Positions 1 to 64,000 of a DNA stretch of 64,000 nt are shown here, piece after piece (the stretch's first letter is position 1; the number at the start of each line of letters is the position of its first letter). The position numbers and the translations under genes are program-made. A model generated the notes under the pieces. The model worked only from the letters and a program-made list of their open reading frames with translations, was not told where the DNA came from and made no database searches. This stretch comes from Gammaproteobacteria bacterium (lineage in GTDB: Bacteria; Pseudomonadota; Gammaproteobacteria; Arenicellales; Poriferihabitantaceae): contig JAHEGU010000001.1 in NCBI GenBank assembly GCA_024644945.1, positions 217,937-281,936 on the forward strand, in the 5' to 3' direction.

Positions 1-1056
1 ACCGGATTCCGCCACTCGGTGCATTGCGCGGCTGCGGATTTGAACCTCAATTGGTTGCCCGTGCGGGCCAAATACTGAAGTATGTATTGACTGGTAGCCA
101 TTTGCTTTGGGTATCGCTATATAGTCTTTGAAAGTGGCTGGCCTCGGTTTATACAGGTTATGAATCACGCCTAGACTTAAGTAACACTGATTGCGGTCCT
201 GGGTGATTATTCTCAGAGCGTTGATGTCAACAATATCGCGTAGCTCCTTCTTGTTCCGTTTTTGCGCTTTGCGGTATATGCTGTAGATATTCTTTTCCCG
301 TCCCTCAACCTCAGCTTCAATCTGATGGCGAGATAGTGCTACTCTGATTTGGGTGCAGGCTTCATCAACAGCAGATTTACGGCCACGCTTGTTGGCTCGT
401 ACCATTTTTCGAATAGCCGAGTATCGGGCGGGGTAAAGGTTCTGAAATGCCAGGTCTTCCAGAGTGCTGGACAAGTCTCGCATCCCCATTCGATTGGCTA
501 TAGGCGCATAGATATCCAGAGTCTGGCGGGCTATTCGCCTGCGCTTCTCTTCGTGCAGAGAATCCAGAGTGCGCATATTGTGAAGCCGATCGCATACCTT
601 GATAATGATCACCCGTATATCGTGGGCCATGGCCATGAACATCTTGCGAAACGACGCAGCTTCAGCGCGTTCCTTTGACTCATCCTCGAGTTGACTGACT
701 TTACTAACGCCGTCGACTAAGTGTGCGACGTCTTCGCCGAATTGTTCAGCTATTTGATCAAGAGTAATCGTGGTGTCTTCGACCACATCATGCAGAATGG
801 CAGCAACGATCGTACGACTATCCATACGCATTTCGCCGAGAATTTCGGCTACCGCCACCGGATGTGAAATATATGCTTCTCCGCTCTGGCGAGTCTGCCC
901 TTCATGAGCGTCGGCACCAAATTCGCAGGCTTTTTCTATCTCCGCTAGAGCCTCGGAGTCCATATAGGCTCCGAGGTTTTTTAGCAACTTTTTAACGAGG
1001 GGCCGGTGCGAAGCTGCGGCCCAGGGTCGGAATAACTTAGCTTCCGACAGTGGCAT
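1..1056 (-). CDS. spoT: bifunctional (p)ppGpp synthetase/hydrolase, SpoT/RelA family; N-terminal 352 codons only (3' end leaves the window)
   Basis: Absent from the ORF track because there is no stop in the window. Manual minus-strand translation from ATG (cat at 1054-1056) stays open to base 1. It reads ADAHEGQTRQSGEAYISHPVAVAEILGEMRMDSRTIVAAILHDVVEDT (HD hydrolase), then IYSIYRKAQKRN, ALRIITQD, DYIAIPKANGYQSIHT and EVQIRS (synthetase motifs). It lies directly downstream of rpoZ. The exact start codon is uncertain. Confidence 0.9.
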   Translation of the reverse strand, partial: MPLSEAKLFRPWAAASHRPLVKKLLKNLGAYMDSEALAEIEKACEFGADAHEGQTRQSGEAYISHPVAVAEILGEMRMDSRTIVAAILHDVVEDTTITLDQIAEQFGEDVAHLVDGVSKVSQLEDESKERAEAASFRKMFMAMAHDIRVIIIKVCDRLHNMRTLDSLHEEKRRRIARQTLDIYAPIANRMGMRDLSSTLEDLAFQNLYPARYSAIRKMVRANKRGRKSAVDEACTQIRVALSRHQIEAEVEGREKNIYSIYRKAQKRNKKELRDIVDINALRIITQDRNQCYLSLGVIHNLYKPRPATFKDYIAIPKANGYQSIHTSVFGPHGQPIEVQIRSRAMHRVAESG

Positions 1057-1098
1057 TAATGATTAATGCCGTTTCTGCGCCACACAGATGACATCCGG

Positions 1099-1431
1099 TT
1101 AATGGGGGTTGTCAGCGCCGGCTTCCAGGCCTTCAGTGGAAGACGCAGACTCCTCTTGACCAGGTAATTCACCTTGTTCGCTGGTCTCTAGGCCTTCTTC
1201 AGATTCACCAAAGTTGAGTTCCGGTATCGAGGTGTCCTCGTCCAGAATTTCGGGTCCGATGAAGCCCTCTGCGATCTCTCGCAGAGCGATTACGGTAGGC
1301 TTGTCGTTTTCTGCAGGGACATGAGGCTCGGCGCCCAGTATGAGCTGTCGCGCGCGCTTAGTTGCCACAAGCACCAGCTGAAAGCGATTATCGACATTTT
1401 CAAGACAATCAGTGACAGTTATTCTTGCCAT
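1099..1431 (-). CDS. rpoZ: DNA-directed RNA polymerase subunit omega
   Basis: [30 protein letters not shown] is the canonical omega N-terminus. It has an acidic C-terminal tail. gmk-rpoZ-spoT synteny supports the call. Confidence 0.95.
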
Positions 1432-1492
1432 GTTAAGTTCCTATTTAATAATGAGTTGAATGTTACCAAAAACCAGGGAATTTATTGCGGAT

Positions 1493-2059
1493 TTACCCGG
1501 TTTTATCAAGAGACATCAATGCTGCGCCAAGATCTGCTAGTGCTGTATCAAACTCCAAATTAACCACGACACGGTCATATTCGCCCTTATGACTAATTTC
1601 GTTTTGCGCTTCCTGCATGCGTCTGGCAATAACCTGTTCGCTATCCTGACCGCGGTCTCGTAACCGCTGTTCGAGCACTGCCAGTGATGGCGGCATCACG
1701 AATACAGAGAGTGCATCTGGAAATTTCTCACGTACTTTACGCGCGCCTTGCCAGTCAATCTCCAGTATCGCATGTTTGCCCTGCTCTAACTGGTCGTTAA
1801 TGGCTTTGATAGAGGTTCCATAATAGTTCCCGAAAACGGCGGCATATTCTACGAACTGATGGTCATTGATCATCTGTTCAAAGGTGCTCAGATCCACAAA
1901 GTGATAGTGAACGCCATCGATCTCCCCCGGTCGCTGGGCCCTTGTGGTATGAGAAACCGTAATGCCAATATCACTCCGTGAAAACACCAAAGCCTGAGTT
2001 AGACTGGTTTTGCCGGCACCGGACGGTGCCGATACGATCATTACACCGGGGGTGCTCAT
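1493..2059 (-). CDS. gmk: guanylate kinase
   Basis: P-loop SAPSGAGKTSL, TTRAQRPGEIDGVHYHF motif, length 188 aa, position upstream of rpoZ. Confidence 0.95.
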   Translation of the reverse strand: MSTPGVMIVSAPSGAGKTSLTQALVFSRSDIGITVSHTTRAQRPGEIDGVHYHFVDLSTFEQMINDHQFVEYAAVFGNYYGTSIKAINDQLEQGKHAILEIDWQGARKVREKFPDALSVFVMPPSLAVLEQRLRDRGQDSEQVIARRMQEAQNEISHKGEYDRVVVNLEFDTALADLGAALMSLDKTG

Positions 2060-2140
2060 GGGTATATCAAGGGTTTAAGGATAATTCGGGGGAAAAGCAA
2101 CCCGTCTGAACAGAAGCCCTGTCAGCGCGGGATCGGTATT

Positions 2141-3007
2141 CTATTCTATATTCTGCACTTGTTCACGCATCTGATCGATCAACACCTTGAGTTCAACCGA
2201 GGCGTTTGTGTTGCGCATGTCAACGGATTTCGATCCGAGCGTGTTAGCCTCCCGGTTGAGTTCCTGCATCAGGAAATCAAGTCGCCGTCCGGCTGGTTTA
2301 GTGCCACTCAAAACACGATGGACTTCGTCGAAGTGTGTGTCAAGCCTGTCCAACTCCTCGCTGACATCGTTTCGTGTCAGAAGCAACGCCATTTCCTGCG
2401 CCATCCTGACCGGTTCGATTTCTTCTCCAAGTTCTGCCAGCCGTCTTTGCCAGCGCTGTTTCATACTGAGTTCAATGTCGGATAAGCTGGCTCGTAATTC
2501 CGCAACGATCTGTCGCGCAGAAGCGATGCGGTCATTGATCAACTGCTGCATACGCGCACCCTCTCGCTGGCGCGACTGCAGTAGTTCATCAACAGCTTCC
2601 CCAAGGGATTTTAAGGCGGTCTCTTTTAGACTCTCAATGTCGTTATCAGGTTCATGTATAGCACCTGGCCAGCGAAGAATATCGCATGGATTTACCGCAC
2701 CGATATTTTTCACCTGCTTTTCTATTTCAGTGATTGCCTTACCCAGAGCGGCCACGACTTCTGAATTCACTGAAAATTCTGGTCCCAACTCTTTCGTAGG
2801 TTCGTGTTTCAGTAATACGTCGATACGACCACGATTGAGACGTCCGTTTATCAATTCTCGACAGCCGGTTTCCAGGATTCGAAGCTCTTCGGGCAGCTTC
2901 AAATGGACATCGAGGTAGCGGTGATTCACACTACGAATCTCCCACACAAGCTGCCCCCCTGGTAACTCGGCCTGGGATCGGCAAAACGCGGTCATGCTGG
3001 CAGTCAT
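2141..3007 (-). CDS. yicC: YicC family stress-induced protein
   Basis: N-terminus SMTAFCRS, conserved C-terminus RRLDFLMQELNREANTLGSKS...ELKVLIDQMREQVQNIE, 288 aa. The start may be the internal Met 4 codons downstream. Confidence 0.9.
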   Translation of the reverse strand: MTASMTAFCRSQAELPGGQLVWEIRSVNHRYLDVHLKLPEELRILETGCRELINGRLNRGRIDVLLKHEPTKELGPEFSVNSEVVAALGKAITEIEKQVKNIGAVNPCDILRWPGAIHEPDNDIESLKETALKSLGEAVDELLQSRQREGARMQQLINDRIASARQIVAELRASLSDIELSMKQRWQRRLAELGEEIEPVRMAQEMALLLTRNDVSEELDRLDTHFDEVHRVLSGTKPAGRRLDFLMQELNREANTLGSKSVDMRNTNASVELKVLIDQMREQVQNIE

Positions 3008-3374
3008 CAGGGTCTTCTATTGCGATCGGTTTCAGGACGCGGGAATATAGCAAAGGTCGCACGGCAAGAGTGGATGCATCTCTATATTTCCTGAGTTCTA
3101 TGCGCAACGGGCCTGATTACGCTGGGGTTCAATGAAGTGATCTGCTACTATCCCGTTTGGAGGTCGGTTTACCGTGGTTGGGTATTTTCCAGGCTAGTGC
3201 CGCAAAACTGCAGGAAATATCTTAAGCTAACGGTAAGCACAATCCAGTTCGTCGAATTCGAATGCGTCATCGCTGTATTAAGTATTCTGTGAAAAACTAC
3301 CTGAGGTATCCAAATACCAACGGTATTGGGTATGATCGGAACATGCATAGATTGCTGTCAAAATAAACTGGGAC

Positions 3375-4367
3375 ATGGGGATTTTTAATAAAAAGCCGCT
3401 GAACCACCCTCACCAGAATGAGGCTGCGAACGCGGAAAAGGAAGAAGATACACGACGCTATCCGATACTAGCCGGGGAAAGCATAGAGAATTACCTGGTC
3501 GAGGGGGTAATCGGCGGCGGGGGTTTCAGTATCGTTTACCGAGCGTTCGATGCCACCCTAGGAGAGAGCGTAGTACTCAAGGAGTATTTCCCCAACCTTC
3601 TGGCAATTCGGGGTGAGGGCAACGCAATTAAACCGATTAGTCCGAAGAAAAAATCTGCATTTGATGTGGGCATGCAGCAGTTTTTTGCCGAAGCGCATGC
3701 ACTATCGAAGGTCTCACATCCCCATGTGATCAATATCATTAATGTGTTTCGCAGTAACAATACCGCTTATATGGTGTCAAAGCTGCAACCAGGGAGAGAT
3801 TTAAGGTGGATGATCAAACGCTGTCAGGGTGATCTTGATCAGAATTTTATTCAAAAAGTAATGCCGCCGGTTATTTCAGGTGTGGATATGCTGCATGAGA
3901 GCGGCATACTGCATCTCGATATTAAACCCGCAAATATTCTATTGCGCGCCGCGGGCGGGCCATTGTTGCTGGATTTTGGAGCCAGCAAGACAATGAGTCG
4001 GCAGGAGAGGTTCAGTAGTTTCCAGACCTTGACCCCGGGATTTGCACCACCGGAGCAGCATCACAAACGTGAACTTGGGCCAGGTTCGGATATCTATGCC
4101 CTGGGCGCCACTATTTACGCCTGCGTCACCGGTAAGCCGCCCCCCACGTCCCTCAAACGCGAACAAAAGGAAAACGAACTGAAACTAAAGGGGGCGGATA
4201 AAAACGTTTCTCTGTCGGTGATCGAGGCACTTAAATGGGCCCTGGAACTCGACATCGCGGACCGACCCCAAACCATTTCTGAATTTGCTAATCTGTTGCT
4301 CCAGGACTCCGAATGGGGGTCGTTTGATGCTTTTCAGGATCAGCTGCTCGAAGAATTAAACTCCTGA
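3375..4367 (+). CDS. Hanks-type serine/threonine protein kinase, catalytic domain only
   Basis: Gly-loop GGGGFSIVY, VVLKEY (VAIK Lys), HLDIKPANILL catalytic loop, DFGASK (DFG), TPGFAPPEQ (APE-like), DIYALGAT. There are no TM or sensor domains. 330 aa. Confidence 0.85.
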   Translation: MGIFNKKPLNHPHQNEAANAEKEEDTRRYPILAGESIENYLVEGVIGGGGFSIVYRAFDATLGESVVLKEYFPNLLAIRGEGNAIKPISPKKKSAFDVGMQQFFAEAHALSKVSHPHVINIINVFRSNNTAYMVSKLQPGRDLRWMIKRCQGDLDQNFIQKVMPPVISGVDMLHESGILHLDIKPANILLRAAGGPLLLDFGASKTMSRQERFSSFQTLTPGFAPPEQHHKRELGPGSDIYALGATIYACVTGKPPPTSLKREQKENELKLKGADKNVSLSVIEALKWALELDIADRPQTISEFANLLLQDSEWGSFDAFQDQLLEELNS

Positions 4368-5201
4368 GTTTTCCCGCGGCCGAATCCCGGTCCTGGTCCC
4401 TTCCGGCAATGCTTCGGTTGCCGGTTGATCTTGTTCCGGTTCGTTAACGCGCAGCTGCAAACGCCGGTAGTCAAAACCCGCCTCAACCGTTGGCTTCACG
4501 ACACGAAAGAACGGAGAAACGTCGAAATCCCGGGGCGTGAACAGACTGTGATGACGGATATGCAGTATTTCCTGCTCAATGTACCAGTCCTTTGAGTGAG
4601 GCTGAGGTGATTCTATCTTTGGCAGTATCGGATATCCGATTGACTGAAAAGACTGTGCAATCATTGTTGAACAAATGGCGCGAGACGGGTCACCGCTGCC
4701 CAGTGCAATCATGCGACGCCTGAACCTGGCTGGTACTGGCGGTGTTGGCAGCAGGTAGCGCGCAAGGTCGAGAACATGTTTAAGATCATAGTCTTTGCCT
4801 ATCCCAGCAACCATTAGGTTCACCAGCGTATCCCGGTCTTCGTCAGTGAGATTCAGCGGTCTGCATATCCGAGTATTCAAATTGAAGTAGCGAGAGAGCG
4901 GTGATGCAATGACTCCTTTTCCTAACTCCGCCTCGATCAGCGGACAAGGTTCTCCATTTTCGGTGACGACACCAGTCTTATCGCCGGCGTAGAAAGCCGC
5001 ATGAGACCATGTCGACTGGGTCAGATATTTAATAGCACTGCTGATTCGAGTGTCTCCCTCTACCAGTAGGACATCCCCTGGTACAAGGTAGTGCATCAGC
5101 CGTGGAGACTCGTGGCTTGAGAAGCTCGAGTAACACTTAATGGTTTTGGTTAGGTAGTTTGCGAGGCCTTTGCCGATTAGCCTGCGGATCTTGGTCAGCA
5201 T
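4356..5201 (-). CDS. YiiX/YaeF-like permuted papain-fold (NlpC/P60 superfamily) cysteine hydrolase
   Basis: PGDVLLVEGDTRISSAIKYLTQSTWSHAAFYAG...LIEAELGKGV...DYDL...AICSTMIAQSF matches the permuted order (His-containing segment before the Cys segment) typical of the C92/YiiX family. The family assignment is from memory of motifs. Confidence 0.65.
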   Translation of the reverse strand: MLTKIRRLIGKGLANYLTKTIKCYSSFSSHESPRLMHYLVPGDVLLVEGDTRISSAIKYLTQSTWSHAAFYAGDKTGVVTENGEPCPLIEAELGKGVIASPLSRYFNLNTRICRPLNLTDEDRDTLVNLMVAGIGKDYDLKHVLDLARYLLPTPPVPARFRRRMIALGSGDPSRAICSTMIAQSFQSIGYPILPKIESPQPHSKDWYIEQEILHIRHHSLFTPRDFDVSPFFRVVKPTVEAGFDYRRLQLRVNEPEQDQPATEALPEGTRTGIRPRENSGV

Positions 5202-5233
5202 CTGCTCAGCACTCCGCTGCGAAAAAATAACGG

Positions 5234-5356
5234 TTAGGTTTTGACCTGTCGCTTCTGGATTCGTTCACGTATACCGCGCAGTACCCATCCCAAAATGAAG
5301 CCGGCAACAGCCATGATCACCAACCCTACCGCAATTTCACCCATTAAAAAAACCAT
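5234..5356 (-). CDS. possible 40-aa single-pass membrane peptide
   Basis: Manual translation gives MVFLMGEIAVGLVIMAVAGFILGWVLRGIRERIQKRQVKT, a hydrophobic helix followed by a basic tail. It sits between the BON and YiiX-like genes on the same strand. It is below the ORF-track size cut-off. Confidence 0.3.
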   Translation of the reverse strand: MVFLMGEIAVGLVIMAVAGFILGWVLRGIRERIQKRQVKT

Positions 5357-5365
5357 GATCCAATT

Positions 5366-6838
5366 CTAGTTCATTGGTGTTATACCTTGTGCACCCTGGA
5401 ACGATACGCCGGCAACGGTCAGCCAGTTTGTAAACTGCATGTCCGGAAACACTGATTCCAGGGCCTCGGTCACCGATTGTTTCTCGGCCCGACTCGACAC
5501 CTGTCCGCTCACAAAGACACCATCATCCGCCACCGTCAGCCCAAAAACTGTTCGTGGCATTTGCTTGAGAATTGACCACTGCTCGAGCCAAGGCGTGAAA
5601 GCGATGTTGGGCTCAATATTGATGAAATCCTCCACTTGGTCAACCCCCAAGGTTTGCTGCAAAGCAGTAAGCAGGTTTTCACGACTGCGATGATTTGGCA
5701 GCCGACCGGTTATGATTGCCTGTTTGCTGTCTCGGAATAACGAAATTTCAGGAGCGCGGTCCGCAGCATCGACAAAAATTTGATTATCTGTGGACTGGGA
5801 TAAACCGGCTTGTTCAATAGCCAAAACGATCTCGCCTAATCTTTGTGCAGTATCGACGCGGCCCCAAATCACAAGCCCATCAGCGCTGGTTTCCAGCCGC
5901 AGATCATGGACCTGATCGAGTGCAGGGATCAGGTTCGCGCTGTTGGATAGCAGTTTTGATTGTTTGATTGTGCCGTCAATTTTTAAGCGTTTACTGATAT
6001 CTTGTTCACCGGAATCAGCGACGAGCGAACCAAAACCGCTTTCCAGCCGGTTCCCCGTTTGCATATCAGCTACCCGGGCAGATATTGCCGCTCCATTCCA
6101 TCCCGCAATCAAGGAAAGACTGGGGTGGCCCGGCGCTACAGGCGTGCGGATTTGATAATCTATGCGAATTGTGGGGTCTAGGCTCGCCGGTAATCCGTAT
6201 CTGACCTGCCGGGCGAGGCGCTGAGAATCAGCCAAACCATCGACCAAAAGAGCGTCGCGCCAGCCGTGCAGGTCATACTCTCGCAGTTTTGCGAGGGTGC
6301 TGAGAGCCTGCTCAAGCCCATCCAACCAGAGAGGTCGACCAAGCCGATCATCGATCTGAATCCGATCACGCAACCCGATTTCGGGGTAGGCTCGTTGAAC
6401 TGCCCGGACCACAATGTCGAGATCATTACCGGATAGTTTGCCGCGCATATCGATTTTGTCAGCCGAACGGCTTATATGAATTTCCGCGGAAGGCAATGGT
6501 TGTTCATCAAGTTCGTTGACGACTTGTCGAACCCCAGGCAGGTTTCGAATTATGCGCACTTCCCGCTCTAGACCCAGGCCAGGTTCCACCGTCCCGCGCA
6601 TCACCACGTTTCTGCCATCCACAATTGCCAGTGGTCGGGCCCATGGACGTGACTCAAAAACACTGTCTATGTGATCGCTGATTTTTGAAGGAATTCGTTG
6701 AAGGTAGAAACTAGTAAAAGCAATTAAAAGGGTCGTCATTACCACCGACCCCCAGTACACTGCTTTTTGCATGGCCTGTTTGGGCGGCAGGGATTCAAAT
6801 TCAGCTCGTTGCAGGCGAGTCCAGCTACCCAGTCTCAT
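5366..6838 (-). CDS. membrane-anchored protein with about six BON-like repeats
   Basis: N-terminal TM segment (WGSVVMTTLLIAFTSFYL), then repeated modules of the type xVxxGxVxxxxxxxxxxxxxxxxxGVxxVxNxl. Examples are VVMRGTVE...NLPGVRQVVNEL, LVIWGRVDTAQRLGEIVLAIEQAG, AIITGRLPNHRSRENLLTALQQTLGVDQVEDFINIE and VFVSGQVSSRAEKQSVTEALESVF. There is a 4-nt overlap with the upstream gene. Confidence 0.7.
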   Translation of the reverse strand: MRLGSWTRLQRAEFESLPPKQAMQKAVYWGSVVMTTLLIAFTSFYLQRIPSKISDHIDSVFESRPWARPLAIVDGRNVVMRGTVEPGLGLEREVRIIRNLPGVRQVVNELDEQPLPSAEIHISRSADKIDMRGKLSGNDLDIVVRAVQRAYPEIGLRDRIQIDDRLGRPLWLDGLEQALSTLAKLREYDLHGWRDALLVDGLADSQRLARQVRYGLPASLDPTIRIDYQIRTPVAPGHPSLSLIAGWNGAAISARVADMQTGNRLESGFGSLVADSGEQDISKRLKIDGTIKQSKLLSNSANLIPALDQVHDLRLETSADGLVIWGRVDTAQRLGEIVLAIEQAGLSQSTDNQIFVDAADRAPEISLFRDSKQAIITGRLPNHRSRENLLTALQQTLGVDQVEDFINIEPNIAFTPWLEQWSILKQMPRTVFGLTVADDGVFVSGQVSSRAEKQSVTEALESVFPDMQFTNWLTVAGVSFQGAQGITPMN

Positions 6839-7992
6839 AAAACTATCGACTCTGATTGGGTCGAGCGCTGATAGGGTGAGTGCGCTTGCACGGCGCGCAT
6901 ATAGCCTCTGACGCCGGACTGTTCCCTTTGAACGAACTCCGCAATTGCCTGGCGAAACGGTCGACCGGCGATCCAGTGCAAGGATCGCGTTTCAGTGGGA
7001 ACAAAACCTCGGGCAATCTTATGTTCGCCCTGGGCGCCAGGATCGAATCGCTGTAGTTTTTTTTCGAGGCAATAGTCAATTCCCTGGTAGTAACACACCT
7101 CGAAGTGAAGACTGTCTAAATAGCCGTCGCATCCCCAGTGACGCCCGTACAGAGTTTTATCATCGGCATACATTAAAGCGCCTGCAATGCTGTTGTGACC
7201 ATCATCCACCAGGATCAACAGAATCTGGTCTGGCAAACTGGATGCAATGTCGAGAAAAAAATCGATATTAAAGGCTGGCGCGCCGTACTTTCGGTCATAA
7301 ATTTTCCGATAGAGTTTGGTGAAATCGCGCCAGTCCTGCTCGCTGGCCTGGTTACCATCCAAGGCTCGAATGTTGACCCCAGAATCCATTACTTTACGCC
7401 GCTCCTGGCGAATGTTTTTTCTTTTCTTTGATCTTAGAGTCGACAAAAAGTGATCGAAATGCGCATAACCTTTATTGTACCAGTGAAACTGACAGTCAAT
7501 CCTTGTCAAGGCTTGATCCTGATTGAGCAGAGTATAGTCATCTGGTTTTATAAACAGAGAATGTATGCCGCTGAACTCTCCTTGCCGCATAACCTGCTTA
7601 GCACCGGATAATAGTTTTCGGGCGATTTCCGCACGGCTTCCTGGTTGCGCAAGAAAACGTTGTCCGGTAGCTGGAGTAAACGGCACAGCGTTAACCAGTT
7701 TAGGGTAATACTGTATGCCTGCACGGTGATAGGCGTCAGCCCAGGCATGGTCAAAAACGAACTCTCCCCAGGAATTGTGTTTCTCATACATTGGCATCGC
7801 GCCAAGCAGCTGACCGCTGTCGTCATAACAGGCCAGGTGCCTTGGTATCCAACCTGAATGCTCACCGACACATTGATGCCGCTCCATGGCACCGAGAAAC
7901 TCATGTCGAAGGAACGGGTAATTGTCGATCACCAGCGCATTCCATTGGTCTCGCTTTATGTCGTCGATTCTTGAGTGGAGTTTTATTTTCAC
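6835..7992 (-). CDS. DUF482 / FemAB-like GNAT-fold acyltransferase family protein
   Basis: W(N)ALV...NPFLRHEFLGAMERHQCVGEHSGWIPRHL... and the C-terminal LHFEVCYYQGIDYCLEKKLQRFDPGAQGEHKIARGF are characteristic of the COG3146/DUF482 family. 385 aa. Confidence 0.8.
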   Translation of the reverse strand: MKIKLHSRIDDIKRDQWNALVIDNYPFLRHEFLGAMERHQCVGEHSGWIPRHLACYDDSGQLLGAMPMYEKHNSWGEFVFDHAWADAYHRAGIQYYPKLVNAVPFTPATGQRFLAQPGSRAEIARKLLSGAKQVMRQGEFSGIHSLFIKPDDYTLLNQDQALTRIDCQFHWYNKGYAHFDHFLSTLRSKKRKNIRQERRKVMDSGVNIRALDGNQASEQDWRDFTKLYRKIYDRKYGAPAFNIDFFLDIASSLPDQILLILVDDGHNSIAGALMYADDKTLYGRHWGCDGYLDSLHFEVCYYQGIDYCLEKKLQRFDPGAQGEHKIARGFVPTETRSLHWIAGRPFRQAIAEFVQREQSGVRGYMRAVQAHSPYQRSTQSESIVL

Positions 7993-8109
7993 CTCAATAT
8001 TTTACCAATCTAATATGAAGAAAAAGCGAATTAGCAAATGCTCGAGGGCAAGACACTAAAAAGACGACATACTATAATGGCAAAGAGTGTGAATTAATCA
8101 CTGGAGAGC

Positions 8110-9543
8110 GTGATGCCAAGGTACTGTACATTTCTGATTGTCCCCACTTGTTTAATAGCGCTGTCCGGCTGTGCGACAAATCCGGTCACCGGTGATGCCG
8201 ACTTCGTATTAATGAGTGAAGAACAGGAGATACAGCTCGGTCGTCAGACGCATATCGACGTCATGAAGCAATATCAGGAGTATGACGCCCCGGAGCTGCA
8301 GGCACTTGTTAACAATCTTGGTCAAGAACTCGCGGTGCAAAGCCATCGTAGTCATTTGAACTACACATTCACTCTGCTGGATTCACCTCAGGTCAATGCC
8401 TTTGCGACGCCAGGTGGCTATGTTTACATCACTCGCGGCATCCTCGCCTACATGAACAACGAAGAACAGCTTGCGGGCGTATTAGGACATGAACTCGGCC
8501 ATGTTACCGCGCGCCACAGCGTACGCCAGCACAGCGCCCAGACCACCGCGGGCCTTTTTAGCATAATCGCCGCGATGGCTACCGGCAGCAATAATGTAGG
8601 GCAGGTTACAGGACAATTTGGCCAGGCTTTTGTGAGTGGCTATGGGCGCAGCCACGAACTGGAGGCCGACCGGCTTGGCGCAGAATATCTCGCTGGGATC
8701 GGGTATGACCCAGAAATGATGCTGGGCGTGGTGGGAATATTAAAGGATCAGGAGGAGTTTGAGCGTCAGCGCGCGCGGGAGGAAAATCGCGAGCCGCGCG
8801 CCTATCATGGTGTGTTTTCTACGCATCCACGCAATGATCAACGCTTGCAAGAAGTGATCCGGGCAGCCGAGAAATTTAAGAACCCAGATGCTCGTTATAG
8901 CAATCCAGATAAGTTTTTGCGCATGCTGGATGGCGTGACTTTTGGCAACAGCGAAGACCAAGGGGTCATGCGAGGCAATCAGTTTTATCACAAGCCTCTT
9001 GATCTAACCATTGCGTTTCCAGATGAATGGCGGGTCGACAATCAACCGACCCAACTGGTTGCTCTCAATCCGGAACAAAACAGTGTGCTGCTAATTCGCC
9101 TCGGCAAATCGGGCGACGCCTCGTCCCCCGATCAGTTTCTTCGTCAAAACTTCGAGAATCTGCAGAATATAGAGCGAATCGATGATAAAAGTTCTGCTGG
9201 AATGACCCAAGGTACGACACCGTTCGGTCAGGTTCCAGTTAAAGTTGCCGCGGTGTTTCATGATGATAAGGTGTTGGTGATTAATGGCTTTGGCAAGCTT
9301 GGGCCGCCAGATCGAGAGTTTCTCGATACCGTGCAAAGCGTTCGAAAACTTAAACCAAATGAACGAAAACTCGCGACCAGTAAAAAGCTAAAAGTCATGC
9401 GGGCCAAACAAGGAGATACTTTTGCCACTCTAGCGCGCCAATTGGGCCTGGAACAATACGGCGAGGAAAATCTGCGGCTGCTCAATGGCATGTATCCTGA
9501 TGGAGAGCCTGAACCCGGACAATTAATCAAGATCATTCGATAA
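8110..9543 (+). CDS. M48 family zinc metalloprotease lipoprotein with C-terminal LysM-like domain
   Basis: Lipobox LIALSGC, HELGHVTARH (HExxH), downstream ELEADRLG. The C-terminus MRAKQGDTFATLARQLGL...LLNGMYPDGEPEPGQLIKII resembles LysM. Confidence 0.9.
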   Translation: MMPRYCTFLIVPTCLIALSGCATNPVTGDADFVLMSEEQEIQLGRQTHIDVMKQYQEYDAPELQALVNNLGQELAVQSHRSHLNYTFTLLDSPQVNAFATPGGYVYITRGILAYMNNEEQLAGVLGHELGHVTARHSVRQHSAQTTAGLFSIIAAMATGSNNVGQVTGQFGQAFVSGYGRSHELEADRLGAEYLAGIGYDPEMMLGVVGILKDQEEFERQRAREENREPRAYHGVFSTHPRNDQRLQEVIRAAEKFKNPDARYSNPDKFLRMLDGVTFGNSEDQGVMRGNQFYHKPLDLTIAFPDEWRVDNQPTQLVALNPEQNSVLLIRLGKSGDASSPDQFLRQNFENLQNIERIDDKSSAGMTQGTTPFGQVPVKVAAVFHDDKVLVINGFGKLGPPDREFLDTVQSVRKLKPNERKLATSKKLKVMRAKQGDTFATLARQLGLEQYGEENLRLLNGMYPDGEPEPGQLIKIIR

Positions 9544-9649
9544 TCTGTCATGCGTTGCGGATCGGTGCAAAGCGCTGCAAAGCATATGCTGAACAAGTGT
9601 TGTGACTGGCCACTGGAAAACCTCACCAATTCCTGTCAGCCTCTGATTT

Positions 9650-12490
9650 ATGCGCTCCCAATCCACTTTTCCGTTTGACGGGTCCGGAATTGCGCCGGAA
9701 TTGTTGCCAAATTTTCAGCATAGCTGGGAGCGATTCTGTGAAGTTGCTGACCAGACTGCGGTTGAAATTGTTAGTCAACGCAAGGATCTGCCGATGGTAT
9801 GGTGCGCCAGTGACTTTGTGTCGAGCTGGTGTATCCGTCATCCTAATGGTCTGGTTGCCCTGATCACTAAATCTGAACTTGACCAGGCACCTCAAGACAC
9901 CTTCTTTGCCAGTGCATTAACTGACCTTTTGAGTGACTGCGCTGACGAAGTCGATCTAGATAAAAACTTGAGGCTGTTTCGACAGCGGCAGATGGTGCGC
10001 TTAGCCTGGCAGGATCTGACTGGTATTGCCAAGCTGGAACAGACCATGGAAGCGGTGTCCGCCCTGGCCGAGGCGTCCGTTGAATCGGCATTGAATTGTC
10101 ACTATGAGTGGTTATCCACGCGATTTGGAACTCCCAGGAATGAAAAAGGTGACCAAGTAAGAATGGTGGTTCTAGGGCTTGGAAAACTAGGCGGCCGAGA
10201 GCTCAACTACTCTTCCGATATTGATCTCATGTATGCGTATGATGGGGCCGGTGACACGGACGGCGAGCGCAGTCTGAGTAATCAGGAATTTTTTATCAAA
10301 CTCGGAAGTAAAATAACCGGGGCATTGGATAGGATCGATAAAGATGGTTTCGTATTCCGCACTGATCTGCGTCTTCGCCCCAACGGGGATAGTGGACCCT
10401 TGGCGCTGTCGTTCGCGGCAATGGAACACTACTATCAGACTCATGGCCGTAACTGGGAACGCTATGCCCTGATCAAAGCCCGAGTGGTGGCAGGTGATCG
10501 AGACAGTGGCGAGCAATTGCTGTCGATGCTTAAACCATTTGTCTATCGTAAATATCTGGACTTTTCAGCTTTCGATTCGATCCGAGAGATGAAAACACTC
10601 ATTGAGCGACAGCTAGAATCAGGTGGCAACCAGGGAGACGTTAAACTCGGACGAGGCGGTATTCGCGAGATTGAATTTCTGGTGCAAAACCACCAATTGA
10701 TTCGAGGTGGACGGGAAAGAAGGTTGCAAACTAGTTCACTGTATCGAGCGATGCACCAGATGGTCAAGCTTGGGGTCCTGGATCAGACCGCCCATGATAA
10801 ATTATTGAAAGCATACCGGTTCTTACGCAATGTAGAGCACCGTCTGCAGATGGTGGCGGATAGACAAACCCAACGTCTACCTCAGGATTCTACCGAACAG
10901 GTGCGTCTGGCCATGGCCATGGGGTACTCAAGTTGGGGCCAATTTATCGAAATTCTTGATCAGCACCGCGACAACGTTCATGACTTGTTCGGTGAAGTAC
11001 TAGAAACCCCGGATAAGCCGACGGATGATACAGCGCTTTCTGCATTGGTGGCGTTATGGCAGGGGCAGTTGAATCCATCACAAGCGAGTGAAGAGCTCGC
11101 CAAGGCAGGCTTTAGCCAGCCTGACAACATTCCAGGATTACTTGCGCAGTTTCGCGCAGGGAGTTTATATCGGGCCTTTTCAAGTATTGAACGAGATCGT
11201 CTTGATCGACTGATGCCTCTTGTGCTCATGCAGGCAGGTATCCATGTCGAAGCCGAAAGAGCAATTTCATCGTTCATTTCTGTGGTTGAGGCAATTGGTC
11301 GTCGTTCTGTTTACTTGAGTCTGTTGATCGAAAACCCGATCGCACTCAAGCAATTATTGCATTTGTGCGCAGCCAGTCCATGGATTTCGCGGCACATCGG
11401 TCAGCACCCCGTAGTGTTGGATGAGTTACTACAGCCTATTGAGGGAATTGAAGGGCGCACCCGCGAACAGATTGCCGTTGAGCTTGATCACAGGCTGGGC
11501 CAGGTTGAGGCAGGAGACGTCGAAGCGCAGATGAATGCATTGCGTGAGTTTTATCATGCACAGGTGCTGCGAATTGCGGCCGCGGATGTGCGTGGTCAGA
11601 TCGATGGTGACCAGGTTCAACAAGGCTTGACTCGGCTTGCCGAGGTGATTTTGAACCAAGTGCTTGAGGATGCCATTAAAGTAATACAACAAAAACAAGG
11701 CTCTCCTCCCGGCGACGTGGGCATAATCGCATATGGCAAGTTTGCCGGAGAAGAGCTGGGCTATCACTCTGACCTGGATATTGTCGTGTGCTTCGAGCCC
11801 GCACAGTCAGCGTCTCCAGCCGATGCGGAATACTATTTCAGCAGAGTTGGGCAGCGCCTGATCAATCTGCTGACTACCCGTACTCCGGCGGGTACGTTAT
11901 ACGAATTGGATATGCGGCTTCGGCCAAGCGGCCGCAGTGGCACGTTGGTGACTTCGTTCAAGGCATTTGAGGAGTATCAGCTTAATAATGCGTGGACTTG
12001 GGAGCATCAGGCGCTGGTGAGAGCGCGCGTGGTAGTGGGTGCTCCCAGCGTCAATGAACGTTTTGAGGGTATCCGTCGACGGGTCCTTTGCAGTCATCGA
12101 CCAAGACCGGCTTTGCAGAAGGAAGTAATCGAAATGCGTCAGCGTATGGTAGAAGCCAACAGCAAGTCTGATCTGGATCACTACGATATCAAGCTCGACT
12201 ATGGCGGCATAGTGGATATTGAATTTCTGGTTCAATACCTGGTTTTGGCGCATGCCGAAGATCATCCTGAAATTGTTGAACCACGAAATACCCGGCTGAT
12301 CATAGCAGCTCTTGCGAAGCAGGGACTGCTAGATATTGATCAGGCAAATCAGTTGGTGGAGACCTACCGGCAGTTTCTGTGGCGTTCATTGGCGCTCAAA
12401 CTGATGGACCGCCAGGTGGTGATTCCGCAGCAAGAACTGGAAACTGAGAGAGAGTATGTCAAGAAATTATGGCAGGCGACTTTTGGTTGA
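9650..12490 (+). CDS. glnE: bifunctional glutamine synthetase adenylyltransferase/adenylyl-removing enzyme
   Basis: 946 aa with two nucleotidyltransferase halves: GLGKLGGRELNYSSDIDLMY...LRLRPNG and AYGKFAGEELGYHSDLDIVV...MRLRPSGRSG. Confidence 0.95.
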   Translation: MRSQSTFPFDGSGIAPELLPNFQHSWERFCEVADQTAVEIVSQRKDLPMVWCASDFVSSWCIRHPNGLVALITKSELDQAPQDTFFASALTDLLSDCADEVDLDKNLRLFRQRQMVRLAWQDLTGIAKLEQTMEAVSALAEASVESALNCHYEWLSTRFGTPRNEKGDQVRMVVLGLGKLGGRELNYSSDIDLMYAYDGAGDTDGERSLSNQEFFIKLGSKITGALDRIDKDGFVFRTDLRLRPNGDSGPLALSFAAMEHYYQTHGRNWERYALIKARVVAGDRDSGEQLLSMLKPFVYRKYLDFSAFDSIREMKTLIERQLESGGNQGDVKLGRGGIREIEFLVQNHQLIRGGRERRLQTSSLYRAMHQMVKLGVLDQTAHDKLLKAYRFLRNVEHRLQMVADRQTQRLPQDSTEQVRLAMAMGYSSWGQFIEILDQHRDNVHDLFGEVLETPDKPTDDTALSALVALWQGQLNPSQASEELAKAGFSQPDNIPGLLAQFRAGSLYRAFSSIERDRLDRLMPLVLMQAGIHVEAERAISSFISVVEAIGRRSVYLSLLIENPIALKQLLHLCAASPWISRHIGQHPVVLDELLQPIEGIEGRTREQIAVELDHRLGQVEAGDVEAQMNALREFYHAQVLRIAAADVRGQIDGDQVQQGLTRLAEVILNQVLEDAIKVIQQKQGSPPGDVGIIAYGKFAGEELGYHSDLDIVVCFEPAQSASPADAEYYFSRVGQRLINLLTTRTPAGTLYELDMRLRPSGRSGTLVTSFKAFEEYQLNNAWTWEHQALVRARVVVGAPSVNERFEGIRRRVLCSHRPRPALQKEVIEMRQRMVEANSKSDLDHYDIKLDYGGIVDIEFLVQYLVLAHAEDHPEIVEPRNTRLIIAALAKQGLLDIDQANQLVETYRQFLWRSLALKLMDRQVVIPQQELETEREYVKKLWQATFG

Positions 12491-12586
12491 CAAGTGCATC
12501 CCCGTGAATTATTAGTAGATTTTATTTGCTGTGCTCGGAAAAGCTGTCTATCCCGGGCCTGAGTATCAGAATTCGGAGTTTTTCTA

Positions 12587-13507
12587 ATGTCTTTTAGTGA
12601 TCGCGATGGCGTGATTTGGATGAATGGTGAGATGGTGCCGTGGCGTGACGCCAAGGTCCACGTGCTCACCCATACCCTGCATTATGGCATGGGGGTTTTT
12701 GAGGGCGTGCGCGCCTATCATGCAAAGAACGGAACCGCTATTTTTCGTTTACAGGACCACACCCGCAGATTAATGCAGTCGGCCCATATTTTAGGCATGA
12801 AGATCCCGTTTTCGGAAGATCAGATCAACCAGGCTCAGCTTGATGTGGTGAGAGAAAATGGGCTGGATTCGGCCTACTTGAGACCCATGGTGTTTCTGGG
12901 CTCCGAAGGCATGGGGCTGCGTGCAGACAACTTGAGTACCAACCTTTCGATTGCGGCCTGGGAATGGGGTTCCTACCTGGGTGAAGAAAATATGGAAAAG
13001 GGACTCAGGGTTCGGGTTTCCTCGTACGCGCGTCATCATGTCAATGTAAGCATGTGTCGCGCAAAAGCCAATGGTCATTACATCAATTCGATGCTGGCGC
13101 TGCAGGAAGCCCTTGATACCGGATACGACGAGGCATTGCTGCTTGATACCAGTGGTTTCGTAATGGAGGGTAGTGGCGAGAATCTGTTCATAATTCGCAA
13201 TGGTGTAATTTATACTCCAGATTTGACTTCCGCACTGGATGGGGTGACCAGAAAGACCGCCAATCGCATCATTGCAGACGAGGGGCTTGAGCTGGTGGAA
13301 AAACGAATCACTCGAGACGAAGTTTATATCGCCGACGAAGCTTTTTTTACGGGGACAGCGGCAGAGGTCACGCCAATTCGAGAAGTTGACAATCGTCAGA
13401 TTGGTACAGGAAAACGAGGGCCGATTACCGAGCGTATTCAAAGCAGATTCTTTGACGCCGTGCATGGTCGAGTCCCTGAATACGAGGAGTGGTTGAGTTA
13501 TGTCTGA
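12587..13507 (+). CDS. ilvE: branched-chain amino acid aminotransferase
   Basis: IWMNGEMVPWRDAKVHVLTHTLHYGMGVFEGVRAY, GENLFIIRNGVIYTP, FFTGTAAEVTPIREVD. 306 aa. Confidence 0.95.
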   Translation: MSFSDRDGVIWMNGEMVPWRDAKVHVLTHTLHYGMGVFEGVRAYHAKNGTAIFRLQDHTRRLMQSAHILGMKIPFSEDQINQAQLDVVRENGLDSAYLRPMVFLGSEGMGLRADNLSTNLSIAAWEWGSYLGEENMEKGLRVRVSSYARHHVNVSMCRAKANGHYINSMLALQEALDTGYDEALLLDTSGFVMEGSGENLFIIRNGVIYTPDLTSALDGVTRKTANRIIADEGLELVEKRITRDEVYIADEAFFTGTAAEVTPIREVDNRQIGTGKRGPITERIQSRFFDAVHGRVPEYEEWLSYV

Positions 13508-13730
13508 AGTAAGTAAAAATTCATCCAATGAACAAGATGACACACCCAATGCCCGGGAGCGGGTTGAGATCACTGCAGACGATCTGCCACTCCATTGCCC
13601 GATGCCGGGCAAACGGTTGTGGGATTCACACCCCAGAGTTTTTCTGCCCATAGCCGACAGTGGAGAAGAGACCTGCCCATATTGTGGCACGGTGTATGTA
13701 TTGAAAGGCCCGGTCGCTAAGAGTCACTAG
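13500..13730 (+). CDS. zinc-finger (zf-CHCC type) domain protein
   Basis: LHCPMP...HPRVFLPI...ETCPYCGTVYVL. There is an 8-nt overlap with the ilvE stop. 76 aa. Confidence 0.7.
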   Translation: MSEVSKNSSNEQDDTPNARERVEITADDLPLHCPMPGKRLWDSHPRVFLPIADSGEETCPYCGTVYVLKGPVAKSH

Positions 13731-13753
13731 CGGGACGATTTCATCTCCCATCC

Positions 13754-14755
13754 ATGAACAGAATTCTTGTCGTTGGACCCTCCTGGGTAGGCGACATGAT
13801 AATGGCCCAGAGCCTGTTCAAGACTCTGATTCAGCAGCGGCCGGAGTGCCGGATTTCAGTGCTTGCCCCCTCCTGGAGCGAACCGGTACTGGCGCGAATG
13901 CCCGAAGTGACATCAAGCATTGCGATGCCAGTTGGCCACGGTCGTTTAGAGATTGCCCAACGCTGGCGGTTGAGTGGAACCTTGAAGTCACAATTCGATC
14001 AGGCAATCGTTTTACCTGGATCTTTCAAGTCTGCCCTGATTCCATGGTTTGCAGGGGTCAAGCGACGCACTGGTTTCATTGGAGAACAGCGTTACGGACT
14101 GCTTAACGATTATCGAAAGCTGGATCAAGGGGCTTTACCCTATAGTGTTCAGCGCTTCGTCGCCCTTGGCCACGAATCCGACCAGCCGCCCATTCCTCTG
14201 GATCAGATTCCGTGGCCGGTGCTGGAAATAGAATCAGATCGCCGTCACCAGATATGCAGCCAGTTTGGACTCAACCACCAGACTCCAATAATCGCATTGT
14301 GTCCGGGTGCCGAATACGGGCCAGCAAAACAATGGCCGCCGGATTACTTTGCCGAGGTAGCCAGACATCAGCTCGGGTTAAACCGGCAGGTCATGATACT
14401 GGGATCCGAAAAAGATCAAGCGGCAGCCAATTTGATCTGCGGAATTGCAAATGATTGTACCGACCTCACTGGAAAGACATCGCTCGGCGATGCCATTGAC
14501 CTGATGTCAGCGGCTACCCATGTTGTGACTAATGATTCAGGCTTAATGCATGTGGCCGCGGCGGTTGGCTGTCATGTTGTCGCTATATATGGTTCTTCCA
14601 GTGACGCATTTACACCGCCTCTGACCAATACAGCCGACAGGCTGTATCTCGACCTCCCTTGTCGGCCCTGCTTTCAACGGCACTGTCCACTGGGGCACCT
14701 GGATTGTCTGCACAAACTGGAGGCCGCGCAGGTAATCGAGGTTCTGAATAAATAG
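13754..14755 (+). CDS. waaF: ADP-heptose:LPS heptosyltransferase II
   Basis: MNRILVVGPSWVGDMIMAQSLF, GAEYGPAKQWP, VTNDSGLMHVAAAVG. 333 aa. Confidence 0.9.
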   Translation: MNRILVVGPSWVGDMIMAQSLFKTLIQQRPECRISVLAPSWSEPVLARMPEVTSSIAMPVGHGRLEIAQRWRLSGTLKSQFDQAIVLPGSFKSALIPWFAGVKRRTGFIGEQRYGLLNDYRKLDQGALPYSVQRFVALGHESDQPPIPLDQIPWPVLEIESDRRHQICSQFGLNHQTPIIALCPGAEYGPAKQWPPDYFAEVARHQLGLNRQVMILGSEKDQAAANLICGIANDCTDLTGKTSLGDAIDLMSAATHVVTNDSGLMHVAAAVGCHVVAIYGSSSDAFTPPLTNTADRLYLDLPCRPCFQRHCPLGHLDCLHKLEAAQVIEVLNK

Positions 14756-14907
14756 CGGACTTTAGTGCCCAGACGATGACCAGATGCGGTGAAAAAATTG
14801 AATAACAACATGTCGATTGAGCCGCTGCGAGGTCGGACATTCGGCGCCACGATCACACTTAGTCTGTCCGGCAGCGCACAAGTCATCGCATACTGTCTCG
14901 AGCGATC

Positions 14908-16071
14908 ATGACAAATGACACTTCAACATGCGTAGTCAACGGATTCACGGCATTTTTATTCTCCTGCACCGGACCAGTAGCAATCATTCTCGCCGTGGCG
15001 AACGCTACGGGCCTTGAACAACAACATGTGTCGTCCTGGCTTTTCGGCGGCTTCGCCATCACGGGCTTATTCACGCTTTTTTTCAGTTTCAGATATCGAC
15101 AACCCATTGCCTTCGCCTGGACTATTCCGGGTACGGTATTGCTGTTATCTGCGCTGGATCATTTGGCGTTCCAGGAGGTGGTAGGTGCTTACCTGGTAAC
15201 AGCGCTACTTATACTGATTGTGGGGATTACCGGCATTGGGAAAAAGGTGATCGAGCTGATACCGAAGCCGGTGGTGATGGCAATGGTGGCTGGAGTGTTT
15301 CTGGATTTTGGTTTACAACTGGTGGCTGCTTTTGGCCAATCAGCCATGATGGCGAGCGTGATGGTGGTGTCGTTTATTGGGGTGACCCTGTCACGCCGGG
15401 TTCAGCGTTTGTTTCCGCCGATCATGGTTGCCCTTGTCACCGGTGCAGTGGTGGTTATCTTAACCAATGCGGTTAAAGATACAGGGGTGCCACCAGGGAT
15501 CCTGACCGCGCCCATTGTGTTTACACCGCAATTCTCTATCAGCGCCATAGTAGAGTTAGTTGTGCCACTGGCCATCACCGTGCTGATGGTTCAAAACGCG
15601 CAAGGATTCGCAGTGCTGAGTAATGCCGGTCACCAGCCGCCAGTCAACGCCATGACGACTGCTTGTGGTATTGGATCTTTTCTGCTCGGCCTGGTTGGAT
15701 CTGTGTCTATGTGTGTCACTGGCCCATCCAACGCCATTCTCTCCAGCGGTGGCCCAAGACGGCAACAGTATATTGGTGCGGTGATTTATGGCCTGTTGGC
15801 GATACTGTTTGGTTTGTTCAGTACGTTTATGACCTGGCTCGCGCTCAAGCTTCCGGAAGCGTACATTGCGGTACTGGGGGGGCTTGCGGTGTTTCGAGTT
15901 CTAGAGGGTGCGTTCGTCGCGGCATTCTCAAATGGTTATACCTTGGGTGCATTGACCACGCTTTTAATTACGGTTTCGGATATCACCTTACTCAATATCG
16001 GTGCGCCGTTCTGGGGTCTGGTAATGGGGGCCATGGTATCGACGTTGCTCGAGGGTCATGCACAGAGCTAA
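14908..16071 (+). CDS. benE: BenE family benzoate/H+ symporter-like transporter
   Basis: Polytopic membrane protein. N-terminal ...SSWLFGGFAITGLFTLFFSFRYRQPIAFAWTIPGTVLL matches the BenE family signature as I remember it. Confidence 0.8.
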   Translation: MTNDTSTCVVNGFTAFLFSCTGPVAIILAVANATGLEQQHVSSWLFGGFAITGLFTLFFSFRYRQPIAFAWTIPGTVLLLSALDHLAFQEVVGAYLVTALLILIVGITGIGKKVIELIPKPVVMAMVAGVFLDFGLQLVAAFGQSAMMASVMVVSFIGVTLSRRVQRLFPPIMVALVTGAVVVILTNAVKDTGVPPGILTAPIVFTPQFSISAIVELVVPLAITVLMVQNAQGFAVLSNAGHQPPVNAMTTACGIGSFLLGLVGSVSMCVTGPSNAILSSGGPRRQQYIGAVIYGLLAILFGLFSTFMTWLALKLPEAYIAVLGGLAVFRVLEGAFVAAFSNGYTLGALTTLLITVSDITLLNIGAPFWGLVMGAMVSTLLEGHAQS

Positions 16072-16122
16072 TTGACCTCTTAAGTGACCCAACCAACAAT
16101 CATTCTTCGATTCAACCCTACA

Positions 16123-17493
16123 CTATGTCGCAGAGCCCGATATAAGTCTTCTGGATAACTGGTGGAAGCGATAGGCGAGCAACAAGCCGGTTGCGGTCAG
16201 CCCCATGGCAAGCCCCCACCACAGACCGGTACCACCAAATTCCATCCAGAATGCCAGCCATGATCCACCGCCGATTCCGAGGATCCAGTAACCGAATCCT
16301 GCAATCCACAGCGGGGCTACGCTGTCTTTGACCCCACGTAAGGCGCGCGCCGCGATCGCCTGGAGCCCGTCGAATACCTGGAAGATGGCCGCGATAGTGA
16401 GAAATTGGATCGATAAAAGTGAGACCACTGCATAACCGGGATCGGAAGGGGCAATAAAAATATCGATGATGTAAGCGGCAAAACCCAGTGGAATGATCAT
16501 CATCATGACCAGAATCAAAATACCGATAAGCATTCCGAGTATCCCGGACTGTCGGGCGGTATCGAGACGGTTTCTGCCAGTGCCATGTGCGACCCGGACC
16601 ATGGTGGCCTCAGCAATACCCAAGGCAATTACGAACGGTATTCCGACCCACGACATTACTATTTCATATGCCGCGAGCGTCTCAGCACCGATGATGCCGG
16701 ATAGAATTGACGCAGCGGAAAACATGCCCGCTTCCAGGAATACCAGACCGGCTACCGGTATACCGAGCAGCATAATTTCCTTACAAATCTCGGTATCTAG
16801 CTTCCAGCGCTCGGCAAATACCCCGTACCCACGCAGCGCGGTGGTCCGGTAGACGTGCCAGAGTAAAGCGAGGAACATCAGCCAGGATACGATACTGGTA
16901 GCCAGTCCGGCTCCGAAAAGACCCAATGCGGGGACGCCCCATCCACCGTGCACCAACCATAGGGTCAGGAGATAGTTAACCAGCACCGCCACCGCAGTAA
17001 TTGACATGACGGCTTGGGGCCGAGCCAGGGCCGAGACAAAGTTTCTGAGCACAGCGAAAAACAGCACCGGGAGTACGCAGGCGCTTAGTCCATGCAGATA
17101 GGGCACCACCAGATGCAGCACTCGGGGATCCTGACTGGTCCATCCTAATATGATATCGAGATGCCATACCAGTATCATTGAGGGTGTGCCGAGCAACAAC
17201 GAAACAATAATTCCCTGCCTCACGGCAAGCCCTGCCTGTTTTTTTTCTCCGGCCCCCTCCGCTTGCGCGCACAACACCCCTACGATAGACAACAAGCCCA
17301 TTAGAATGACCAACACCTCGAAAGACAAATTGCCGGCAATGCCTACGGCCGCCAGTTCGTAGTACCCAAGTTTGCCAACCACCATCTTGGTGGTGACAAA
17401 CATGGCAAATTCAGCAAGATAGGCGGCAGAAAGTGGTAACGCGATGCGCATCAAGGTTACCGCCTCACTTCTAGTTCCCGGGTTTGTGATCAA
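16123..17493 (-). CDS. MATE family efflux transporter
   Basis: 456 aa, 12-TM profile, N-terminal LMRIALPLSAAYLAEFAMFVTTKMVVGKLG typical of NorM/MATE proteins. Confidence 0.9.
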   Translation of the reverse strand: MITNPGTRSEAVTLMRIALPLSAAYLAEFAMFVTTKMVVGKLGYYELAAVGIAGNLSFEVLVILMGLLSIVGVLCAQAEGAGEKKQAGLAVRQGIIVSLLLGTPSMILVWHLDIILGWTSQDPRVLHLVVPYLHGLSACVLPVLFFAVLRNFVSALARPQAVMSITAVAVLVNYLLTLWLVHGGWGVPALGLFGAGLATSIVSWLMFLALLWHVYRTTALRGYGVFAERWKLDTEICKEIMLLGIPVAGLVFLEAGMFSAASILSGIIGAETLAAYEIVMSWVGIPFVIALGIAEATMVRVAHGTGRNRLDTARQSGILGMLIGILILVMMMIIPLGFAAYIIDIFIAPSDPGYAVVSLLSIQFLTIAAIFQVFDGLQAIAARALRGVKDSVAPLWIAGFGYWILGIGGGSWLAFWMEFGGTGLWWGLAMGLTATGLLLAYRFHQLSRRLISGSAT

Positions 17494-17819
17494 GGGTGAT
17501 CCTTTAAAAAAACGCGAGTATAGCGACTAACGGACTACTAATTTGAATGGTTTAAAAACATAATTGAGAATAATCGACCGGGTCTTTACACTCTGACAAC
17601 AATTAACAGGTGGGCGCGCGCCTCGATACGTCGAGACTGGAAAAACAGGACAAAGGGTTGAACGTTACCTGGGCGAATGGTGATGAGAGCTTTCATCAAA
17701 AGTACCGGCTTCTGGCAAGTCGGTTGGGTCACGATCAAGAGGCTGATCTGATCCTGTCTGGCGATATGGTAGCCTAAAGCTAAGGATGTCCTCTCATTTT
17801 ATCAATTGGAGTGAATTAG

Positions 17820-18587
17820 ATGAAACAGCGTGTAGCGGTGGTGACCGGTGGGCTGCAGGGTATTGGTCTGGCTGTTGCCCAGGCCTTGACCCAAAACGGA
17901 GTGCGCGTAGCGGTAGGCTCTAGGAGAGGTGGCGACCCCCGAGCATCCAGTGCGGCGAACAAAGCGGTGGGCAGCGACGGACTTGTTAGTCGCCTTGACG
18001 TAGCTTCTTCAGATTCAGTGGAAGCGTTTATTGAAGAAGTTAAAGCTGCGATGGGCATGCCTGACATTCTAATCAATGCGGCTGGTGTGTCGGTGCATCA
18101 GACCGTGTGCGGTCATTCTGATGAAGACTGGAACCAAGTCATCGATATCAATCTTAGCGGACCGTTTCGCATGATCAGGGCATGTCTACCTGAGATGAAG
18201 CAGCAAGGATGGGGGAGGATCGTTAATATTGCCTCGACAGCCGCCAGAACTGCGGCTCCTACCCACGCGGCGTACTGCGCTTCAAAAACTGGATTGGTGG
18301 GCATGACTCGTGCGGTGGCATTGGAAGGCGGACCACATGGGGTAACCTGCGTTGCAATCAGTCCGGGTTGGGTGGAAACAGACATGTTGCGTGAGAGCGC
18401 GCGTACTATGGCGAAAACATCCGGACGCACCGAGGCCGAGGAAATTGCCGCAATGGGCGCGACTAATCCGCAGAATCGCCTTATTCAACCCGAGGAGATC
18501 GCAGCGCTAACGACGTATTGCTGTTCAGAGGCTGCGGCTGGCCTGACCATGGAAGATATTCAGGTTAACGCAGGGGCGTTGTGGTAA
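17820..18587 (+). CDS. SDR family oxidoreductase
   Basis: VAVVTGGLQGIGLAVA (TGxxxGxG), NAAG, YCASK (YxxxK). 255 aa. Confidence 0.9.
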   Translation: MKQRVAVVTGGLQGIGLAVAQALTQNGVRVAVGSRRGGDPRASSAANKAVGSDGLVSRLDVASSDSVEAFIEEVKAAMGMPDILINAAGVSVHQTVCGHSDEDWNQVIDINLSGPFRMIRACLPEMKQQGWGRIVNIASTAARTAAPTHAAYCASKTGLVGMTRAVALEGGPHGVTCVAISPGWVETDMLRESARTMAKTSGRTEAEEIAAMGATNPQNRLIQPEEIAALTTYCCSEAAAGLTMEDIQVNAGALW

Positions 18588-19467
18588 CTGGAGGAGCCGT
18601 GCACACCAGTTCATAGGGGTAACGCTCAGAGATGGTTCCCGTATGCTGAAACACATCCAGTATGACTTCGTATGCTTGAGGCGTAATCTCCACATGGGGC
18701 GTCCAGCAGCCAAGCTGCTGGTAGGTGGCGATGCACGCCTCAAGGGCGCTGAGATCGGTATCCGGGAAAAAATCCTTTTCCATACTGGCGATCTCATTTG
18801 CGGGTGCCCGATTTAGAAATTCGCGGGCATTGGCATAAGCCGTGGTAAATGCGATGGCCATGTCCGACTGAAGCCACTCCCGTGATGCCGCCAGACTTGA
18901 AAACGCGCAGGGGCCTATCTTCGGTCCGACCTGGGCCACGATGGTGGCTATTCCATCTGCCTCCAGCTGTTGCGGGAAGGGCCCTTGCTGCTGGACGTAT
19001 TGACCAGCGCCGTGACGGAAGGCGGCGTCGATATCCGCAGCTCCGCCAGGTGTCACCGCAATGATCTTTTCATAATCGATCCCTGCCTGATGGCAGGCAT
19101 AGCGAAACATTGCGTTGGGCTGGCCACCTTTGAACATCACTACTTCCGCGCCTTCGAGTTTGTTCCAAGAGAAATCTGGATCTGGTGTTCGGCCGCTGAT
19201 AAAGAATCCATCCATTTCATTAATCTGGGCAAAGTGCACTGCAACCGGCGTCTCTCCTTTGTTCAAAGAATTAAATCCCTGGCTTGGTGCAGTTTGGATC
19301 ACATGCGCCGAACCATCGACAATGGCGTCGACGGCCGACTTGCCTGGCGCGGATACCGACCACTCATAATCCAGTTCCTGTTCTCGCAGGAATCCGCCTG
19401 CCATGGTTACAATCAATGGGGAATAGAAGGCTGAAAAAAGTGTGAACTGGATGTTGATAGTAGTCAT
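18565..19467 (-). CDS. NMT1/SsuA-like substrate-binding-fold protein without signal peptide
   Basis: The likely start is the Met of MTTINIQFTLFSAFYSPLIVTMAGGFL (cat 19465-19467) rather than the longer ORF-track start. The periplasmic-binding-protein type II pattern is tentative. Confidence 0.6.
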   Translation of the reverse strand: MTTINIQFTLFSAFYSPLIVTMAGGFLREQELDYEWSVSAPGKSAVDAIVDGSAHVIQTAPSQGFNSLNKGETPVAVHFAQINEMDGFFISGRTPDPDFSWNKLEGAEVVMFKGGQPNAMFRYACHQAGIDYEKIIAVTPGGAADIDAAFRHGAGQYVQQQGPFPQQLEADGIATIVAQVGPKIGPCAFSSLAASREWLQSDMAIAFTTAYANAREFLNRAPANEIASMEKDFFPDTDLSALEACIATYQQLGCWTPHVEITPQAYEVILDVFQHTGTISERYPYELVCTAPPVTTTPLR

Positions 19468-19619
19468 GAAAGTGCAGGTATCTTTTTTAAAAGAACGGGC
19501 ACCTTCCCATAGGCATGCAGTAATATCAAGGATGATCGATATCGCCCGAAGCCTCGATGAACGATAAACTATACAATTTATCTCATCGCTGCAGGTCTGC
19601 AATTATCCGGAGGTATTTC

Positions 19620-20267
19620 ATGACAAAAAACAGACTTGAGGACAAGCTGGATGCGGTATATCAATCGGGTGGAGATCGTGATAAGCAGGATGCGGTCTAT
19701 GACCAGTGGGCAAGGAATTATGACCAGGATCTTTGGGCTTCGGGTAATCCCTATATCGCCTTAATGACAGGGATGGCCGGGCGCCATATTCATGACAAGA
19801 CGGCGAAGATACTGGACGCGGGTTGCGGCACAGGCAATATGGCACAGCTATTGGTCGCGATCGGCTATAAAAACATAGTGGGCATTGACGCTTCCGAAGG
19901 AATGCTGGCGGTGGCCCGATCCAAGGGGGTCTATCAGGAAGTGCATCAGCTGTTGCTCGAAGGAAAAATCAACTTGTCATCCAATAGTTTTGACGCGGTG
20001 ACAGCGGCCGGGGTATTGACTCACGGCCACGCCGGCCCAGACTCTCTGGACGGACTGTTGACCTTAGCAAAGCCAGGTGCACCGATTATTTTCTCAATCT
20101 CAAAGCCCGCTATGGAAGAGTGTGGATACGCCGATAAGATCGAGGCCCTTGAAAAATCGGGTCAATGGCGGCTCGCGGATCAAAGTGATCAGTTTCGTAC
20201 TTATCCGTTTTCTGATCAATATGCCGATCTGCGACATTGGATCTATGTTTTTCGCAAATCGGATTAA
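19620..20267 (+). CDS. class I SAM-dependent methyltransferase
   Basis: Motif I ILDAGCGTGN. GGAGG Shine-Dalgarno 8 nt upstream of the ATG at 19620. The ORF-track start at 19557 is probably too long. Confidence 0.85.
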   Translation: MTKNRLEDKLDAVYQSGGDRDKQDAVYDQWARNYDQDLWASGNPYIALMTGMAGRHIHDKTAKILDAGCGTGNMAQLLVAIGYKNIVGIDASEGMLAVARSKGVYQEVHQLLLEGKINLSSNSFDAVTAAGVLTHGHAGPDSLDGLLTLAKPGAPIIFSISKPAMEECGYADKIEALEKSGQWRLADQSDQFRTYPFSDQYADLRHWIYVFRKSD

Positions 20268-20368
20268 AGATAATTCCATTGCCAAATTCGAATTGAATCA
20301 CCACAATACCGATATAAGTTTTTAGCGCACATTTTCCGTCCAATCTAATACTTTTTCCTTTTATCTGA

Positions 20369-21718
20369 TTGCATAACACTGACCTGATGCCCGCGCAAAA
20401 CGGGAGTAAGAAAGTATTCATACTGGATACTAATGTTCTTCTTGTCGATCCCGATGCGATTGACAATTTCGAAGATAATATTGTCGTGATTTCCATGACT
20501 GTACTGGAGGAGCTGGATGGCCTGAAAAAACGTTCTTCGACAGAGTATGAAGCGCGCCTCGCGATTCATAGAATACTCGGTCTAACTACGCGACATAAGC
20601 CAGGTGAACCGGTGTCGCTGAAATCTGGAGGGTTGTTTATTCTTGATGCCAGCGAGCTGCAAAACCGTAACGTAAAGGGATTTGACCTGACCCTGGATAA
20701 GCCAGACAACCGGCTGCTGGCGCTTGCGATCAAGTACAAGCATGCCCCTGATTTACCCAGCAGGGTTGTGATCGTGACCAACGATGCAGCGGTGAGAATG
20801 AAAGCGCATGCTCTAGGGCTGGCTTCCGAGGAATACGAAGCGGTCAACTTTCGTAGCCAGGTGGATGAACTGTATCGGGAGCCAACTGTGGTCGACCTTG
20901 AGGCGGCTCAGGTCAATAAATGGATACAGGGAAAACCGATTACGTTCCAGCATGATCACAATGAACCAGTGATCGTGCGCATAGAACAGGGAGAGCCTAT
21001 GACAGGATATTACAGCGATGGTGAACTACGTCCTTATGGTGCGCTGATCTCAACTATTATTGAGCCATTAAACACGCAGCAGGAGTTAGCGTTACAGATT
21101 CTTTACGACCAATCCAAAAAAGTCGTGGCGCTAGTTGGTCAGGCCGGCACCGGTAAGACCATTCTGGCTCTGGCGGCAGCTATCGAGCAGAAGTTACTCA
21201 GCACCTCCCCAGGAAAAGTTTATATTTTTCGGCCAAACGATCAGGTGGCAGATGATATCGGATTCCTGCCAGGCAAGATTGACGAGAAATTCAGTCCCTA
21301 TAAACGGGCAATTCGGGATGCCTACGAAGTCATTCAAAATGCCGTCAACAAGGTAAAGAAGAACAAGCGGATCCAGGATTTTGATGCGTTAACCAATGAT
21401 GAAGGCGGCGGTCGCATGCCGATACTGCCTGTCAATTTTATGCGCGGAAGCACCCTGCACAATGCTTTGATCATTATCGATGAGGCCCAGAATTTCAGCC
21501 CCCACCAGATGAAAACACTGTTGACCCGGGCAGGTCGAAATACACGAGTCATTATTACCGGCGATCCAGACCAGATTGATAACCGGTTTTTGACCAAGCG
21601 TTCGTGCGGACTGACGCACGTCATTGGTAACATGCGTGACCATGACATATTCGCTTATATTAATTTGACTCAAGGCGAACGTTCTGAGATTGCCAGCCTT
21701 GCTGCCAGAGTGCTTTGA
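20369..21718 (+). CDS. PIN domain + PhoH-like ATPase (YlaK-type)
   Basis: N-terminal PIN (VFILDTNVLLVDP...VVISMTVLEELD...IVTNDAAVRMKA) and C-terminal PhoH P-loop (VGQAGTGKT; IIIDEAQN; ITGDPDQID). Confidence 0.9.
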   Translation: MHNTDLMPAQNGSKKVFILDTNVLLVDPDAIDNFEDNIVVISMTVLEELDGLKKRSSTEYEARLAIHRILGLTTRHKPGEPVSLKSGGLFILDASELQNRNVKGFDLTLDKPDNRLLALAIKYKHAPDLPSRVVIVTNDAAVRMKAHALGLASEEYEAVNFRSQVDELYREPTVVDLEAAQVNKWIQGKPITFQHDHNEPVIVRIEQGEPMTGYYSDGELRPYGALISTIIEPLNTQQELALQILYDQSKKVVALVGQAGTGKTILALAAAIEQKLLSTSPGKVYIFRPNDQVADDIGFLPGKIDEKFSPYKRAIRDAYEVIQNAVNKVKKNKRIQDFDALTNDEGGGRMPILPVNFMRGSTLHNALIIIDEAQNFSPHQMKTLLTRAGRNTRVIITGDPDQIDNRFLTKRSCGLTHVIGNMRDHDIFAYINLTQGERSEIASLAARVL

Positions 21719-22068
21719 TTCTATTTGTGTCGAAATTTTTTGATAAACTGTAGCGGCATAGCCTGTTACATCCACAACCGGGTTTGCGCCAAGTGTCCGA
21801 TCAGGGCAACTCGTGATAGTGACTTAATGAATCCGCAAATGTCTACTCATGAGCAACTGGGTTGGCCCTTAAAAAATGGACCGCTATGAAACACGAGCTG
21901 AACATTTTAATGCTTGTGTTGCGGCGATAAGTTGAGTCGGCAACCCATTACACCCCTTTAGATACTCGCTATTGTGGTCCACAATGGCTAACAGCATAGA
22001 GTGTAACGACTACAAAGAATTGACGTGACAGCGCCAACATTCTACTGCTTTCGAGCAGCCGGTATTTG

Positions 22069-23247
22069 ATGCCTAATCGCTGGCTGATACTGTCTGTACT
22101 CACCCTGGCGCGAGTCACGATGGGTTTCCAGTTTCAGTCTCTTGCAGCCGTGGGCTCTGCATTGACTACCGAGACTGCGATCACTTATACCGCGCTGGGC
22201 GCACTCGTGGGTATTTATCTGTTGCCCGGAGCTTTCTTTGCTATTCCTAGCGGCTGGCTTGGGAAACGCTTTGGCGATAAACGGCTGGTGCTGATCGGGC
22301 TCGCGATGATGACCTGTGGGGGAGCCTTATTGGCTATGTCGCAGGTTTATGAAGTTATATTCGCCGGTCGACTGATTTCTGGTGCCGGTGCCGTTTTACT
22401 CAACGTGCTCGTTACCAAAATGGTCACTGACTGGTTCGCTGACCGTGGCATTGTTACAGTCATGGGTATCCTGATTTCGAGTTGGCCGCTGGGCATCGCC
22501 ATTGCGTTAATGACAATGGGTCCGTTGACTGAAATAGCAGGATTAGCCTGGGCATTCGCGATTCCTGTTGTCCTCTGCGCAATGGCATTGATACTGGTCG
22601 CTATAGTCTATACCAGCCCGGAGGCCATGCAGATCAACGGACGCAATGCAAAAGAAAAACCTGTCCACGGCCTGTCGCCTATCGAATTTAAAGGCGTTGT
22701 CTTGAGCGGGTGTGTTTGGTGTTTTTACAACATCGCTTTTATTTTGCCACTCAGCTTTGGGCCGGAGTTTCTGGCCACCCAAGGAATGAGTCTGGCAGCC
22801 GCCGGTGCGATTGTAAGCCTCACAAGCTGGTTGATTATTCCCGCTCTGCCGATAGGAGCCCGGTTGGCAGAACAAATAGGACACCCCGTAACCATCATGG
22901 TGGTGAGCTTCATAGCGATTGCAATCGTTATCTGGACAATTCCAATGACATCATCTTATGTTTTAATGTTTGCGAGTCTGGGATTAATATTTGGGCCCGC
23001 CGGCGGACTGATTATGGCGTTACCAGCGCAGGTGCTGCGTAGCGAGAATCGTGCTGTAGGCATGGGGATATTCTTTACCATCTACTATATCGGCATGGGC
23101 GTCATCCCAGCTGTAGCGGGCTACATCCGGGATATCAGTGGCAATCCAGCCGCGCCGTTCTGGTTTGCAGGATCTATGATTCTTGTGGCCCTGCTGTCAT
23201 TGATCGGTTTTCGTATCTTGTTGACCAGACACCTGAAGTGCTCGTAG
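22069..23247 (+). CDS. MFS transporter
   Basis: 12-TM profile with the MFS loop motif GWLGKRFGDKR. ATG at 22069; the ORF-track TTG lies 3 nt upstream. Confidence 0.85.
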   Translation: MPNRWLILSVLTLARVTMGFQFQSLAAVGSALTTETAITYTALGALVGIYLLPGAFFAIPSGWLGKRFGDKRLVLIGLAMMTCGGALLAMSQVYEVIFAGRLISGAGAVLLNVLVTKMVTDWFADRGIVTVMGILISSWPLGIAIALMTMGPLTEIAGLAWAFAIPVVLCAMALILVAIVYTSPEAMQINGRNAKEKPVHGLSPIEFKGVVLSGCVWCFYNIAFILPLSFGPEFLATQGMSLAAAGAIVSLTSWLIIPALPIGARLAEQIGHPVTIMVVSFIAIAIVIWTIPMTSSYVLMFASLGLIFGPAGGLIMALPAQVLRSENRAVGMGIFFTIYYIGMGVIPAVAGYIRDISGNPAAPFWFAGSMILVALLSLIGFRILLTRHLKCS

Positions 23248-23489
23248 TGAATTTACGCGAGTTTCTTGTAACCAGAGCAACAATGGAAACTGGGGAACTG
23301 CTTCTGGTTTGAGAGCGGTTACTCAAGGGGCTAGTTTAAAGGCGATGGATGTCCATTTCTGCTGGAACCCTTTAGTTCAACTTGGATTTTTAAATGACTG
23401 CCCAGAGCATGAGTGGCAGTGAATTAGTGAATCCTCTTAGTCATCACTCCATGCCCACATAACTAATGTGCTGCGCGATCCACTAAAAT

Positions 23490-24821
23490 GTGATAATGAC
23501 ACCCGAAACCTATTTTGCCCAGAATGATGGGGTCAATATTGCCTATCAAGCAGTTGGTGATGGCCATCGTGATCTGATTATCATACCTGGCTTGCTATCC
23601 AACCTCGACCTGTTTTGGGAAGAGCCAATGGCGGCGCGATTCTTTCTCTCGCTGTCTCGAATCTTCCGCGTGATCCTTATCGACAGACGTGGCACTGGTC
23701 TCTCGGATCGTGTACCCCCACCAACTCTTGAAGAACAAATTGACGACGTGAGCGCCGTGATGCGTGCTGTAAACTCCGAGAGCGCGACTTTATTAGGATG
23801 GTCCGAAGGAGGGTGTATGAGTGCGTTGTTCGCGGCTACCCATCCTGACCGCACAGACTCTCTAATACTGATTGGTTGTTTTGCACGCTGGATTGCTACT
23901 GATGACTATCCGTGCGGCGTGGCAAGAGAAGAAGTGGATGAATGGTTGATCGAGGCTGAAAAAGAGTGGGGTGGACCTATTGCCATCGATGTTCTTGTTC
24001 CGTCGCTCGCGGACAATGTGAAGTTCCGCCATTGGCTAGCAAAGTTTTACAGATCAAGCGCAAGTAAGTCAGATTTTATGAAACTTTTGAGGATGAACAT
24101 GGAAATTGATCTTCGAGCCGTTCTACCGACAATAAAAGTACCTACTCTCGTGTTTCAGGCAAAGGAAGATCGCACAACACCCCTTGAGGCGGGGCGTGAT
24201 CTTGCGCGCCGAATAGGTGGATCTAAGCTAGTCGAATTGGATACTTCTGATCATTTGCCTTGGGTGGGATGCCCGGACGAGATCGTCGAAGAGATACGAC
24301 GTTTTCATGGCGGAGATTCACAGTCCCACATTGCCAATCGTGTGCTGACTACTGTACTTTTTACCGATATAGTTGACTCGACGCAGCTTGCGGCGAACCT
24401 GGGTGACATTGGTTGGCGTGATCTTCTCGAAGAACATCATAAAGCAGTCAGGCGAGAGCTGGAGATTTACCGTGGTAAGGAAATTAAGACTACGGGAGAC
24501 GGATTTCATGCCACGTTTGATGGGCCGGCACGTGGAGTTCAATGTTCATTTTCCATACGTGAAGCAACACGCCAGCTCGGACTGAGCCTTCGACTGGGTC
24601 TTCATACTGGTGAATGTGAAATCAGAGACAATTCCCTGGAGGGATTGGCGATTCATATCGCGGCGCGCGTGTCGGCCAAGGCTGGTCGGGACGAAATCCT
24701 TGTCTCACGTACAGTCAAAGATCTTGTTGCTGGATCAGGGATCGTGTTTGAAGACTTTGGGTCGCATACACTAAAGGGCATTCCCGACAGTCTCCAGCTT
24801 TTCAAAGTAACCGCCGTATAG
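23490..24821 (+). CDS. alpha/beta-hydrolase domain fused to class III adenylate/guanylate cyclase domain
   Basis: N-terminal hydrolase fold (LIIIPGLLSN..., nucleophile elbow GWSEGG). C-terminal cyclase (VLFTDIVDSTQL, IKTTGDGFHATF, LGLHTGECE, IHIAARV). The domain order matches mycobacterial Rv1900c-type proteins. Confidence 0.85.
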   Translation: MIMTPETYFAQNDGVNIAYQAVGDGHRDLIIIPGLLSNLDLFWEEPMAARFFLSLSRIFRVILIDRRGTGLSDRVPPPTLEEQIDDVSAVMRAVNSESATLLGWSEGGCMSALFAATHPDRTDSLILIGCFARWIATDDYPCGVAREEVDEWLIEAEKEWGGPIAIDVLVPSLADNVKFRHWLAKFYRSSASKSDFMKLLRMNMEIDLRAVLPTIKVPTLVFQAKEDRTTPLEAGRDLARRIGGSKLVELDTSDHLPWVGCPDEIVEEIRRFHGGDSQSHIANRVLTTVLFTDIVDSTQLAANLGDIGWRDLLEEHHKAVRRELEIYRGKEIKTTGDGFHATFDGPARGVQCSFSIREATRQLGLSLRLGLHTGECEIRDNSLEGLAIHIAARVSAKAGRDEILVSRTVKDLVAGSGIVFEDFGSHTLKGIPDSLQLFKVTAV

Positions 24822-24946
24822 TGATTGTAGCCTATGCTGAACACTCGGCTGGTGAGGCTCAGGCGTTTCAGCCAGGCTGACAGGCTAGGGCAGAGATTGC
24901 CCGCAGAGGCCAATCTGCCGCTTAGAAAACAGAGTTAGCTTATACA

Positions 24947-25492
24947 GTGGTAATTGGTGATATAGACTTAACTCAACCGAGAGTAAAAACGGGGAAGAAC
25001 TCGAGCTACATAGTGATAAGAAAGTGTAACGAAGCAGATATCGATGTGATTTACGAGATCATCAACGATGCCGCACAGGCTTACTGCGGTTTGATTCCTG
25101 AAGACATGTGGCATGACCCCTATATGTCGAAGGCGACGCTTATACAAGAGCTGCAAGATGGAGTGGTATTTTGGGGTATGATTGAAAACGATAACTTGGT
25201 CGCCGTTATGGGCATGCAGGATAAATTCGACGTTGCGCTAATTCGTCATGCCTATACTAAGACGGAGCAAAGAGCCAAAGGGATCGGGTCCCGCTTACTC
25301 CAGTTTATCGAACGAGAAACTGACAAACCGGTCCTCGTGGGCACATGGGCAGTTGCAAACTGGGCAATTAGCTTTTATCAGTCAAATGGCTACAAACTGG
25401 TATCAGAACAGGAGAAAAACCAGCTACTCCGTGATTACTGGCGTATTTCTGATCGGCAAATCCAAACATCGGTGGTACTTGCTAAAAACTAG
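24947..25492 (+). CDS. GNAT family N-acetyltransferase
   Basis: Motif A QRAKGIGSRLLQFIE and C-terminal FYQSNGYKLV. 181 aa with a GTG start. Confidence 0.8.
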   Translation: MVIGDIDLTQPRVKTGKNSSYIVIRKCNEADIDVIYEIINDAAQAYCGLIPEDMWHDPYMSKATLIQELQDGVVFWGMIENDNLVAVMGMQDKFDVALIRHAYTKTEQRAKGIGSRLLQFIERETDKPVLVGTWAVANWAISFYQSNGYKLVSEQEKNQLLRDYWRISDRQIQTSVVLAKN

Positions 25493-25816
25493 ATAAAAAT
25501 ATCCACTCGATTCCGCCGTGCAGTGGGCTGGTTTCATTACCAGTTCAAATTAATCTAGCCCATATCAGAATATTTGACGCAACTTAAAGTCAATTCATTG
25601 ACGTGTTTCTATCGGATGACCTGCGGTTTTTATTGCCTATCTGTGCTGCGGGATTGGACGTCGGCATCTACTGACTTGTGCAAACCTGATTATTACCCGC
25701 TTTTTGCGACGGAGTGCGTCTTTGAGTTTCATCTAATATTGTTAAAGGTTATTGTGACCGCTTTTTCTAGATGATGTATAGGAATTATTGCCTGTTGAAA
25801 CTGTCATATCGACATT

Positions 25817-27199
25817 ATGGTAGATACATCTGAAAGACGCGTATTGGATAGAAAATCGGAAAATACGGGATTCTTTTGGCATTGGGCTTTACCTGGCAGC
25901 CGCTACGAATTTGAGGTGTTGCCGGAGCGATTGCACAATTCTATCCAGGATCAGCAAGAGCGCAGCGAAATCCTGATTAGCCTGATCCAGCTGCTTATCG
26001 TATTCATTTTTGCATTGCTCTACGCGATAGCCCCGAAAACCTTCTCCCAGGAAGCTGATTTTGCACCGGTACCCTGGGTCCTGACGGCATATTTTGTTTT
26101 CAGTCTGGTGCGTCTCGGTTTGGCTATTAACCGTAAGTTGCCGGACTGGATGTTATATCTTTCCGCGTTCGTCGATATAGCGTTATTACTCGGATTGATA
26201 TGGAGCTTTCATCTGCAATACGAGCAGCCGGCCTCATTTTATCTTAAGGCGCCGACACTGTTATATCTATTTATTTTTATCGGTATCCGTGCACTGCATT
26301 TTGATCCCCGGTTTGTGATCGCAACCGGCGTCTGCGCGGCCATCGGCTGGTTGTTGATGGTGGCATACGTGCTGTTTAACGACCCAGCCGATAATATGAT
26401 TACGAATGACTATGTCGAATATATGACCTCGAACAGTATTTTAGTTGGTGCCGAGTTCGACAAAGTCGTATCGATATTGATGGTCACGGGAGTGCTGGCG
26501 CTTGCCCTGCATCGTGCCAGAATCCTGCTGGTTGAATCAGTGATTGAGGGCAGCGCGGTGCGCGACTTGTCTCGATTTGTGCCACAGGAGGTTGCGCAGC
26601 AGGTGATCCACTCGGAGGAGGGGGCCATTACAGGCAAGGGCGAAGTGCGTGAGTGCACAATTTTATTTACAGACATTGAGGGGTTCACCTCAATCAGTGA
26701 AACCCTTCCTCCAGAAAAGTTGATCAATGCACTCAATCATTATTTCAGTTTGATCGCGGCACCAATACATAAACACGGCGGAGTGATCAGTCAGTTTCAG
26801 GGGGACGCAGTGCTTGCGACGTTTAATGTACCTAAACCGGATCAAAACCATGCGAGTCACGCGGTCAGAGCTGCGATTGAGATTCAGTCAGTTCTAGATA
26901 GAGAGGAGCTTGGCGATGGGGTGGTTTTTAAAACCCGGATTGGGATCAATACTGGATCGGTGGTGGCTGGTCTGGTTGGTTCAGGTGAGCGAGTTGGATA
27001 TACCGTGCATGGTGATAATGTGAACCTTGCGGCACGTCTTGAACACATGAATAAGAAATACGGCACACGGATTATTGTTTCAGAATACACCCTGGCTAAA
27101 ATTCCAGAGGGCATATATGCGTTCAGCGAGATCGGAGAAGTACCGGTGCGCGGCTTGAACCAGCCAATCAGGATTTATACCGTCAGATCAGATGCCTAG
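25817..27199 (+). CDS. integral-membrane class III adenylate/guanylate cyclase
   Basis: N-terminal region of about 230 aa with about 6 hydrophobic helices, then the cyclase domain: ILFTDIEGFTSISE, FQGDAVLATF, IGINTGSVVAGLVG, YTVHGDNVNLAARLE. Confidence 0.85.
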   Translation: MVDTSERRVLDRKSENTGFFWHWALPGSRYEFEVLPERLHNSIQDQQERSEILISLIQLLIVFIFALLYAIAPKTFSQEADFAPVPWVLTAYFVFSLVRLGLAINRKLPDWMLYLSAFVDIALLLGLIWSFHLQYEQPASFYLKAPTLLYLFIFIGIRALHFDPRFVIATGVCAAIGWLLMVAYVLFNDPADNMITNDYVEYMTSNSILVGAEFDKVVSILMVTGVLALALHRARILLVESVIEGSAVRDLSRFVPQEVAQQVIHSEEGAITGKGEVRECTILFTDIEGFTSISETLPPEKLINALNHYFSLIAAPIHKHGGVISQFQGDAVLATFNVPKPDQNHASHAVRAAIEIQSVLDREELGDGVVFKTRIGINTGSVVAGLVGSGERVGYTVHGDNVNLAARLEHMNKKYGTRIIVSEYTLAKIPEGIYAFSEIGEVPVRGLNQPIRIYTVRSDA

Positions 27200-27555
27200 T
27201 ACTCGCTTTGCATTTCAATCCTTAGAGCAAGGGGCGTCCGTCGGTTTCGAGAAGCGCCGCGCGGCCGATTGCTGACCTGCATTAAATTTTTCTGAATGGC
27301 AGATTTGAATTGCAGTTTCAACCGATCGGCCCAACGCATGCCTCTGCGATGCATGCTTTTTGATTTGAAAGTCTGAAATTCAGCTAAGCAGGCGCTGGAC
27401 CCCTACCCCCGGGGAGACTTCCGCACTTCCGTGTCGGTCATCTGGCAGCCGCGGATATCATAATATTGCGCTGAAAATGATTCAGATCATTTCGTTTGCT
27501 GTAATTTGAGTGTATTAGCTAATCCACAATCGGGAATATCTTGGGAGTGAGTAAT

Positions 27556-28755
27556 ATGGCTTATCGATTCAGCGGCTATCTGATGGTGGCCTGTCTCACA
27601 GCAACCTCGTTGCAGTCTGTCTTTGCAGGGGAGTTTACCGAAGCGATGACCAAGGGCAAAGCATATGGTGATTTCAACCTGCGTTATGAGTCCGTTGTTC
27701 AGGACAATGATCTCGAGGATGCCAAAGCACTCACCCTGCGGTCACGCCTTGGTTATATCACTGGTGATTACTCGGGATTGTCCGGATTGATCGAATTTGA
27801 GGACTCGCGTGTAGTTGCTGGAGTGGATGAGTACGACGATGGTCTGGGGTCAAACCCGGAGTACTCGTTGATAGCGGATCCGGAAACCACGGAGCTCGAC
27901 CAGGGCTACCTGCAATACAAGGGGTCAGGACTGCGGTCACGGCTTGGGCGACAGGTGATTACCTATGACAATCAACGATTCGTTGGTCATGTCGGATGGC
28001 GACAGGACCGACAAACCTTTGACGCGTTTGCCATATCTCATAAATTCGAACAAGGCCCCGACCTGAGCTACAGCTACATTGATAAACGCAACCGAATCTT
28101 TGCTGAAGAGAGAGATATCGATTCCAAAGATAACTTGTTCAATGTCGGGTATGAAAGTGCGATTGGCAAACTTACCGGCTATGTTTACCTTCTGGAACAG
28201 GATGATTTGTCCAAACTGAGTTTCGATACCTATGGTGTTCGATTCAGTGGTTCATCTCCAGCTGGAGAGTTGAGGGTTCACTACACTGCCGAATACGCAA
28301 CACAGGACAAGACCGAAGAGGGTATGCCGGATTTCGAAGCCGACTACTACAAATTAAAAGGCGGGCTGGAGTTCACCAATATTACTGCCAATGTGGGCTA
28401 TGAGGTTTTGGGTTCAGATAACGGCGAGTATGGATTTTCCACTCCAATAGCGACCTTGCACAAGTTTAACGGATGGGCTGATCGGTTCTTGTCAACTCCC
28501 GAAGAAGGGTTGGTGGATCTTTCAATCAACTTGACGGGTAAGCTAGCTGGCGGCAACTGGATTGTGGCATGGCACGATTTTGAGGCCGATAAGAGCAGTA
28601 TTAGTGTCAAAGATCTCGGTGATGAAATTGATATTTCCTATGTCAGGCCTTTTCATAAATATATTACAGCTGGAATCAAGTACGCTGATTATTCCGCCGG
28701 TGACATAAAAGTGGATACCGAAAAGTTCTGGCTCTGGGTGAGTGTCAGGTTCTAG
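27556..28755 (+). CDS. outer-membrane beta-barrel (porin-like) protein
   Basis: Signal peptide MAYRFSGYLMVACLTATSLQSVFA, alternating amphipathic beta-strand pattern (FNLRYE, LRSRLGY), C-terminal aromatic ...WLWVSVRF. The subfamily is unassigned. Confidence 0.7.
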   Translation: MAYRFSGYLMVACLTATSLQSVFAGEFTEAMTKGKAYGDFNLRYESVVQDNDLEDAKALTLRSRLGYITGDYSGLSGLIEFEDSRVVAGVDEYDDGLGSNPEYSLIADPETTELDQGYLQYKGSGLRSRLGRQVITYDNQRFVGHVGWRQDRQTFDAFAISHKFEQGPDLSYSYIDKRNRIFAEERDIDSKDNLFNVGYESAIGKLTGYVYLLEQDDLSKLSFDTYGVRFSGSSPAGELRVHYTAEYATQDKTEEGMPDFEADYYKLKGGLEFTNITANVGYEVLGSDNGEYGFSTPIATLHKFNGWADRFLSTPEEGLVDLSINLTGKLAGGNWIVAWHDFEADKSSISVKDLGDEIDISYVRPFHKYITAGIKYADYSAGDIKVDTEKFWLWVSVRF

Positions 28756-29281
28756 TGTGTGGAGGTAATCAAATTTGCCGGGATGCAAGGGGGGCAACCT
28801 TTTTTACCGAGGTTCGGCACTGGCAATTAGAACTCTTTAATTTCTTCAAGCTGAAGGTCAGCAACGAGAGATTCCATCGGTTGGTGCAACAATCGGCACT
28901 AAGAGTTCATGCGCGAAGTCCGCACGTCATTGGCATGGTGTTCGTCAGTCCATAACTATTCGCCGTTTCTGTCAAGTACTACTCACTGGCTTGTCTTCGG
29001 GTAGTGCTATGCAGATGTGTACGATGCGCATTCAGGTTTCTATGAATCCTGTTTTTTCATCGTAGAATCTCATCATGGGTAGAAAATTCTACTTATAAAC
29101 TCATTTAATCCCGGCGGGATTACACCAGCTTGCGTCTCTCAAGAGTGGGATAAGGAACGAAGAGCCCCTGCCCAGAACAACCGATTAAAAAAATATTTAT
29201 TAGCACGTTCTCGAGAAAGCTATTGCGGCGAAATTGCGTTTTAGTTAGAACTCCCGAGTTGTGCAATTACCCTTTTACAGA

Positions 29282-30421
29282 TCAGGACTGCCGTTCACCT
29301 TCCACGGGAATCGAAATGATATTGTGGGGCACTATCGGTATGGATAGTCCTTTTAGTAAACGAGGATCAAGCGCTTCTGATTTAATATCATTTTCGATCA
29401 AGGCAAGAACCTTTTCGGTCACTAGAACCTGACCGTTCTCGGCTTCATCACATAATCGGGAGGCAAGGTTGACCGAACTACCGTTGGCGGTGTAATCGAA
29501 ACGGCCTTCGTATCCGACCATGCCCAGGGTGGCGTAACCCACGGTTAAACCTATTCCAAAGCCGAGTTCGAATCCAAGTTTCTGCCATTGCCCGGATAAC
29601 TCGTCCATTCGATTCCGCATCGTGATTGCCAGGGTAACCGCTGTATAGGCCGGATCGTCGCAGGGCATTGGATCGTTGAATATGACCATGATTCCATCGC
29701 CAGCACGATGATCGATTGTGCCCCCCATCTGATAGATCAGTTTTCCCATTTCTTCATGATACTGTTGCAGCACTTCCATGGCTTCTTCCGGCTCAACCTC
29801 TTCGGAAAAGCGTGTGAACCCCCTCAAGTCACAAAAAAGTGTGGCAATTTTCCGACGGTGGCTATGAAGAAATTTATCCCCTCCCGATGACACCACGAGG
29901 TCCGCCACCTGGGGTGAGAGAAAACGGCGAAGCCGGCCTAGTCGCTCAAGCTCCTCCACCTGCCGGTGCACCCGTTCTTCCAAGTTCTGATTTAGGTCCT
30001 TGAGTTCCGCCGCTTGGCTATTAACTGTCTCGAAAAGTTCGTGGATGCGCAGCAGCGATCTGACCCGGGCCAGCAGTTCATGCATGTCTACCGGTTTGGT
30101 CAGGAAATCGTCGGCTCCCGCCTCAATACCCTTGACCCGGTCGTCGGTTGAATCTAGTGCAGTTACCAGAACAATAGGAAGCATAGTGTGAATTGCATCA
30201 GCACGTATATTCTTACAAACCTCAAACCCACTCATGCCAGGCATTATCACGTCCAGAAGAACAAGGTCCAGGGAAGTAGAGCTGACTAGAGCCATTGCCT
30301 CTTCGCCACTTGAAGCGGTGAACACCTGATGCCCCTTCGCTGTAAGGATATCCTCTAGCAACCTGACATTCTGGGGCAGATCATCAACCACAAGAATCCG
30401 CCCCTTCCTGTCGTTTGTCAT
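29282..30421 (-). CDS. response-regulator receiver domain fused to class III adenylate/guanylate cyclase domain
   Basis: REC (ILVVDDLPQNVRLL, DLVLLDVIMPGMSG, TKP), coiled linker, cyclase (LFCDLRGFTRFSE, AGDGIMVIF, YTANGSSVNLASRL). Confidence 0.9.
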   Translation of the reverse strand: MTNDRKGRILVVDDLPQNVRLLEDILTAKGHQVFTASSGEEAMALVSSTSLDLVLLDVIMPGMSGFEVCKNIRADAIHTMLPIVLVTALDSTDDRVKGIEAGADDFLTKPVDMHELLARVRSLLRIHELFETVNSQAAELKDLNQNLEERVHRQVEELERLGRLRRFLSPQVADLVVSSGGDKFLHSHRRKIATLFCDLRGFTRFSEEVEPEEAMEVLQQYHEEMGKLIYQMGGTIDHRAGDGIMVIFNDPMPCDDPAYTAVTLAITMRNRMDELSGQWQKLGFELGFGIGLTVGYATLGMVGYEGRFDYTANGSSVNLASRLCDEAENGQVLVTEKVLALIENDIKSEALDPRLLKGLSIPIVPHNIISIPVEGERQS

Positions 30422-30431
30422 TTATCCATCC

Positions 30432-30809
30432 TCATCCTTTAGTTAGCATCCCAGTAATGCGCTCGATAAAACTTTTTATTTCTAGAGGCTTGGGCTGGTA
30501 GTCATCGAATCCGACTTCGAGCAACTTTTTGCGGTCATGGGTCATCACCGATGCCGTGACCGCAATGACCGGAATACTTGCTGTCTTCGAATCCTGCCGT
30601 AAGACCTTGAGCGCTTCAATGCCGCTCATACCGGGAAGCTGAATATCAAGAAGTATAAGGTCCGGTATGTCTGCTATGGCAAGCTTAATTCCCTCTTCGG
30701 CGTTATCCGCCTCAACTACAGTGTAGCCATGAAATTGAAGTAGATCCCGCATCAGTTTCATGTTTTTCTCGTTATCTTCTACAATAAGAATTTTTTTTGC
30801 TTCGGCCAT
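30432..30809 (-). CDS. single-domain (CheY-like) response regulator
   Basis: ILIVEDNEKNMKLM, DLILLDIQLPGMSG, AVTA, QPKP. 125 aa. The start overlaps the upstream kinase stop by 1 nt (TAATG). Confidence 0.9.
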   Translation of the reverse strand: MAEAKKILIVEDNEKNMKLMRDLLQFHGYTVVEADNAEEGIKLAIADIPDLILLDIQLPGMSGIEALKVLRQDSKTASIPVIAVTASVMTHDRKKLLEVGFDDYQPKPLEIKSFIERITGMLTKG

Positions 30810-32323
30810 TATGCTTGTATGGGTAGAGTGAAAATGAATGTAGATCCTTTGTTAAGTTCGCTTTCGACGTGCAACTCACCACCATGCATTTCTACAAAAG
30901 TACGGGTCAGCGCGAGGCCCAGCCCGGTGCCTTGGTGTTTCATATCTGATGTAGAGCCGACTTGTTGAAACTCATCGAAGACTTTGTCGAGATTCTCTAC
31001 TGCTATCCCAATCCCAGTATCCTGCACCGAGACTTTCAATACATCATCTTCTTTGACCGCTAGCACAGACACCTGTCCTCCATCCGGTGTAAACTTTATA
31101 GCGTTGGATAGAAGATTCAACATGATTTGCTTGAATTTCCGCTCATCCGCGACAAATTGCCCGAGCCTCTCATCTATATGGGATTGAAGCGTGATGGAAT
31201 GGCGTGAGGCCCGCTCCTTGACCAGTACCAGAGAATTTTCTATCGCTACAGGTAATTCGAAAGCACTCAGGTTCAGTTCCATTCGCCCTGCTTCAATTTT
31301 AGCCAGATCCAGAATGTCGTTGATCAAGGAGAGCAGGTGTCGACCGGAGCTGTGAATATCCTCGATATACTCACCCTGCTTTTCATTAAGTTCTCCAAAC
31401 ATACGTTCCTTTAGTACTTCTGAAAAACCAATAACGGCGTTAAGCGGTGTGCGCAATTCGTGAGACATGTTGGCGAGAAACTCCGACTTATGGCGATTGG
31501 CTTCGACTGCTTCATCCCGTAGCCCCTTGAGTTCAACCGCTTGGGTTTCTAATTTCCCCGTTCTTTCAGCCACCCTTTGCTCTAGAGTCAAATTCATCTG
31601 CCGTAGCGCCAGTTCGGAATTGTGCGTTTTCCTAACTACAAATATGGCAATCAATATACTTACTACCGAAGCAATCATCGCCAGTACCGTTATATAAGTC
31701 ACCGACTCACTATATGTTTTGTTAGCAGCTAGCAGAGATTTTTCTGTCTTGTCCTGTTGGTAATCCACCATCAATCGGAACTGGTCCAGTATTCGATTTT
31801 GGCTGGGTAGTGCCTCGTTTCGAAGAATCGTAATCGCCGTTTCAAGGTCATCTGCGACCATTGCATCAAGAACTTTTTCCTGCAGTGGTACGGTGTGCTG
31901 AACCCTTTTGAGCTGTTCTTCCAGTAACCTCGACTCCGTGTCATCCAGAACCATATTGTTGAACTCAAGCCTCGCTTCAGCGAATTTTGCCCCCAAAGCG
32001 TTAAATCGAAGGTATTCCTCATCACGTTCGAATGGGTCTTCGATGTTGATCATGATTAGAAGCACTACCGTACGCTCCCGTGCTGAATTGTACATGGTGT
32101 TAATTAGTCTGGCTTTTACATTATTATCAGTAACGATGACCTTCATGCCTCGGTTAATTTCTGAGATACGTACAATCCCGATGACCGCCACACTAACCAG
32201 TAAAACAATAATGCCAACAAACCCTAGTATCAGCGTGACACGGCTTTCCGCATCTTTAACGCTTTCAGATTTCTTACCGGAAGATGCCCATTGATACGCG
32301 CTTCCTTTGTCCGGGTCAGTCAT
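30809..32323 (-). CDS. membrane sensor histidine kinase
   Basis: Two TM segments flank a sensor region of about 170 aa, followed by a coiled coil, the H-box SHELRTPLNAVIGFSE, and HATPase motifs NLLSNAIKF, DTGIGI and GTGLGLAL. Confidence 0.9.
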   Translation of the reverse strand: MTDPDKGSAYQWASSGKKSESVKDAESRVTLILGFVGIIVLLVSVAVIGIVRISEINRGMKVIVTDNNVKARLINTMYNSARERTVVLLIMINIEDPFERDEEYLRFNALGAKFAEARLEFNNMVLDDTESRLLEEQLKRVQHTVPLQEKVLDAMVADDLETAITILRNEALPSQNRILDQFRLMVDYQQDKTEKSLLAANKTYSESVTYITVLAMIASVVSILIAIFVVRKTHNSELALRQMNLTLEQRVAERTGKLETQAVELKGLRDEAVEANRHKSEFLANMSHELRTPLNAVIGFSEVLKERMFGELNEKQGEYIEDIHSSGRHLLSLINDILDLAKIEAGRMELNLSAFELPVAIENSLVLVKERASRHSITLQSHIDERLGQFVADERKFKQIMLNLLSNAIKFTPDGGQVSVLAVKEDDVLKVSVQDTGIGIAVENLDKVFDEFQQVGSTSDMKHQGTGLGLALTRTFVEMHGGELHVESELNKGSTFIFTLPIQA

Positions 32324-32972
32324 TGTTATAAGTCGCGAAGATTAAATGGCAGCCGATAACAAGACCACGATCTCTCGCATACTCTGGTCAGTGGGCAATT
32401 TGAAAAGAAGTGCCTGAACCAATTTTCAGGCTTATCGATAGCGCCTATACACGCCAGCATTGCGGCATTGGACACTGGTACATCGGGAACATCAATTTGA
32501 TCATTCATGGAATGTTCCGCAGATCTTATTGACAGTTAAAAAGTTTACAGCATAAAGTTATCCGTGTAACGCCGATTTCCCGCCTCCGCTAATATAAGCT
32601 GTAAAAAGCTAATATCTGGGCGATCAAATCAGAATGATTTAGGTGTGCACAGTTGGAAATTGCGCGATGTAGAATTTCAAACCTGGAAAAATAGCGCGAT
32701 TGAAGCTACCTGCTTACTCGAGCAGATAAATCTTTATGAATTTTTGATATTAGGCAATAAAGATCTTGTTTAATGTACTGAAGCTTATCCCACCCGTGCT
32801 TTGATTTCGAATCGAATAATATAAGAATTTGAATGACGGCTTCGAGTAGTGGAAACTACAGATTACTTAAAGAATACTCTTAAAGAAGCCGATATCAAAT
32901 ATTCTAGCGCTCACTCTAGATCGCCGTGTATCATTGTAGGAAATCTGTAGTCTGCGAGTAGACATTTCAGCT

Positions 32973-34487
32973 ATGAACATTCTATTTATTACTGCTGACC
33001 AATGGCGTGGTGAATGTATGTCTTGTGTCGATCACCCTGTGGTCAAGACACCTAACCTGGATGCGTTGGCGTCCGAGGGGGTATTGTTTAGTAATCACTA
33101 CGCACAGGCTGCACCCTGTGCGCCTAGCAGAACCTCCCTGCATACAGGCATGTACATGTTTAACCATCGTTGTGTCAGCAATGGTACGCCAGTATCTGGC
33201 AGACTTTCCAACTGGGCGCTTGAAGTACGGAAGCGGGGCTTTGATCCATCACTGTTTGGATATACTGATACTGCATTGGACCCCACTGATCTGCATCCCG
33301 AAGATTATCGTTTACGACATTACAGCGAGCCGCTTCCCGGGATGGGGCACTACACGCCAATTCGCGACGAAGTTTCAGTCGACTGGGTAAAATACCTGGA
33401 GCAAAAAGGCTATCAAATTCCGCCGCGATGGTGGGATCTTTACGGCAACCCAAAGCCAGGACTGCCCTGGCATCAAGGTGGTGATGCACCACTTCCACTT
33501 GCCATTGAGGCCCATGATCATGAAACGCGTTTTATGGTGGACGAGTGCATAAAGTGGATTTCTGGCCAGTCGAAGCCATGGATTACCCACCTGTCATTAT
33601 TACGACCACATCCACCATTTGTTGCGCCGGCGCCCTACCACACCCTCTATAAACCAGGTCGTTTGCGCGCACCTTCTCGCCATGCGGATCTGGGCCAACA
33701 GGCAGCTCAGCATCCTTTTCTCAGGTATGTTCTTGAAAATACCAGTCACTGCTGGCGGGGGGATGATCGTCAGCTGGAAGAGGCCGCGGCGGGTTATTAC
33801 GGACTGATGACCGAGGTGGATGACAACTTGGGCCGTATGTTCGAGTTCCTTACTAAGGCGGGTGCATGGAATGAGACACTCATCATTTTCACCTCCGATC
33901 ATGGTGAGCAACTTGGCGATCACTGGCTGACCGGCAAGCTGGGATTTTACGACCAGTCCTACCATGTACCGCTGATTATCAGGGACCCCATCGATAACAT
34001 CGACGGCGATGACAGCAGACAAATTGACCGCTTTACCGAAAACGTTGATCTGATGCCAACTATGCTCGACTGGCTTGGCATGAAGGTCCCCTCACAGTGT
34101 GACGGTCGATCTCTGCTGCCATTTCTTCGAGGGCAGTCCTCTGCTAAGGAATGGCGGGCCGAAGTCCATTGGGAATTCGACTTCAGGGATATCATTCAAC
34201 AGCGAGCAGAGAAGAGCTTAGGCATTCCCTCTAACCGTTGTAACCTTGCTGTAGTGCGTGATGAGCAATTCAAGTATGTGCATTTCGCCGCACTTCCGCC
34301 ATTGCTGTTCGATGTTGAGAACGATCCTGGGGAGCTGAATAATCTGGCAGGATCGTCAGAATATAAAGATACTGTGCTCGAGTTCTCTCATAAGCTGCTG
34401 TCTTGGCGAATGGAGCATACTGAACGCGGCTTGACCGACACGCTGTTGACATCTTCCGGACCGGTGGTTAACCAAGCTTCAATGTAG
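32973..34487 (+). CDS. sulfatase-fold (alkaline phosphatase superfamily) hydrolase, phosphonate-monoester-hydrolase-like, no signal peptide
   Basis: ILFITADQWRGE, Cys-type sulfatase signature CAPSRTSLHTG, FTSDHGEQLGDH, CDGRSLLPFL, YVHFAALPPLLFDVENDPGELNNLAG. The resemblance to the rhizobial/Burkholderia PMH enzymes is from memory. Confidence 0.8.
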   Translation: MNILFITADQWRGECMSCVDHPVVKTPNLDALASEGVLFSNHYAQAAPCAPSRTSLHTGMYMFNHRCVSNGTPVSGRLSNWALEVRKRGFDPSLFGYTDTALDPTDLHPEDYRLRHYSEPLPGMGHYTPIRDEVSVDWVKYLEQKGYQIPPRWWDLYGNPKPGLPWHQGGDAPLPLAIEAHDHETRFMVDECIKWISGQSKPWITHLSLLRPHPPFVAPAPYHTLYKPGRLRAPSRHADLGQQAAQHPFLRYVLENTSHCWRGDDRQLEEAAAGYYGLMTEVDDNLGRMFEFLTKAGAWNETLIIFTSDHGEQLGDHWLTGKLGFYDQSYHVPLIIRDPIDNIDGDDSRQIDRFTENVDLMPTMLDWLGMKVPSQCDGRSLLPFLRGQSSAKEWRAEVHWEFDFRDIIQQRAEKSLGIPSNRCNLAVVRDEQFKYVHFAALPPLLFDVENDPGELNNLAGSSEYKDTVLEFSHKLLSWRMEHTERGLTDTLLTSSGPVVNQASM

Positions 34488-34610
34488 CCAGCGAGTTGTC
34501 TGTCGTCAGTTATTGTGTTGTTTCTCTGCACAAGTGTTCACGATTGCGCTCGAGCGTTGCGATGATATAGTGTTTGAAGTTCATCATGATAGGGGAGGAG
34601 GATTTATACA

Positions 34611-34949
34611 ATGACCGAATTAAGTAAACAGCGTTGCGAAGCCTGCCATGCCGATGCGCCCAAGGTTGGCGATGAGGAATTGGCAGAATTGGTTAAGCAG
34701 ATTCCAGATTGGGCTGCGACTACCCGTGATAGCATCCTCATGTTAGAGCGCACATACAGTTTTGAAAACTTCAAACAGGCTATGGCATTTAGCGTTCAGG
34801 TCGGAATGCTTGCCGAATCGGAGGGACATCATCCCGAAATCACTATCGAGTGGGGCAAGGTCAGAGTGGTCTGGTGGAGTCACAAAATAAAAGGTCTGCA
34901 TCGCAACGATTTTATTTGTGCGTCAAAGACTGACAAACTTTACGTTTGA
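34611..34949 (+). CDS. phhB: 4a-hydroxytetrahydrobiopterin (pterin-4-alpha-carbinolamine) dehydratase
   Basis: CEAC...L..W...., [22 protein letters not shown]. 112 aa. Confidence 0.9.
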
Positions 34950-34963
34950 TCGACCGCACCAAT

Positions 34964-35167
34964 ATGCATGTGGTGCCTGCTAACGACGTCGTTGCATATC
35001 GTATTGCCGGAGTCACCGCCGGTGATCTCATTTCCTTAGATGGATTTTTGATTCAGACAGAACAAGGAGACGGACGGAAATAGAGGAACTCACTTACTTC
35101 CAGTAACACGGGCGCCAAGTATTGCGAACTGGTCTGGGTCGAAGGATCTAAAGCTCTGAGCCGCTAA
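34964..35167 (+). pseudogene. possible C-terminal gene remnant interrupted by an in-frame TAG
   Basis: Manual translation gives MHVVPANDVVAYRIAGVTAGDLISLDGFLIQTEQGDGRK-TAG(35081-35083)-RNSLTSSNTGAKYCELVWVEGSKALSR. The coding-like composition continues through the stop. TAG is one substitution from TGG (Trp). Confidence 0.25.
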
Positions 35168-36117
35168 GATTTTAACCATGGCAGTTTATTGAGATCGACG
35201 TTACCACCGGTCAGGATCACTCCGACTTTTAATCCTGCGAAAAGATTTCGGTTGTTGATGATAGCAGCCAGGGGGACGGCGCAACTCGGTTCGATAATGA
35301 TCTTCATTCGCTCCCAGGTCAGGAACATTGCGTCGATGATTTCCTGCTCGGTTGCCAGCAGGATGTCTTTGACCTGGCTCGAGACAAAATGCCAGGTAAG
35401 TGGAGCAAGATTGGTTTTTAGCCCGTCAGCTATGGTATCTGGCGCATCGCGTTCAATTATTCTGCCGGCTTGCAAAGATTGCCAGGCGTCGTCGGCGTTC
35501 TTAGGTTCAGCAGCAAAAACCGGGGTACCCGGCATGAGATTGGATGCAGTCAGACAGGTGCCAGCGACCAGCCCACCGCCGCCGATAGGGGCAATCAAAG
35601 CATCCAGATGGTCCGTGTCCTCAATGACTTCGAGCGCGCATGTGGCCTGGCCGGCGATCACTCTGGAATCGTTATAGGGATGCACGAACTCAGCGCCAGA
35701 CTGTTCGATGAGCCTTCTTAGCGTATTTTCACGGGCAGCATTGGATGGTGCGCATTCCACCACTTGCCCGCCGTATCCAATTACTGCTGCTTTCTTCGGT
35801 TCCGGGGCATTATCAGGCATCACGACGGTGGCCTTGATGCCACGTCGGCCAGCGGCGTAACTCAGTGCCTGACCATGGTTACCAGAGGAGTGGGTCGCCA
35901 CTCCGGCCGCGGCCTCCTGATCTGAAAGTCCGAACACCGCGTTTACCGCGCCTCGGGCTTTAAATGCACCTGCCTTCTGAAAATTTTCGCATTTGAAGTA
36001 CAGTTCTGCACCGGTCAATGTGTTGAAAAATGATGAAGTTAAGATCGGCGTGCGATGAATATAAGGCCTGATCCGTTTGTGCGCCGCTTTCACATCATCA
36101 AAATCTGGAATGGACAT
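35164..36117 (-). CDS. PLP-dependent serine/threonine dehydratase family enzyme (fold type II)
   Basis: FKCENFQKAGAFKARGA (PLP-Lys), HSSGNHGQALS, IGGGGL. 317 aa. Confidence 0.9.
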   Translation of the reverse strand: MSIPDFDDVKAAHKRIRPYIHRTPILTSSFFNTLTGAELYFKCENFQKAGAFKARGAVNAVFGLSDQEAAAGVATHSSGNHGQALSYAAGRRGIKATVVMPDNAPEPKKAAVIGYGGQVVECAPSNAARENTLRRLIEQSGAEFVHPYNDSRVIAGQATCALEVIEDTDHLDALIAPIGGGGLVAGTCLTASNLMPGTPVFAAEPKNADDAWQSLQAGRIIERDAPDTIADGLKTNLAPLTWHFVSSQVKDILLATEQEIIDAMFLTWERMKIIIEPSCAVPLAAIINNRNLFAGLKVGVILTGGNVDLNKLPWLKS

Positions 36118-36283
36118 GGCGTTTAATGGAAGGATTCATGATTAACGGGCAGATTAGTTTGAACGCGCGCTAACTGAAGCGCAAGCAAAAAGGCCTGGGG
36201 TAAGTTTCATCGGCATCTTTGTTACAAAGTATTCAATCTGATCCCATTTTAGATTTACTCGCAAGACTTGATCTGACAACTGT

Positions 36284-37477
36284 CTATTCAGAAAGGAATT
36301 TCGGTCGAGTCGCAAATTTGTCGGCGAGCAAGTAGAGCACCAGGCCACTTAGTGCCAGCAGCAGTAAACCGGGTAGCACCAGTTGATATCCTCCAATGTT
36401 CCAAACCAGTGAGCCGAGAAAAGGAGCAGAGGCAGATCCGGTCAGGTACAACATGGCAAGTGCGCCCGATTTGGCGCCAAAATTATCCTGACCAAGGATA
36501 TCGCGTGCGATCACCGGCCGAATGATGCTTACCACACCGTAACCACCACCAAACAAGATTACAAAGCCGACCAGCAATGCCGGCGTGGTGCCTGCACCAA
36601 TTAGCAGCAGGACCGAACATCCCATCACCACAAAGCAGCTGATGGCGATGCCGTTATTGGACACGTGGCGCTCTGCCGCCATCATCGCCAGACGACCGGC
36701 GACCTGCATCGGCCCGATAAACGCGGCGGCAACCACGGCCACGTCCTGATGAATGCCGCGGTCTGCGAGAATGGGGAGGAGATGATGCAAAGCGACGCCG
36801 TGCAGTAATGCCGCGAATGCGAAGCCAGTCGCCAGTAGCCAGAATACGCCGGAAGCCATAAAGGGCTGCCTCAGTATTTCATAGGTCTTTGGCACAATCG
36901 CCCTGTGTATGCCGGTTTTCTCAAGCAGGCTGGCACTGATCCAGAGTAGTGGCGAGGCGGTAAAGATGACCACCACTGCGAACACCCTAACGGCAGTGCG
37001 CCAATCCCATGTTTCAGCTAAGGTGTGTGCCATAGGAAAACTGATGGCGCCCGCAAATCCGGCAATCAGGGTGATGAGAATAATGGCTTGCTTAGCGCGC
37101 GCGCCGCGCGCTCGAGTGACCAAAGCAAAGCAGGGCTCGTAGAGACATCCGGCCAAAGTTATACCGATCAGCCCCCAGGCGAGGTAGAACTGCCACAGTT
37201 CTGTGATCAATGAAACGCCAAACAGACTGATGCCGCCAAGGCATGCACTGCCCGCCATCAGTTGAGGACCCTTTCCTTTGTCAATCAATCTGCCGACAAA
37301 AGGGGAGGTAAACGCAGAGGCAAAAACTGCCAGGGTAATGGCCGCTGTTAAATCCGCCCTAGACCAGCCCAGGGAATGCTCCCACTTCAGAAGTAATGCT
37401 GGAAATACGTAAAAAAGGCCGGCCCACACCAGGATTTGTCCCATTGCCATTAGAATTATGGCCTTATCTTTCTTCAT
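36284..37477 (-). CDS. MFS transporter
   Basis: 397 aa, 12-TM profile, loop motif GRLIDKGKGP. Confidence 0.85.
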   Translation of the reverse strand: MKKDKAIILMAMGQILVWAGLFYVFPALLLKWEHSLGWSRADLTAAITLAVFASAFTSPFVGRLIDKGKGPQLMAGSACLGGISLFGVSLITELWQFYLAWGLIGITLAGCLYEPCFALVTRARGARAKQAIILITLIAGFAGAISFPMAHTLAETWDWRTAVRVFAVVVIFTASPLLWISASLLEKTGIHRAIVPKTYEILRQPFMASGVFWLLATGFAFAALLHGVALHHLLPILADRGIHQDVAVVAAAFIGPMQVAGRLAMMAAERHVSNNGIAISCFVVMGCSVLLLIGAGTTPALLVGFVILFGGGYGVVSIIRPVIARDILGQDNFGAKSGALAMLYLTGSASAPFLGSLVWNIGGYQLVLPGLLLLALSGLVLYLLADKFATRPKFLSE

Positions 37478-37763
37478 GGTCGTTTTAACAACTTGCTCTC
37501 ACAGTCGCGAACCTGAATTGATGAGAATCTTTTTGGTTATTCAAGACGAGTTCCTGATGACTTGTTGTAAATGCGACGGGTGCCCTTGATCCAGATTATA
37601 AGTAAAAGTGGTGCGACCAATTTTTAGTAGAAAATCTGTATAAGAATTAAGCAACTTTCGGCATATTACAGCACCATGGGAAACTGGATTTTGATTCTGC
37701 TTATTGCCCCCTGGGCGCACACTTCCGGTAACCTCTTGAAAAGATAGAAATCGTAAAATTATT

Positions 37764-37819
37764 TTGACGAATACCATATGTTGGGTTTACTATCGGAAAT
37801 TCGCCACTAGATATTGATC
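37764..37819 (+). promoter_or_regulatory. candidate sigma-70 promoter overlapped by two NrdR-box-like sequences upstream of nrdJ
   Basis: TTGACG (37764-37769), 18-nt spacer, TACTAT (37788-37793). ATACCATATGTTGGGT (37771-37786) and CCACTAGATATTGATC (37804-37819) each match roughly 11/16 positions of the NrdR box consensus acaCwAtATaTwgtgt as I remember it, with starts 33 bp apart. Confidence 0.35.
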
Positions 37820-37977
37820 CCGGAATTATGTACAATTTTTTCCGTGGAAATCAGCAAGTTGCAAAAAAGAGGTAAGGAAGCTTCTTAAATAGCGAAATTT
37901 CGCAAATTACACGGAGGTAAAAAATGATAGTTGATCGCTAAAAACATAACTTAAAAACTGAAGAGGATAAAGCAAGT

Positions 37978-40137
37978 ATGAAGATGGCCAATGTTGCCGC
38001 TCAAAATAACTCCAAATCGGCTAATTCAGCCAACAACGGGGGCTCTTTGAAGGATCTGTCTTTGCAATCGGCATCGGTAGATATTTGGGACAAGAAATAT
38101 CGTCTTAAGACAATGGAAGGGGAACCAGTGGATGGTTCAGTAGATGAGACTTTTAAGCGGGTTGCTCGAGCCCTGGCAGAGGCTGAATTAGGGGAAGCCA
38201 AACAAGAGGAGTGGTATCGAAAGTTTGTTTGGGCGCTGCAGAACGGCGCAATTCCTGCTGGCCGTATTACTTCCAATGCCGGGGCGTTAGCGCATAAACC
38301 AGCCACTAGCACTATTAACTGCACCGTGTCTGCGACGGTGCCTGATTCTATGGATGGGGTGCTTCGTGCGGTGCATGAAGCAGGATTGACTCTAAAGGCA
38401 GGATGCGGCATCGGATACGAATTCTCCACGCTGCGCCCCAAGGGCGCATTTGTCAGCGGCGCCGGGGCTTATACCTCGGGGCCGCTGTCTTTTATGGATA
38501 TTTTTGATTCGATGTGTTTTACAGTTTCCTCTGCTGGCGGCCGCCGCGGGGCACAGATGGGAACCTTCGATATCAGCCATCCTGACATACAGGATTTTAT
38601 TCGTGCAAAACGTGAAAACGGACGCCTGAGACAGTTTAACTTGTCGTGTCTGATCACTGACGAGTTCATGCAGGCGGTAAAAGAAGATACGGACTGGCCG
38701 TTATCGTTTCCCGCGACTTCGAATGAAATTGATGATGATCGGTACGAGATAGTTTGGCGCAACTGGGCCATTACTGAAGGCTATACCACCAACGATCGTG
38801 GTGAAGTCGCCTGTCGCGTATACAAGACTATTCCAGCACGAAATCTGTGGAACCAAATTATGAGTTCCACCTATGACTATGCGGAGCCTGGCTTTATCCT
38901 GGTGGACCGCATTAATGAAATGAATAACAACTGGTTCTGCGAAAACATCCGGGCAACCAATCCCTGTGGAGAGCAACCTTTGCCGCCTTATGGTGCCTGT
39001 CTGCTGGGTTCTGTAAACCTCACCCGCTTCGTAGAAAACCCATTTACCGATGAAGCATCTTTCAGCTGGGAAAAGTATAGAGAAGTCGTGTCGGTGTTTT
39101 CCCGTATGTTGGATAACGTGGTGGAAATCAATGGATTGCCGCTACCCCAACAACGTGAGGAAATTTTAGCCAAGCGCCGGCATGGTATGGGCTTTCTCGG
39201 CCTTGGCTCTGCGTTAACCATGATGAAGATCAAATACGGCAGTGAGGAATCGCTCAAGTTTACCGAAGAAGTCGCGCGCCAAATGGCTCTGGTTGGCTGG
39301 GAAACAGGTATTGATTTGGCCGCAGAGAAGGGGTGTGCACCTGTACTAGAGCAGGAATTCGCGATAACTACCGAAATGCTTGCGCATCGTCCAGAAATGG
39401 CAGCAGACGGATTCAAGGTTGGCGATATGGTGCCCGGGGCAGTGCTGATGGGTAAGTACAGTCGCTATATGCAGCAGTTCCCGGAGGAACTGCAAAACCG
39501 TATTGCTCGGAAAGGTTGTCGTTATACTCACCACACCTCGATTGCTCCGACCGGAACCATCAGCCTTTCTCTGGGAAACAATGCGAGTAACGGTATAGAG
39601 CCTTCTTTCGGTCATATGTATAGCCGAAACGTGATTCGAGAAGGCAAGAAATCCAAGGAGAAAGTAGATGTATTTTCCTATGAGCTTTTAGCTTACCGAC
39701 ACCTGGTTAATGCCGATGCCTCGCCATTAGCGGAACAAGAGAACCACAAGCTGCCGGAATACTTTATCACCGCAGACGATATAAAACCGAAGCAACATGT
39801 TGACGTGCAGGCTGCGGCACAGAAATGGATAGACTCTTCTATTTCGAAAACCGCAAACGTGCCCACTGATTTCGCGTTTGAGGACTTTCAAGACATCTAC
39901 CAGTATGCATGGGAAAAAGGTCTCAAGGGTTGTACCACTTTTCGTTTTAATCCAGAGGTGTTTCAGGGCGTATTGGTAAAGGAGCAGGATCTTGAGAACA
40001 CGACGTATCGCTTCACCTTGGAAAATGGTGACGTGATCGAGGTTAAAGGAAATGAAGAGATTGCATATGATGGCGAAACCCATACCGCTGCGAATTTGTA
40101 TGATGCGCTGAAGGAAGGGTACTACGGCCGCTTTTAA
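37978..40137 (+). CDS. nrdJa: class II (adenosylcobalamin-dependent) ribonucleotide reductase, large N-terminal fragment
   Basis: 719 aa. Catalytic-loop motif ATNPCGEQPLPPYGACLLGSVNL, plus GIGYEFSTLRPKGA and GGRRGA. Confidence 0.95.
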   Translation: MKMANVAAQNNSKSANSANNGGSLKDLSLQSASVDIWDKKYRLKTMEGEPVDGSVDETFKRVARALAEAELGEAKQEEWYRKFVWALQNGAIPAGRITSNAGALAHKPATSTINCTVSATVPDSMDGVLRAVHEAGLTLKAGCGIGYEFSTLRPKGAFVSGAGAYTSGPLSFMDIFDSMCFTVSSAGGRRGAQMGTFDISHPDIQDFIRAKRENGRLRQFNLSCLITDEFMQAVKEDTDWPLSFPATSNEIDDDRYEIVWRNWAITEGYTTNDRGEVACRVYKTIPARNLWNQIMSSTYDYAEPGFILVDRINEMNNNWFCENIRATNPCGEQPLPPYGACLLGSVNLTRFVENPFTDEASFSWEKYREVVSVFSRMLDNVVEINGLPLPQQREEILAKRRHGMGFLGLGSALTMMKIKYGSEESLKFTEEVARQMALVGWETGIDLAAEKGCAPVLEQEFAITTEMLAHRPEMAADGFKVGDMVPGAVLMGKYSRYMQQFPEELQNRIARKGCRYTHHTSIAPTGTISLSLGNNASNGIEPSFGHMYSRNVIREGKKSKEKVDVFSYELLAYRHLVNADASPLAEQENHKLPEYFITADDIKPKQHVDVQAAAQKWIDSSISKTANVPTDFAFEDFQDIYQYAWEKGLKGCTTFRFNPEVFQGVLVKEQDLENTTYRFTLENGDVIEVKGNEEIAYDGETHTAANLYDALKEGYYGRF

Positions 40138-40212
40138 TCATTCCGGGCAACCAGGAGCAGCGGTAACGGGCTACAGCCCGGCCGCAAGAACCAATAGAAG
40201 AGAATCCAGAAA

Positions 40213-40938
40213 ATGAGCACCAAAATTGAAAAGAAAATTGTCGGCTACGATGTCGTCAAGTTGGAAGACAAACAGGAATCAGAGCCTGAACAAGTCATCA
40301 AGGAAACGATAGATAGTGACATCCGTGAGCAGGCCAAGATCGTGCAGATGCACGAGAAAGTAGTGCGACCGGAGATGTTAATTGGCAGCACTTATAAAAT
40401 CAAAACCCCAGTATCAGAGCACGCGTTTTATATTACGATCAACGATATGGTGTTGAACCCGGACACGCCTTATGAAAAGCGTCGACCATTCGAAATATTC
40501 ATAAACTCTAAAAACATGGATCATTACCAGTGGATTTCAGGGCTAACCTTGATTATTTCCGCGGTTTTTCGCAAAGGTGGCGATGTCACTTTTCTGGTTA
40601 ACGAATTGCAGAGTGTGTTTGATCCAAAAGGAGGGTATTTTAAAAAGGGCGGTAAGTTTATGCCGTCACTGGTCGCTGAGATCGGTGATGCGATAGAGAA
40701 CCACCTTAAGATGATCGGTATGATTGTCGATCCAGGGCTCGACGAGCATCAACAAAAACTGATCGATGAAAAACGCAAGGAATTCGCGACCCGACAAAAT
40801 GAGAGCACTGAAGCTGCAGCCGACAACAGTGGTTTCCCTGAGGGCGCTGCGCTATGTGGAAAGTGCAACATGAAGGCATCCATTATGATGGACGGTTGCT
40901 TGACCTGTCTGAATTGTGGAGACAGCAAGTGCGGTTAG
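40213..40938 (+). CDS. nrdJb: class II ribonucleotide reductase C-terminal fragment
   Basis: PFEIFINSKNMDHYQWISGLTLIISAVFRKGG continues the NrdJ core. Cys-rich tail CGKCNMKASIMMDGCLTCLNCGDSKCG. It lies 75 nt downstream of nrdJa on the same strand, as in the split Pseudomonas aeruginosa nrdJab. Confidence 0.85.
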   Translation: MSTKIEKKIVGYDVVKLEDKQESEPEQVIKETIDSDIREQAKIVQMHEKVVRPEMLIGSTYKIKTPVSEHAFYITINDMVLNPDTPYEKRRPFEIFINSKNMDHYQWISGLTLIISAVFRKGGDVTFLVNELQSVFDPKGGYFKKGGKFMPSLVAEIGDAIENHLKMIGMIVDPGLDEHQQKLIDEKRKEFATRQNESTEAAADNSGFPEGAALCGKCNMKASIMMDGCLTCLNCGDSKCG

Positions 40939-41022
40939 TCCGCAACATTGATCAACAGCTTCGTTTGAGCACGAATATCAAAACCCCTCAAATTCGATAG
41001 ACAGCTTTTTCGATAGACAGCT

Positions 41023-41277
41023 TTAATTCTGGGTCCTGGCTTCGATGCAAGCTTGGATGTGGTCTGCATTCGTGTAGCGATAACAGTCGTCCAGGCCGCC
41101 TTTGGCATCTTCGATCTGATCGAAACTCGTTTCCTGGTCGTTCTCCTGGTAACGCGCCGTCGTTTTGGCGGGCTCATGCGGCGATTTTAAATAATAATAC
41201 AAACCGTAGCCAGCCGCTGCCAGGATAATCAGTGGAATCAGACTGTCTATTAAGCCTTTTATCTTCATATTCCTCAC
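41023..41277 (-). CDS. hypothetical small membrane-anchored protein
   Basis: 84 aa. N-terminal TM LIDSLIPLIILAAAGYGLYYYL followed by an acidic tail containing two Cys. Confidence 0.4.
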   Translation of the reverse strand: MRNMKIKGLIDSLIPLIILAAAGYGLYYYLKSPHEPAKTTARYQENDQETSFDQIEDAKGGLDDCYRYTNADHIQACIEARTQN

Positions 41278-41350
41278 CCCCGGATGTGGCTAAAGACATC
41301 GTAACACATGCTACAGTGCGTCTAAATTTTAAGTACCCCTCTGTAACATA

Positions 41351-41650
41351 ATGAAACAAATTGCCGGCTTTGCTGTGTTTCTAACCCGTCTTTTGGTCAC
41401 ATCAGTGGTGGCACTTTGTTGCCAGATATTGCTAGTTGTGCAATATCCGGACTATCTACTGCTCATACAGGAGGCGGTAAAACTCGGTTCGAGCATGGTT
41501 TTTGAAACAATAAAACTTGCTTCCAGCTATCGTGTTGCCTATAACTTATTGAACGGCGATGGCATAGTCGTTCACACCATATTCGTTCTACTTGCTTTTA
41601 CAGCGCTATACATCATGTTTTTGCCATTTCGTACGATGCGTCGTAAATAA
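41351..41650 (+). CDS. hypothetical membrane protein
   Basis: 99 aa with two or three hydrophobic helices and a basic C-terminus RTMRRK. No recognisable family. Confidence 0.4.
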   Translation: MKQIAGFAVFLTRLLVTSVVALCCQILLVVQYPDYLLLIQEAVKLGSSMVFETIKLASSYRVAYNLLNGDGIVVHTIFVLLAFTALYIMFLPFRTMRRK

Positions 41651-41801
41651 TAATTTTTGGTGAATGAAATCGACGAAACTATATGTGTTCACTTCTATTG
41701 CGCGTGCAATTGAATAACGTCGCACACCGACATTGAAGCCAGATGTAGTTACTGCGTGATATATTGCGAGCTCACAATCGTGCACACTATATAATGATCC
41801 A

Positions 41802-41915
41802 ATGGAACTTTTTCTTCTTTTGATTCCCGCTGTATTTTTACCTGTTGGACTTAGTATTGCTGGAATATGGTGGTTGTTCTCTGACAATGATGCCGAGAAC
41901 AAAGTCGATGGATGA
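41802..41915 (+). CDS. possible 37-aa hydrophobic micro-protein
   Basis: Manual translation gives MELFLLLIPAVFLPVGLSIAGIWWLFSDNDAENKVDG. TATAAT at 41790-41795 lies only 6 nt before the ATG, so a transcript from it would be nearly leaderless. Confidence 0.25.
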   Translation: MELFLLLIPAVFLPVGLSIAGIWWLFSDNDAENKVDG

Positions 41916-41961
41916 CGACTGGGCCGATGGCGGCATCTAACGGCAGAATGCATAACGGTCG

Positions 41962-42360
41962 GTGAAAGAGATATCACACGGTCAGTGTTTGTGCGGGGAG
42001 CTGCGGTACGAGATAAACGGGCGCCCTTCATGGATTTCTCATTGCCACTGTCTCAGCTGTAGACGCAATACCGGCTGTGCGGTGGTTACCTTCTTAGGAT
42101 ATCCGGCTGAGAAAGTAAAGATTGTTCAGGGCGAACGGGCGATCTACAATTCTTCTCACGGGGTGCGTCGAGGATTTTGCAGCAAGTGTGGTACTCCAAT
42201 TAGCTATGAAGCGGACAGGTATCCAGGGGAAATTCACTTATACATCAGCGCCCTGGATAACCCGGATGACTTTAAGCCCGAACAACATGTTCATTTCGAC
42301 GAGAAAATAGCATGGTTTGATACCAATGATGATCTGCCTCGCAAAGAATCAAGTGGATAA
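41962..42360 (+). CDS. GFA (glutathione-dependent formaldehyde-activating / CENP-V-like) family protein
   Basis: GQCLCGELRYEI, HCHCLSCRR and FCSKCGTP zinc-Cys motifs. GTG start. Confidence 0.85.
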   Translation: MKEISHGQCLCGELRYEINGRPSWISHCHCLSCRRNTGCAVVTFLGYPAEKVKIVQGERAIYNSSHGVRRGFCSKCGTPISYEADRYPGEIHLYISALDNPDDFKPEQHVHFDEKIAWFDTNDDLPRKESSG

Positions 42361-42366
42361 TTTAAA

Positions 42367-42837
42367 TTGGCAAAGGAGCAGTTAAATCAGTTTAAGGCAG
42401 CAGACTCACAATTCGCGGAACGTGTGAAAGATAGCTTTCTCAAGCAAGACGCACTACTCACCATTGGTGCGACCATACAGAAAGTTGAACCTGGTAGCGT
42501 GGAAATCAGTTTTGACTATGACCAGCGTCTGACCCAGCAGCATGGATTTATTCATGCCGGAATACTGTCCACGGTGCTCGACAGTGCATGTGGATATGCG
42601 GCGTACAGTTTAATGCCTGCCGACGCGGGGGTGCTGACTATCGAATTTAAGACCAATCTGCTCTCTCCTGCCAAGGGTGAACGATTTGTTGCCGTGGGCG
42701 AGGTAAAGAAACCGGGCCGGACGATAACTGTAGCCGAAGGGCAAATGTTTGCCTGGGAGGGTGCTCAGGAGAAGCTTATTGCGACCATGACCGGCACACT
42801 GATGACGGTGACCGGTCGAAGCGAAGTCGCAGGTTAA
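42367..42837 (+). CDS. PaaI family (hotdog-fold) thioesterase
   Basis: QQHGFIHAGILSTVLDSACGYAA, GRTITVAEGQMF. TTG start. Convergent 4-nt overlap with the kinase gene. Confidence 0.85.
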   Translation: MAKEQLNQFKAADSQFAERVKDSFLKQDALLTIGATIQKVEPGSVEISFDYDQRLTQQHGFIHAGILSTVLDSACGYAAYSLMPADAGVLTIEFKTNLLSPAKGERFVAVGEVKKPGRTITVAEGQMFAWEGAQEKLIATMTGTLMTVTGRSEVAG

Positions 42838-44306
42838 GGGTTCAACAATCCTGCCTTTTCCAATTCCTGTGCGGTTGGAAATGCCGGTTGGTAAATATAG
42901 GCGTTGATTACACCCAGACTAAGCAGAGCTTCGTAGATCGAGGCGGAACCATCGCACTCGCCACGTCTGATCTGACCCACGCACTCCGACAATTGCTGCC
43001 ACGAACCGGTCCGCAGCAAATTATCCTGGGCCTGGTTGAGAATTGACTCTAATCGCAGTTCTCGTTCCAGTATTCCCAACGCATTGTTTACCATCAGGCC
43101 TGAGAAACGGGTTGAAGGAGAAAGGCCTGGCATTGCCTCCTGCTGCAGAGTCGTGCGAGTAATCGCGGCTAGGTTCCAGCCCCTCGACTGATCTTGTGCA
43201 ACCGGCTCAACCTTTGATATCCGTATTCGCGGGGCAGTCTCTGCACTGGTCCAGGGTGCTTTATGTTGCCAGCGTTCCGGACTGGTTTGGCGCAATATGT
43301 ATAATTCCAGCTGGTCGACTATACGACTGGTAATCGCCATATTGAGTGAAGGCTCTTGCCCGGAAAGGTGGCGCATTCCCTGCTGCAGAGCGATCAACGC
43401 CCATCTCAGATGGGCCATGGTCTCCCAGTACCTTACGCTGTCGTGGTTCACTTTACGCCCCGAGATTTCCTCGTAGCTTTTATAAAAATCCTTGCGCGCT
43501 CCAATTCCGCCCGCCTCCAGATCCGGCCTGCTGAATCGCCAGCACTCGGCACAGAACCAGCCGAGATCCGACATTGGATCGCCATAACCCGCGAACTCCC
43601 AATCGAGAATTGCGGCCAATCCATTTTCATTAACCAGGTAGTTCCCGGTTCGAAAGTCCCGATGCAAAAAAACCTGCTCCTGACAGGGAGGGACATGCGA
43701 TAGCCCCCAGCGCAGGCCCCAGTCCAGTATGGGACGGAACACTGATTTCTGTTCAAGCCAACTGCGCATATTCAAAAGCTCAGCTTCCGCATGGTTTTTC
43801 GTCGAGGTATCGATAAAATCAAGCTCCGTTTGCTCAGGCTCGATACTATGAATCAAGGCCAGCTGACGACCGAGCTCGCAGGTAAGCTGTTGTCGATCCC
43901 CTCCAAGTTGCAAGTCCTTGACCACCTTGGGTCCGAGGCCGACCCCCTCAACATATTCCATGATCGCGAAAGCCTTTCCAGTTACCGTTGGGTCATTACA
44001 AAAACCAAGGGTGGCAGGTACTTTAATACCCAATGATCCGGCTGCCGACATCAATATAAATTCCTGCTCCCGGCTGCGGCTTTCGTCAATAGAGGCAGCA
44101 GCGTCGGTGCGCATTACGAATTTACGCTCGCTGGGTCCCGTGCGAGATTCAACCAAACAATGCAGCAGCCAGTTCTCCTGTATTGCGCCACCTGACAGGC
44201 TATCAATAGATGTGACTTCCACACGAGCCACCCCGAGCCGTGAGGCAATCCACTTGCCTAGCCCCTGTTGTGAAATCTGGTGACTCTGATCTAGTTCCAT
44301 TTCCAA
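42834..44306 (-). CDS. APH/choline-kinase-fold phosphotransferase with unassigned C-terminal extension of about 150 aa
   Basis: Brenner/catalytic loop FLHRDFRTGNYLV, metal-binding ILDWEFAGYGDPMSDLG, N-lobe FVMR. 490 aa. The start overlaps the ACAD stop by 16 nt. Confidence 0.85.
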   Translation of the reverse strand: MEMELDQSHQISQQGLGKWIASRLGVARVEVTSIDSLSGGAIQENWLLHCLVESRTGPSERKFVMRTDAAASIDESRSREQEFILMSAAGSLGIKVPATLGFCNDPTVTGKAFAIMEYVEGVGLGPKVVKDLQLGGDRQQLTCELGRQLALIHSIEPEQTELDFIDTSTKNHAEAELLNMRSWLEQKSVFRPILDWGLRWGLSHVPPCQEQVFLHRDFRTGNYLVNENGLAAILDWEFAGYGDPMSDLGWFCAECWRFSRPDLEAGGIGARKDFYKSYEEISGRKVNHDSVRYWETMAHLRWALIALQQGMRHLSGQEPSLNMAITSRIVDQLELYILRQTSPERWQHKAPWTSAETAPRIRISKVEPVAQDQSRGWNLAAITRTTLQQEAMPGLSPSTRFSGLMVNNALGILERELRLESILNQAQDNLLRTGSWQQLSECVGQIRRGECDGSASIYEALLSLGVINAYIYQPAFPTAQELEKAGLLNP

Positions 44307-45628
44307 AAATCATTGCCTTGTCCTTGGTACAGGTCAGCCAGCACCATGCGATGCACTTCTGATGCACCATCGACCAGTTTTGCTTGCCGCGCGTAGCGAT
44401 AAATCCACTCCAGCACCGTGTCCTTTGAATAGCCCTTGGCGCCACAAAGCTGAATTGCTGTGTCTGCGGATTTGTGCAGCACTTCAGCAACATGGACCTT
44501 AGCCATTGAGATTTCCTTTTTTGCGCGCTCTCCCTGGTCTAGTTTCCATGCGGCATGCATGACCAGCAGGCGCCCGACCTGAATGTTATGCGCCACTTCC
44601 CCTAGTTTCAATTGAACCGATTCCCTTTGTGATAGTCGCACGCCGAAGCCTTCTCGATGATTGACATATTCCGCGGCGATCTCCATACAGCGTTTGGAAA
44701 GACCCAGCCAGCGCATACAGTGTGTCAACCTCGCAGGACCCAAACGAATCTGTGTCAGCTTCAAGCCATCGCCAACCTCCATTAGTCGATGACAGTCCGG
44801 GATCTGCAGTCCATCAAAGCGAAGCTCACAATGTCCTCCATGTTCTTCGGGTCCCATAATTGGTATTCTGCGCACGATTTCCCACCCTGGTTGATCGCGG
44901 TGAAACAGAAATGCGCTGAGTGCTCGACGTTTTTCCTCCGGGTCTGGTTCGGTACGTGCGACTAATATGAAATGCGCTGCATTAGCGGCGCCGGTAATGA
45001 ACCATTTATGGCCGTTGATGATCCATTCACCGCCTTTGCGGGTTGCGCTGGTGCGGATCATGGAAGGGTCCGACCCACCACCCGGAGCGGGTTCGGTCAT
45101 AACAAATGCCGACTGCACTTGACCGTCAATAACAGGTTGCAGCCACCGGTCTTTCTGTTTACTGGAGGCGACTTGTTGTAACACCCGCATATTGCCGTCA
45201 TCCGGCGCCGCGCAATTGAATGTGACAGGGCCGAAAATCGAGCGATTAGCTTCCTCATACATGGCCGCACAAGCCGTCATGGAGAGACCCATCCCGCCAC
45301 GAGCGGTGTCGATTTGGGGCGCCCAAAGACCCGCGTTGCGCGCCTTTTTGCGCAAGCTTGTCAGCGTCTGTATGCGGATGTTTTCATGTTCATCAAAATT
45401 GCCAGGATCAGCTTCAAGCGGGATCAAATATTCAGTGACGAAATCTCGGGTTTTGGCTCTGATTAATTCCGCTTCACTATCCAGGTTGAAATTGATGCCA
45501 GGGGTAGGCGTATTCATGTCGCGAGGTCGAGTCCGAACAGGGTCGCGAATTGTAACCTTTACTAGATTGGTGTGCTGTTGATCTTTGGGTGAGTAATGAG
45601 CTTCGATTTCCGAGAATTCGGAGTTCAA
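44291..45628 (-). CDS. acyl-CoA dehydrogenase, ACAD10/ACAD11-like
   Basis: FVMTEPAPGGGSDPS, WFITGA, LGPARLTHCMRWLG, YARQAKLVDGASEVH (catalytic Glu region). 445 aa. The start overlaps the VWA stop by 4 nt. Confidence 0.9.
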   Translation of the reverse strand: MNSEFSEIEAHYSPKDQQHTNLVKVTIRDPVRTRPRDMNTPTPGINFNLDSEAELIRAKTRDFVTEYLIPLEADPGNFDEHENIRIQTLTSLRKKARNAGLWAPQIDTARGGMGLSMTACAAMYEEANRSIFGPVTFNCAAPDDGNMRVLQQVASSKQKDRWLQPVIDGQVQSAFVMTEPAPGGGSDPSMIRTSATRKGGEWIINGHKWFITGAANAAHFILVARTEPDPEEKRRALSAFLFHRDQPGWEIVRRIPIMGPEEHGGHCELRFDGLQIPDCHRLMEVGDGLKLTQIRLGPARLTHCMRWLGLSKRCMEIAAEYVNHREGFGVRLSQRESVQLKLGEVAHNIQVGRLLVMHAAWKLDQGERAKKEISMAKVHVAEVLHKSADTAIQLCGAKGYSKDTVLEWIYRYARQAKLVDGASEVHRMVLADLYQGQGNDFWKWN

Positions 45629-46776
45629 ATGGCGATGCCGCCAATTTCTCGGATAGTGGCACGAAGCGACTCAACACTGTTGGCAGGCATAAAACGATCA
45701 ACCATGGGCAGCGAGCGTTTGAGCTCGGTTGCATCGAGTGATACGCCTGCTCTCCCTAGCATGGGATTTAGCCAGATAACGCTTCTCGCATTACTGTGTA
45801 AAACTTGGAGCTCATACTCAAGTGACTCATGATGGTCGGTATCGAATCCATCGCTTATGATAAGTACTATGGTTTTCGAGTTTAGCGCCTTCCTCGAAAA
45901 CTCCCGGTTAAAGGTTGCGATTGAGGTCGCAATGCATGTGCCGCCCATCCATAGGTTGTTGCCCGCTTCTAACCGGGTCTGCATGCGAGCAAGAGAAGCT
46001 TCACGAAACATTCGGGTGACCGGAAACAACCTGGTATGAAAAGCAAATACCGAGGAGTCAGGGAAGGTCTTTATCAGGCCGCGGACAAATCGAAATAGGA
46101 GCGGATTGTTCCAAGTCATAGAGTGGGAGACATCGTGCAGAATAACCAGGTGCAGCGGCACCGGCTTACGCTTAGTGAAACGGACACGTGCAGGAAATCC
46201 ACCGGTCGCGAGACTGCCGCGGAGTGTTCGACGAATATCCAGACGCCCTCCTCGGGGCGAAACCACTCGCTTCCTTGAAAGCTGCTTTCGTAACTGGCGA
46301 CCAAGATGCTCTGCAATTAATTCTGCCTCGCGCATCGCTACTTTGTCGCCGAGAAACCGGAAATCCGCCTTACCAACGGATCGATTGCGCCCAGCTCCTG
46401 CGCCATCGACGGGTAGATCGTGCTGACCGTGCTCGGAATCTTGACTGCTGGATCCGGAAATTCCGCTGGCTGTTTTGTGGCGCAACCGAGGGTCGATTCT
46501 GGCCAACAGTTCCTGTTGAGGGTCAGGTATATCCTCAGGGCGCCAAAAAGCCGAGAAGTGTCGATCAAATTGCTGCCAGTCTTCGTAGTTGCGGCAACTC
46601 AGTGCTCGCACACTCGCTTTGATCAGGTCAGGATCTGGGTAGCCGGACTCACTTGCGGTTTTTAGTATGTCGGTGGTTTCCCCGACCCCGATGACATAAC
46701 CCTGTTTTCGAAGGTAACCGATAAAATCGAGTAGGCGGTTACCTGGCGGACTCAGAGTGTTCGCAGTTGTCGTCAC
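45625..46776 (-). CDS. VWA domain protein, CoxE-like
   Basis: N-terminal LLDFIGYLRKQGYVIGVGETTDILK (CoxE-family pattern), MIDAS LHDVSHSM (DxSxS), C-terminal VIWLNPM. The start overlaps the MoxR stop by 4 nt. Confidence 0.85.
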   Translation of the reverse strand: MTTTANTLSPPGNRLLDFIGYLRKQGYVIGVGETTDILKTASESGYPDPDLIKASVRALSCRNYEDWQQFDRHFSAFWRPEDIPDPQQELLARIDPRLRHKTASGISGSSSQDSEHGQHDLPVDGAGAGRNRSVGKADFRFLGDKVAMREAELIAEHLGRQLRKQLSRKRVVSPRGGRLDIRRTLRGSLATGGFPARVRFTKRKPVPLHLVILHDVSHSMTWNNPLLFRFVRGLIKTFPDSSVFAFHTRLFPVTRMFREASLARMQTRLEAGNNLWMGGTCIATSIATFNREFSRKALNSKTIVLIISDGFDTDHHESLEYELQVLHSNARSVIWLNPMLGRAGVSLDATELKRSLPMVDRFMPANSVESLRATIREIGGIAI

Positions 46777-47648
46777 GCGCTTTTTTTAAGCAGCGTCGCC
46801 ATTTGCTCCTGATTAACTGCTTCGAGGTCGTCTCTGGTTTTGAGAAAACATCCTCGGGTCTGAAACAGAGCTTCTACATTATCCTCAAGTTCGGTGATAC
46901 CCAGGCCCTGCAGCGCGGCGCACCAGTCTAATGTTTCAGCAATTCCTGGTGACTTGGCTAGATCCTGCATTCTGAGGGCCTGGATAAAATTAACCACCTG
47001 GGCTGTCATCCTATGGTCGAACTCCGGAACGCGTTGTTCGACGATCGCTATTTCTCGCTCTCGATCCGGGTAGTCCAGATAGTGATAGAGGCAGCGTCGC
47101 CTCAGAGCATCGCTCAACTCCCGGGTTCCGTTTGAGGTCAGAATAACGCGAGGAAAGGAACGCGCTTTGATGGTCCCTAATTCTGGAATTGAAATCTGGA
47201 ACTCCGATAACAATTCGAGCAAAAATGCTTCGAACGCTTCATCCGCCCGATCTATTTCATCGATCAGCAGAATCGGTGGCTCGTCCTGCATTATTGACTG
47301 TAATAGTGGCCTCTCCAGCAGGAACTCCCGATCAAATATATGTGGCGTTTGCTGCTTTATATTTGATTCATGCAGCTTGATCGACAATAACTGTCTACTG
47401 TAATTCCACTCATAAACCGCTGCACTGGTATCCAATCCTTCATAACACTGCAGCCGAATCAGTTTACAGCCCTCAATTTTTGCCATGGTTGTAGCGACTT
47501 CCGTTTTGCCTACGCCGGCTTCTCCTTCGATCAAAAGCGGCCGTTCCAGCTGCTGCATCAATACAATAGTTGTAATTAATGCCGTATCGGCGATATATCC
47601 CGCCTCGGTAAAGCGAGACCGAAGTTCGGATACGGATTGGCTGTTCAT
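46773..47648 (-). CDS. MoxR-class AAA+ ATPase, CoxD-like
   Basis: Walker A IEGEAGVGKTE, Walker B LLIDEIDRADE, sensor region ILTSN. The likely start is MNSQSVSELR (cat 47646-47648) rather than the ORF-track start at 47723. Confidence 0.9.
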   Translation of the reverse strand: MNSQSVSELRSRFTEAGYIADTALITTIVLMQQLERPLLIEGEAGVGKTEVATTMAKIEGCKLIRLQCYEGLDTSAAVYEWNYSRQLLSIKLHESNIKQQTPHIFDREFLLERPLLQSIMQDEPPILLIDEIDRADEAFEAFLLELLSEFQISIPELGTIKARSFPRVILTSNGTRELSDALRRRCLYHYLDYPDREREIAIVEQRVPEFDHRMTAQVVNFIQALRMQDLAKSPGIAETLDWCAALQGLGITELEDNVEALFQTRGCFLKTRDDLEAVNQEQMATLLKKSA

Positions 47649-47792
47649 AAACGACTGACAAGGGGAATATTGCGTGAAGTATAGCGCACCGTCGTTTTCG
47701 GTCAGGCAGCATGGAAGTCTCAATTCAGATCAAATATGCGATAGCGATTGGGTGACACGACTGAGACATATGCAACAATTTTTGACCACTTG

Positions 47793-47871
47793 TGACAATC
47801 ATTGTCAGCCGAATTCTTGCCTCCAAGGGGATAAAACTAAAAATTGTGAGCGCAGCTGATCAGAGTGATCA
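47793..47871. promoter_or_regulatory. two palindromic elements, candidate upstream activator sites for the sigma-54 promoter
   Basis: TGACAAT-C-ATTGTCA is a perfect 7-1-7 palindrome at 47793-47807. TGATCA-GAG-TGATCA lies at 47857-47871. They sit about 160 and about 90 bp upstream of the -24 element and are followed by a very AT-rich stretch (47875-47940) that could bend DNA. Confidence 0.3.
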
Positions 47872-47952
47872 ATAATTACAAATAAATATAAACTAATAAA
47901 AACAACAAGATACGGATATTTATCTAATTTTTTTAAACTGAATGGGAAAGGT

Positions 47953-47967
47953 TGGCACAGCCTTTGC
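47953..47967 (+). promoter_or_regulatory. sigma-54 (RpoN) -24/-12 promoter
   Basis: TGGCACAGCCTTTGC is an exact match to TGGCAC-N5-TTGC (GG-N10-GC spacing). It is intergenic and points away from the divergent MoxR operon. Confidence 0.6.
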
Positions 47968-47978
47968 TTTAAACAAAT

Positions 47979-48101
47979 CAGACAGCAATGCTGGGGGTTG
48001 AGACCAGTACCGAACCATATGTAGAGGTGAAAGTGGTACGTTAGTGGATCGACTCAATACCAGCGGATTAGTCCGCTGGTATTGAGCGATCCCTTTTTTT
48101 T
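47979..48101 (+). ncRNA. candidate sigma-54-dependent small RNA or terminated leader, about 120 nt
   Basis: Bounded by the predicted start about 12 nt after the -12 GC and by a strong intrinsic terminator. The only internal ORF is 11 codons. I recognise no known RNA family. Confidence 0.4.
48047..48101 (+). terminator. rho-independent terminator
   Basis: Perfect 15-bp stem CTCAATACCAGCGGA / TCCGCTGGTATTGAG (48053-48067 / 48072-48086) with loop TTAG. It extends by GATCG/CGATC with one bulge and is followed by CCC plus T8 (48094-48101). There is no T-run on the opposite strand. Confidence 0.8.
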
Positions 48102-48197
48102 CAGCAGGTGGGACCTGGGGGGGTCCCGTTGAATACCGGCTGGATCCCGAAAGGCATTTAGGATCGTCCGTGATGACGATCAACAGGAGACAAAACG

Positions 48198-48557
48198 ATG
48201 CATACTGAAATTAGTCAACGGGACCTGGATAGTCTGGCAGAGCTTTCGAGCAAGATGGTGCACAGTGTCGATTTTTCTGAGAACGAGAATTTCGACTCAG
48301 ACCGAATTACATTTCTTCACTTACTCAGTCAACTTGATACCCGCTACGGTAACCACGAGCTCCTGTTTGACGCGCGCAGTATCGTTTTATGCAAACCTTT
48401 CCGTAAACTCGATCTTTACACACTCACCAGAGACCTTGTTCGAATGGCCCGAACTGGTAATACAGACTTAACACTTCAATCAACAGACGAAATTGTGCCT
48501 GTCATTCCTGCAACGATGGTATCGACTGTTCAACCTGCCAACGTTCTGGCTTGCTGA
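48198..48557 (+). CDS. hypothetical protein
   Basis: 119 aa with an AGGAG Shine-Dalgarno 8 nt upstream. No recognisable motifs. The leader contains hairpins GGGACC/GGTCCC (48110-48127) and GATCGTC/GACGATC (48162-48181). Confidence 0.5.
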   Translation: MHTEISQRDLDSLAELSSKMVHSVDFSENENFDSDRITFLHLLSQLDTRYGNHELLFDARSIVLCKPFRKLDLYTLTRDLVRMARTGNTDLTLQSTDEIVPVIPATMVSTVQPANVLAC

Positions 48558-48711
48558 AAGCAAAGTCACTCCCAATAAATTGACCTATCAGCGTCATCCT
48601 GACGTGTTACGCAGTCGCTTTTTGCGATAGTTTCAAGAAATTTCCCAGCTTTACAAAGCAGTTCCACGGTTTGTGGTATATACCATATGGAGAACAGCAT
48701 AGAATACTTGC

Positions 48712-49332
48712 GTGATCTCAATCTGGCACAGAAGTTTTTCAGCAATCTTAGTCGCCGTATTACTAGCTGGCTGTGCTTCCCGCCCTCCATCAGATCGCGA
48801 AAATCTTTGTGCCGTATACAGGCAAAAACCGAACTGGTACTCCGACTCAATAAAAGCAGCTAAACGTTGGAACGGACCGCTCGAAGTACCGATGGCGATA
48901 ATGGCTCAGGAGTCAAGCTTTCGAGCGAATGCCAAACCACCAATACGTTTTTTTCTAGGTTTTATTCCTTACGGACGTGCTAGTGATGCATATGGGTATC
49001 CGCAGGCCTTGGATAGTACTTGGTCCAGATATCGCAACGAAGCGGGTTCGATGTTCAGTCAACGAGATAAGTTTGATGACTCAATTGACTTCATTCAGTG
49101 GTACATGCACAAAAGCTGGAAGGTTAATAGAGTTGATAAGAATGATGCGTTTGCGCAATATCTGAACTACCATGAAGGGCAGGGAGGCTACAAGCGCGGG
49201 ACGTGGAAAAAGAAACGATGGTTGATCAATACCGCTCGCCTAGTTGAGCAGCGAACCCTTCGTTATCGCAGTCAGCTTGCTTCGTGCAAGCCTGAGTTGG
49301 ATAAGCGGGTAAAAGGCTGGACTCTTTTCTAG
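48712..49332 (+). CDS. lipoprotein with lytic-transglycosylase (SLT)-like domain
   Basis: Lipobox LLAGC. MAIMAQESSFRANAKPP contains the catalytic Glu-Ser motif context of SLT domains. GYPQAL, YLNYHEG. Confidence 0.75.
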   Translation: MISIWHRSFSAILVAVLLAGCASRPPSDRENLCAVYRQKPNWYSDSIKAAKRWNGPLEVPMAIMAQESSFRANAKPPIRFFLGFIPYGRASDAYGYPQALDSTWSRYRNEAGSMFSQRDKFDDSIDFIQWYMHKSWKVNRVDKNDAFAQYLNYHEGQGGYKRGTWKKKRWLINTARLVEQRTLRYRSQLASCKPELDKRVKGWTLF

Positions 49333-49377
49333 TCACGCTACAATACACCTGAACAAATTGTTTCACTGGAGAGCCGC

Positions 49378-50271
49378 TTGAGCAAGAAAATTTCGTTGGT
49401 GTTGGGTAGTGGTGGGGCCAGAGGGTTGGCACACATTGGCGCTATCCGCTGGCTCGAGGAAAACAACTGTGAGATTAAGTCGCTGGTTGGTTGCTCCATG
49501 GGTGCATGTGTTGGTGGTATTCATGCGATTGGAAAGCTGGACGAGTTTGAGGAATGGGTGCGCGCGATTCGCAAACGGGATATTGTGGCGCTCATGGATG
49601 TGACCTTCAGGCGCGCGGGCCTGGTCAAGGGCGATCGACTTTTTAATACTTTGAGAGGCTTGCTTGGCGATCGACTGATCGAGGATTTAAACATCCGCTT
49701 CACGGCTGTGGCAGTAGATATCTACAAGTCCCGAGAGGTTTGGATAACGAATGGTCCAGTTTTTGATGCGATTCGTGCTTCGGTATCGATCCCATTGTTG
49801 TTCACTCCGGTCGACCTAAATGGGCGCAAACTGATTGATGGCGGAGTTATGAATCCGATTCCAATCGCCCCCACGGTTGGCGACCATACCGATCTGGTGG
49901 TGGCAATCAATGTCAGTGGTGAATTGTCCGAAGGTGTTCGGCAGGCGCGCAAGATACCCAGGCACAGGGAACCTCAATCAGCATTGCAAGAGCGCATTGG
50001 CCAGTTTTTGGATTCCCTGATAAACCAAAAATCCGATTCTAAACTGGATGAAGAGTCAATCTCCGATGTCGTGTTTACCGCGTTTGACGCAATGCAGAGC
50101 ACGATCGCAAGACAGAAACTGGCGGCCTACCCGCCTGATGTATTGGTTGAAATTCCTCGTAACGTGTCTAGTATCATGGAGTTTGATCGTGCCGAAGAAA
50201 TGATAGAACTTGGGTATGAGGCCACGCGCCTCGCTGTATCCCCGTTTTTAACAAAGCAAAACAAAGGGTAA
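49378..50271 (+). CDS. patatin-like phospholipase
   Basis: GSGGARG oxyanion motif, GCSMG (GxSxG), DGGVMNPIP (catalytic Asp). TTG start. Confidence 0.9.
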   Translation: MSKKISLVLGSGGARGLAHIGAIRWLEENNCEIKSLVGCSMGACVGGIHAIGKLDEFEEWVRAIRKRDIVALMDVTFRRAGLVKGDRLFNTLRGLLGDRLIEDLNIRFTAVAVDIYKSREVWITNGPVFDAIRASVSIPLLFTPVDLNGRKLIDGGVMNPIPIAPTVGDHTDLVVAINVSGELSEGVRQARKIPRHREPQSALQERIGQFLDSLINQKSDSKLDEESISDVVFTAFDAMQSTIARQKLAAYPPDVLVEIPRNVSSIMEFDRAEEMIELGYEATRLAVSPFLTKQNKG

Positions 50272-50339
50272 TCAGCAGCTACTTCACCGGTACCTCTGTT
50301 AGAATTTCGGCTCTTTTTTATTTTCAACAACCGGAAAAA

Positions 50340-50900
50340 ATGAAACTCTACGGAAGTTATACCTCGCCCTTCGTTCGACATTGCCGGATAGCCCTGCTGC
50401 AAAACGGATTTGATTTCGATTTTGTCGAAGCCGATTATGCTGTGAGCGCTGAAAAATCGCCAACCAGCAAAGTACCGTTCTTTGAAGATGGCGATTTGAC
50501 CTTGACTGATTCGAGCTCAATACTCAAATATGTCAGGGAAAAAGCCGGGCAAAATTTCCTGCCTGACATTCAAGACTATGAAATGTTTTGCATGGCAAAT
50601 ACTTTGCTGGACAGCGCGATTAACCTTTTTCTGTTGGAAAATGACGGGGTAACTCCGGATCAGGTCGGATATCTGGCAAGACAAAAAGAACGCGTTAATT
50701 CTGGACTGGGTGAGCTCAATCGACGCTTCGACCCGGCCGAAGGAATAGCGAAAGATAGCGCGCTTCGATGTGTTTGCTTTATAGACTGGGCGCTGTTTCG
50801 CAAACGAATCGACATAGGTGGTTGTGAGAACCTGGCTGGACTGCTAACGGTCGCTAATGAAGAGAGAGAGTTTGTCGCCACGGCGCCGCCGGGAAGGTAG
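50340..50900 (+). CDS. glutathione S-transferase family protein
   Basis: MKLYGSYTSPFVRHCRIAL thioredoxin-like N-domain, KVPFFEDGD, DSSSILKYV. Confidence 0.85.
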   Translation: MKLYGSYTSPFVRHCRIALLQNGFDFDFVEADYAVSAEKSPTSKVPFFEDGDLTLTDSSSILKYVREKAGQNFLPDIQDYEMFCMANTLLDSAINLFLLENDGVTPDQVGYLARQKERVNSGLGELNRRFDPAEGIAKDSALRCVCFIDWALFRKRIDIGGCENLAGLLTVANEEREFVATAPPGR

Positions 50901-50945
50901 TCGGACAACCGATTACCAAAGCAAGAATTACTGCTAGAGGGCATC

Positions 50946-51929
50946 ATGTTTGGCAAGAAAACACCGCAAAACGAACCAGAAATCGAACTGGCTGGAGCGA
51001 TCAATGCCTCAAACCGCCACAATGCCGAAAATACTCGGATACTGGCGATGCTGGCTCAGGATTATCTTAAGGAGCGAAAATCCAAGCGTCGATGGGGCTG
51101 GTTTTTCAAGGGCCTGATCGCGTTGTATCTTGGGGTCACTCTTTATGTCTGGTTTCAATCACAGGATCGCACAATTGCAGAAAATCATACCGCATTGGTA
51201 GAACTTGAAGGGTTAATTGCGCCAGGTTCAACCAGTGCCGACGATATCAATGACAGTCTCAGACGTGCGTTCAAGGCGAAAACTTCTGTTGGCGTGATAA
51301 TGCGAATCAATAGTCCTGGTGGTACTCCGGTGCAGGCGGCCAGTATTAATACCGAGATCAGGCGGCTCAAGAGCAAGTATCCGGACAAACCATTTTATGT
51401 GGTGATCTCCGATGTTTGTGCTTCGGGCGGCTACTATGTGGCGGTCGCGGCTGACGAGATCTATGCCCACCCTTCAAGTATTGTTGGCTCCATCGGAGTC
51501 AGAATGGATGCGTTTGGTTTTGTCGGCACTATGGACAAGCTTGGGGTGGAGCGGAGACTGATCACAGCGGGGGAGAACAAGGGAATGCTGGATCCCTTCT
51601 CACCGATTGAACCCGGACAGGTCGCACATGCTGAGTCCATGATAAAGGAGGTCCATGAGCAGTTTATCGAGGCGGTGCAGCAAGGCAGGGGAGACCGGCT
51701 GGCAAAGGATAAGAATATTTTTAGTGGTCTGTTCTGGAGCGGCGCTCGAGCTAAAGAGCTAGGGCTGATAGATAAATTCGGCGATGTGGGTAATGTCGCA
51801 CGTGATGTATTAGGCGCAAACAAAGTGGTGACCTATAACCCCAAACGCTCTTTGCTTGACGAATTCGCTCGTAACATGGGCGCCAAGCTGTCGGCCAGTT
51901 TGTTTGAAACGGGTTTTCGCCTGCGCTGA
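50946..51929 (+). CDS. sppA: signal peptide peptidase SppA, 36K type (S49)
   Basis: TM anchor, INSPGGTPV, CASGGYYVA (nucleophile Ser), GENKGMLDPF. Confidence 0.9.
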   Translation: MFGKKTPQNEPEIELAGAINASNRHNAENTRILAMLAQDYLKERKSKRRWGWFFKGLIALYLGVTLYVWFQSQDRTIAENHTALVELEGLIAPGSTSADDINDSLRRAFKAKTSVGVIMRINSPGGTPVQAASINTEIRRLKSKYPDKPFYVVISDVCASGGYYVAVAADEIYAHPSSIVGSIGVRMDAFGFVGTMDKLGVERRLITAGENKGMLDPFSPIEPGQVAHAESMIKEVHEQFIEAVQQGRGDRLAKDKNIFSGLFWSGARAKELGLIDKFGDVGNVARDVLGANKVVTYNPKRSLLDEFARNMGAKLSASLFETGFRLR

Positions 51930-51937
51930 GTCACAGG

Positions 51938-52243
51938 CTAACGCAGCACTATCCCACCAAATAAATAGGTCGATAGCAGAAGCACGAACACCAGAAGCGG
52001 TATCAGACTGATTATCAGCGCTGGTCGAGTTTGATTTCGCCGTAGCAACCTGACCGAACTAAACAGACAGGTGATTAATGTCAGCGGGTAAAGCACCATT
52101 AAAGTGCGCAGCGCATACTCGTGAAAATATCCGGGTATTTGGCCCTCTCCCTCGATAAGGATAAATATAAATGGCACCAGCGGTACCACTAGCGCCGCCG
52201 GAAGCATCGAAATTATATTGCCAGCGTAAACCAGTTTTCTCAT
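51938..52243 (-). CDS. hypothetical membrane protein
   Basis: 101 aa with three hydrophobic helices. No family recognised. Confidence 0.45.
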   Translation of the reverse strand: MRKLVYAGNIISMLPAALVVPLVPFIFILIEGEGQIPGYFHEYALRTLMVLYPLTLITCLFSSVRLLRRNQTRPALIISLIPLLVFVLLLSTYLFGGIVLR

Positions 52244-52401
52244 GGGACAATCTATACGTTTTTTCTGTGAAGATATGGTTGGTAGGTCGGTCTACAAGTA
52301 TTGATTCGAATAAGAACTTTAAACCTGAGTGATTTAATATTTTCAACCAATCTGCACTATCTCATTAGCTTAAAACTGGTTTGTCGCGTAATCAGAGAGC
52401 A

Positions 52402-53508
52402 TCAGTGATCAAGTTCACTACACTGATAGGTTGAATGTTCCAGCCAATCAGCATTGATCTCAACGCCCCAACCAGGCTCGTCCAGTACAGTGACATGCCC
52501 ATCTACGACTTCAAATGGCGATTTTTTAAAAAGGTTCATTTGCCAGGGATAGTAGTCTTCACCCTCGATCGAAAATTCGAGGTACTCACCGGCATTGGGC
52601 AAAGCACGCAGCAGATGCATTGTAAATAGCGTAACCAATGAAAGATTGGCGCAGTGTGGTGTGACTGGAAGCCCGACAGCTTCGGCCATTTTGGCTACCG
52701 CGAGTGTGCGATCGATACCACCGAGGTAGCAGACATCCGGTTGCACAACATCTACCACACGGCCTGCAATCATCAATCTCCAGTTTTGCAGCTCACAGTC
52801 TTGCTCTCCTCCAGTGACGTCAATGTCTAACGCTTCTGTGACTTGGCGGGTTTGATCGTACTCCCAGTACGGGCAGGGTTCTTCAAAATGACATACGTCG
52901 TGATCCTGCAGCATCTTTCCTACTTCAATGGCATGTTCAGGGCTGTAGCAGGAGTTAGCATCCACTAACAATGCGACGTCTTTACCCAGGGCTGAACGAA
53001 CCGCGGGCACAATCTGTTCGGTTCTCCCCGGCCACTCGTCCTGGTCGTGGCCGCATTCCGAACCGACCCGAAACTTGAATGCATCAAACCCGAACTGCTG
53101 GCGTAATTTAGCCAGTCGGTTAGCTTCGTCCTGTGGAGTAATATCCCTCTTCATGGAAGATGCGTAGGCGCGCACCTTGCCCGGAGAACCGCCAATTAGT
53201 TCACACACACTTTTGTCTTCCAGTTTGCCACGTAAGTCCCATAACGCCGTATCCAGTCCGCCCACTGCACGCCGCAAATATGATCCCGGGAATTTATGTT
53301 CGCGCTCCAGTACCCGCTGAACCAGGTTGTCGATATCCAGTGCATTTTGCCCAAGACAATGGGGCGTCACTTGTCGATGGACAATCTGTGCTGTGATATC
53401 AGCATGATATGGAGCAACCTGGCCCCATCCCTGATGATCGTCATCTGATGTCACTTTGACAAAGCAAACAAATTCATTACTGAAGGTTTCAATTTTACTA
53501 ATGAGCAT
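52402..53508 (-). CDS. mandelate racemase/muconate lactonizing enzyme family (enolase superfamily) protein
   Basis: [16 protein letters not shown] and TGGEQD metal-ligand motifs. 368 aa. Confidence 0.9.
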
Positions 53509-53618
53509 CTTAATGGGCCTTCATATTTGCCGCGTAGTCTCGCATAATTTGGATCCGTTTAGGATGACACAAGAGATGTTAGGATAACGTACTGTATACA
53601 GACTAATTGATTGTAAAA

Positions 53619-54164
53619 ATGTTACTCGAATCTCCAGATGTAGAAATCGGTTGGAAGGCTGTTGGATTTACGCTCAAGGATGCCAAGGGCCAACCATTCT
53701 CCTCAGAACAATTAATGGGAGAGTCGGGGTTACTGGTGGCTTTTATCTGTAACCATTGTCCATATGTAAAAGCAATAATTGATCGATTGGTCGAGGACGC
53801 CATTGTGCTTCAGAAAGAAGGTTTTGGCGTGGTAGCGATCATGTCTAATGATTATCGTATAGTGCCCCAGGACAGCCCAGAGAATATGCTGGAGTTCGCC
53901 AGCAAACACGGATTTTCCTTTCCATATTTAATCGATGAAGATCAATCAGTGGGCAAAGTCTATGACGCGGTATGTACCCCGGACTTTTTTGGCTTCAACT
54001 CGGCAGGGGAGCTGCAATATCGAGGACGTCTTGATGACGCCAAGATGGGAGATGATTCAAATAGAACTCCAGAATTACTTGAAGCCATGCGAATGATCGC
54101 TCAAACAGGCAAGGGCCCGGCTGTGCAACACGCCAGTATGGGATGTTCGATTAAATGGACTTAG
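53619..54164 (+). CDS. thioredoxin-fold (AhpC/TSA-like) protein
   Basis: LVAFICNHCPYV (CxxC), FPYLIDEDQSVGKVYDAVCTPDFFGF. ATG at 53619 is preferred over the TTG at 53607. Confidence 0.85.
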   Translation: MLLESPDVEIGWKAVGFTLKDAKGQPFSSEQLMGESGLLVAFICNHCPYVKAIIDRLVEDAIVLQKEGFGVVAIMSNDYRIVPQDSPENMLEFASKHGFSFPYLIDEDQSVGKVYDAVCTPDFFGFNSAGELQYRGRLDDAKMGDDSNRTPELLEAMRMIAQTGKGPAVQHASMGCSIKWT

Positions 54165-54186
54165 GTGGGAGATCAGAAAGACGTTT

Positions 54187-55842
54187 CTACATCCCCATTT
54201 GACGTCTTATTTTTCTCGAAATCTGGCTACCCGGATCATTCAGTTCGCGAACGATGGTGAAATGATCGTGGCTGGGCAGGGCGATGGCTGCAGTGCGCGG
54301 CCACTGCTCGGCCAAGGACTCGCTCTGCCATCGGTACTCCGCGCCCTCTAAAGACCCAAAATAACATACTAGTTCACCTCGGTTGCGGTTAGGCAGGTGC
54401 AGTGGGCTATTATGACGGGCTCGGGCGGCGTCCAGGTCCAGCGTTTGGTTAAGAAAACTGAGTCGAACTGGTTCGAGGTCAAACAGTCCACTCAGTGATA
54501 CTCCACCCTTGACCAGGTCGGAAGGGCACAGGTGATAGAGACGCGGCCAGTCGGTTGCCAGCATCATTCCTACCAGTTGGCCACCAGCCGAGTGCCCGGA
54601 TACCGTAATGCGATGTGGGCTGCCACCGTAGGTGGCAACATTCTGCCACAACCAGACCATGGACCGTCGACATTGACCCACCAGTTGGTCCAGGCTCACT
54701 GTTGGCACCAGGGCGTAGTTGACGACTACACAAATCGCATTGGTGCCGGAAAAGGCGTTGGCCACATAGCTGAAATCATTTTTGTGCAGGGCCCGCCAGT
54801 ACCCTCCGTGGAAGAATACATGGACTGGACGTGCTGCGGGACCGCCGCTTTCTCCGTTCGGGAAAAACAGGTCCAGGGTTTCAGCTTCGGACGGTCCATA
54901 TCTGATATCGCGTTCACTAGCCATGGCTTGTCGCACCTGCCGACTGGTTTCGGTATACCAGGCAATATGCTCCTTCGCGTCAGGGACTTTATCCTGGTTG
55001 TTATACTCTGCATCGAGTGCGGACTGCGTCAGGTTTTTGTAAACATGTACTTCATTTAAACTTGCGCGATAGGGTTTATACCAACCCAGCCCTTCATTGG
55101 TTGATCCCCTGGGTTGATATTCCGCACCTATGTAACCGTCATACCCAAGATTATCGATATAACTGAACAACCAGGGATAATCGATTTCACCACTATTCGG
55201 TTCCGTTCGGCCAGGGACCGAGGCGATCTGAATGTGCGCGATCTCAGGTAATGCTTGCCGCAGCCGGCCACTGAGGTTTCCTTCAGTCATCTGCGTGTGA
55301 TAGCAGTCGAACATCAGTTGGACCACGTCGGGAGCACCAGACTGTCTGAGTATTTGAATCAGCTCCAATGCCTGACCGGTGTGGTAAAGAAAATATCCTG
55401 GCCGGTCGACCCGGTTTATTGGCTCGATCAGTATACCGATATTAGATTCCTGGCCTTTCTCTGCAGCGTATCCCAAGTTATCAAGGAAGGTGTTTTGCGT
55501 TGCAGAATTGTCTTCCGACAGCCCCGCCATAACATGCACATAGCGGGCATTTATTGCAGTGGCATATTCTATTGCCTGGTCGATGTGTTCACGTGCATCG
55601 ATCTCCCTACCCGGTACCGCAGACAGGCCAAATTCTTCGTTTTCAAGGTCACCTGAATCGGTATTGATCCCTAACATTTTTAGTCCGGTCTGATTCAGTG
55701 CCGCTTTGAGCTGCTGTGCATTGACATCATATGGCCAGTGACACTCGACAGCACTGAATCGTGATTCTGCGGCGGCGTAGACACGGTCCACCAAGGGGTA
55801 CTCCTGCCATAAAAACCCGAGATTTGCGGAAAAGCGCAGCAT
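54187..55842 (-). CDS. fusion protein: hydroxypyruvate isomerase-like TIM barrel (N) + alpha/beta-hydrolase, arylformamidase/esterase-like (C)
   Basis: N-terminal MLRFSANLGFLW...ECHWPY...YVHVMAG...LIEPIN...HIQIA...GAEY (Hyi/xylose-isomerase-like). C-terminal VFFHGGYW, GHSAGGQL, SHDHF (Ser-Asp-His hydrolase). It is a single 551-aa ORF. Confidence 0.85.
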   Translation of the reverse strand: MLRFSANLGFLWQEYPLVDRVYAAAESRFSAVECHWPYDVNAQQLKAALNQTGLKMLGINTDSGDLENEEFGLSAVPGREIDAREHIDQAIEYATAINARYVHVMAGLSEDNSATQNTFLDNLGYAAEKGQESNIGILIEPINRVDRPGYFLYHTGQALELIQILRQSGAPDVVQLMFDCYHTQMTEGNLSGRLRQALPEIAHIQIASVPGRTEPNSGEIDYPWLFSYIDNLGYDGYIGAEYQPRGSTNEGLGWYKPYRASLNEVHVYKNLTQSALDAEYNNQDKVPDAKEHIAWYTETSRQVRQAMASERDIRYGPSEAETLDLFFPNGESGGPAARPVHVFFHGGYWRALHKNDFSYVANAFSGTNAICVVVNYALVPTVSLDQLVGQCRRSMVWLWQNVATYGGSPHRITVSGHSAGGQLVGMMLATDWPRLYHLCPSDLVKGGVSLSGLFDLEPVRLSFLNQTLDLDAARARHNSPLHLPNRNRGELVCYFGSLEGAEYRWQSESLAEQWPRTAAIALPSHDHFTIVRELNDPGSQISRKIRRQMGM

Positions 55843-55845
55843 CGC

Positions 55846-56130
55846 TTACATCTTTTCCCAGCTATCCACCACTTTATTTATGATCCACGGTGTAACCAGT
55901 TGGTCAAAAGCAAGAAAATGCTCAGTTTCGAGGTGCGCATCAAATGCTGTTTTGTCACTGTAGATTTCGTAAAGAAACGTGATACAAGGATTGTTCTCAG
56001 CCACGGACACATCAAACTGGTGGCATCCAGCTTCCTGCTCTAAGGAATTTTTAGCCTGGGCTAAAACCGCCTCACGAAAACCAGGCAGGTGTGCTGGGTT
56101 GACGGTGAATTTAACTGTGATGACATACAT
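55846..56130 (-). CDS. ABM-domain (antibiotic biosynthesis monooxygenase-like) protein
   Basis: 94 aa. MYVITVKFTVNP...CHQFDV...YEIYSDKTAFDAHLETEHF. It ends 3 nt before the fusion gene start. Confidence 0.8.
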   Translation of the reverse strand: MYVITVKFTVNPAHLPGFREAVLAQAKNSLEQEAGCHQFDVSVAENNPCITFLYEIYSDKTAFDAHLETEHFLAFDQLVTPWIINKVVDSWEKM

Positions 56131-56251
56131 AGAAAATTGAATGGAGCGAATAATCAGCTGCCTGTAATTGTCAATGACTCCGATAGTCCGCGCAAGAGCG
56201 CACGGTGATAGGATAACATCGGGAGATAAATCTTACCGGGATTGGCAAAAC

Positions 56252-56689
56252 ATGACTGCATCTCAAAGCCAAAATAATAGTCCAATCAAGATCGAAGCAA
56301 TTGATCATATTGTGATCCGCATTGTGGATCTTGGAAAGATGCTTGATTTCTATTGCGGTGTTCTAGGTTGTGAGATCGAACGGCGCGAGGAGAATATCGG
56401 TTTGATTCAGTTGCGCGCGGGCAGTGCGCTGATCGATCTGGTACCGGTTGACGGAGAGCTTGGTGCACAAGGTGGTGCTGCGCCGGGGAACGGAGGCCAC
56501 AATATGGATCATTTTTGCCTTCGACTTGCGCATTTCGATGTTGAGGCGATATCCAGATATTTGGATAATTCAGATGTTCCCCCAGGTGAAGCTAAATCGC
56601 GATATGGTGCGCAGGGACAAGGTCCATCTATTTACATTAAAGATCCTGAAGGAAATGTAGTTGAGCTCAAGGGCGGTTCGATTTCATAA
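56252..56689 (+). CDS. VOC (glyoxalase/bleomycin resistance/dioxygenase) family protein
   Basis: IDHIVIRIVDLGKMLDFYCGVLG, HFCLRL, IYIKDPEGNVVEL. Start taken at the Met at 56252. Confidence 0.85.
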   Translation: MTASQSQNNSPIKIEAIDHIVIRIVDLGKMLDFYCGVLGCEIERREENIGLIQLRAGSALIDLVPVDGELGAQGGAAPGNGGHNMDHFCLRLAHFDVEAISRYLDNSDVPPGEAKSRYGAQGQGPSIYIKDPEGNVVELKGGSIS

Positions 56690-57172
56690 CTGGTATAGGT
56701 CGCCTTCAAATCTTTTGATCTATAGTTTAGAACTCGATTGAGTCTGACATTAGAAAATCCGCCGTTCAGAAAAATCGCCCGAACGGCTCAAGCTGCTCCG
56801 AGGCCGGCTGTCACAAGATTCGGCCCACCGGCTCAGTTATACTCAAGGTAGATTTCCCACTTATTATGTGGATTACAAGCATAAGGGGACTATTCTGAAA
56901 AAAGGAAATATTTAGCAACAACTGGCATTAATCGATTGCTGTCCTTCAGGGTAGCATCACGCCAAATCTGCGCGCCGAAAGTATGCCTTATATCGCCGCC
57001 TCGCTTGAACAAATATAGCGCAGGATCGCTGTATATTAGCGATAACGTTGACCGCTTTTTTTGGCGCCGAACGCCTTTCGATACAGGAATAGAGAAGCAT
57101 AAATTTTCATTCAGTAATCAGACTTTGCCCCAAAAAGAACGCACCAATACCAAGAAGGAAATCGGCAACAAC

Positions 57173-58474
57173 GTGGCATTCCGCTTGTACGATCTTGCCA
57201 CCGGTGAAGATGATGCCCGCCTATGCCGTGATATTCCAGAAAGCCAATGTCGAGAACAGCCTTGGAATTTCCTGTATCAAGTTTTAGCGCAAGCCTTGAG
57301 TAAGATTGGGGACGCACTAGCCGACAGCAAAGTTGTCTTACCCTGGGTCTTGGGTTCTGTCAGCGCTCCAGTATTTTTCATCGGATTACTGGTACCCATA
57401 CGAGAGTCGCTGGCCCTGCTACCCCAGGTATTAATCGGTGGGGTCATCCGAAGATTTCCAATAAGAAAGGGATTCTGGATCGCTAGCAGCATAGTTGAAG
57501 GAGCCTGCGTAATCCTGATGGGTATTGTCGCCGCACTTGGAGTGGTGGGTAGTGCAGCAGGCTGGACTATTATTATTCTGTTGGTGTTTTTCAGCCTGGC
57601 GCGAGGTGTTGCATCGATTGCTGCTAAGGATACACTGGGGAAAACGGTATCTAAAGGCCGTCGGGGTCGGGTTAGCGGCTATGCGGCTACTATCTCGGGG
57701 ATAGTTGCGGCAGTTGTTGGTATTTACCTTGCCCTCAGCCCTGGGCAGTCTCGACCTGACTGGCTTCTGTATACGATCCTTATTGCTGCTGGATCGTTTT
57801 GGTTTCTAGCGGCTGCGGTTTTTGCACTAATCAGAGAAATACCAGGCGCCACGTCGGGTGGCCAGGGTATCTTCGACTTGGTTAAACACCAAACCATCCT
57901 TCTGTTTAAAGACTCGGAGTTGCAGAAATTTCTGATCGCACGGGCGCTGATGGTATCTACCGCACTAGTTGGACCGGTGTACGTCGCTCTAGCTCAACGA
58001 GAGACCGGCCAGACACTTGATAATCTAGGCTGGTTAATCATATCAACAGGGCTGGCGGGCGCGTTGAGTTCTTCTGTATGGGGCATTTTATCCGACAGAT
58101 CCAGCAAGCTAACTATGTCTGTCGCGGCGTTAATAGCGGGAGCATTGGGTGTTTTTGTCTTGGCCATCCTAGCCGTGGCGCCTGTTTATACTCACAACAT
58201 CGCCTTCTACTCTCTAGTTCTATTTGTGCTTGGTATCGCCCATGCAGGAGTAAGAATAGGTCGGAAGACACACATCGTTGACCTTGCCAGTGGAGACAAA
58301 AAGGCTGAATATGTTGCAATCAGCAACACTTTCATTGGTTTAGTCCTTATTGTGTTAGGGACACTTAGCAGTTTTTTTATCAGCTATAGTCTTGAAATTG
58401 GTTTAGCAGTGATGACTATTCTATCCCTACTCGGCGCTGGCATGTGTCTCACGATAAAACATGTGCAATCTTGA
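57173..58474 (+). CDS. MFS transporter
   Basis: 12-TM profile with loop motif LSDRSSK. The start is uncertain. A GTG at 57173 with AAGGAA upstream is proposed, and the ORF stays open back to 56936. Confidence 0.75.
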   Translation: MAFRLYDLATGEDDARLCRDIPESQCREQPWNFLYQVLAQALSKIGDALADSKVVLPWVLGSVSAPVFFIGLLVPIRESLALLPQVLIGGVIRRFPIRKGFWIASSIVEGACVILMGIVAALGVVGSAAGWTIIILLVFFSLARGVASIAAKDTLGKTVSKGRRGRVSGYAATISGIVAAVVGIYLALSPGQSRPDWLLYTILIAAGSFWFLAAAVFALIREIPGATSGGQGIFDLVKHQTILLFKDSELQKFLIARALMVSTALVGPVYVALAQRETGQTLDNLGWLIISTGLAGALSSSVWGILSDRSSKLTMSVAALIAGALGVFVLAILAVAPVYTHNIAFYSLVLFVLGIAHAGVRIGRKTHIVDLASGDKKAEYVAISNTFIGLVLIVLGTLSSFFISYSLEIGLAVMTILSLLGAGMCLTIKHVQS

Positions 58475-58853
58475 CATCGTGTAATGAAACGATTAATGAC
58501 CAGGTTGCTTTTCGCCAATTCGCGGCTGACGCAGCAAGGCCTCAATCCCCGACTCCATAAGAAATTCTGTGAAATCGGCGACAACCTACGCTTTTAAATA
58601 TAAATTGCTACTAAAGGTATTCTATACAACGAGATTTATTTTTCGTATCTAAGGTTTCAATGTCCGCTGATCTAGGTGCAGGTCGCGCCGGGTTTATTTG
58701 TGAGCTTTTCAGGCGCACACTAAATCTCTTAAGGGACAATTTCTCAAATGACGTGTTGCGATTACCCGGACAAGGTCAAATGATAGCGCTCAGGTTTAAG
58801 CATAGCGGGTTGGTTTAAGGCAGTGATTGCGCTAAAGAGCAGCAGCGGCTTTA

Positions 58854-59270
58854 TTAGTTGCGAAGCGCGCGATAAAGGCGCTGAATTGAGGGTCTAGCGA
58901 CCAGAAATGTTCGATAAAAAATCTCAAGTAGTCCGCCGATGATTTTATTTTGCGAACGTCTTCCCAGCCATTTAAAACCTGGCAGAATCCTCCATATCTC
59001 GGCAAAAGCCCTGCCACCCGAGATCAGTTCTCCTTTTGCGGACCTTACGTGAAATCGCCTTAGCGCGTCTTCTCTGTTCAAATCTGAACCGAGACTCGAT
59101 TTATCACAGCGACTAATATCAAGCCAGAGAATTTCTTCTGCATGATCCTTTCGCTGATAATAACCAATCTCCTTGCGGCAAAGCGGACAGGCGCCATCAT
59201 AATACACCGTCAGTTTTTGATCTGCTGACTGAGCGTGTTCTTTATCGGTATCGATGAAATTCAAGTTCAC
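58854..59270 (-). CDS. DCC-family thiol-disulfide oxidoreductase (DUF393)
   Basis: VYYDGACPLCRKEIGYY signature. 138 aa. Confidence 0.85.
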   Translation of the reverse strand: MNLNFIDTDKEHAQSADQKLTVYYDGACPLCRKEIGYYQRKDHAEEILWLDISRCDKSSLGSDLNREDALRRFHVRSAKGELISGGRAFAEIWRILPGFKWLGRRSQNKIIGGLLEIFYRTFLVARPSIQRLYRALRN

Positions 59271-59350
59271 AATATTCTGCTCCGTTACTTCAAAAATAAG
59301 CTATAACTGTTTAAGCATTGGCAATAGGCTTTCATCGTTGCGCATTGGTA

Positions 59351-60124
59351 TCACGCTGGTTTTCTCGCCAGCAACATGTAGTTCACCCACATCTGATCGC
59401 TGAGCTTAAACTTTCTGTTGAATGGATTTACGCTCACACCACTCGATTCTCTAATTTCAAGTGTCTCCTCGCGAAGTATATGTATTACTTCGTCAGGTTT
59501 AACGAACTTTTGCCAGCGATGTGTTCCCATTGGTAACCAACCCAAAACATATTCCGCACCTACGATCGCGAATAGCCAAGAAATCAGGTTTCTGTTGATT
59601 GTTGCCACCGCCATAATTCCTCCAGGCGCGAGCAGACAGACAGTGTCACGCAAAAATTGACTGTAATCCGGGACATGCTCAATAACTTCCATATTCAGCA
59701 CCACATCATAGATTCTGGCGCGCGATTTAAGCTGGTTGATATCAACTGTCTCGTATTCAACTTCGAGGCCCCGGGCAGCAGAATGCGCGTCTGCTACCGC
59801 AATATTGCGCTGCACCACATCAATTCCATGCACAGTTGCCCCCAGCACAGCCATTGATTCGCTCAAAATGCCGCCACCGCACCCGATATCTAGAATAGTC
59901 AATCCCTTGAGAGGTTTAGACGCTTCAGCATCGCGTCCAAATTCGCGACATAGCCGCTGTTTCAAAAAATGTACTCGCAGGGTATTGAGTCTATGCAATG
60001 GCCAAAATGGGCCAGTCGGATCCCACCAGGTGTCAGCTAGCTTCTTGTAGTGCTCGACTTCGCTTGGGTCGATATTTTGACCCCGGATATCTGATGTGGG
60101 GAGTGGGGGATTAGTGATATTCAT
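59351..60124 (-). CDS. ubiG: bifunctional 3-demethylubiquinol 3-O-methyltransferase / 2-polyprenyl-6-hydroxyphenol methylase
   Basis: NIDPSEVEHYKKLADTWWDPTGPFWPLHRLN, ILDIGCGGGILSE. Start taken at MNITN (cat 60122-60124). Confidence 0.9.
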   Translation of the reverse strand: MNITNPPLPTSDIRGQNIDPSEVEHYKKLADTWWDPTGPFWPLHRLNTLRVHFLKQRLCREFGRDAEASKPLKGLTILDIGCGGGILSESMAVLGATVHGIDVVQRNIAVADAHSAARGLEVEYETVDINQLKSRARIYDVVLNMEVIEHVPDYSQFLRDTVCLLAPGGIMAVATINRNLISWLFAIVGAEYVLGWLPMGTHRWQKFVKPDEVIHILREETLEIRESSGVSVNPFNRKFKLSDQMWVNYMLLARKPA

Positions 60125-60555
60125 GTCACTAATATATAGCCGTGGCCATGAAAAACACGTGATTTCTCTGGGCCCCACCGGGGAGTCTGCGCCCGGCTAC
60201 GTACCCCCGGACCAGTAGCCGAATCCACCTTTCGCCACATTTCCTGCGCCACCTCCTGAATAGTGCAGAGATGGGGTCTAAGATATAGAGAGGGATAGGT
60301 GACATTTTGTCGGTTTGCGAGTGAGTGGTTAGGGTAAGAAGTCGCCTTCTGTTTCTGAAAGCCTGAGGCTGGCGAAGAGCTGAAGTTTCAACCGGTGTTT
60401 TTAAAGGTCCACTATCGGGAAATTTAGATATCCACCACTTTGTATAAACAGATTGAAATTGGATGTCCCTGCCGTTTGATGAGATCCCAACTTCAACACT
60501 TAAATGCTCAACCGATACACTGTCCGCACATTGCAGGCTCTGGATAAGTCTAGAA

Positions 60556-61293
60556 TCAATGTTGATCCAGGATCTCTACAATCTCTGTATATCCCAATAC
60601 TAGGGCGTGCTGCAGGGGCGAGAATCCCCGTCTGTCGGTTATGTTTTTATTTGCTCCTGCTAATACAAGTGCACGAACGGTCTCGACATGGTTTGGGCCA
60701 CCCTTGCCTAAAATTATTGCTTCGAGCAAGGCGGTCCAGCCTAAATTGTTGACGTGATCGAGGGGGGCACCATACTTTATTAAAGTCTTTACAACCTCAT
60801 GATGTCCCAAATGAGCGGCAGCGATGAGCGCGGTGCCGTCATAGGGGCTGGTTAGGTTTTCCGCACTTGCACCCAGTGCCAGCGAAAGCCTGAGCATTCC
60901 AATGTCGTTCGCGACCGCCGCAATTGTAACGATATCGTAGGCCTGGTATTCAAGTGCATTGAGATCAGCCCCGGCATTTGCTAATGCTCTAAGTGCTTTT
61001 TCCTGTGATGCAAAAGCGGCGACATGCACTGGTGTGCGCTCAAAGCGGTCTACATCCTCAAGATTCGCACCTTCTGTCACCAGTCGTTGTATTTGATCGA
61101 CATTTCCAACGTGAGCCGCCAGGTGTAAACCTGTAAAACTGTCGATGTCAGAAGGTGAGGGCGCGGTTTGCGCTGAAGTGATCGTAGTTAAAACCAAAAT
61201 TCCGAGGCCACAAAACAATTTGTACCAGCACCCCACTCCTTCTCTCAAGGCCTTTTGCTGAGGTGCTTTAAGAATGGTCGCGTTCACTTTCAA
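60556..61293 (-). CDS. secreted ankyrin-repeat protein
   Basis: About 5-6 ANK repeats (TGLHLAAHVGNVDQIQRLVTEGANL, TPVHVAAF, TALIAAAHLGHHEVVKTLIKYGA, WTALLEAI, SPLQHALVLGYTEIVEIL). Signal-peptide-like KLFCGLGILVLTTITSAQT. The true start is possibly the GTG at 61236. Confidence 0.85.
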   Translation of the reverse strand: MKVNATILKAPQQKALREGVGCWYKLFCGLGILVLTTITSAQTAPSPSDIDSFTGLHLAAHVGNVDQIQRLVTEGANLEDVDRFERTPVHVAAFASQEKALRALANAGADLNALEYQAYDIVTIAAVANDIGMLRLSLALGASAENLTSPYDGTALIAAAHLGHHEVVKTLIKYGAPLDHVNNLGWTALLEAIILGKGGPNHVETVRALVLAGANKNITDRRGFSPLQHALVLGYTEIVEILDQH

Positions 61294-61324
61294 TTCCTAA
61301 GGCGTCCCTTTATAGCCGGGTGTT

Positions 61325-61993
61325 CTAGTTAAAAGAACCGTTATCGGACATCGCTTTCTGGGCGATCAGTGCGGCTTCTACTCTGTTTCGCACCTGAAGT
61401 TTTTGTAAAACATTTGTGACATAGTGTTTGACGGTTTTTTCAGCGATACCCAACTTGGCTCCAATTTCCTTGTTGCTCAATCCTGTCGCTATTAACTCTA
61501 ATATCTGCTCTTCCCTTGAAGTCAGTGCGCTGAGGCCTTCAGCAGTAACCTGCTTTTCACTTTTACGCCCTTCTTTTACCTCGGACAATAGGCGAGCGAA
61601 AAGATTCGGAGAGACATAGGGATTGCCGTCGTGCAGATCCTTGACGATTCTGATCAGATCCCCTCCACCGATGCCTTTTAGTATATAGCCCTGTGCGCCG
61701 CAATGAAGTGATCCAAGTACGTCATCGTCGTGTTCAGAAACTGTCAACATGGCGATAGTCACTACCGGGCAAGCCGCAGAAATTGCTTTTGCAGCATTAA
61801 CTCCACCTCCGGGCATGCTGATATCAAGAAGAATAATATCAGGCAATAGATCAGTAGCCAGGCGCACCGCATCTTCGGCGCTCTCCCCTTCGCCAACAAT
61901 GCTGATATCCGGTTCGCTGTTCAACGTATGGGCTACTCCCTCACGAAACAACGGATGATCATCAATTAAGACAATGCGGATTTCCTCATTCAT
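61325..61993 (-). CDS. NarL/LuxR-family response regulator
   Basis: IVLIDDHPLFREGV, DIILLDISMPGG, C-terminal LuxR HTH LTSREEQILELIATGLSNKEIGAKLGIAEKTVKHYVTNVLQKL. Confidence 0.95.
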   Translation of the reverse strand: MNEEIRIVLIDDHPLFREGVAHTLNSEPDISIVGEGESAEDAVRLATDLLPDIILLDISMPGGGVNAAKAISAACPVVTIAMLTVSEHDDDVLGSLHCGAQGYILKGIGGGDLIRIVKDLHDGNPYVSPNLFARLLSEVKEGRKSEKQVTAEGLSALTSREEQILELIATGLSNKEIGAKLGIAEKTVKHYVTNVLQKLQVRNRVEAALIAQKAMSDNGSFN

Positions 61994-62003
61994 ATGATTC
62001 TAT

Positions 62004-63377
62004 TCAAGCAGTGTTACCAATGACAAACCTTGCAGTCAAGGTTGTCCCGCCACCGAGGTTTGTATCAATTACAAATGAACCACCAATACTTTCTATTCTT
62101 TCACGCAATCCGGGAAGACCTAAACCAGAACTGTTATCAGTAGGTTGAGTCAAATCGAATCCCGAGCCTTGGTCGGCAACCGTTACTTCAATTGCTTCAT
62201 CTTTATACAAGGCTGTTACGCTTGTTCTTACACTATTTGAGTGACGAAAAGCATTGTTAAGCCCTTCCTGCACCATTCTATATAGACTTATCTTTATCGA
62301 CTTGTTGACCTCTTCCGGCAGCGTATGAATGTCCTTAACGACCCGTGTGTCAGTTCTTTGTTCGTGCATTGAGACAATTCTAAATAGACCGTCTTCTAAC
62401 GGACGGGTTTCAAGCTCTGGAAGAGTCAGACCAGAGGAGACGCCTCTAATTTCGGTTAACGCGTCGTTCAGTGCATCTCTAACAATCTCGAATTCCTGCT
62501 GCTCTATAGGGGGGTCCTTTTCAGAGTGGTTCTTTATCCTATCTAGACGCAATAATGCGAGGCCGATTAGCTGCGCGGGCCCGTCATGCAGATCCGATCC
62601 CACACGCCTGAGAAATCTTTCATTCAGTTCCGTTGAGAGTCGGGATGAAGACTCAATATGATCCCTCATATTGGTAAGTTGCTGAACACGCTCTTGAAGA
62701 GAGTGTCTCTGGGTTTCTATAGTACGACTTCCTCTTAGTACAATTCCAGATAGAAGCCCAATCATCGATACGGTCACCAGGCCTACAACGATCCAAGAGC
62801 TCGACTTGGCTCGAAATAGGTCCTTCTTAAGCGATTCAGCGTGTGCGTAAAACTCAGCTATAGCAATTATTCTCTTGGTTGAGGGCTCACGTATTGGGCT
62901 ATATATCTCAAGAAAGGGTATGCCCTTTGCACGGTCGAGCACATTCTCTTCATTTTCCAACGAGTCAAACTCGGCTTGAATTTCGCCCGACCAGGCAAGG
63001 CGTAAACTATCTGTCACCGGAAAAACTTCACCTATGATTGACTTTTGACTGCTGTAAGCAACAAATCCCCCCTCCTTCCAGATTTTTGTAGAAGTGATCA
63101 TGTTCCCCAATTCGGATTCGTCAAGCAGCTGACTTAATGCGGCCTGATTTTCCTCTGATAATCTGTCCTTGCGATTGAGTTCCTGAATGTGTGGGGCAAC
63201 TATACTGTCCATATAGAGTGCCGTTGTGGTAGCTGCATTCCTGGTTACGGTCCTCTCAATCTCCTGAGACACCCATGATCCAATTATAAGCATGCCTGGT
63301 ATTACAACCATCGAACTCACCCAAGCGAACTGTTGAGCCAGGCTTTTAGAACTCCACCAATGATTGACTTTATTCAA
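62004..63377 (-). CDS. membrane sensor histidine kinase (HisKA_3 / NarX-LiaS type)
   Basis: Two TM segments flank an extracytoplasmic region of about 170 aa. H-box DLHDGPAQLIGLA. HATPase motifs NNAFRHS, DQGSGF and GLGLPGLRERI. Confidence 0.9.
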   Translation of the reverse strand: MNKVNHWWSSKSLAQQFAWVSSMVVIPGMLIIGSWVSQEIERTVTRNAATTTALYMDSIVAPHIQELNRKDRLSEENQAALSQLLDESELGNMITSTKIWKEGGFVAYSSQKSIIGEVFPVTDSLRLAWSGEIQAEFDSLENEENVLDRAKGIPFLEIYSPIREPSTKRIIAIAEFYAHAESLKKDLFRAKSSSWIVVGLVTVSMIGLLSGIVLRGSRTIETQRHSLQERVQQLTNMRDHIESSSRLSTELNERFLRRVGSDLHDGPAQLIGLALLRLDRIKNHSEKDPPIEQQEFEIVRDALNDALTEIRGVSSGLTLPELETRPLEDGLFRIVSMHEQRTDTRVVKDIHTLPEEVNKSIKISLYRMVQEGLNNAFRHSNSVRTSVTALYKDEAIEVTVADQGSGFDLTQPTDNSSGLGLPGLRERIESIGGSFVIDTNLGGGTTLTARFVIGNTA

Positions 63378-63833
63378 AGATATATTTGATACATAGAGGT
63401 GTCTAGCAGGGATCAGTATAGTCTACCTTTACGCAAATTCTGTTCCAATCAGACTATGGTCCGTTGAGACTGGAATATCGATACTGCGGTACGTTAGTCC
63501 AGGTCGCTACATATATATCGTCCAATTTCTAATAATGCATCTATTGATAGTTGATGAATGTGTACGGATAGAGATGGCAGAAATCGCTCCCAATCGGTAG
63601 CGCTGAGAATTGTCAGCCGCCTTCAGACCTAGGTCTGAAAAAATTGAGACAATAGTTGTGTAAATTAGTGCGACATTCGCTCCTGTTTTGGAATCGCACA
63701 ACTCAATAATATATTCATTAAACGTGGTTTATTTCAATAAAAATAAACTAACGATTATTTAGAAATGCCTATATATCTAATATTAATTTTAAGTCGAGCA
63801 TTATTTCAAACGTTCATACTGACAGATTAAACA

Positions 63834-64000
63834 GTGAATTTTACAAAACGAAACTTTCTTAGGTTGAGCCTGATTATGGCTGGTGGATCATGGAGCCTGG
63901 CTGGATGTGGAGGGGGTGGTTCAGTTTCAGGTAGTGGAAGTGGGATCGTAGCGACAGGAAAGGCTCTTATCTCTGGCAACGTCGTTGCTAATAATGTGAC
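63834..64000 (+). CDS. putative lipoprotein, N-terminal fragment (continues beyond window)
   Basis: Manual translation from the GTG at 63834 gives VNFTKRNFLRLSLIMAGGSWSLAGCGGGGSVSGSGSG... It has a KR n-region, hydrophobic core, LAGC lipobox and a Gly/Ser linker. It is open to the window end. Confidence 0.5.
   Translation, partial: MNFTKRNFLRLSLIMAGGSWSLAGCGGGGSVSGSGSGIVATGKALISGNVVANNV

Follow-up and report, generated by a model that had tools for sequence, protein, structure and literature searches.

The four minus-strand genes encoding a MoxR-type ATPase, a CoxE-type VWA protein, an acyl-CoA dehydrogenase-fold enzyme (ACAD) and an APH-fold kinase are two independent two-gene units and not a new four-part system, since the two pairs adjoin in no more than a narrow set of uncultured gammaproteobacteria. 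This makes the locus an ordinary finding. The genes lie in a stretch of 64,000 nucleotides, referred to here as the window, and an earlier note had described them as one co-translated system in which MoxR/VWA is hard-wired to the kinase-ACAD pair. With good confidence, the two units are seen as following each other head-to-tail within a single small clade of uncultured gammaproteobacteria resembling Acidiferrobacterales.

Gene set and junctions

The ORF calls gave four minus-strand ORFs, each with a strong family match in Pfam:

46773..47648, minus strand: MoxR-type AAA+ ATPase, 291 aa, opening gene of the MoxR-VWA pair (Pfam AAA_5 and AAA)
45625..46776, minus strand: CoxE-type VWA protein, 383 aa (Pfam VWA_CoxE, 176.5 bits)
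45518..45624, minus strand: spacer of 107 nt from the VWA stop to the probable ACAD start (comparison with relatives of the same layout)
44291..45517, minus strand: ACAD10/11-LvaC-type ACAD-fold enzyme, 408 aa from ATG 45517 (Pfam ACAD N, M and C)
42834..44300 or 44306, minus strand: APH-fold kinase with DUF6285 fused at its C-terminus, 488-490 aa (Pfam APH)
42921..43130, minus strand: DUF6285 domain within the kinase ORF, residues ~393-462 (PF19802, below cut-off)
42367..42837, plus strand: PaaI-like hotdog thioesterase, convergent neighbour (Pfam 4HBT and TIGR00369)

The translations contain the motifs quoted in the earlier note, namely Walker A GEAGVGKTE and Walker B LLIDEIDRA in MoxR, DVSHS in the VWA protein, LGPARLTHCMRWLG and DGASEVH in the ACAD, and HRDFRTGNYLV and DWEFAGYGDP in the kinase. 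Together with the Pfam matches they confirm the four gene identities as first read.

The MoxR/VWA junction is a 4-nt GTGA start/stop overlap (46773-46776), as previously stated. Equally, the 16-nt overlap between the ACAD stop and the kinase start stands if the kinase begins at TTG 44306, and shortens to 10 nt with ATG 44300, which is the gene caller's choice on an identical contig (L083). At the 3′ end of the kinase the stops of kinase and PaaI converge with the 4-nt overlap noted before (42834-42837). The 4-nt overlap proposed between VWA and ACAD (45625-45628), by contrast, is a longest-ORF artefact, which needs the most upstream TTG of a 445-aa ORF. Because ACAD homologues are 399-414 aa long, covering 90% of this ORF, and because in two relatives of the same layout the ACAD begins at the corresponding ATG and is preceded by a 123-125-nt spacer with in-frame stops, the likely ACAD start is ATG 45517. 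This leaves a spacer of 107 nt (45518-45624), the range across the window and the relatives of the same layout being 107-125 nt. Within the 107-nt spacer lies GTTACAAT, a motif that is conserved in both relatives of the same layout, and neither a terminator-like nor a promoter-like site was predicted between VWA and ACAD. For the four genes as a whole, the claim of co-translation is thus weakened, because VWA/ACAD, the sole junction linking both pairs, is joined by a spacer and lacks an overlap.

Linkage of the two pairs in related genomes

Relatives of the ACAD were found in at least 594 stretches of species-representative genomes, of which the best 80, one per species, were inspected. These share 64-73% identity with the window ACAD and come from Alpha-, Beta- and Gammaproteobacteria. 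Among these best 80 of at least 594 loci, all from different species, tblastn detected MoxR or VWA within ±8 kb of the ACAD in none (0/80). Viewed from the VWA gene, an ACAD is located downstream in one of 51 metagenome loci (L088) and, when all of the approximately 55 further VWA loci are considered, in two (L088 and L139), both from the window's own clade. Due to these counts, adjacency is restricted to the window and its close relatives, the pattern which the earlier note had named as refuting its proposal, and conservation across distant genera is not seen.

The same picture emerges from the syntenic slot, which is framed by S49-GST-patatin-SLT_4-small ORF on one side and TSCPD-RNR on the other. 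The slot holds the ACAD-kinase pair alone at two loci (L081/L082 and L142), the MoxR-VWA pair alone at four (L084, L140, L141 and L085) and both pairs at three (the window with its identical contig L083, L139 and L088). A blastn comparison revealed that window positions 45643-42836 are precisely missing from L084, and in the metagenome-assembled genome GCA_019633985.1 the ACAD-kinase and MoxR-VWA pairs are situated on separate contigs. Adjacency of the two units is accordingly best read as the outcome of one cassette having been gained or lost in a variable slot extending from SLT_4/orf119 to the TSCPD/RNR genes. Both units are perhaps read through on one transcript in the window's clade; with all four genes on one strand and no terminator-like site called in the spacer, co-transcription, and some clade-specific functional use, may occur. 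The four-gene layout is kept across at least two sublineages, with 69-82% protein identity between the window and L139/L088, an observation that counts against the two-unit view.

A role of MoxR/VWA as dedicated chaperone or gate of a kinase-ACAD complex, with all four genes forming one co-translated system, is highly improbable. The shared strand, the tight coupling inside each pair, the layout common to the window, L139 and L088, and the lack of a predicted terminator between VWA and ACAD would be in line with such a system. However, it is contradicted by the counts of 0/80 ACAD loci (best 80 of at least 594) and of only two among about 55 further VWA loci, by similarly diverged sisters which occupy the same slot without ACAD-kinase (L084, L140 and L141), by the reverse situation in L081 and L142, by the unlinked pairs of GCA_019633985.1, and by the artefactual nature of the VWA/ACAD overlap. 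Moreover, the characterised bacterial and mammalian kinase/ACAD enzymes are active in vitro without MoxR/VWA-like factors (PMC11342911, PMC12440821). The proposed hard-wiring is therefore not upheld.

The convergent PaaI gene had been considered as a further participant in the acyl-CoA chemistry of the ACAD. It stays beside VWA in L084, L140 and L141, all of which are devoid of ACAD-kinase, and is absent from all of the best 80 of at least 594 ACAD loci. For this reason PaaI has no tie to the chemistry of the ACAD and belongs to neither module.

The ACAD-kinase module and its relation to lva operons

The window ACAD matches three Pfam domains (Acyl-CoA_dh_N, Acyl-CoA_dh_M and Acyl-CoA_dh_1; scores of 129, 71 and 47 bits), all above the cut-offs. 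Its best matches in the PDB are the ACAD11 entries 8v3u and 2wbi with 215 bits, and ordinary ACADs reach at most 163 bits. In the alignment to 8v3u, IRLGPARLTHCMR of the window ACAD is located opposite GRLGPGRIHHCMR, and VDGASEVH opposite ADGPDEVH. Equivalents of mouse ACAD11 R626, R631, H634-C-M-R637 and the catalytic Asp D753 are all present; roles in ACAD11 have been assigned to the HCMR motif with the upstream Arg and to the catalytic Asp (D753), which replaces Glu (PMC12440821). Judged from its sequence, the enzyme is of the ACAD10/11-LvaC type, in agreement with the branch to which it was first allotted, and is predicted to eliminate phosphate from 4-phosphoacyl-CoA.

The kinase matches Pfam APH over residues 38-271 (112.6 bits) and displays both the catalytic loop HRDFRTGN (HxDxxxxN) and the metal-binding DWEF (D-x-E/G). 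With PDB matches to 3dxp (60 bits) and to the kinase domain of ACAD11 (52 bits), the previously proposed relationship to ACAD10/11/LvaA is corroborated, and the protein is predicted to be an ACAD10/11/LvaA-like 4-hydroxyacyl-CoA kinase of the APH fold. Animal ACAD10/ACAD11 thus resemble the window proteins in both parts, ACAD11 being the closest solved relative of the window ACAD. In contrast to the animal proteins, which are kinase-ACAD fusions, the window encodes separate polypeptides, the kinase is fused to DUF6285 instead of the ACAD, and the HAD domain is absent.

The C-terminal region of about 150 aa of the kinase, which the earlier note could not assign, corresponds to DUF6285 (PF19802), albeit at 24.7-27.5 bits with a cut-off of 28.1. 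It is homologous to free-standing ORFs of 110-140 aa located 3′ of the kinase elsewhere (phmmer E down to 1.7e-15), and PF19802 is matched by each of the 22 sequences aligned, which comprise 19 free-standing ORFs and three kinase C-terminal domains. A free-standing DUF6285 ORF follows the kinase in many relatives, and DUF6285 ORFs were found in at least 25 of the best 80 ACAD loci. LvaB of Pseudomonas putida is a protein of about 12 kDa, encoded beside the kinase and binding to it (PMC6692424). By size, position and partner DUF6285 can be regarded as LvaB-like; a profile search did not reach Pseudomonas, and identity with P. putida LvaB is proposed.

Unfused bacterial kinase and ACAD pairs have already been characterised biochemically, and conversion of 4-hydroxyacyl-CoA via 4-phosphoacyl-CoA to enoyl-CoA is the published chemistry of LvaA and LvaC (PMC11342911, PMC6692424); LvaC is reported to be 56-62% identical to ACAD10/11 (PMC11342911). 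The lva operon of P. putida comprises the kinase LvaA, the 12-kDa partner LvaB, the ACAD LvaC, the SDR LvaD and the CoA ligase LvaE. As in this operon and in LvaA/LvaC of Burkholderia pseudomallei, an unfused APH-type kinase is found in the window beside an ACAD10/11-like ACAD. The small DUF6285 partner of the kinase, free-standing in most relatives, would be a further shared feature if it equals LvaB. Among the best 80 of at least 594 ACAD loci, 36 have the kinase immediately downstream of the ACAD, 52 have an SDR upstream, and 31 contain an AMP-binding CoA ligase. Since an SDR and an acyl-CoA synthetase are also carried, the clusters of the relatives resemble lvaABCDE in their predicted gene content. 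The window differs from the P. putida operon in that the ACAD precedes the kinase, DUF6285 forms part of the kinase polypeptide, and neither an SDR, a ligase (acyl-CoA synthetase) nor an LvaR-type regulator is adjacent, so that a complete lvaABCDE set is lacking there.

The ACAD and the kinase-DUF6285 fusion probably represent a minimal lva-type or ACAD10/11-type module. The kinase with its LvaB-like domain would phosphorylate the 4-hydroxyl of 4-hydroxyacyl-CoA, and the ACAD-fold flavoenzyme would remove the phosphate, yielding 2-enoyl-CoA for β-oxidation. We infer this chemistry from the conserved signature residues, together with what has been published for LvaA/B/C, for the orthologues in B. 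pseudomallei and for ACAD10/11. As substrate, a phosphorylatable acyl-CoA that is not a simple 4-hydroxy fatty acyl-CoA, for example a lactone-derived or branched γ-hydroxy acid, or one unrelated to levulinate, seems unlikely; in that case the module would be lva-like in mechanism and not in pathway. Such a substrate would suit the absence from the window of an SDR and a CoA ligase, which are flanking genes of the module in most relatives, the moderate HMMER score of 215 bits to mouse ACAD11 (a bit score, not percent identity) and the weak match of 52 bits between the kinase and the ACAD11 kinase domain. On the other hand, the ACAD keeps every signature residue by which ACAD10/11 bind phosphate and carry out catalysis, and related clusters agree with lvaABCDE in their gene content.

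The MoxR-VWA pair

CoxD/CoxE-type pairs of MoxR and VWA_CoxE proteins are maturation pairs of Mo-Cu CO dehydrogenase. The window pair shares with them a MoxR-class AAA+ protein (AAA_5, 46 bits) in translational coupling with a VWA_CoxE protein whose MIDAS is intact, the residues of this site (D215-x-S217-x-S219) being invariant in 20 homologues. The Walker motifs, the DxSxS signature and the GTGA overlap bear out the first reading as a CoxD/CoxE-like pair. The NCBIfam cut-offs for MadB and MadC were not reached (284 bits for MoxR against MadB, cut-off 475; 60 bits for MadC, cut-off 600), and no solved structure close to the window MoxR or VWA was found. In the metagenome loci MoxR is directly upstream of VWA wherever the flank suffices (about 45 of 51); the two genes are broadly distributed among Gammaproteobacteria and invariably come as a pair. 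Unlike in CoxD/CoxE systems, neither the window nor its syntenic relatives have coxLMS, xanthine-dehydrogenase-family or related molybdo-enzyme genes close to the pair, and just eight MoxR-VWA loci have a BisC-family Mo enzyme in the vicinity. The pair is best described as an orphan, self-contained CoxD/CoxE-like AAA+/VWA remodelling pair, the client of which has no constant place among the neighbouring genes.

It is improbable that the client is encoded nearby, with ribonucleotide reductase (RNR) as the obvious candidate and the ACAD-kinase neighbourhood as incidental. A gene for the RNR large subunit does lie 0.5-4 kb downstream of VWA in 14 of the 31 loci with enough flank, and these genes represent two RNR types, namely a class Ia-like protein of ~965 aa and a split class II enzyme; in the window, the RNR gene occupies positions 37978-40938. 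Yet 17 of the 31 loci have no RNR nearby, the RNR gene is on the opposite strand in the window's clade, and no link between MoxR-VWA and RNR was found in the literature. Furthermore, the nrdA-linked loci are mutually close, with 77-88% NrdA identity, so that inherited synteny is sufficient to account for the RNR pattern.

Gene identities and junctions

The four ORFs named in the earlier note are all real and matched by Pfam, and every motif quoted there was found in the translations. They occupy 42834–47723 on the minus strand and meet a convergent gene at their 3' end:

46773–47648, minus strand: MoxR ATPase (Pfam AAA_5/AAA)
46773–46776: MoxR/VWA junction, GTGA overlap
45625–46776, minus strand: VWA protein (Pfam VWA_CoxE, 176.5 bits)
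44291–45517, minus strand: acyl-CoA dehydrogenase (ACAD), three Pfam domains, most likely start
ACAD/kinase junction: ACAD stop inside the kinase start, by 10 nt (ATG 44300) or 16 nt (TTG 44306)
42834–44300 or 44306, minus strand: APH kinase (Pfam APH, 112.6 bits), C-terminal end weakly matching DUF6285
kinase/thioesterase junction: convergent stops sharing 4 nt
42367–42837, plus strand: PaaI-like thioesterase

The overlaps described previously hold for the MoxR/VWA, ACAD/kinase and kinase/PaaI junctions, whereas the one between VWA and ACAD presupposes a TTG start unsupported by homologues. The 445-aa ACAD ORF opens at the farthest-upstream TTG, and homologues, 399–414 aa in length, span just 90% of it. 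In two loci of close relatives with the same layout (L139 and L088), the ACAD begins at the equivalent ATG (MSTSNPGINF...), on the 5' side of which lie in-frame stops and a spacer of 123–125 nt. Homologue lengths together with these features of the relatives favour 45517 as the most likely ACAD start, giving a 107-nt spacer after the VWA gene. With this start, the architecture is one of two tightly coupled pairs with a spacer between them and not a chain of four overlapping genes.

The closest NCBIfam models are MadB for MoxR (284 bits, cut-off 475) and MadC for VWA (60 bits, cut-off 600); MadB/MadC equivalog identity was rejected on these scores. The MIDAS motif DxSxS of the VWA protein is unvaried across 20 homologues.

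The ACAD–kinase module and its DUF6285 domain

The closest solved structures of the ACAD are mouse and human ACAD11 (8v3u, 2wbi) with 215 bits, as against at most 163 bits for ordinary ACADs. A residue alignment revealed that R626, R631, the H634-C-M-R637 'HCMR' motif and the catalytic Asp D753 are kept in the window ACAD; these features have been singled out for ACAD10/11 and LvaC, with roles described in PMC12440821. The proposed ACAD10/11-type assignment is thus borne out by the top PDB match and by the signature residues. PDB matches of the kinase are 3dxp, an APH-fold structural-genomics protein, and the ACAD11 kinase domain.

LvaA/LvaC of Pseudomonas putida and their orthologues in B. 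pseudomallei are characterised unfused kinase and ACAD pairs, which phosphorylate 4-hydroxyacyl-CoA and then eliminate phosphate (PMC11342911). Therefore, the unfused module of the window is of a known kind and not new. By analogy, the kinase::DUF6285 protein would phosphorylate a 4-hydroxyacyl-CoA, from which the ACAD would eliminate phosphate to give a 2-enoyl-CoA for β-oxidation. This would add one more bacterial 4-hydroxyacyl-CoA kinase/ACAD10/11-type lyase pair, from an uncultured Acidiferrobacterales-like lineage.

A search of species-representative genomes returned at least 594 stretches encoding ACAD relatives, the best 80 of which are 64–73% identical and derive from Alpha-, Beta- and Gammaproteobacteria. 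Among these best 80 loci, an SDR lies directly upstream in 52 and an AMP-binding CoA ligase is present in 31, which points to an lvaABCDE-like gene content; an adjacent kinase is absent in 44. In contrast to the lva operon, the window has no SDR or CoA ligase nearby. The widespread form of the cluster in the related loci is SDR – ACAD – APH kinase – DUF6285 small ORF, which the CoA ligase may or may not accompany (e.g. L014 5045–5839; L019 5455–7122).

The C-terminal kinase domain, which the earlier note could not assign, is explained by a match just below cut-off together with homologous ORFs. Kinase residues ~393–462 match Pfam DUF6285 with 24.7–27.5 bits (cut-off 28.1). Most kinases in the related ACAD loci comprise 340–360 aa and are followed by an ORF of 110–140 aa, which often overlaps the kinase stop. 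Eleven of these small ORFs are homologous to the C-terminal domain of the window kinase (phmmer E 1.7e-15 to 2e-4), and all 22 aligned sequences match DUF6285 (top E-value 1.1e-21). A profile search with the DUF6285 alignment found 116 proteins, almost all annotated PF19802.

APH::DUF6285 fusions occur in Alcaligenaceae and in the clade of the window (L014 7083–8654; L060 2401–3912; L081 4539–6002; L139 3759–5225; L142 4413–5891), and DUF6285 is a separate ORF in most other lineages. This distribution indicates that fusion and fission occurred more than once. According to a passage in PMC6692424 citing Rand et al. 2017, the gene adjoining lvaA specifies LvaB, a protein of 12 kDa that co-purifies with LvaA and is required for phosphorylation. 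Since DUF6285 occurs both as an ORF of its own and as part of the kinase, it is likely to be the LvaB-type partner of these kinases, fused in the window, which would provide Pfam DUF6285 with a likely functional assignment as LvaB-like kinase partner. The same profile search, aimed at P. putida LvaB, returned no Pseudomonas protein among the 116, and DUF6285 is mentioned in none of the papers searched.

Linkage between the MoxR–VWA and ACAD–kinase pairs

The earlier note had proposed that MoxR/VWA is hard-wired to kinase and ACAD as one system. Had this held, acyl-CoA modules that depend on a chaperone would have formed a new class, but the evidence is against it. A tblastn search with the MoxR and VWA proteins of the window, covering ±8 kb around the best 80 of the at least 594 ACAD loci, gave a match at 0 of 80; the PaaI thioesterase was likewise found at 0 of these 80. 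Three further close ACAD homologues without MoxR/VWA are present in L081/L082, L142 and L143. Conversely, MoxR is directly upstream of VWA in all those of the 51 metagenome VWA loci whose contig reaches far enough, and an ACAD follows downstream in L088 only. Across these loci, adjacency of the two pairs is thus confined to close relatives, a pattern that the earlier note itself had listed as refuting its proposal, and within these relatives each pair is found alone in the same syntenic slot. The slot is flanked by S49 peptidase–GST–patatin–SLT_4–small ORF on one side and TSCPD–RNR on the other.

Gene content of the syntenic slot in close relatives
ACAD–kinase only: L081/L082 (Acidiferrobacterales MAG GCA_019633985.1, ACAD 75% identical); L142
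MoxR–VWA only, with or without thioesterase: L084, L140, L141, L085
All four genes: window (identical contig L083); L139; L088 (partial contig)

In GCA_019633985.1, MoxR–VWA resides on a separate contig among unrelated genes. By blastn, window 45643–42836 (spacer, ACAD and kinase) is exactly missing in L084, and homology picks up again in the thioesterase. Pairwise identities define three sublineages, {window}, {L139, L088} and {L084, L140, L141}. Most simply, the ancestor of this small clade had all four genes, and one sublineage then cleanly lost ACAD–kinase. GC and GC3 separate the two pairs neither from each other nor from the flanks, and composition therefore offers no evidence for recent transfer. 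Whichever history holds, each pair is dispensable to the other. In conclusion, the four-gene layout places a catabolic module of known type beside an orphan MoxR–VWA pair in a restricted lineage, and clearly illustrates that variation in the content of a chromosomal slot can produce a convincing yet non-conserved 'operon'.

Alternatively, MoxR–VWA might have been recruited secondarily in a narrow gammaproteobacterial clade, co-transcribed through the 107-nt spacer and assembling or regulating a complex of ACAD tetramer and kinase. Such a case would represent a flavoenzyme with lineage-specific chaperone dependence, but is considered very improbable. A promoter/terminator scan of 42300–48300 gave counts no better than shuffles and none in the VWA–ACAD spacer; since no terminator is predicted, read-through from MoxR–VWA into ACAD–kinase is possible. 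A GTTACAAT motif, located some 40 nt before the ACAD ATG, is common to the three four-gene loci only (window spacer 45518–45624; L139 2419–2541; L088 ~1735–1858) and absent upstream of the L081 ACAD. This motif may represent an internal -10 element; owing to its restriction to these three loci in the ACAD leader alignment including L081, an internal promoter is no more than a candidate.

The divergent intergenic region (47649–48197) contains a strong hairpin, CTCAATACCAGCGGA...TCCGCTGGTATTGAG, at 48046–48092. Hairpin and flanking non-coding sequence are kept in L084, L085 and L081, and in L081 the first gene downstream is the ACAD, not MoxR. An Rfam scan of 47500–48400 found no family, with one meaningless sub-threshold miRNA match on the hairpin. 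Next to this region, a 119-aa ORF (48198–48557, plus strand) has no Pfam or NCBIfam match and is kept (93–124 aa) beside SLT_4 in all syntenic relatives.

Neighbours and possible clients of MoxR–VWA

The MoxR–VWA family is a widespread orphan, in which a MoxR hexamer and a VWA adaptor would form a separate CoxD/CoxE-like remodelling pair. PDB sequence searches gave no match for VWA and only midasin AAA modules for MoxR, and neither protein has a close solved structure. No defence-system match except trivial P-loop ones emerged from a PADLOC scan of all four proteins, a literature search for MadB/MadC with AAA/VWA/MoxR yielded unrelated 'Mad' proteins only, and an NCBIfam scan of small ORFs flanking MoxR–VWA detected no 'MadA'-type partner. 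No single partner gene is conserved near MoxR–VWA; other neighbours differ between loci.

Two neighbours recur in part of the loci. A cytoplasmic BisC/TorA-family molybdopterin S/N-oxide reductase (TIGR00509, 947 bits) is encoded on the opposite strand 0.3–2.5 kb from MoxR–VWA in eight loci, upstream in seven (L092, L099, L102–L104, L114, L119) and downstream in L130. Given that molybdo-enzymes are matured by CoxD/CoxE pairs, this proximity is noteworthy, but it is confined to one group of loci. Moreover, an RNR large-subunit gene is located 0.5–4 kb from MoxR–VWA in 14 of the 31 loci whose flanks are long enough:

window: RNR 37978–40938, MoxR–VWA 45625–47648
related loci: L084, L085, L092, L099, L102–L106, L114, L119, L128, L140, L141

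Ten of the RNR-adjoining loci carry a class Ia-like nrdA of ~965 aa on the same strand as MoxR–VWA, and the clade of the window has a split class II RNR (RNR barrel and separate TSCPD protein), which is encoded on the opposite strand. The RNR proximity may reflect inherited synteny or hint at a client of MoxR–VWA.

Follow-up and report, generated by a model that had tools for sequence, protein, structure and literature searches.

The locus described here lies in a 64-kb stretch of DNA, referred to as the window, from a member of the Arenicellales, a widespread marine gammaproteobacterial order that is known mainly from metagenome-assembled genomes. All positions are those of the window. A small protein gene is preceded in this region by a conserved, structured segment with a putative enhancer-dependent promoter, and the following features were recognized.

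47752-47767, no strand assigned: distal UAS-like site TGACACGACTGAGACA, with two mismatches in the window, about 40 bp 5' of the main palindrome
47779-47792: conserved sequence TTTTTGACCACTTG, immediately 5' of the main palindrome
47793-47807, no strand assigned: main upstream activator (enhancer-like) palindrome TGACAATCATTGTCA, a conserved inverted repeat
47873-47945, no strand assigned: AT-rich spacer separating the UAS from the promoter
47900-47912: weak IHF-like site AAACAACAAGATA inside the AT-rich spacer, with two mismatches in the window copy
47953-47968, plus strand: putative sigma-54 (-24/-12) promoter TGGCAC-AGCCT-TTGCT (TGGCACAGCCTTTGCT), identified by consensus match and conservation
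47983-47993, plus strand: P1, a small hairpin, CAGC-(AAU)-GCUG
47990-48005, plus strand: G-run segment GCUGGGGGUUGAGACC
48007-48039, plus strand: P2, a hairpin, GUACCG-A-ACC / loop / GGU-GAAAG-UGGUAC
48025-48044, plus strand: near-invariant 20-mer AGGUGAAAGUGGUACGUUAG
48046-48092, plus strand: P3, a long terminator hairpin of 47 nt, GGATCGaCTCAATACCAGCGGA / TCCGCTGGTATTGAGCGATCC, identified by fold and conservation
48094-48101, plus strand: U8 tract ending the intrinsic terminator
48102-48131, plus strand: P4, a hairpin directly 3' of the U-tract, CAGC..GGGACC-UGGG-GGGUCCC..GUUG
48162-48181, plus strand: P6, a hairpin 4 nt 5' of the Shine-Dalgarno (SD) sequence, GAUCGUC-CGUGAU-GACGAUC
48186-48189, plus strand: SD sequence GGAG, 5' of the 119-aa gene
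48198-48557, plus strand: gene for a small acidic protein of 119 aa, with four predicted helices and a disordered tail

Related loci were sought in several ways. An exact-block scan of GTDB genomes gave one match, an Arenicellales metagenome-assembled genome, and in JGI metagenomes a gapped two-block scan yielded one real match together with one chance match in a GC-rich coding region; further loci were collected via the neighbouring MoxR protein. The resulting set contains 10 distinct loci including the window, and L001 brings the total to 11.

The promoter element has GG at -24 and GC at -12 with the exact spacing that characterizes enhancer-dependent sigma-54 promoters, and the predicted transcription start lies at about 47979. 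An earlier note on this DNA had already pointed to a -24/-12 element with exact spacing at this position, and the motif scan bears this out, TGGCACAGCCTTTGCT being an exact consensus match and the only one to TGGCAC-N5-TTGCW without mismatches in the 64-kb window. When one mismatch is allowed, four matches are found in the window versus three expected; as this count is close to expectation, the motif is weak evidence by itself and the weight rests on its conservation. The blocks TGGCAC and TTGC are unchanged in nine of the 10 distinct loci (L012 has TGGCAT), and the spacer between them is 5 nt long throughout, while its sequence is free to vary (AGCCT, GGCAC, AGCAG, GTCTG, GGATG, GCTAG and AGTTG). 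Loss of the promoter or the hairpin in relatives had earlier been named as a possible refutation, and both of them, as well as the UAS, are present in ten related loci. A six-frame search of the 64-kb window for the GAFTGA, Walker A and ESELFGH motifs detected no enhancer-binding protein, which is consistent with what the earlier note had stated, and the RpoN box was absent in a six-frame motif search for rpoN in the same 64 kb. The MoxR protein was considered as the activator and rejected, as it gives only faint AAA+ cross-matches to Sigma54_activat and contains neither a GAFTGA motif nor a DNA-binding domain.

The main palindrome, TGACAATCATTGTCA, is found once in the window where 0.08 occurrences are expected, and its center lies at about -179 (about 178 bp upstream) relative to the predicted start at 47979. 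An exact TGACA-N5-TGTCA repeat is present in all 11 loci (10 distinct plus L001), 165-176 bp 5' of the -12 GC, and its central base flips between loci (ATCAT/ATGAT) with the symmetry preserved. L005 and L009 have a perfect TGACA-N6-TGTCA at the distal site, which is centered at about -219 from the predicted start, and forms with two mismatches are present there in the window, L001, L006 and L007. Two upstream palindromes had been proposed as enhancers; the TGACA palindrome proved to be unique and conserved, whereas TGATCA-GAG-TGATCA (47857-47871), in which a self-palindromic hexamer is directly repeated, is not conserved and was rejected as a second enhancer, being lost even in the closest relative (L007: GGTCAGAGCGCGCA). 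The AT-rich tract reported between the palindromes and the promoter recurs in all of the loci, with an AT fraction of 0.67-0.82. Within it, a WATCAA-N4-TTR sequence with one mismatch is fixed at -68 from the -12 GC in L003, L005, L006 and L010. The locus displays the arrangement expected of a UAS, viz. an inverted repeat some 100-200 bp 5' of the promoter that is frequently separated from it by an IHF site; in the window the IHF-like site is only weak. The spacer and this site would have a role in DNA bending.

The region downstream of the promoter is much more strongly conserved than its surroundings. A 155-nt RNA core shares 90-100% of its nucleotides with the window, in comparison to 68-75% for the MoxR, VWA, SLT_4 and 119-aa genes, and judged by these identities selection on the RNA is much stronger than on the neighboring genes. 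P1 is a weak helix of 4 bp, two of which show a compensatory change in distant members. The outer stem of P2 is kept by wobble changes in L014, but its 5' strand is unrecognizable in L012. The 20-mer AGGUGAAAGUGGUACGUUAG, which lies mostly inside P2 and not in a single-stranded stretch, is identical in nine of the 10 distinct loci, differs in L012 by a single A-to-G change near its 3' end, and is present only once in each locus and only once in the whole window; similarly, the CUGGGGG of the G-run is kept in nine of the 10 loci, with UUGGGGG in L012. In a structural alignment fitted to the model and comprising 10 distinct sequences from one order (Arenicellales), 98.3% of the cells are paired and six pairs show compensatory changes, values that none of 500 shuffles reached. 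Covariation in the hairpins of relatives had been suggested as a check, and compensatory changes were indeed found in P3, P4 and P6.

The statement that the longest ORF of this interval has 11 codons was incorrect, as an ATG ORF of 18 codons is present at 47988-48044, but the underlying claim that no credible ORF exists there holds, no ORF being conserved in the interval. Of the nine other distinct loci, six lack the ATG of this 18-codon ORF. A 13-nt insertion in L003 breaks its frame and also that of an 87-aa minus-strand ORF (47920-48183), and both ORFs were rejected as conserved genes. As the insertion sits in the apical loop of P2, the ATG is not conserved, and pairing is maintained by compensatory changes, the interval is best read as encoding an RNA rather than a protein.

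P3 contains a perfect core of 15 bp, extends to 21 bp with one bulge, and has a dG of -36.8 kcal/mol; hairpin and U-tract together span 48046-48101. The earlier description of a perfect 15-bp hairpin, extendable to about 20 bp and followed by T8 on the plus strand only, therefore agrees closely with this analysis, in which no T-run follows the hairpin on the minus strand. A stable, G+C-containing hairpin with an adjoining U-tract on the transcribed strand is what defines an intrinsic terminator, and the RNA ending here is predicted to be about 122 nt long; a predicted transcript of 124 nt folds at -51.7 kcal/mol (z = -6.85 versus shuffles). An automated terminator scan missed the hairpin at 48046-48092, presumably owing to its bulged long stem. 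Each of the 10 distinct loci retains the hairpin by way of compensatory changes: the upper stem keeps its sequence, the lower stem in L019 is swapped for another complementary sequence (CAGGCCCGG/CCGGGCCUG), and apical pairs are exchanged in L014 and L012. A U7-U8 tract is present in eight of the 10 (the window clade and L019) and absent in L014 and L012, where neither a U-tract nor any other terminator was found between P3 and the ORF.

Alternative pairings of P3 were also considered. In folds of the nascent transcript, the 5' arm of P3 is a possible partner of the G-run segment, and this candidate antiterminator is the minimum free energy structure in four of five terminator-bearing sequences and partial in L006. 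However, its z-scores against shuffles are -3.2 in the window, -0.6 in L005 and -0.1 in L019, significant in the window only, and as a general feature the antiterminator did not pass this control and is kept as a weak hypothesis. An anti-SD platform in the two loci lacking the U-tract, L014 and L012, was no better than shuffles (z of -0.9 and +1.6) and is rejected for now, and pairing of the 3' arm of P3 with 48127-48140 (inverted repeat I4), whose partner is not conserved elsewhere, was judged to be due to chance.

In each of the 10 distinct loci the RNA is followed, at a distance of 97-150 nt, by a homologue of the 119-aa gene, so that in every RNA-bearing member it occupies the 5' UTR of one gene family, as a leader should. 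A related lineage without the 119-aa gene is also without the RNA, and no RNA away from this gene was seen in the GTDB and JGI block scans or in a covariance-model search of the loci. In view of this strict co-occurrence within the lineage, the word "orphan" under which the element was earlier described is misleading. Conserved structure is also not confined to the part preceding the terminator. The covarying hairpins P4 and P6 occupy the stretch from the U-tract to the SD sequence; the sequence of P4 is kept across the close clade, with an A-U to G-C compensatory change in L005 and L009, and three of the seven pairs of P6 show compensatory double changes across loci. A promoter scan of 48100-48197 found no sigma-70-like promoter. 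As L014 and L012 have no U-tract, the RNA would run straight into the mRNA in these two distant lineages.

The 119-aa protein belongs to a small, unannotated family of about 30 clusters at 50% identity, and no relatives were found in Pfam, NCBIfam or the PDB, including by a PDB sequence profile. Its AlphaFold2 model (pLDDT 68) has four helices, and both Foldseek comparison of this model with the PDB and a search of 1.8 billion representatives with a profile yielded only generic four-helix bundles, viz. FliS, Csm2 and the QseE sensor, with E>0.3. The protein contains a conserved basic helix (KPFRKLDLYTxTRxLxRxAR). In a distant subfamily (30% identity) both the RNA and the promoter are missing, which indicates that the 119-aa gene does not need the leader.

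The earlier note had recognized no RNA family in this sequence, and the searches agree. With Rfam, no matches were obtained at the gathering score in the whole window or at E<=1 for three distant members, and at E<=10 the region 47700-48300 gave only chance matches far below threshold, e.g. miRNA-hairpin lookalikes on P3. The Rfam riboswitch, T-box and leader models did not match the RNA, and a T-box-like reading of GUGGUAC was rejected, there being no match to the T-box model. The covariance model R1 detects a single copy in every locus, the window included, its other matches being only the reverse strand of the palindromic P3. Based upon these searches, the RNA is previously undescribed and belongs to no described family, and as far as the scans could see it is restricted to the Arenicellales.

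The earlier note had left two alternatives, an RpoN-controlled sRNA and a terminating leader of the 119-aa gene; both find support here and the evidence leans to the leader. We consider it somewhat probable (about 0.55), from sequence and comparative evidence, that the element is a structured 5' leader under a sigma-54, enhancer-dependent promoter, with an internal terminator gating the 119-aa gene. A leader rather than an orphan RNA is favored because of the linkage to the gene and their joint absence, the hairpins P4 and P6, the lack of a sigma-70-like promoter, and the loss of the U-tract in two lineages. The promoter, the RNA and the 119-aa gene would form one sigma-54 transcription unit, in which the palindrome(s) TGACA-N5-TGTCA, some 180-220 bp upstream, would be bound by an enhancer-binding protein, DNA looping would be permitted by the AT-rich, IHF-like spacer, and RNA polymerase with sigma-54 at TGGCAC-N5-TTGC would initiate near 47979. 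The first 120 nt or so would fold into the conserved three-helix RNA (P1-P2-P3) that constitutes the 5' leader of the gene. In the window clade, P3 and U8 would terminate most transcripts by default at about 48101, giving the RNA of about 122 nt as a by-product or a second product, and the 119-aa gene would be expressed through read-through only, the read-through RNA bearing P4-P6 up to the SD sequence. Transcription from this promoter presumably occurs and requires RpoN, and termination is probably conditional, and the near-invariant 20-mer and the G-run are the likely surface through which a ligand, a protein or a second RNA is sensed or bound. In addition, the terminated product may have a function in trans.

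The strongest competitor, possible but clearly the less probable, is a stand-alone, sigma-54-dependent, trans-acting sRNA of about 122 nt with a hairpin and U8 tail of the Hfq type, which would pair with mRNAs via the 20-mer and/or the G-run, the 119-aa gene being a mere syntenic neighbor served by leak-through or an unrecognized promoter. The very strong terminator, with U7-U8 in eight of the 10 distinct loci, is as this proposal predicts, and given its -36.8 kcal/mol and U8, read-through could be negligible and the short RNA the real product. The near-invariant 20-nt block and CUGGGGG also resemble sRNA seeds, and sigma-54-dependent sRNAs with a UAS and an IHF site are well established, viz. 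CrcZ (with CbrB and IHF) and NrsZ (with NtrC) (PMC8395346). However, L014 and L012 encode no discrete small-RNA end, so that a 3' end of its own is not common to all members; covarying structure extends beyond the terminator to the SD sequence; no promoter was found for the 119-aa gene, and the RNA is never met apart from it. In addition, the presumed seed is largely paired within P2, and a duplex search of the translation-initiation regions of the 53 genes of the window, a test of low power, revealed no target signal above shuffled seeds.

It is improbable, in our estimate, that the RNA and the 119-aa protein form a functional pair, in which the leader is autoregulated or the terminated RNA titrates or neutralizes the protein, with the terminator controlling the ratio of RNA to protein in the manner of type III toxin-antitoxin loci. 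Strict linkage under one promoter with a terminator in between recalls the gene order of such loci, ToxI-terminator-ToxN, and the conserved basic helix of the protein also speaks for such a pair, but the RNA has no tandem repeats, the predicted acidic four-helix bundle is unlike ToxN, AbiQ, CptN or any RNA-binding fold, the distant protein subfamily lives without the RNA, and nothing at the locus points to mobility or to a defence setting. Very doubtful is a translational attenuator in which the SD-like GAGGUGA and the three-codon ORF GUG-GUA-CGU-UAG (48033-48044) would allow ribosome occupancy to decide whether P3 forms. Although GAGGUGA, 3 nt, GUG and an in-frame UAG are present in nine of the 10 distinct loci and the ORF stops 2 nt before P3, every codon position is invariant, which indicates a constraint on the RNA and not on coding, UGG replaces the stop in L012, the consensus fold has both the SD-like sequence and GUG base-paired within P2, and the proposal is pattern-reading without independent support. 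Hardly credible is that no functional RNA exists, the conservation reflecting a protein-binding, replication or recombination site in DNA and the hairpin being an incidental palindrome, since nothing specific favors it, compensatory changes keep P3, P4 and P6 paired while their sequences shift, the T-run is strand-specific, and the -24/-12 spacing is fixed while the spacer varies.

Sigma-54 promoters are usually seen as tight all-or-none switches that are governed solely by the enhancer-binding protein. A conserved leader with a built-in terminator behind such a promoter would add a second layer of control, and the RNA would define a new family in the Arenicellales. As it is conserved far beyond the neighboring protein genes, it must contact something specific. 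A more speculative extension, which we hold only tentatively and think rather unlikely in its entirety, is that P1-P2-P3 represents a novel RNA sensor (an aptamer, riboswitch-like or protein-binding, centered on AGGUGAAAGUGGUACGUUAG and the G-run) that acts as an RNA-level checkpoint on a sigma-54/enhancer promoter, so that a small regulatory protein would be gated by two inputs, with platforms that differ between lineages (a terminator in most, none in L012 and L014) and with the 122-nt RNA also serving as a trans regulator. The element is compact and well delimited (about 120-220 nt plus the enhancer site of 15 bp). It could be transferred to a model host, where one could look for its activator and its effector and examine what the small protein does.

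Among known systems, CrcZ/CrcY of Pseudomonas (CbrB-RpoN-IHF) and NrsZ (NtrC-RpoN) resemble the locus in having a -24/-12 promoter, a UAS, an IHF-type bend and an intrinsic terminator (PMC8395346). In contrast to them, the window RNA shows no sequence or structure match, has no repeated A-rich Hfq-binding motifs, and would be a physical 5' part of an mRNA, with two lineages lacking the terminator. The CrcZ model scores 10 bits versus a gathering score of 95, and its alignment lies over the promoter of the window and not over the RNA; the TGACA-N5-TGTCA palindrome also differs from the CbrB site. Qrr1-5 of Vibrio (LuxO-sigma-54) and GlmY (GlrR-sigma-54) are similar in size (about 100-150 nt), in their enhancer-dependent sigma-54 promoter, and in a conserved core with a hairpin and U-tail. 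Unlike them, the window RNA has no Rfam match at any threshold tried, is single-copy, is restricted to the Arenicellales as far as scanned, and always precedes the same small gene in the same orientation. It belongs to none of the Qrr, GlmY/GlmZ, CrcZ/CrcY and NrsZ families, for which there are zero gathering-score matches in the window. The type III toxin-antitoxin systems (ToxIN, CptIN, TenpIN) share the order of promoter, RNA, intrinsic terminator and protein gene, in which the terminator would set the RNA:protein ratio; however, 47650-48200 contains no direct repeats, which sets the RNA apart from this type, the 119-aa protein is unrelated to the ToxN-family endoribonucleases, and the context is one of chromosomal housekeeping genes.

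Another comparable type is that of terminator-containing 5' leaders (riboswitches and attenuators) with a prematurely terminated product that can also act in trans, such as the SAM riboswitches SreA/SreB of Listeria and rnTrpL of Sinorhizobium. The window RNA differs from them in matching no known aptamer class and in that an exclusive terminator/antiterminator pairing has no statistical support outside the window, and we know of no characterized leader of this type under an enhancer-dependent sigma-54 promoter. With these leaders it shares a conserved core in the 5' UTR of one gene family, a terminator inside the leader, a variable 3' platform (the lower P3 stem and the U-tract, present or absent), and a discrete short RNA as the predicted by-product.

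The best-supported reading of the region preceding the gene for a 119-aa protein (48198-48557, plus strand) is a sigma-54-activated leader with an internal terminator that would gate this gene. The elements concerned are listed below, where P1, P2, P3, P4, and P6 are helices of the predicted RNA and its continuation.

47752-47767, no strand assigned: second enhancer-like site, about 40 bp farther upstream than the main one, degenerate in the window
47793-47807, no strand assigned: main enhancer palindrome TGACAATCATTGTCA, occurring once in the window (0.08 expected)
47953-47968, plus strand: sigma-54 promoter TGGCACAGCCTTTGCT, from sequence
47983-47993, plus strand: P1, from the consensus fold
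48007-48039, plus strand: P2, an interrupted hairpin, from the consensus fold
48046-48092, plus strand: P3, terminator hairpin GGATCGaCTCAATACCAGCGGA-TTAG-TCCGCTGGTATTGAGCGATCC, from sequence and fold
48094-48101, plus strand: T8 tract, 3' of the hairpin
48102-48131, plus strand: P4 (close clade), between the U-tract and the Shine-Dalgarno sequence (SD), one compensatory pair
48162-48181, plus strand: P6 (close clade), between the U-tract and the SD, three compensatory pairs

The sigma-54 promoter, which the earlier note had described as an exactly spaced -24/-12 element, is the only match with zero mismatches to TGGCAC-N5-TTGCW in the 64-kb window. As this pattern has four matches at one mismatch where about three are expected, the motif by itself is little proof; the three other one-mismatch matches (19840-19855, 50593-50608, and 63974-63989) are as numerous as chance would give, and that at 50593 falls within a GST gene. 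Among the related loci, TGGCAC and TTGC are constant except in L012 (TGGCAT), and the 5-nt spacer is constant in length and variable in sequence. Counting the customary distance from the -12 GC (47966-47967) places the predicted start at ~47979. The proposed upstream palindrome TGACAAT-C-ATTGTCA was likewise upheld: TGACA-N5-TGTCA is exact in 11/11 loci (the ten distinct ones and L001), 165-176 bp 5' of the -12 GC, and its middle base flips from locus to locus with the symmetry maintained. In L005 and L009 the second site reads TGACA-N6-TGTCA without a mismatch. The spacer between enhancer and promoter has an A+T content of 67-82%, and an IHF-like site with one mismatch lies at a constant spacer position in four loci, the copy in the window being weaker. 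The other palindrome suggested earlier, TGATCA-GAG-TGATCA (47857-47871), shows no conservation, not even in the closest relative. As judged from these comparisons, the promoter region is a conserved, putatively enhancer-dependent architecture. Neither rpoN nor an enhancer-binding protein gene is encoded within the 64-kb window, as had been noticed for the latter.

A search of 5.8 billion proteins gave very few close homologues of the 119-aa protein; their contigs have the same gene order as the window, and the nearest named relative is an Arenicellales MAG. More distant members (L010, L012, L014, which comes from a 3.07-Mb contig, and L019) were obtained via the neighboring MoxR protein. The element is carried by ten distinct loci in total, exact-block scans having added only one true member from GTDB genomes and one from JGI metagenomes, and within the reach of these scans it appears confined to the order Arenicellales. 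In the L016-L018 lineage the RNA is missing, as are the genes for the 119-aa protein, SLT_4, and patatin. In these contigs, whose MoxR is 65% identical, MoxR adjoins the GST gene over a 185-bp GC-rich spacer (3816-4000), and the gene block was lost or never present.

From the predicted start to ~30 nt beyond the terminator, all members of the close clade are 90-100% identical to the window, where the flanking MoxR, VWA, SLT_4, and 119-aa genes show 68-75% nucleotide identity. The region is not coding, in line with the absence of a credible ORF reported earlier, since L003 tolerates 13 inserted nucleotides in the P2 apical loop (~3255-3280; the loop sequence ATATGTAGA is locally duplicated in tandem) with every helix untouched, and the sole ATG in the RNA (47988) is missing from most loci. 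An 87-aa TTG-initiated ORF opposite the whole RNA (47920-48183, minus strand) is broken by this insertion and was rejected as a gene. The 20-mer AGGTGAAAGTGGTACGTT(A/G)G (48025-48044) is invariant in 10/10 loci apart from the A/G position, and the G-run reads CUGGGGG in nine of the ten and UUGGGGG in L012. P3 keeps its sequence in the upper stem; in L019 the lower stem is a different but still complementary sequence, and in L014 and L012 the apical pairs are swapped. In a nine-sequence alignment, few in number and fitted to the structural model, 98.3% of cells pair and six pairs show double compensatory changes; 0/500 shuffles and no slid register came near the observed pairing. Rfam yielded no matching family for the window or for the distant members at any of the thresholds applied, the earlier note likewise having recognized none, and a covariance model constructed for the element detects a single copy in each locus. 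The transcribed region is accordingly best described as a predicted conserved structured RNA.

The P3 hairpin has a perfect 15-bp core (21 bp counting one bulge) and a free energy of -36.8 kcal/mol, and the T-run is confined to the plus strand, as expected of the strong intrinsic terminator claimed earlier. For the predicted 124-nt transcript, the folding energy is -51.7 kcal/mol, with a z of -6.85 relative to dinucleotide shuffles. This extremely strong terminator, the retention of U7-U8 in 8/10 loci, including the distant L019, and the seed-like appearance of the invariant 20-mer would suit a stand-alone sRNA, the first of two alternatives originally offered, and sigma-54-dependent sRNAs with a UAS and an IHF site are well known (CrcZ and NrsZ; PMC8395346). 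However, every occurrence of the RNA is followed, 97-150 nt downstream, by a homologue of the 119-aa gene, and where the gene is absent so is the RNA; covarying conserved hairpins run unbroken from the U-tract to the SD (GGAG, 48186-48189); and no sigma-70-like site was found in a promoter scan of 48100-48197. Additionally, L014 and L012 keep P3 with neither a U-tract nor another terminator ahead of the ORF, so that the RNA there would be a plain 5' UTR. The earlier observation is thus confirmed and its either/or interpretation supported, with the evidence leaning toward the second alternative, a leader. The two are compatible, as a terminated leader can also be a functional RNA. A trans-target search of 53 window genes gave nothing exceeding shuffled seeds. 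In minimum-energy folds of the nascent RNA, base pairing between the G-run segment and the 5' arm of P3 is seen for the window, L003, L005, and L019 and is only partial for L006; compared with shuffled upstream sequence, this antiterminator pairing is better in the window only (z -3.2; L005 -0.6, L019 -0.1). An anti-SD role for the sequence replacing the U-tract in L014 and L012 was no better than shuffles.

Upstream and divergent are genes for a MoxR-type AAA+ ATPase and then a VWA/CoxE protein. The MoxR start is most likely ATG 47648 (291 aa, matching all homologues), not the longest-ORF TTG 47723. A minus-strand -10-like TATACT (GAGTATAGC on the plus strand; 47678-47690), conserved in all related loci including RNA-less ones, looks like the sigma-70 promoter of this operon. 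Downstream, the 119-aa ORF is followed by genes for an SLT_4 transglycosylase and a patatin-like lipase. An extended -10-like sequence, TGGTATATA (48674-48682), precedes the SLT_4 gene (48712) by 30 nt, so the transglycosylase may be transcribed from a promoter of its own and not belong to the sigma-54 unit.

The 119-aa protein matches no Pfam, NCBIfam, or PDB profile. Its family is small, with ~30 clusters (50% identity) in a set of 1.8 billion representatives; members measure 93-134 aa, the ~85 N-terminal residues forming a conserved helical part ahead of a tail that varies. The AlphaFold2 model (pLDDT 68) has four helices and a disordered tail, and Foldseek returned only generic four-helix bundles (E>0.3). 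Across the close clade the protein ends in an invariant N-x-L-A-C (48543-48557), Cys being the final residue, after a variable, predicted disordered tail of ~30 residues; this ending is absent from more distant family members. In L012, a called 248-aa gene (3192-3938, minus strand) spanning the promoter and RNA is an over-extension, the true homologue starting at an internal ATG (MYIRSMNQHD..., identical to P0134). A distant subfamily (30% identity; L020-L023) has an unrelated neighborhood, its gene being monocistronic, with Rieske oxygenase and alpha/beta hydrolase genes on either side, and its 430-bp upstream region contains neither a sigma-54 promoter nor the RNA; the leader would therefore be a lineage-specific addition to the gene.

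Conservation, structure, linkage to the gene, and the lack of an Rfam match are shown by the analysis; that the region is transcribed, that this needs RpoN, that read-through is conditional, and that an effector takes part are inferences in the following scheme. An enhancer-binding protein at TGACA-N5-TGTCA would switch on sigma-54 transcription, and the transcript would start with the highly constrained structured leader, whose third helix (P3) would in most lineages act as an intrinsic terminator limiting or gating expression of the small four-helix protein. The ~122-nt RNA thus released may have an activity of its own. The element would represent a new RNA family, Arenicellales-restricted as far as could be seen, of a general kind that is already known.
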